Origin: Amoebophrya sp. A120
Lineage: Eukaryota; Protista; Dinoflagellata
Length of the DNA: 10,633 nt
Direction: 5' to 3'
Assembly: GCA_905178155.1 (NCBI GenBank)
Contig: CAJINV010000084.1
Location: 1-10,633 of the forward strand
The position numbers and the translations under genes are program-made. How positions within the stretch are numbered: the first letter of the stretch is position 1; every line of letters begins with the position of its first letter. This document shows positions 1-10,633 of the stretch, piece after piece. Below the pieces are notes generated by a model, which was given only the letters and a program-made list of their open reading frames with translations, had not been told where the DNA came from and made no database searches.

Positions 1-190
1 TCGCTTCATGGTCAAAGTCGAGGGGCCGTCCGGCAACCTGATGGAGGTCGAGGAAAGCAGCGACGACGAGTATTCGGTGTCCGAACAGGAGGTACCACCG
101 CGGCGCGTCCCACAGAAACCCGAGCAGATCAAAAATATCGCCGCAGCAGAGAATTGGTTGTATGACAGGCTTTACCGCTACTTTTTGCTC
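1..190 (+). repeat. Direct repeat (tandem gene duplication), near-identical segment, copy 1
   Basis: Bases 1-95 are identical to 2138-2232 (offset 2137). High identity continues to about 190/2327, then decays into patchy similarity over the rest of the two genes. Confidence 0.95.
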
Positions 191-1045
191 CGCGAAGACT
201 CGGACGAATTCGAACAAACATACGGGCGGGATCCGCCGCGTGCGTATTATCCGGATTGCGACGGAATGCAACAGGACAGGCGTTCGATTGGAGCTGTAGT
301 CCAGGCACTTCTTCCGTTGCAGTACAGCAATCGGCCCCACCAGAGAAAGTTCGAGTGTGTCGCTTACCCACTCTTGGCCCGTGACTTCGAAAGGCATCTT
401 CCGGCATGGAGGTTGTTGGCCGCAGTGCTGAGTCTAAATGACACAGAGTGGATTAAGCACGGGTGGCTGCCACCTGGGGGAATTAGTTCCGGAAAGGAGC
501 AGCGCCAGCAGTACTGCGAAAAAATTATTCTCGAGCTAGCAAACTACAACCGCGATTCGGACATTCTGCGTCGTGTCATTGTTCCCGCACTGGATCAGGT
601 GACTAACTGGGATGGGTTTCCTTTCGCGGAGTTTGCAAAGCGGGCCATTCCAGTACTGTTTTCTCCGATTCGGGGCACGAGCACGGCCGCCTTGCTACTG
701 GAGCGTGTCGGACAGTCTCGCTCCCGCTTAGAAAAAATTTGTGCAGGCTGCAAGAGTGCTATTCGCCATGAATACAAGAAATGGAGTTTCAAGCCTTGGG
801 AAGAAGACTTACATCAACACCTAAAAACCTGGGTCGGGTTTTTTGTTGACAAATTGGCGGTGGCTGGATTCCCCGACCTTGGTCGAGATTTGAGTGCGTT
901 TCTGGAAACGGTGCATGACGATGTGAAGACAGTAAACCGGCAGGTGAGGCAATTGCAGGAGAAGCTCACAGAGCCCGAAGGAACCCCCTCGAGTAGATCC
1001 ATGTGGGAAGAGAAACTGCAGAGGCTGGAGGACGAAGCACATTAA
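2..1045 (+). CDS. Hypothetical protein, tandem paralogue copy A (5'-truncated by the window edge)
   Basis: Open frame from the window start to TAA at 1043-1045. It aligns colinearly with the C-terminal two-thirds of the 1602..3323 protein (MVKVEGPSGNLMEVEESSDDEYSVSEQEV, AAAENWLYDR, DTEWIKHGWLPP, PALDQVT, SRSRLEK, AGFPDLG). The ATG at 8 corresponds to an internal Met of the paralogue, so the true start is probably upstream of the window. No family recognised. Confidence 0.8.
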   Translation, partial: RFMVKVEGPSGNLMEVEESSDDEYSVSEQEVPPRRVPQKPEQIKNIAAAENWLYDRLYRYFLLREDSDEFEQTYGRDPPRAYYPDCDGMQQDRRSIGAVVQALLPLQYSNRPHQRKFECVAYPLLARDFERHLPAWRLLAAVLSLNDTEWIKHGWLPPGGISSGKEQRQQYCEKIILELANYNRDSDILRRVIVPALDQVTNWDGFPFAEFAKRAIPVLFSPIRGTSTAALLLERVGQSRSRLEKICAGCKSAIRHEYKKWSFKPWEEDLHQHLKTWVGFFVDKLAVAGFPDLGRDLSAFLETVHDDVKTVNRQVRQLQEKLTEPEGTPSSRSMWEEKLQRLEDEAH

Positions 1046-1601
1046 TTTGAATCACCGATGCGAAAACGGCAGCTAGAAGTTGTTCGAGTTTCATATGCGC
1101 ACTAGATAGTGCTGGTGCTCCTCTTATTGGAGGTTTTTTTGTTTTGCGTTGCCTCGAGTGACCGTATAACTTTTGCTATTGTTCCGTGGTCTTGGATCGA
1201 TATTGCGCGTATCAGTCGATGATCGGCTTCTACTTGTCTTCGTAAGAAGATCTCTATGGTCCGCTAGCTTTTGATTCCACTGCGGCCCGCCTTGTGTACC
1301 TGGTCTGAGTTTCTAAGGATGCCTATTGTTCCGCGGAGTAGCCAGAGTGAGACTTTCATTGGCATACCTTTTTCGGCCAAATGCGAATACGAAGCCCAAG
1401 ATCATAAATTGGAGAATGGGAAACGGAAAGTAAAAGTAAAACGAGTATTCTATGCGGCCTACTGCTAATCATCTATCTGCGAAGAAATCCGGGAAGTCAA
1501 TCTATACCCTCCAAGAAGTCTTTTTCCTCTCCTACACTTGAGAATTTGTATTGAGTTTCTTGTACTTACATCATAAATTCATGTTTCATTCCTACGACGC
1601 C

Positions 1602-3323
1602 ATGGCCTCCCTAACAAGTGAACTGCCGCCGGGCGAGGAGGTGGAGCTGCAGCAATCGGAAGAGCCGTCAGTCGAGGCCTGTTTGAAGACAAAGAAGTCG
1701 ACAGCAAAAGACGGAAGCGCTACTGCCAGCTCTCAAGCGGCCGACAAGAATCCGGCTGTTCCAACCGCAAGTGCCTCCAAAGTGGACAAGAAAGTCGTGA
1801 TTCTGCGCAAAGGGCTGTCCGGTGAGGAAAAAAAGTTCTGTATTGACACCGAAAAGGTTAAGTGTGTTGCAGACCTGGCCCAGTTATTTGTGCCAACCTT
1901 TTACACGAGCGAAAGCGACGAACTTTGCCCGCCGTCTTCGCGGCTGCTCTGGTTGGCAGGCGAAGACGAGCCTGCAGAGGAAGACAGAGACAGCGCAGAT
2001 GAAAATCATTCGCCACTTGAAGATGGTGATGGAGGCGAGCAGGGCGACCCGCCGCAGCTCCCGGCCTCGTCCGATGCTTCCGCTTTTTTTGCACATAGTG
2101 AGGAACTGGTGTTCAGTGCGGACGGAGAGGCTGTCTATCGCTTCATGGTCAAAGTCGAGGGGCCGTCCGGCAACCTGATGGAGGTCGAGGAAAGCAGCGA
2201 CGACGAGTATTCGGTGTCCGAACAGGAGGTACTACCGCGGCGCGTGCCACAGGAACCCGAGAAGATCAAAAGTATCGCCGCAGCGGAGAACTGGTTGTAT
2301 GACAGGTTTTACCGCTATTTTTTGCTCCCCGGGAACTCGGACGAATTCAAAGAAACGTATGGGCCGGAGCGGCTCGTGCGTCAGCGGGAGCGGACGTACT
2401 ACAACGACGCCGGAACTACAAGGAGGACCGACGTGGGTGCCGAAGTGCAAGCGCTGCTTCCACCGCAATATGCTGATCAGCCCGACTCGAGAAAGTTTCA
2501 GTATGTCGTCTACAGCAAGGCGAGCACGGAGTTCAAAATCCATAGCCGAGCATGGCCGTTGTTGGCCGTAGTCTTGCGCCTAAGTGACACAGAGTGGATC
2601 AAGCACGGATGGCTACCGCCCAGCGGAGTGAGTGGCTTCTCAGAAGTGCGGCAGCGGTACTGCGAAGGCATTCTCTTCGAGCTTGCAGACTCCCGCAGCG
2701 ATGCGAAGGAGGCGCTGCTCCGTTTTGTCATCGGCCCCGCACTGGATCAAGTCACTGACTGGGACAGGTTTCGTTTCGCGCAATTTGCAAATCGGACGGC
2801 AAGAAACTTCTGCGAGTTCCCTGTTTTTCCTCCTGAGGACCCGTCGCTACCGGTGGCGCGTCTTGTTTTCGAGCGTCTCGGGAATTCCCGCTCCCGCTTA
2901 GAAAAAGTGTATGAGGGTTGCAAGAGTGTCATCCGTCAGAGGTACAAGGAACGAAATTTCAAGGCCAACCCTAATTCCCGGTTTCCGCCACCTGATCCAT
3001 TACACCCGGAGCCGACTCTGTACCGTTTTCGAGACGAGCGGCCTTCCGTTAGGCGCACGTTTGTGCCGCATTGGATCGAGGTTCAGTTAAAAGAGCGCTT
3101 GAAATCTTGGCTGGATGAGGTGTTTGTCGATAAATTTGCAGCGGCTGGATTTCCTGACCTCGGGAAGGGCCTGCATGCGTTTTTAGACACTGTGCATGGC
3201 GAGGTGACGAGCGCAAGCCGGCAGGTTGGGAAATTACTGCAGAGCCTCACGGAACCAGAGGAAAATGATCTCTCGCGCAAAAGCGGAGATGAGGAGAACA
3301 GACAAGAAGCAGAGGATAAATAA
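1602..3323 (+). CDS. Hypothetical protein, tandem paralogue copy B (573 aa, apparently intronless)
   Basis: Long ORF. The ATG at 1602 sits in a gccATGg context just after an AT-rich intergenic stretch; an in-frame ATG at 1581 is an alternative. Acidic, low-complexity N-terminal part, then a region conserved with copy A. No family recognised. Confidence 0.8.
   Translation: MASLTSELPPGEEVELQQSEEPSVEACLKTKKSTAKDGSATASSQAADKNPAVPTASASKVDKKVVILRKGLSGEEKKFCIDTEKVKCVADLAQLFVPTFYTSESDELCPPSSRLLWLAGEDEPAEEDRDSADENHSPLEDGDGGEQGDPPQLPASSDASAFFAHSEELVFSADGEAVYRFMVKVEGPSGNLMEVEESSDDEYSVSEQEVLPRRVPQEPEKIKSIAAAENWLYDRFYRYFLLPGNSDEFKETYGPERLVRQRERTYYNDAGTTRRTDVGAEVQALLPPQYADQPDSRKFQYVVYSKASTEFKIHSRAWPLLAVVLRLSDTEWIKHGWLPPSGVSGFSEVRQRYCEGILFELADSRSDAKEALLRFVIGPALDQVTDWDRFRFAQFANRTARNFCEFPVFPPEDPSLPVARLVFERLGNSRSRLEKVYEGCKSVIRQRYKERNFKANPNSRFPPPDPLHPEPTLYRFRDERPSVRRTFVPHWIEVQLKERLKSWLDEVFVDKFAAAGFPDLGKGLHAFLDTVHGEVTSASRQVGKLLQSLTEPEENDLSRKSGDEENRQEAEDK
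2138..2327 (+). repeat. Direct repeat (tandem gene duplication), near-identical segment, copy 2
   Basis: Matches window 1-190. The first 95 nt are identical and the first mismatch is ggtacC versus ggtacT. Confidence 0.95.
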
Positions 3324-3921
3324 AAGTGAAAACCATGATACCAGGGAACAAAACAGAGTCAAAACGCTGGAGAAGAAATGACTCGCCAGCATATGGATAG
3401 TGGCCTGATCTTTACATAAGTACATACGGGGACGACGCGCAGAAAGCAGGACAGGGCGTGTCCATAGTGTGTTTTCGTCCTACGTTCTTCATGGTCTTCT
3501 TTCGGGGTCCTCGATCCAGATATTGTGTGTGTCGCTCGCGATGGACGATCTCACGAATAGAACCGATCCGTTTGCTTGTTGCAATGAGATCTCTATTTTT
3601 TGGACTACGGTAGTACGGCGCCAGGGCCAGGTGCAGTTTATGAATGAGGACTTTTTTTTCCTGTGAGAGAGAGACAGTCTTACCTTTCCCGGAACATACG
3701 TCTGGAGTCAGATGCAGATGTTGTGAGTTGTTGTGCTCCTGCAAGTTCTTCAACATGAGATTTTCTATCGATCTTTCCTTTTGGAAGTAAAATTCTACGC
3801 CGGCTTTCCACAGCAAATTTTTTTCAACCATCCACTTTCATTTTATTGAGATACGACGGACACCATGGTCTCCGTTTCCTCCAGTTAAAGTGAATCTCCA
3901 GGGCTCCCGAGTGGCAACAGG

Positions 3922-6816
3922 ATGAATCCGCAGACTGGTGCCGCCAAGCGGGTGGTCATTCAGAACGGCGGCGTGGAGAAGCAGGTTGAGATTGTTGCTG
4001 ACGGCTACCTGGACCGTGGGAACGTGGTGACCGGACAAATCGACCTGCTGATCGAAGAGTTGCAGGCCCTCAGCCTGCGGCTGACAAACGAAAACTTCAA
4101 AGACGAGATCGCGCAGCAGGCGGAACACACCAAACGCACGAAGCCGGCCAGTCGCGCGATTCTCGCGCACCAGCAGCGGCTGCAGATGGTGCAGGCCCTC
4201 CAGCGGAAAGTGAATGCTGCGTTTCCCTACGGGGGGAAGGAGCACCCGTACCCCGCAATCCTGAACTTCGAAGGGCCAGAGGAGGCCGGCGTGTCCAGAC
4301 TGCGGTCCGTCGGGGAGTTGCCGGCCATCACGACGCTTCTCGGCGAACACCTGCTGCAAAGCGGCCTGTTTGAGTCGTTCGAAACGTTTCGGCAAGAGGT
4401 GGAGCGCCAGGTTCACGACTCGTTTGCCGAGGACGGGGAAAACTACCGGCACAGCTTGGCTTTCGGTGCGGAGGAATCGGGAGAAAAGGATAAGAACGGC
4501 GACACTACTTACGAGGGAGCCGGTGGACAGCGGCAGCATGGAACACAAGAAGAGCAGGCACAGGAGAATTATAGGAATGACATTTACGGAAATTATGACG
4601 AAGATTACGACGAGGAAGAGGTCTGGAACGAAGATTCCACTACACGACAAAAACCGGCAGATCAAATCGATGAATTTCATTTTCTGTTCACCAACCCCTC
4701 GTCTTTCCAGCGGTTTTTTCAAGCGCACGAATCCGGACCGGGAGGCGGTTTTTTTGCGGGCTACGGCAATGCGGTCTTCGCGGTTGAGGAGGACGAGGGT
4801 GGCGACGCCGTGCGCTGCAGCAGCGTGGGCGACGTGATTTCCGCGTCCTGGGCCTTCGCACTGAAGACGCTGAAGGAGCTGTGCAAGTGCTGCGACCTCC
4901 ATCCTGATGTTTTGGATTCATCATCCTCGGCCGCGACAGGCAAAAATGACGAGCGACAGGAGCATTTATTCGGTTCGAAGAAGCTGGATCCATTGTTCCG
5001 GTATCTGGCCCACGTGAAGCACCAGTTTCAGACAAGCCTGAACATTTTGGGCGAAGTGGTCTGGAGCGAAAACTGCTGGGCCAGCGTAGCGCACGAGGGG
5101 CATCTGCTGTCCTGTTTCGAGTTCGAGCTGTTAGTCTGCAAGTACATGCAGATGCTGTTGTCTTGCTTTGCAAGAACATCAAACACGGGCTCTTCAACCT
5201 CTACTGCGTCTCTCAGCACACAGAGGCTCGAGGCGTTTCAGTTCGCGCAGAAAAGCTTCGCGCCCTTCCTGAAATGCCGCGGACAGGAGGTGGGGCGGTT
5301 GCTGACGCTTTCGACGCTGCAAGCGAATGGGGAGGTACTGTTGAAGAGAACACTTCAAAAGCGCCTCACTGTGCTGAGGAATTTGCTGAGAAAGGTTTTT
5401 TTCCTGACCACCGAAGTGCCGGCTTTGTCCCAAGAGCAGCTTGTGAACTATGATGAGATGGTGGAGCTTCATTATGACGTTTTGGTGAAATCGGGTATCA
5501 AAATTTCACCCGACAACACCTTCAAGCGCACGGCGCAGCCAGGCACCGGAAACACAGCGGCGCAACTAGGAAGACACAAAAATCGCAATGGTCGTGACCT
5601 CCAGAAGAGTTCATCTTCTTTCCTCGCCTCCGCTTCCGGTGGAGCAGACAACGGAACGGGCTCCGCACGCTCTCCCGGAGGTGGCCACGGCTACAACAGT
5701 CGTCAGGGGCATCAACCCGCCCAGGGAGAGATGTGGCCACCGAGTTTAAAGCGTAGGCGCAGCACGGACGAAGATGCTGTCGACCACCAGCACCACGCGT
5801 GGCCGTCGCAGGTGGAACCGAGGTCGCTCCTGCCACCGACCAGACCTATGTTTCCGGACATAACCCCCTTTCCGCTACTCGTGCCAGCCAGCGACGACTA
5901 CTACGACGTGTTGAACGTCAGAGACGAAGACGACGACGATGACACCGATAGCACATCGAGCACAGACCAACGGGCAGCGGACGACAAGAATGTCGCAGAG
6001 GAAGCCCTTTCTTCTCGCTGCGAAGTGAACCCGGAATGGATCGACATCGACTATGCCAGACATGTCGCTGCGGTCGAAAGGATTTTGACGGAAGATGAAC
6101 CGCTGGAGCAGGGTTGTGCCAATGGTGCGGCCACCGGTTCAGAAGTACTAGAGGAAAACTACAGTCCGCCGGGCTTGGGACCAGCACGTCATCAGCTCCG
6201 GCGTCCGTACAATTCCGCCTCCATGAATCTTCACGCCAGAGCCTTGCCAGCGTATCTGCAGGACGAAGAGGAAGATGCGTTTTTCACACGAAATCTGAAC
6301 CTGAGCGGAGTTGCGCCGCCTAGCGTCGAGCCGCCATACTGGGGGCCCGGTGGGCGTGCGTGCTTGGCTCATTACTGGGCAGCGCCGCCGTCTTCGCAAC
6401 ATAGAACGACCTCGGGCCTTGCGCTAGATTATGACGAGTATGATGAGCCAGCCGACGACGATAGTAACTCGAGCTTCAGCGTAGTTGACAGTTCGGCGGA
6501 GCGGTCTCCGCACGAGGGGGTCATGCAAGAAGACACCGCAACATCCTATTTGTCCAACACAGAGTTTTTCCCCCAGCAAGGTCTTGTTCCCGACGTGCAA
6601 CTGGCATCCTACTACCTCTGGGCGCGGGCGGACGCTGGGCTTGAGCGAGACCATTCCCCGCTCCGCAGTCCGCGTCGGAACCGCTCCGGATCGGTCTCCT
6701 CGGTATCCAGTGCGCCGTCTAGGGGAGTACGTCCGCGGAGAAATCGACGGAGAAGTCGGTCAGCGACGCGGCGAAGGCGAAGCGAGTCTGTTGAGTCCGT
6801 GGAGGGGAACAAGGAG
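3922..6816 (+). CDS. RMND5: RMND5-like gene, exon 1 (LisH, CTLH, start of CRA, long low-complexity insertion)
   Basis: 965 codons of the 3922..6894 ORF, ending at the donor GAG|GTGCCA. Sequence after 6817 becomes AT-rich and non-coding in character. Confidence 0.75.
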
Positions 6817-8444
6817 GTGCCACTATACTTTTCATGCAGTCGTGGAGGTCATCCTCATCTTCTCTGCAGCTGCACTTTATGTATGATTCTTTGAAGACAT
6901 ACACATAGTTATTGACTTGAACTCCTACAGTAGTTTTCTAGGGCTACTGCAATGAAAATATAAAACATCAGAGCAAAGAAAGTAAAATTGAAATCCACCA
7001 ATCGCAGGACGTCGAGATGGTAGATTCCCGCGACGCGAGCGCTGCGCGCAAATCCGCCGAGGTGATGCACGCGCAGGCGGAAGCGATTTCGTACCTCGTC
7101 CGGGAGGCCCACTACGAAAAAAAAGACAATGCGGCCAGAGCGGCGCGCCCGCGCGGGATTTTCCAAAGCTTCGGGGCGAATCTGAATCGGAACGCGCAGC
7201 TTTTTCCGCGGTACAATCCCCTGTCCGCAGCCTACGCCGGTTCCACTCTGGACGATCCCACGAGTCCGGGTGGTGACAAATCGTTCGGGAGAGCAGGAGG
7301 AGAAGATTTGTCAGAAGTTTTCACCACCGTTTCGCTGAAGCACCGAAGGGAACTGCGGCCCACCTCCCGGACGATGCAATCATGGCACAGAGGCCCCGGA
7401 GCAAGACGTAAAATTGCTTCTGACCATGCCGCAGCGGAGATGAATTATTCCAAAGGGAAGGGCCCGCTGAATAAAGCAGCGCACCATCCGAAAGCGGACG
7501 CAACATCAGTTCTGACACAGGAACAACAAGCCTTTTATGAGCCACCGGAGGAAGACGCGTTGTTGAACCTATGAAAGTGCACAACTCCCCCTCCGCCTCA
7601 TTTGTATAGCATGAACGGCAATACAAGCGTCAGCCAGAGTGCCGGTTTTGCATGACAGATTATTTACACTGGAGAGTAGTGCTATTTGGGCTGCCAGAAC
7701 TTGTCATGCAAACAGTGCCACATGACAGCGACTAGATTCGGGGTTTTGCATGACAAACGAGGGGGAGGGGGAGTTGTGCACTGCTATAGAACCCGAGCAG
7801 TCACTACCTGATGCTGGTGAGCAGACCCCATCTGCGGATGCAGCAGATGTCGCAGAAATCGCTGCTGTCGGTCATTCTGGACGCGGGCCAGCAGGCCCTG
7901 CCGAAGATTCTGGAGTACCACCAGTGGTGCGTGGACCAGGACAAGGGTCTCTCCACGGGCAACTGGTCGCTGACCACGGCCGTTGTCGGCGACACGCTGC
8001 CGGTCACCCTGGATTCGCCTCCGGAATTCGCCTACGCCAGCAACTTCGTTTGTCCGGTTATGCAAGAGAAAAACTGTGTAAGTGTAAATCTGTAATGCAG
8101 AACACGCAACAGATTTACACCTGTCATGCCAGACAGCCACGAAGTTCTCTTTTCATGTGTGTTTTCCCTTACAAGCCACGCATGACAGGTTTTCTCTGTC
8201 ATGTAGAGCAAATTTGTGATGCTGTCAGCCAATGATACTTACACTAACACAGTTTTTTTCTTGGATAGCGGTCAACCGTTCGCTGACCAGAACTCCCTAC
8301 CTCCTCGCGTGCGGCCACGTCCTGTCCAGGGAGTGCGTGGACCGTCTGAGCAGAAACGCGCGCGCCTCCTTCAAGTGCCCCTTCTGCCCGCGCCAGCAGA
8401 ACTCCGCGGCCGCCCTGCCCATCAAATTTGCGCAGAACTATTGA
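3922..8444 (+). CDS. RMND5: RMND5/GID2-like RING E3 ubiquitin ligase subunit of the CTLH/GID complex; spliced, join(3922..6816,7008..7565,7790..8054,8269..8444), about 1297 aa
   Basis: LisH-like motif ITTLLGEHLLQSGLFESFETFRQE (~4327-4398). CTLH/CRA-like motifs FEFELLVCKYMQML and EAFQFAQKSFAPF...EVGRLL. RMND5-type C-terminus SLLSVILDAG..ALP, LPVTLD....AY.S.FVCPV...PYLLACGHVLSRECVDRL....FKCPFCP.QQ....ALPIKF. Four ORF pieces join in frame through three introns. Family call is from motif recognition, not a database search; the paralogue MAEA/GID9 fits less well because the KCPxCP end is intact. Confidence 0.82.
6817..7007 (+). other. Canonical GT-AG spliceosomal intron (191 nt, phase 0)
   Basis: gag|GTGCCA...atcgcAG|gac. 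AT-rich with stop codons. Removal fuses the 3922 frame to the 7017..7574 frame (GNKE|DVEMVDSR). No terminal inverted repeat seen. Confidence 0.75.
7008..7565 (+). CDS. RMND5: RMND5-like gene, exon 2
   Basis: Frame of ORF 7017..7574, bounded by a CAG acceptor at 7007 and by element 1. The 3' boundary can slide within the GAACC repeat. Confidence 0.7.
7566..7793 (+). mobile_element. Inverted-repeat introner / MITE-like non-canonical intron, element 1 (224 nt removed)
   Basis: Direct repeat AACC at 7566-7569 and 7790-7793 (GAACC if the G is counted). TIRs 7570-7605 / 7753-7788 match at 31/36. Ends are TAT...ATA-G. Removing 7566..7789 gives LL|NPSSHYLMLVSRPH, in frame with the RMND5-like SLLSVILDAG segment. 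Confidence 0.88.
7790..8054 (+). CDS. RMND5: RMND5-like gene, exon 3 (end of CRA region and first RING Cys)
   Basis: Frame of ORF 7811..8095: SLLSVILDAGQQALPKIL...LPVTLDSPPEFAYASNFVCP. Confidence 0.8.
8055..8272 (+). mobile_element. Inverted-repeat introner / MITE-like non-canonical intron, element 2 (214 nt removed), inside the RING domain
   Basis: Direct repeat CGGT at 8055-8058 and 8269-8272. TIRs 8059-8087 / 8239-8267 match at 26/29. Ends are TAT...ATA-G. Removing 8055..8268 gives FVCPVNRSLTRTPYLLACGH, a RING/U-box-like C-x14-CGH spacing. Confidence 0.88.
8269..8444 (+). CDS. RMND5: RMND5-like gene, last exon (degenerate RING finger)
   Basis: PYLLACGHVLSRECVDRLSRNARASFKCPFCPRQQNSAAALPIKFAQNY, stop TGA at 8442-8444. 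Confidence 0.85.
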
Positions 8445-9165
8445 GAAGCCATTGATGCGCCGGGTAGGAGGAAGTGAGGACGAGATGACATGAGACTCTT
8501 CTCTACAGAGGCACTGCTGCCACACGATGTTTATTTTCCACCTGGATGAACAACAGTTCGTTCTTCTTTTCGACTCGAACATGAAGCACGGCCACAGACT
8601 AGTACACTCGGACTGCCTTCTTCGTGAAGTAAGTACAAATCTTCACAGTGCTCGATAAATTCGGCGCTCCTTTGGAATTCAACCTTTATCCTGGTTCTGA
8701 AAAGTTTCTGCGATCGTACATGAAGTTCATAGTTCAATCGCGAGCGCTTACACGCAAAATCGAAGAAGCCTACCGATACAAATGTGAAATGCTCGTATAA
8801 TTTTACCCGTCAGATCACTCTAGCGCTTTTCCTTTTTGAGAGTTTTAATGCGAAATTGAAGATCTTCCTCTTCATCTCTGAGAAAGGTTCACATTTGGCG
8901 GTATTTGCAAGCAGTCATCCAATTCTGCGTTCATCATGGCGGCTGTTTTTTTTTTGGATTTAGATAGTCAGTCTCAGTAAACATCATTTTTTTCGCTTGT
9001 CCGACTAAGGAAGAGACGCACTCAACGCAGTGACTTGGTTTCGCAGTTTATTCGTCCAAGTACTACTGTTGAAAATGGAGTTAGTAGTAGACCACAGTGT
9101 TTTTGCAAAACTTATGCAAAGTCTTACACATCAGCGTTTTTCTACTACCGCTAGATTCATGAGCC

Positions 9166-10633
9166 ATGTGGACTGACGTTCTGTCAGACGACTCCTCGTG
9201 GAAAAAGTGGCGCGCGAACTCGAAAGAACGAAAGCAGGAGCATACGACAAGAGACGGACATTCAACGAGCGAAGTGCGGCCGCAGGAACAGGAGCACGAT
9301 AATTTCAGCAAAAATTCGCATCCGGTTATTGCGGACGCCTCGGGCAGTGCCTCAGCGACAACTGCGACTCTCGGCGGCGACGAGTGTGGACAAGCTACTC
9401 TCGGACAAGAAGCAACATCCTCTTTTTCCATACCAGCTGGGCTGCCAGTACAAAGCCGGATGAACAACCTGGACCATTCGTCAAACATGACAGCAGATCA
9501 GGGCAACAAGAGCCAGCCTTCGTGCCGGGACACCAGCATGGCTTCTCCAGCGACGCCCACGCTGGGGTCTAGTGGCAAACAACCGAAGAACTACACCAGG
9601 GATCACCAAAACGTTGGCGCGAATGGTGCGGAGGAGAATCCTACTCTCCGCCAAGCTGGATACAGTGAGAGGCATCCGCAGACCGTTTCGTCTGCCTCCG
9701 CGTCTTCGTCAAGATCCGGCACCACTGTGGTCCCCCACACGGCATCTTCAAAAACCGCTCGTCCAGGCACTTATTGTTCCTACACCCGTCCCATGCCTGA
9801 TTCCGTGTGGAGCACCGCCTCCAGTTCAACGCGAGACTCCCGCGCCACGGTTTCGTCCAGCAGTAACGCTGGTGGCTGGGAGGAGGAGCGACCACATTGG
9901 CCACAAGAACCGGAAATACGAAATTGTGAGATGGATGATCATGAGAAGCCTCCTTTGGAGATGCAAATGCAATCGCAGCCGCCGGCTGGACCGACGACGC
10001 CGGACGAAGACTCCATGTGTTGCGAAGACGCAGAGGAGGTTTTGGAGGGAATAAACGACCAGCAGGCTGCGATTGTGGAGGACCTCGTAGACGTCGATTA
10101 TGACAACAAGGCGGTGATCGAGCGGCAACCTGTAGGAGTACAACAAACAGGTCACGATCGAAATACGGCTTGTTTAGACCCAGGAGCTCAACCTCGTGAG
10201 CAAATAGAAATCCGACATATAGCACCAGCTGCGACCACCGGGACATCAATAAGCTACGGAAGTACAATAAAGAGCGACGCGAGTATATCGTAAGGAAAAA
10301 TCCCCCCTCCCCATATCAAAACGATGTTTCTGATGCTGGATTTGTGTACACGAATCAGATTTGTCGTGCTGGCGAGGACTGCAGGCCCATATCAAGCCTC
10401 AGTAGACAGGTTTTGGCCTAGGCGATTAGCTAGACAGACGTCTACGCTGTAGGAGCAACAGCATGACAAACCGCCTATAGAATGTGGCGGAGCCTGTAGA
10501 TTTGCCTTCATGCAATACAGCGACGATTTGTGGTCTCAAATCAGCATCACAAATTTTCAGAAGTATCCCGGTTTGGTATGGGGAGGGGGGATTTTTCCTC
10601 ACAATAGAGTACTATTCGGGATGTGGATTCCAC
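9166..10633 (+). CDS. Hypothetical protein with a Ser/Thr/Gln-rich, probably disordered N-terminus; spliced join(9166..10281,10608..>10633), 3'-truncated
   Basis: The 375-codon ORF starts at gccATGt, and its apparent stop (TAA 10291-10293) lies inside the left TIR of element 3. After excision the frame continues KSDA|STIRDVDS, open to the window end (only 8 codons visible). No domain recognised. Confidence 0.65.
10282..10611 (+). mobile_element. Inverted-repeat introner / MITE-like non-canonical intron, element 3 (326 nt removed)
   Basis: Direct repeat AGTA at 10282-10285 and 10608-10611 (GAGTA if the G is counted). TIRs 10286-10320 / 10572-10606 match at 32/35 (tatcgtaaggaaaaatcccccctccccatatcaaa). 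Ends are TAT...ATA-G. It interrupts the 9166 ORF. Confidence 0.88.

Follow-up and report, generated by a model that had tools for sequence, protein, structure and literature searches.

Genes and elements at the locus

The window, by which we mean the whole 10,633-nt stretch of contig CAJINV010000084.1 of Amoebophrya sp. A120 that was analyzed, contains two genes on the forward strand that are interrupted by three hairpin elements, and the first gene also holds an ordinary intron (Table 1). The public model of host gene 1 starts at ATG 5458 and comprises 785 aa. The public A120 protein P0001 is identical to residues 513–1297 of the Rmd5-like product that we spliced in silico, and was the only homologue found. 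A search with the middle exon (between elements 1 and 2) gave no useful PDB match.

Table 1. Features of the window and of the three elements
Feature	Position	Strand	Remarks
Host gene 1, Rmd5/RMND5-like RING protein	3922..8444	+	1297 aa in silico; Rmd5 E 6e-10
Ordinary GT-AG intron of host gene 1, 191 nt	6817..7007	+	X2 record 10 stops at 6814, X1 record 5 begins at 7006; junction in P0001
Element 1, left TSD GAACC	7565..7569	+	Sequence; 5-bp rule from sister-assembly rows
Element 1, body TAT...ATA, 219 nt	7570..7788	+	TIR arms about 7570-7605 / 7753-7788; X1 record 5 skips 7565-7788
Element 1, right TSD GAACC	7789..7793	+	Sequence
Element 2, left duplication CCGGT	8054..8058	+	First base C retained in RNA-like contig X1 record 5
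Element 2, body, 209 nt	8059..8267	+	TIR arms 8059-8087 / 8239-8267; splits RING finger right after first Cys
Element 2, right duplication GCGGT	8268..8272	+	One mismatch to left CCGGT
Host gene 2, low-complexity protein, no Pfam match	9166..10633	+	Open beyond window end after removal of element 3 + 5 nt
Element 3, left TSD GAGTA	10281..10285	+	Sequence
Element 3, body, 321 nt	10286..10606	+	TIR arms 10286-10323 / 10569-10606
Element 3, right TSD GAGTA	10607..10611	+	Sequence

The three insertions had been located in a sequence-only reading, and their positions and TAT...ATA ends were borne out. As that reading had also claimed, none of the removed lengths (224, 214 and 326 nt) is a multiple of three, each element contains stops (in fact in all three forward frames), and excision in silico leaves a single ORF running through the RING finger, which is without its first Cys unless element 2 is removed. 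The inverted repeats are indeed imperfect, with arms of 37, 29 and 38 nt and a complementarity of 86–90%, and are the three longest of the 99 inverted repeats found in the window. The bodies, described as different, belong to three separate families, although short motifs are common to the elements. When the window was scanned for TAT..ATA pairs in which at least 14 of 20 TIR positions matched and the 5-bp repeat carried no more than one mismatch, exactly these three elements were recovered. Shuffling in two-letter blocks gave none in 199 of 200 windows and one in the remaining window, and the three elements are therefore not due to chance. The RNA folding z-scores of elements 1, 2 and 3 were –7.89, –8.43 and –7.87, respectively, with no shuffled sequence as good.

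Three or more As follow TAT plus seven bases in elements 2 and 3 but not in element 1; this run is a family-level consensus in PMC7789003 and no strict rule. Other searches yielded three hits in viral contigs (L133, the one inspected, was an unrelated palindrome), two weak sub-threshold matches in Rfam and no hit in a promoter and terminator scan of a type not relevant to eukaryotes.

Length of the flanking duplication

The elements had been described as flanked by a 4-bp direct repeat, or target-site duplication, with one extra G on the right; this part of the description did not stand. The repeats in the window are 5 bp long (GAACC/GAACC, GAGTA/GAGTA and, with one mismatch, CCGGT/GCGGT). We examined 85 full-length rows of family 3 from a sister assembly, which were not selected on their termini, and found an exact 5-bp duplication in 71 of them (shuffled pairing, mean 0.17, maximum 3); an exact duplication of 4 bp occurred in none and of 6 bp in one. 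The base following ATA was C in 31, A in 17, G in 16 and T in 8 of the 72 rows with a 4-bp match, and was the same as the base five positions upstream in 71 of these. Likewise, among 208 inverted TAT..ATA pairs chosen regardless of their flanks, the exact repeat was 5 bp in 126, 4 bp in 2 and 6 bp in 1. The rule recurs in at least seven families, and the duplicated 5-mer is near-random in sequence. TAT...ATA is accordingly enclosed by a 5-bp target duplication whose first base is variable.

A 4-bp duplication followed by a G that belongs to the element and would provide a canonical TAG acceptor agrees with the G found after ATA in all three window elements and with element 2, whose right copy has G and left copy C at that position of the duplication. 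However, beyond its low frequency in the sister-assembly rows, a G after ATA is possible in either orientation in only 73 of 159 copies, it occurs in gene orientation in 36 of 157, not above the flanks, and a contig from the DNA-like run of the window itself shows no G in either orientation (689 to 197). This grammar is already contradicted, and we consider it very improbable.

Absence of the elements from transcript-like contigs

The sets X1 and X2 consist of contigs, not raw reads, from one sample; none of the sets is registered as RNA, and X1 and X2 were called RNA-like by guess only. The ordinary GT-AG intron of host gene 1, near the ends of which X2 record 10 stops and X1 record 5 begins, serves as an internal control indicating that they stem from spliced RNA. 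X1 record 5 is contiguous across positions 7006–7564, 7789–8054 and 8269–8602, with no other letters and no gaps, and makes exact skips of 224 nt at element 1 and 214 nt at element 2. In X2 record 11, positions 7564 and 8269 are separated by 266 letters, as many as the middle exon contains. At element 3, X1 record 6 (3652 nt) and X2 record 13 exit the window at 10280, and the joint is not listed explicitly because the downstream exon in the window is only 27 nt long. The predicted precise absence from transcript-like contigs accordingly holds exactly for elements 1 and 2 and is likely, with less direct support, for element 3. Among the X1 and X2 pieces listed for host gene 1, only the joined path was seen.

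It had been named as a refuting case that transcripts might use only nearby GT-AG sites. Frame-keeping GT/GC-AG pairs do exist near the junctions, but none yields the product of the RNA-like contig, and no GT-AG was found at any equivalent cut position of the RNA-supported skips of elements 1 and 2. The pair at 7577–7800, the sole one listed with the same removed length, was rejected; it would retain element bases and drop exon bases, and X1 record 5 shows neither.

In the DNA-like set X5, records 14, 15 and 20 hold the elements in place at a depth of 25–30, which is the same over the elements as over their flanks. Loose ends at the element tips were found in 66, 67 and 38 contigs, with an agreement of about 0.36, which indicates many different flanks. 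These contigs bear on the idea that excision takes place at the DNA level, as for the internal eliminated sequences of ciliates, and that transcripts are made from an edited template. TA-type ends with short flanking repeats do recall the internal eliminated sequences of that other alveolate group. However, the X5 contigs carry the elements at flank depth, none among the 15 X5 joints listed (of 15 + 63) skips a whole window element, and we know of no separate somatic nucleus in Amoebophrya; we find excision from DNA scarcely credible. At locus L025, which has two mismatched duplications, X1, X2, X3 and X5 matched only in short element pieces without exon cover, and the fetched loci are likely from another strain or species than the window, although missing cover is no proof of this.

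Families, orientation and reading frame

The sister-assembly loci contained 88 clustered relatives of element 3 and 5 each of elements 1 and 2. The proposal that these are repeated, non-autonomous TIR elements is upheld by the features of MITEs that they display (short length, TIRs, TSD, no coding capacity and many copies). Neither a transposase, looked for by eye in the ORFs of eight fetched loci, nor an empty orthologous site was seen. The TAT termini were conserved at 313–318 of 318 ends per position in a set partly selected on TAT, and at 69–71 of 71 per position in the family-3 rows carrying an exact duplication, a set unselected on termini. The TIRs paired in register in 117 of 123 folded copies. 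Bodies occur in both orientations relative to genes (family 3, 11:6 and 40:29); the counts lean one way (22:11 under the most stringent strand cut-off), and strand assignment is noisy.

Of 132 sites examined, 49 could be phased with confidence, and removing an element plus 5 nt keeps the frame at 37 of these (expected, one third). The other 12 sites are out of frame, possibly owing to undetected introns or wrong phase calls. A GT-AG reading is possible for only 1 of 37 junctions. A second frame test, based on stop-free windows, lacked power (127 versus 121 and 117 of 138).

The joined forms could alternatively be falsitrons, that is, template-switching artefacts of reverse transcriptase, in which case the genes would in fact be disrupted or rarely spliced. 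All RNA evidence here consists of cDNA contigs, and the features by which falsitrons are defined (PMC10275267), namely the lack of a canonical splice site, direct repeats on either side and a strong structure, are all present. This reading is nevertheless difficult to reconcile with the stops in all frames and the split of a conserved RING finger, with the frame restored by removal at most phased sites, with the sole occurrence of the joined path among the pieces listed for host gene 1, and with insertions of this kind numbering in the tens of thousands (PMC7789003), which could not all be null alleles. We judge it improbable.

Relation to known introns and transposons

The three elements are A120 introner elements of Farhat et al. 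2021 (PMC7789003), and the statement in the sequence-only reading that this class is probably not new proved correct. They come from the same organism (P0001 is identical), have IRs that start with TAT and IR plus DR at their boundaries, form hairpins, fall into repeated families and have non-canonical ends and lengths of about 240 nt, and their 5-nt repeats fall within the 3–5 nt given for boundary DRs. In that description, the DRs mostly lie four nt upstream and within two nt downstream of the IR, and one figure legend has a 5-bp example (PMC7789003); by contrast, a uniform flush 5-bp duplication fits the window elements, and element 1 lacks the A-run. Since the class has been described before and the public gene model already omits two of these introns, the discovery value of the locus is low.

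Gozashti et al. 2025 (PMC12130899, Dataset S2) annotated A120 family 38 as 'Ginger; 5-bp TSD, TA/TA termini' with integrase-like homology, and called 5 bp in only 7 of 58 A120 families. Compared by description, family 38 is likewise a DNA element with TIRs that serves as an intron and has a 5-bp TSD and TA/TA termini, although it is about 810 nt long with Copia/Gypsy-like ORFs, whereas the window elements have 209–321 nt and no ORF. Ginger1 and Ginger2 differ in having TGTNR termini and mostly 4-bp TSDs, where window-type elements have TAT and 5 bp, and TDD-4/5 (Ginger2/TDD) share 5-bp TSDs and TIRs with them (PMC2836005, PMC10045372). IS3EU/GingerRoot elements share the TA..TA termini but usually have a 6-bp TSD, which contrasts with the ratio of 1 (6 bp) to 71 (5 bp) in the 85 rows.

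Unlike U2 spliceosomal introns, the window elements have no GT/GC-AG ends at the RNA-supported skip lengths. In a review (PMC11282704), euglenid introns, Fritillaria introns and Micromonas IE1 resemble them in combining a TIR hairpin with TSD-like repeats and in being removed from RNA. According to the same review, however, Micromonas IE1 supplies or co-opts GT/AG, whereas the window elements have their borders in a near-random 5-mer; the MITE-derived introns of Fritillaria favour AG-AC/AG-AT, and euglenid nonconventional introns have CAG/CTG pairing and Y|R borders, both unlike the window elements.

Splice motifs and possible mechanism

No fixed dinucleotide was found at any register within the duplication, and sliding the junction inside it yields the same splice-motif spectrum as published for A120. 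That spectrum may thus be largely an alignment effect; ambiguity of the junction within the 5-bp duplication would explain why the splice-motif tables are confusing. On the sense strand, G at duplication position 5 (a GT start) occurred in 64 of 157 copies versus 53 of 157 for the mirror C at position 1 (P = 0.24); because the two are indistinguishable, no selection for splice-like ends was shown. Stop-codon constraints in 26 mismatched copies yielded no cut register.

The elements bear on the wider question of how introns lacking GT-AG can be removed by the tens of thousands in a eukaryote that apparently has no U1 snRNA. The sequence-only reading knew of no resolved splicing or mobilization mechanism, and none is resolved in the literature that we found on these introns. 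We lean towards the view that the repeated TAT...ATA hairpins with 5-bp duplications are non-autonomous DNA transposons inserted in a Ginger-like, integrase-type manner, and that they are removed by an altered spliceosome via the terminal hairpin rather than GT-AG; hairpin-guided removal as such is likely. A DDE transposase cutting with a 5-bp stagger would create the duplication, and the single 5-bp rule shared by the families argues for one type of transposase. The paired TIRs would then bring the two copies of the duplication next to each other, and cutting both at an identical offset, between 1 and 5 judging from element 2, would regenerate the original exon. Because the ends are symmetric, insertions might be neutralized at nearly every 5-mer whichever way they face, which would let families spread through coding DNA. 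Weighing against this view are the failure to see a transposase or an empty orthologous site, the TGTNR termini of Ginger1 and Ginger2, the usual 6-bp TSD of IS3EU/GingerRoot, the 12 out-of-frame sites and the lean in orientation.

The weakest step of this explanation is the identity of the cutting enzyme, spliceosome or other. The same precise removal might be independent of the spliceosome and rely on a structure-specific endonuclease together with a ligase, or on a second machinery dedicated to the task, an idea put forward for the nonconventional introns of euglenids. Such a route would suit the lack of a fixed dinucleotide, the near absence of GT-AG-compatible junctions and the presence of elements in both orientations, and euglenid TIR/TSD introns leave as non-lariat circles according to the review (PMC11282704). 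However, Amoebophrya retains nearly all spliceosomal proteins, A120 lacking only a detectable U1 snRNA (PMC7789003), the TIR-derived non-canonical introns of Fritillaria are reported in that review to be spliceosomal, and no candidate enzyme is known for the independent route, which we regard as rather unlikely. The spliceosomal reading is further compatible with the DR/IR layout of 15% of canonical A120 introns (PMC7789003).

More tentatively, every TAT...ATA introner family in A120 and related organisms might depend on one integrase-type transposase with a 5-bp cut and one sequence-blind, hairpin-measured removal at a fixed offset in either orientation, the 'diversity' of motifs being mostly aligner sliding. 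If true, this would amount to a single new splicing rule and to a transposon that is almost perfectly neutral in exons. Copies with a one-base difference between the two halves of the duplication are natural markers of the cut register in existing RNA-seq.

Three hairpin insertions and the absence of two from RNA-like contigs

We located three insertions, as the sequence-only reading had described, at the positions listed in the table. All three start with TAT and end with ATA, and the terminal inverted repeats that they carry (TIRs; 86–90% complementarity) are the longest three among the 99 inverted repeats of the window. A fixed-grammar scan of the window yielded exactly these three matches, compared with zero in 199 of 200 block shuffles and one match in the remaining shuffle. 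Each element carries 2–4 stops in every forward frame, and its deletion, as previously claimed, reopens the frame; GT-AG was found at none of the equivalent cut positions allowed by the flanking repeats.

Features of the window (removed length, TIR arm, flanking 5-mers, RNA fold z versus shuffles, equivalent cut positions, and contigs of the DNA-like run X5 that exit element tips into unrelated flanks)
Feature	Position	Removed (nt)	Arm (nt)	5-mers	Fold z	Cuts	Exiting contigs
Element 1	7566–7793	224	37	GAACC/GAACC	–7.89	6	66
Element 2	8055–8272	214	29	CCGGT/GCGGT (one mismatch)	–8.43	5	67
Element 3	10282–10611	326	38	GAGTA/GAGTA	–7.87	6	38
CATGACA	7651–7749, 8122–8197, 10462
First ORF, host gene of elements 1 and 2	3922–6816
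ORF stretch upstream of public model start (5458)	3922–5457
GT-AG intron, same gene	6817–7007
Tandem paralogous ORFs	1–1045, 1602–3323

Four of ten runs, none of the ten on record as RNA, were aligned over positions 3700–10633. Record 5 of X1, an RNA-like contig run, is unbroken over 7006–7564, 7789–8054 and 8269–8602, with zero gaps and zero other letters, and skips exactly the removed lengths of elements 1 and 2; record 11 of X2, from the same sample, is consistent in length with these joins. An interruption at the canonical intron is likewise present in both runs and speaks for spliced RNA as their source. At element 3, the 3652-nt record 6 of X1 departs from the window at position 10280, where the equivalent cuts begin on the left, as does record 13 of X2; a junction removing this element is likely, the 27-nt downstream piece being absent from the listed joins. 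The proposed precise removal from RNA is supported for elements 1 and 2 and likely for element 3. In X5, the elements are retained in place at a depth of 25–30; the summed depth across element bins (13,000–78,000) is not a copy number. Raw-read run X8 placed no reads on this stretch. A formal rival is that the joined forms are template-switching products, given that the element anatomy fits falsitrons as presented in the accessible text of PMC10275267, although frame restoration and gene survival would then be unexplained.

A flush 5-bp duplication replaces the earlier end rule

The sequence-only reading had placed a 4-bp direct repeat outside TAT...ATA, with one extra G before the second repeat. 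A 5-bp duplication that abuts both ends should take the place of this rule. We searched with 22 nt from the core of the element 3 TIR, leaving out the terminal 8 nt and flanks, and obtained matches at no fewer than 131 loci, 80 with full flanks; all listed matches lie in one assembly (JACKZZ01 contigs), which is likely from another strain or species, because X5 gave no exon cover at L025, the single locus compared. Pairing of TIR cores produced 85 rows among the listed matches, including one locus twice and approximately three mis-registered rows, all retained. Among these matches, an exact flush duplication of 5 bp was present in 71/85 rows, of 4 bp in 0/85 and of 6 bp in 1/85, while shuffled pairings gave a mean of 0.17 rows with an exact 5-bp duplication. 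The 4-bp parse with a spacer fits 72 of the listed rows; their spacer bases are distributed as C31/A17/G16/T8, and in 71 of these rows the spacer is the same as the base five upstream. The window repeats likewise fit 5 bp.

The pattern extends beyond the window: a scan of the listed loci and window for any TAT..ATA inverted pair, irrespective of flanking bases, found 208, compared with 3–8 in shuffles, and 126 of the 208 have an exact 5-bp repeat. We resolved 159 copies with at most one duplication mismatch (133 exact), which formed seven clusters of at least five members and included relatives of all three window elements among the listed loci (88, 5 and 5 copies). Counting either orientation, a G after ATA is possible in only 73/159 copies, and the duplicated 5-mers are close to random, with a slight bias toward C first and G last.

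The elements are real, their kind is already known, as had been suspected, and public annotation already covers them in part. Accessible text of Farhat et al. 2021 (PMC7789003) describes A120 introners with TAT-starting inverted repeats and direct repeats of 3–5 nt, a figure legend citing a 5-bp example, and that of Gozashti et al. 2025 (PMC12130899) gives 5-bp calls in 7 of 58 A120 families, the others having 2–11 bp or none. Among the Amoebophrya intron papers found, none settles the mechanism or gives a single 5-bp rule for all families; subscription papers and figures, notably Farhat S19–S25, could already include one. Modest as it is, the refinement would allow the cut register to be tested with data already available.

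Copies within genes and splice-motif diversity

Using a codon model trained on window ORFs only, 49 of 132 sites were phased, and removal of the element plus 5 nt was in frame at 37 of these, against an expectation of one third; a self-trained, partly circular model gave 51/64. A GT-AG reading at any equivalent position was available for only 1 of the 37 in-frame junctions. Bodies related to element 3 (family 3) occur in both orientations to the gene (11:6, 40:29; 22:11 at the strictest threshold), and the TIRs paired in register in 117 of 123 folded copies (60 loci). Loci L012 and L025 pack as many as four elements from different families into 1.6 kb, with intervening exons down to about 30–100 nt.

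In a toy aligner simulation, distinct from the authors' pipeline, junctions of the 133 exact-duplication copies were slid on both strands to the best partial GT-AG or CT-AC match. Of the resulting junctions, 74% start with NT and 68% end with AN, and GT-AC is the most frequent pair. In the accessible published data, the 9716 introns of A120 family 2 show NT in 69% and AN in 68% (PMC12130899), and GT-AC tops the A120 motif list (Farhat Table S4; PMC7789003). This resemblance points to ambiguous junction placement as the main source of the published motif diversity.

Possible routes of insertion and removal

Insertion would involve a DDE transposase acting on the TAT ends with a 5-bp staggered cut, and the ends common to the families suggest one mobiliser for all. 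A120 family 38 is the most promising lead, being annotated as 'Ginger; 5-bp TSD, TA/TA termini' with homology to Copia/Gypsy ORFs (PMC12130899, accessible part). By the available descriptions, window-type elements differ from strict Ginger members in termini (PMC2836005) and from IS3EU/GingerRoot in TSD length (PMC10045372). No transposase was seen in eight inspected loci, and the accessible text of Farhat et al. reports none in A120 (PMC7789003).

For removal, the hairpin may bring the two 5-mers together, and cuts at equal offsets within them would regenerate the target. The offset at element 2 is at least 1, because the RNA-like contig retains the left C. Two mutually exclusive registers are spliceosomal-like, offset 4 through an N-U-A-U start and offset 1 through a U-A-N end; copies from the listed loci showed no strand-specific base bias supporting either. 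We somewhat favor an altered spliceosome, because the spliceosomal protein set is largely retained, U1 snRNA was not detected and Fritillaria offers a precedent (PMC7789003 and PMC11282704, as far as accessible); a non-spliceosomal route appears rather unlikely.

On either strand, the internal 7-mer CATGACA is found at eight sites within the three elements, which total 749 nt, compared with one site in the remaining 9,887 nt; among copies from listed loci, 116/159 contain it (4.9 per kb versus 1.3 per kb outside). This motif may be bound by the transposase or by a splicing factor. Most families, with the element 1 family deviating, share a G at TIR position 9 and an A-run at 11–15, which therefore places a U-run 11–15 nt before the 3΄ tip of the RNA in either orientation. 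The same poly-T-headed insert with TCAAT repeats, possibly a nested retro-element, lies at a similar spot within family 3 elements (L014:801–1100, L069:520–822). At L015:1–830, a lone family 3 arm of ~50 nt, its partner absent from the locus, joins a long opposite-strand ORF and is possibly a truncated or exonised element.

Host gene and neighboring ORFs

A long gene carries elements 1 and 2 in its 3΄ part, and its last exon aligns to RING profiles only from profile position 10–12 on; the first Cys must therefore derive from the exon preceding element 2. The top solved-structure relative of this exon is yeast Rmd5 (E 6e-10), RMND5A also being matched, and upstream CTLH matches are weak, under the curated cut-off. 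Scoring of 7993 candidate proteins found one, P0001 of Amoebophrya sp. A120, identical to residues 513–1297 of the in-silico spliced product; the source is therefore A120 or cannot be told apart from it, and the public model already omits both elements. This protein is probably truncated on the N-terminal side, because the upstream stretch is open for 512 codons, contains a weak CTLH match and has RNA-like contigs over part of its length. The tandem paralogous ORFs, the second without a Pfam match, are 92% identical over 236 nt and about 71–81% elsewhere.

Follow-up and report, generated by a model that had tools for sequence, protein, structure and literature searches.

A helically phased internal motif common to otherwise unrelated Amoebophrya introner families is a predicted binding site for one shared transposase

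The window, i.e. the whole stretch of 10,633 nucleotides analysed here (contig CAJINV010000084.1 of Amoebophrya sp. A120), contains two forward-strand host genes interrupted by three introners with TAT...ATA termini, termed E1, E2 and E3. The first gene displays a Pfam zf-RING_UBOX match (6e-7) together with weak CTLH matches and, from this domain pair, presumably encodes an RMD5-like CTLH/RING protein. The genes, the elements and their 5-bp target-site duplications are arranged as follows.

3922..8444, + strand: host gene for a RING/CTLH-type protein, split by a GT-AG intron (~6817-7007), E1 and E2
7565..7569, + strand: left duplication of E1, GAACC (right copy 7789-7793)
7570..7788, unstranded: E1, TAT...ATA introner of 219 bp, terminal inverted repeat (TIR) ~37 bp
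8054..8058, + strand: left duplication of E2, CCGGT (right copy GCGGT, 8268-8272, one mismatch)
8059..8267, unstranded: E2, TAT...ATA introner of 209 bp, TIR 29 bp
9163..10633, + strand: host gene split by E3, continuing beyond the window
10281..10285, + strand: left duplication of E3, GAGTA (right copy 10607-10611)
10286..10606, unstranded: E3, TAT...ATA introner of 321 bp, TIR 38 bp

Removal of E1, E2 and E3 is displayed by joints of 224, 214 and 326 nt in 4/4 runs of one sample. The E1 joint skips 224 nt (219+5) with 5 ambiguous letters, the E2 joint runs from 8054 to 8269 with 4 ambiguous letters and retains the left C in the spliced form, and the E3 joint skips 326 nt (321+5), its right side comprising only 27 letters where the window ends. 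The runs are RNA by predicted type and the same contigs also skip the GT-AG intron, a single contig crossing all three joints of the first gene; an origin of the joints from an empty-site strain is formally possible. All three elements are highly repeated, with a summed depth of 13,600-67,000 compared with ~25 on unique DNA, and have 13, 26 and 96 long matches in a related assembly, where E1 belongs to family 5 (best copy 86% identical), E2 to family 4 (92%) and E3 to family 1 (92%). They display the features of MITEs, being short and abundant, with TIRs and target-site duplications and no coding capacity.

Within these elements a short word recurs in both directions, and the sites identified are listed below.

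7618..7625, + strand: motif site GCAATACA in E1, 32 bp before 7650
7650..7657, + strand: motif site GCATGACA in E1
7702..7709, - strand: motif site GCATGACA, reverse, in E1
7720..7727, + strand: weak site ACATGACA in E1, PWM score under threshold
7748..7755, + strand: motif site GCATGACA in E1, outward-pointing, right end 33 bp away
8091..8098, - strand: motif site GCATTACA in E2, outward-pointing, left end 32 bp away
8122..8129, - strand: motif site GCATGACA, reverse, in E2, 31 bp from 8091
8180..8187, + strand: motif site GCATGACA in E2
8197..8204, - strand: weak site ACATGACA, reverse, in E2
8215..8222, - strand: motif site GCATCACA in E2
10329..10336, - strand: motif site GCATCAGA in E3, outward-pointing, left end 43 bp away
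10362..10369, - strand: motif site GCACGACA in E3, 33 bp from 10329
10461..10468, + strand: motif site GCATGACA in E3
10512: GCAATACA in E3, 32 bp before 10544
10544..10551, + strand: motif site GCATCACA in E3, outward-pointing, right end 55 bp away

The original prediction had placed GCATGACA at 7650, 7748, 8180 and 10461 and its reverse at 7702 and 8122, CATGACA at 7721, TGTCATG at 8197, the variant TGTCGTGC at 10362, a 14-nt direct repeat at 7644 and 7742 and one CATGACA outside the elements at 9486, and every one of these positions is correct. The repeated word is thus real; the motif is wider than had been claimed, with extra sites at 7618, 8091, 8215, 10329 and 10544, and the element DNA amounts to 749 bp (219+209+321) rather than about 770 bp. 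At 10362 most copies of E3 read GCAAGACA, and a 15-nt stretch at the E2 site 8215 recurs inverted at 10542-10556 of E3. CATGACA has 9 matches in the window compared with a shuffle mean of 1.24 (largest value 4 in 200 shuffles), while the sole canonical intron of the window carries one moderate PWM match, at 6830. Among words found in each of the three elements, the top 7-mer has 8 copies and the top 8-mer 6, against at most 5 and 3, respectively, in 3000 dinucleotide shuffles; post hoc choice of the word fails as an explanation because these shuffles never reach the observed copies.

Enrichment and spacing were measured in 695,626 bp (696 kb) of one related assembly, at loci picked by the TIR of E3 from among the matches listed, so that family 1 is over-represented. 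At least 503 short elements in 13 families were called in this sample. The original prediction placed the element boundary at TAT...ATAG; the final letters are in fact ATA, the subsequent G being part of the 5-bp target-site duplication. In 420 elements the base after ATA is C in 145, G in 97, T in 91 and A in 87, and 488 strong TIR pairs chosen with no duplication required have a perfect 5-mer in 247 cases, a 4-mer in 6 and a 3-mer in 3. The 5-bp duplications are of uniform length and of any sequence. A TAT...ATAG model, in which the repeat would be 4 bp long and the element would supply its own AG acceptor, is rejected, there being no G bias and an even spread of mismatches over the five positions.

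The families have little in common apart from the motif. Their masked consensuses display only one TIR match between families (6/8), and the remaining common features are TAT and a short A-tract. A start of TAT, 7 variable nt and at least 3 A in the inverted repeat is found in E2, E3 and 9/13 family consensuses, and E1 (family 5) and families 6-8 fit it loosely or not at all. As predicted, one motif is nevertheless common to these otherwise unrelated families: CATGACA is the top 7-mer by number of families (13/13), and the wide motif GCA(T/A)(G/T/C)ACARRT, with an information content of ~14 bits, is found in 480/480 family members, a site being also present in 20/23 remaining elements. The proposed enrichment check reveals a strong excess over the comparison classes, which are long ORFs and remaining DNA, canonical introns not forming a separate class. 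GCATGACA occurs at 5.12/kb in elements and 0.193/kb in other DNA, a 26-fold difference, and GCAWBACAR at 13.35/kb in elements, 0.19/kb in long ORFs and 0.51/kb in the rest. Core positions of the motif change at a rate of 0.040 (567/14093) compared with 0.089 (4866/54446) at other interior positions, while position 5 drifts freely (0.10). In two TAT...ATA elements that lack the motif, 8-mers of their own, CGATAACA and CGTAAACA, recur in both directions, as would be expected of sibling transposase specificities.

The spacing of the sites follows whole turns of the helix. Same-direction pairs concentrate at 31-33 bp (18/70, in 11/13 families; null maximum 10 in 5000), and the spacers are unrelated in sequence, only their length being kept. 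Similarly, the first outward-pointing site is mostly positioned 32-33, 41-44 or 52-55 bp from the element end, with a period of ~10.5; in family 0 copies it moves between 33 and 40-42 bp. The site-to-end phase gives R(10.5)=0.79 (n=19), which is reached by 0/5000 nulls, and one end per family gives R=0.74-0.77 (n=12; p 0.0004-0.0008). Remote ancestry is probably common to the families, so that the p-values given here overstate independence. Divergent pairs are also phased (R=0.69 at period 10.4, n=30), whereas same-direction spacings above 33 bp display no phase (p=0.36) and convergent pairs no clear one (p=0.07). The sites spread over the whole interior and are not clustered at the ends, which counts against a transposase site. 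The phased geometry fits a protein-binding site on DNA, which the original prediction had offered beside an RNA signal for excision.

The orientation of the elements is free, with 83 same and 82 opposite among neighbours. Strand and exon calls were made with a codon model, a stop-based strand call being mostly ambiguous; relative to the coding strand, 16 of 36 confidently exonic cases have one orientation and 20 the other. All 36, scored in motif-bearing families only, keep frame once the element plus 5 is removed; a simple open-frame test does not discriminate (330 vs 312-329 of 376). In family 3 all 6 sites lie on a single strand, yet its members are found both ways in exons (2 vs 3 and, in a separate count, 11 vs 8). 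Most probably the signal is recognised in double-stranded DNA, because insertion into exons occurs both ways, one family has its sites on a single strand and mirror sites lack covariation (22 observed vs 21.8 expected, for example, at positions 4-5).

We favour, with a probability of about 0.6, the reading that one shared transposase, or a DNA-binding partner of it, binds the motif repeats on double-stranded DNA. A single enzyme would in this way move numerous TAT...ATA introner families that are non-autonomous and unrelated to each other. Several DNA-binding domains, aligned along one face of the helix, would contact site pairs separated by three turns, with three, four or five turns between the element end and the first site. 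These domains would hold a catalytic domain on the TAT end, and this end would be cut and then inserted with a 5-bp stagger. The likeliest catalyst would be an integrase-like (Ginger/TDD-like) enzyme, judged by the duplication length and by the published A120 family 38, which Gozashti et al. 2025 (PMC12130899) list as Ginger with a 5-bp TSD and TA/TA termini and without homology to known Gingers. Removal from the mRNA would follow a separate code, in which a family-specific terminal stem brings the two duplications together. A fuller scheme we consider unlikely. It has two codes, a shared phased array in the DNA, recognised by a single protein, and a terminal stem, specific to each family, recognised at the RNA level; the protein, perhaps a domesticated transposase, would both disperse the elements and mark them for precise, U1-independent excision.

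Against the favoured reading, Farhat et al. 2021 (PMC7789003) found no transposase in A120. In the related assembly none was detected by Pfam in 76 long ORFs, 8 further ORFs and 33 ORFs of mid-length elements, nor by tblastn in the loci, and the 696 kb hold no autonomous element. There is no stand-alone Copia-type integrase below 948 aa among the 308 candidates listed, and the Copia fragment in L022 has an LTR of the ordinary kind, starting with TG. A 5,961-bp TIR pair in L083, probably mispaired, contains no transposase-like ORF by eye. Scans of viral contigs gave 17 chance matches without an element in one and 0 matches in another.

As the main alternative, a host protein, possibly domesticated, that binds DNA or chromatin at the phased sites could mark the element for co-transcriptional, U1-independent excision, so that only motif-bearing families can survive in exons. 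Phasing and orientation independence suit any double-stranded-DNA binder, the sites extend through the element interior, the 36/36 frame-keeping exonic cases all lie in the motif-bearing families that were scored, and the excerpts of PMC7789003 describe A120 as having no detected U1 snRNA or transposase. The codon model does not place three elements, whose motif differs or is absent, confidently in exons, and the flanks of motif-bearing elements are mostly GC-rich and exon-like, observations that fit an excision role equally well. L066:16097-17290, considered as a motif-less exonic intron, was not confirmed by the codon model. We nevertheless hold the host mark to be doubtful: phase to the exact DNA end matters more for a cutting enzyme than for a splicing mark, and the 13 families would otherwise offer a transposase only TAT and the A-tract for recognition. 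Moreover, motif divergence grows with copy age like that of the interior (rho 0.47, ~threefold), and elements with low-GC flanks, a small sample of 16, are barely more decayed (0.076 vs 0.069). Selection for transposition and host selection could not be split as sources of motif conservation.

An RNA signal could be a protein site in single-stranded RNA or stems that pair within the intron hairpin. This explanation draws on the strong folding of E1, E2 and E3 (z ~-8), where inverted motif copies are paired in the predicted structures, on the pairing of 76% of motif bases compared with 62% of other interior bases and on 133/331 sites that pair with another site. The behaviour of family 3, the orientation freedom and the lack of covariation at positions 4-5 speak against it, with an exception at family 4 positions 9-10 (19 vs 12.2), and Rfam gives 0 matches at gathering score in 7400-10633; a strand-specific RNA signal is largely refuted and the explanation as a whole is highly improbable. 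Hardly better placed are relics of one ancestral terminal module, spread by internal duplication and inversion and without present function. Such relics would account for the extension of the TIRs by mirror-placed sites, seen in several families, and for the short modules common to E1, E2 and E3, but the core changes at under half the interior rate while position 5 drifts, and spacer length is maintained where spacer sequence is not.

Two open questions are named in PMC7789003: by what means introners could spread in Amoebophrya to tens of thousands of copies when no transposase is detected, and by what route transcripts lose them in the absence of U1. One motif across families would reduce many sequence-defined families to a single system, and the site with its spacing and phase offers a precise bait with which to find the protein and to trace the autonomous element. 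Separation of the transposition and splicing signals would allow each to be mutated alone. If a domesticated transposase does both spread and mark the elements, splicing would be instructed by DNA.

In Mu and Tn7 more than one transposase site lies at a fixed distance from each terminus, and the duplication is 5 bp; the elements described here likewise have multiple sites at set distances from the end and the same duplication length. Mu and Tn7 are bacterial, with long sites that include the terminus and no intron behaviour. CACTA/EnSpm elements have CACTA/G termini and a 3-bp duplication, so that the TAT termini and 5-bp duplication reject membership of this group. Membership of hAT fails similarly, the duplication being 8 bp in Hermes (PMC10368747); the repeats present in the elements are putative transposase sites. 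As precedents, subterminal repeats are bound by the BED domains of Hermes (PMC10368747), and subterminal motifs of the pogo-like Emigrant MITE by Lemi1 (PMC1636448). In each system a short motif recurs within the TIRs in either orientation, and transposase binding to it is proposed or shown. In contrast with Hermes, with its 8-bp duplications and asymmetric 4-bp repeats, the elements here have 5-bp duplications and a helically phased ~14-bit site and are spliced, and unlike both systems the site is common to families with different TIRs. Ginger2/TDD elements (PMC2836005) have TIRs and an integrase-type 5-bp duplication, as in TDD-4 and TDD-5; Ginger termini are TGTNR instead of TAT, and the core TIRs are shorter here, where no transposase is seen. 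The excerpted accounts of A120 introners (PMC7789003, PMC12130899) describe terminal motifs only and treat the families as separate; an internal motif common to the families is absent from these excerpts, as are its spacing and phase, and they give 3-5-nt direct repeats at exon borders where the duplication is uniformly 5 bp here. The same excerpts describe non-canonical splicing and a hairpin-forming inverted repeat of TAT, 7 variable nt and an A-run, as found here, and the family lengths observed (~107, 150, 209, 260, 278, 305, 320 bp) lie near rows of the Gozashti dataset (PMC12130899).

The word CATGACA, with its reverse TGTCATG, occurs nine times in the window against a shuffle mean of 1.24, and eight of these copies lie inside three inverted-repeat elements that together span 749 bp.

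Element 1 (E1), 7570-7788, begins TAT, ends ATA
Element 2 (E2), 8059-8267, begins TAT, ends ATA
Element 3 (E3), 10286-10606, begins TAT, ends ATA

As a 7-mer common to E1, E2 and E3 its eight copies exceed the maximum of five reached by any word in 3000 shuffles of the elements. The near confinement of the motif to the elements, as the original prediction had it, holds, and all coordinates then listed proved correct on re-check. The arms of E1-E3 measure 29-38 bp, and the terminal pattern is that of the A120 introners in the excerpts of Farhat et al. (PMC7789003). Summed contig depth in a DNA-like run reaches 13,600-67,000 over E1-E3 versus ~25 on unique DNA, and the elements are therefore high-copy. 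Skips of 224, 214 and 326 nt, corresponding to each element plus 5 nt, were found in four runs of one sample, whose RNA nature is the tool's guess. E1 and E2 split a CTLH/RING gene, and a single contig crosses a GT-AG intron, E1 and E2, with no further exon letter differences listed. Together with the family lengths, these features suggest an A120-type source organism. The E2 duplication (8054-8058/8268-8272) differs at one base between its two copies, and it is the left-hand base that survives splicing. E2-like copies can therefore be used to locate the cut; one of the allowed cuts would give E2 CG..AG ends.

A scan of the metagenome collection with the E3 terminal repeat as query gave at least 128 separate loci, every one of them in assembly JACKZZ01, and the sample comprised 695,626 unique bases in 109 contigs. 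When no duplication was required, 488 strong TAT/ATA arm pairs were obtained, of which 247 are flanked by a perfect 5-bp direct repeat, 56 by a one-mismatch 5-mer, 9 by a 3- or 4-mer and 176 by none, many of the last probably being mispaired ends. Elements with a duplication match of at least 4/5 number 524 (438 perfect). The predicted TAT...ATAG boundary has to be amended: the base 3' of ATA displays no G preference, and the boundary is thus TAT...ATA plus a 5-bp duplication of any sequence. The motif set comprised 503 elements of up to 420 bp, most of the 21 longer calls being handled separately. Thirteen families of 3-126 members include 480 elements, E1 belonging to family 5, E2 to family 4 and E3 to family 1.

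Enrichment of the motif was confirmed in the JACKZZ01 loci, with 659 copies of GCATGACA in 128.7 kb of elements versus 100 in 517.9 kb of other DNA (26-fold), part of the outside matches falling in elements missed by the caller; GCATCACA, GCATTACA, GCAAGACA and GCAATACA are likewise enriched. The proposal that one motif spans unrelated TIR families is also upheld, as CATGACA ranks first among 7-mers by the number of families having it in at least 40% of members (13/13). The motif matrix, GCA(T/A)(G/T/C)ACA(A/G)(A/G)T, gives a mean of 2-7.5 sites per element, with at least one in 480/480 family members and 20/23 other elements. Once the motif is masked, the only sequence shared among family consensuses is one TIR match, which links family 6 with family 8. 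Change on near-terminal branches is 0.040 in the motif core, 0.089 in the other interior and 0.10 at motif position 5.

The sites are also regularly arranged. With every family site counted once, 18 of 70 same-direction pairs, in 11/13 families, lie 31-33 bp apart (at most 10 in any of 5000 null placements). The distance from the element end to the first outward-pointing site is 32-33 (6), 41-44 (9), 52-55 (3) or 60 (1) bp, with a phase at 10.5 bp of R=0.79, which persists with one end per family (p 0.0004-0.0008, n=12), these geometry p-values being optimistic because the families may have remote common ancestry. Among divergent pairs the preferred distances are 36-37, 46-50, 58 and 68-70 bp (R=0.69). 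Longer same-direction spacings and convergent pairs have no significant phase at 10.5 bp. The ~20-bp spacers differ in sequence from family to family. Window sites fit the rule, with pairs at 32, 31, 33 and 32 bp and ends at 33, 32, 43 and 55 bp. The motif is a real, general and structured feature.

The original prediction left the motif as either a protein site or an RNA signal. The elements fold well and inverted motif copies are paired in predicted structures. Orientation is free, with same-family neighbours lying 83 the same way versus 82 opposite and the 36 confidently exonic cases divided 16 versus 20; the frame is kept in 36/36 of the latter on removal of the element plus 5. Family 3 has six sites, all on one strand, yet is inserted both ways, and mirror motif sites lack covariation at positions 4-5. 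These results make double-stranded DNA the most probable form in which the motif is recognised, which favours the protein site over the RNA signal. Terminal arm positions, by contrast, covary in families 0 and 2-4, a pattern that subfamily structure could also cause, and the family-specific arms are more probable than the motif as an RNA signal.

Most arms consist of TAT-N7-A-tract followed by a family-specific 6-mer twice in tandem (consensus positions 16-27). In family 1, agreement between the arms of one copy at positions 4-7 is below what column frequencies predict (0.38 vs 0.50 expected at position 4), possibly an orientation artefact.

The motif array probably represents candidate sites of one shared transposase (probability about 0.6). 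Since the families share little beyond TAT, the A-tract and the array, such an enzyme would have little else to recognise, and the phase to the exact element end suits an enzyme cutting there. An integrase-like enzyme would be consistent with the 5-bp duplication (cf. PMC2836005), and Gozashti et al. (PMC12130899) class A120 family 38 as Ginger, its TSD being 5 bp and its termini TA/TA. Extracts from the literature offer precedents in Emigrant/Lemi1 for a transposase at subterminal motifs (PMC1636448) and in Hermes for subterminal repeats (PMC10368747). The transposase-bearing motif elements sought by the original prediction did not appear in the JACKZZ01 loci: 76 long ORFs, 33 ORFs of mid-length elements and tblastn of the loci yielded no transposase, and a separate search for stand-alone Copia-type integrases found none among 308 candidates. 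A host factor that licenses excision by binding the motif, a less probable alternative, draws on this result and on three elements with another motif or none (at loci L056 and L066, and a third motif-less one), which are not confidently in exons. The decay patterns of the motif do not separate the host factor from the shared transposase.

The L056:6596-7116 and L066:16097-17290 elements are TAT...ATA elements with 5-bp duplications, longer than the main set and each single copy in the sample; the main motif is absent and they carry their own repeated 8-mers, CGATAACA and CGTAAAC[A], in both directions (12 and 8 sites, among them sites at 15 and 21 bp inside the element termini). The canonical intron of the window holds a 17-nt imperfect inverted repeat (6824-6840/6946-6962) with TAT start, ATA end, no duplication and one moderate motif match at 6830, perhaps a decayed element. 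Nested insertions occur in the introners L023:632-1465, L085:12342-12798 and L050:765-1461, of which L023 and L085 terminate in (CAT)n-like tails and have a short box in common, possibly a retroposon. L022:1800-4546 is a partial Copia-type retrotransposon (RVT_2), and among its relatives is a protein bearing the name of Amoebophrya sp. A120 (P0030). Two paralogous genes, both intronless, lie in tandem at 1-1045 and 1581-3323 of the window; the latter gave no match in Pfam.

The elements themselves are already known, being of the A120 introner kind. An internal motif common to families is not described in the portions seen of PMC7789003, PMC12130899, PMC9860276 and PMC11282704, nor elsewhere in the literature searched, on which Roy et al. 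2023, supplementary figures and theses may bear. The internal motif is similar in kind to the subterminal repeats of transposons, as a variant that is new in the literature searched.
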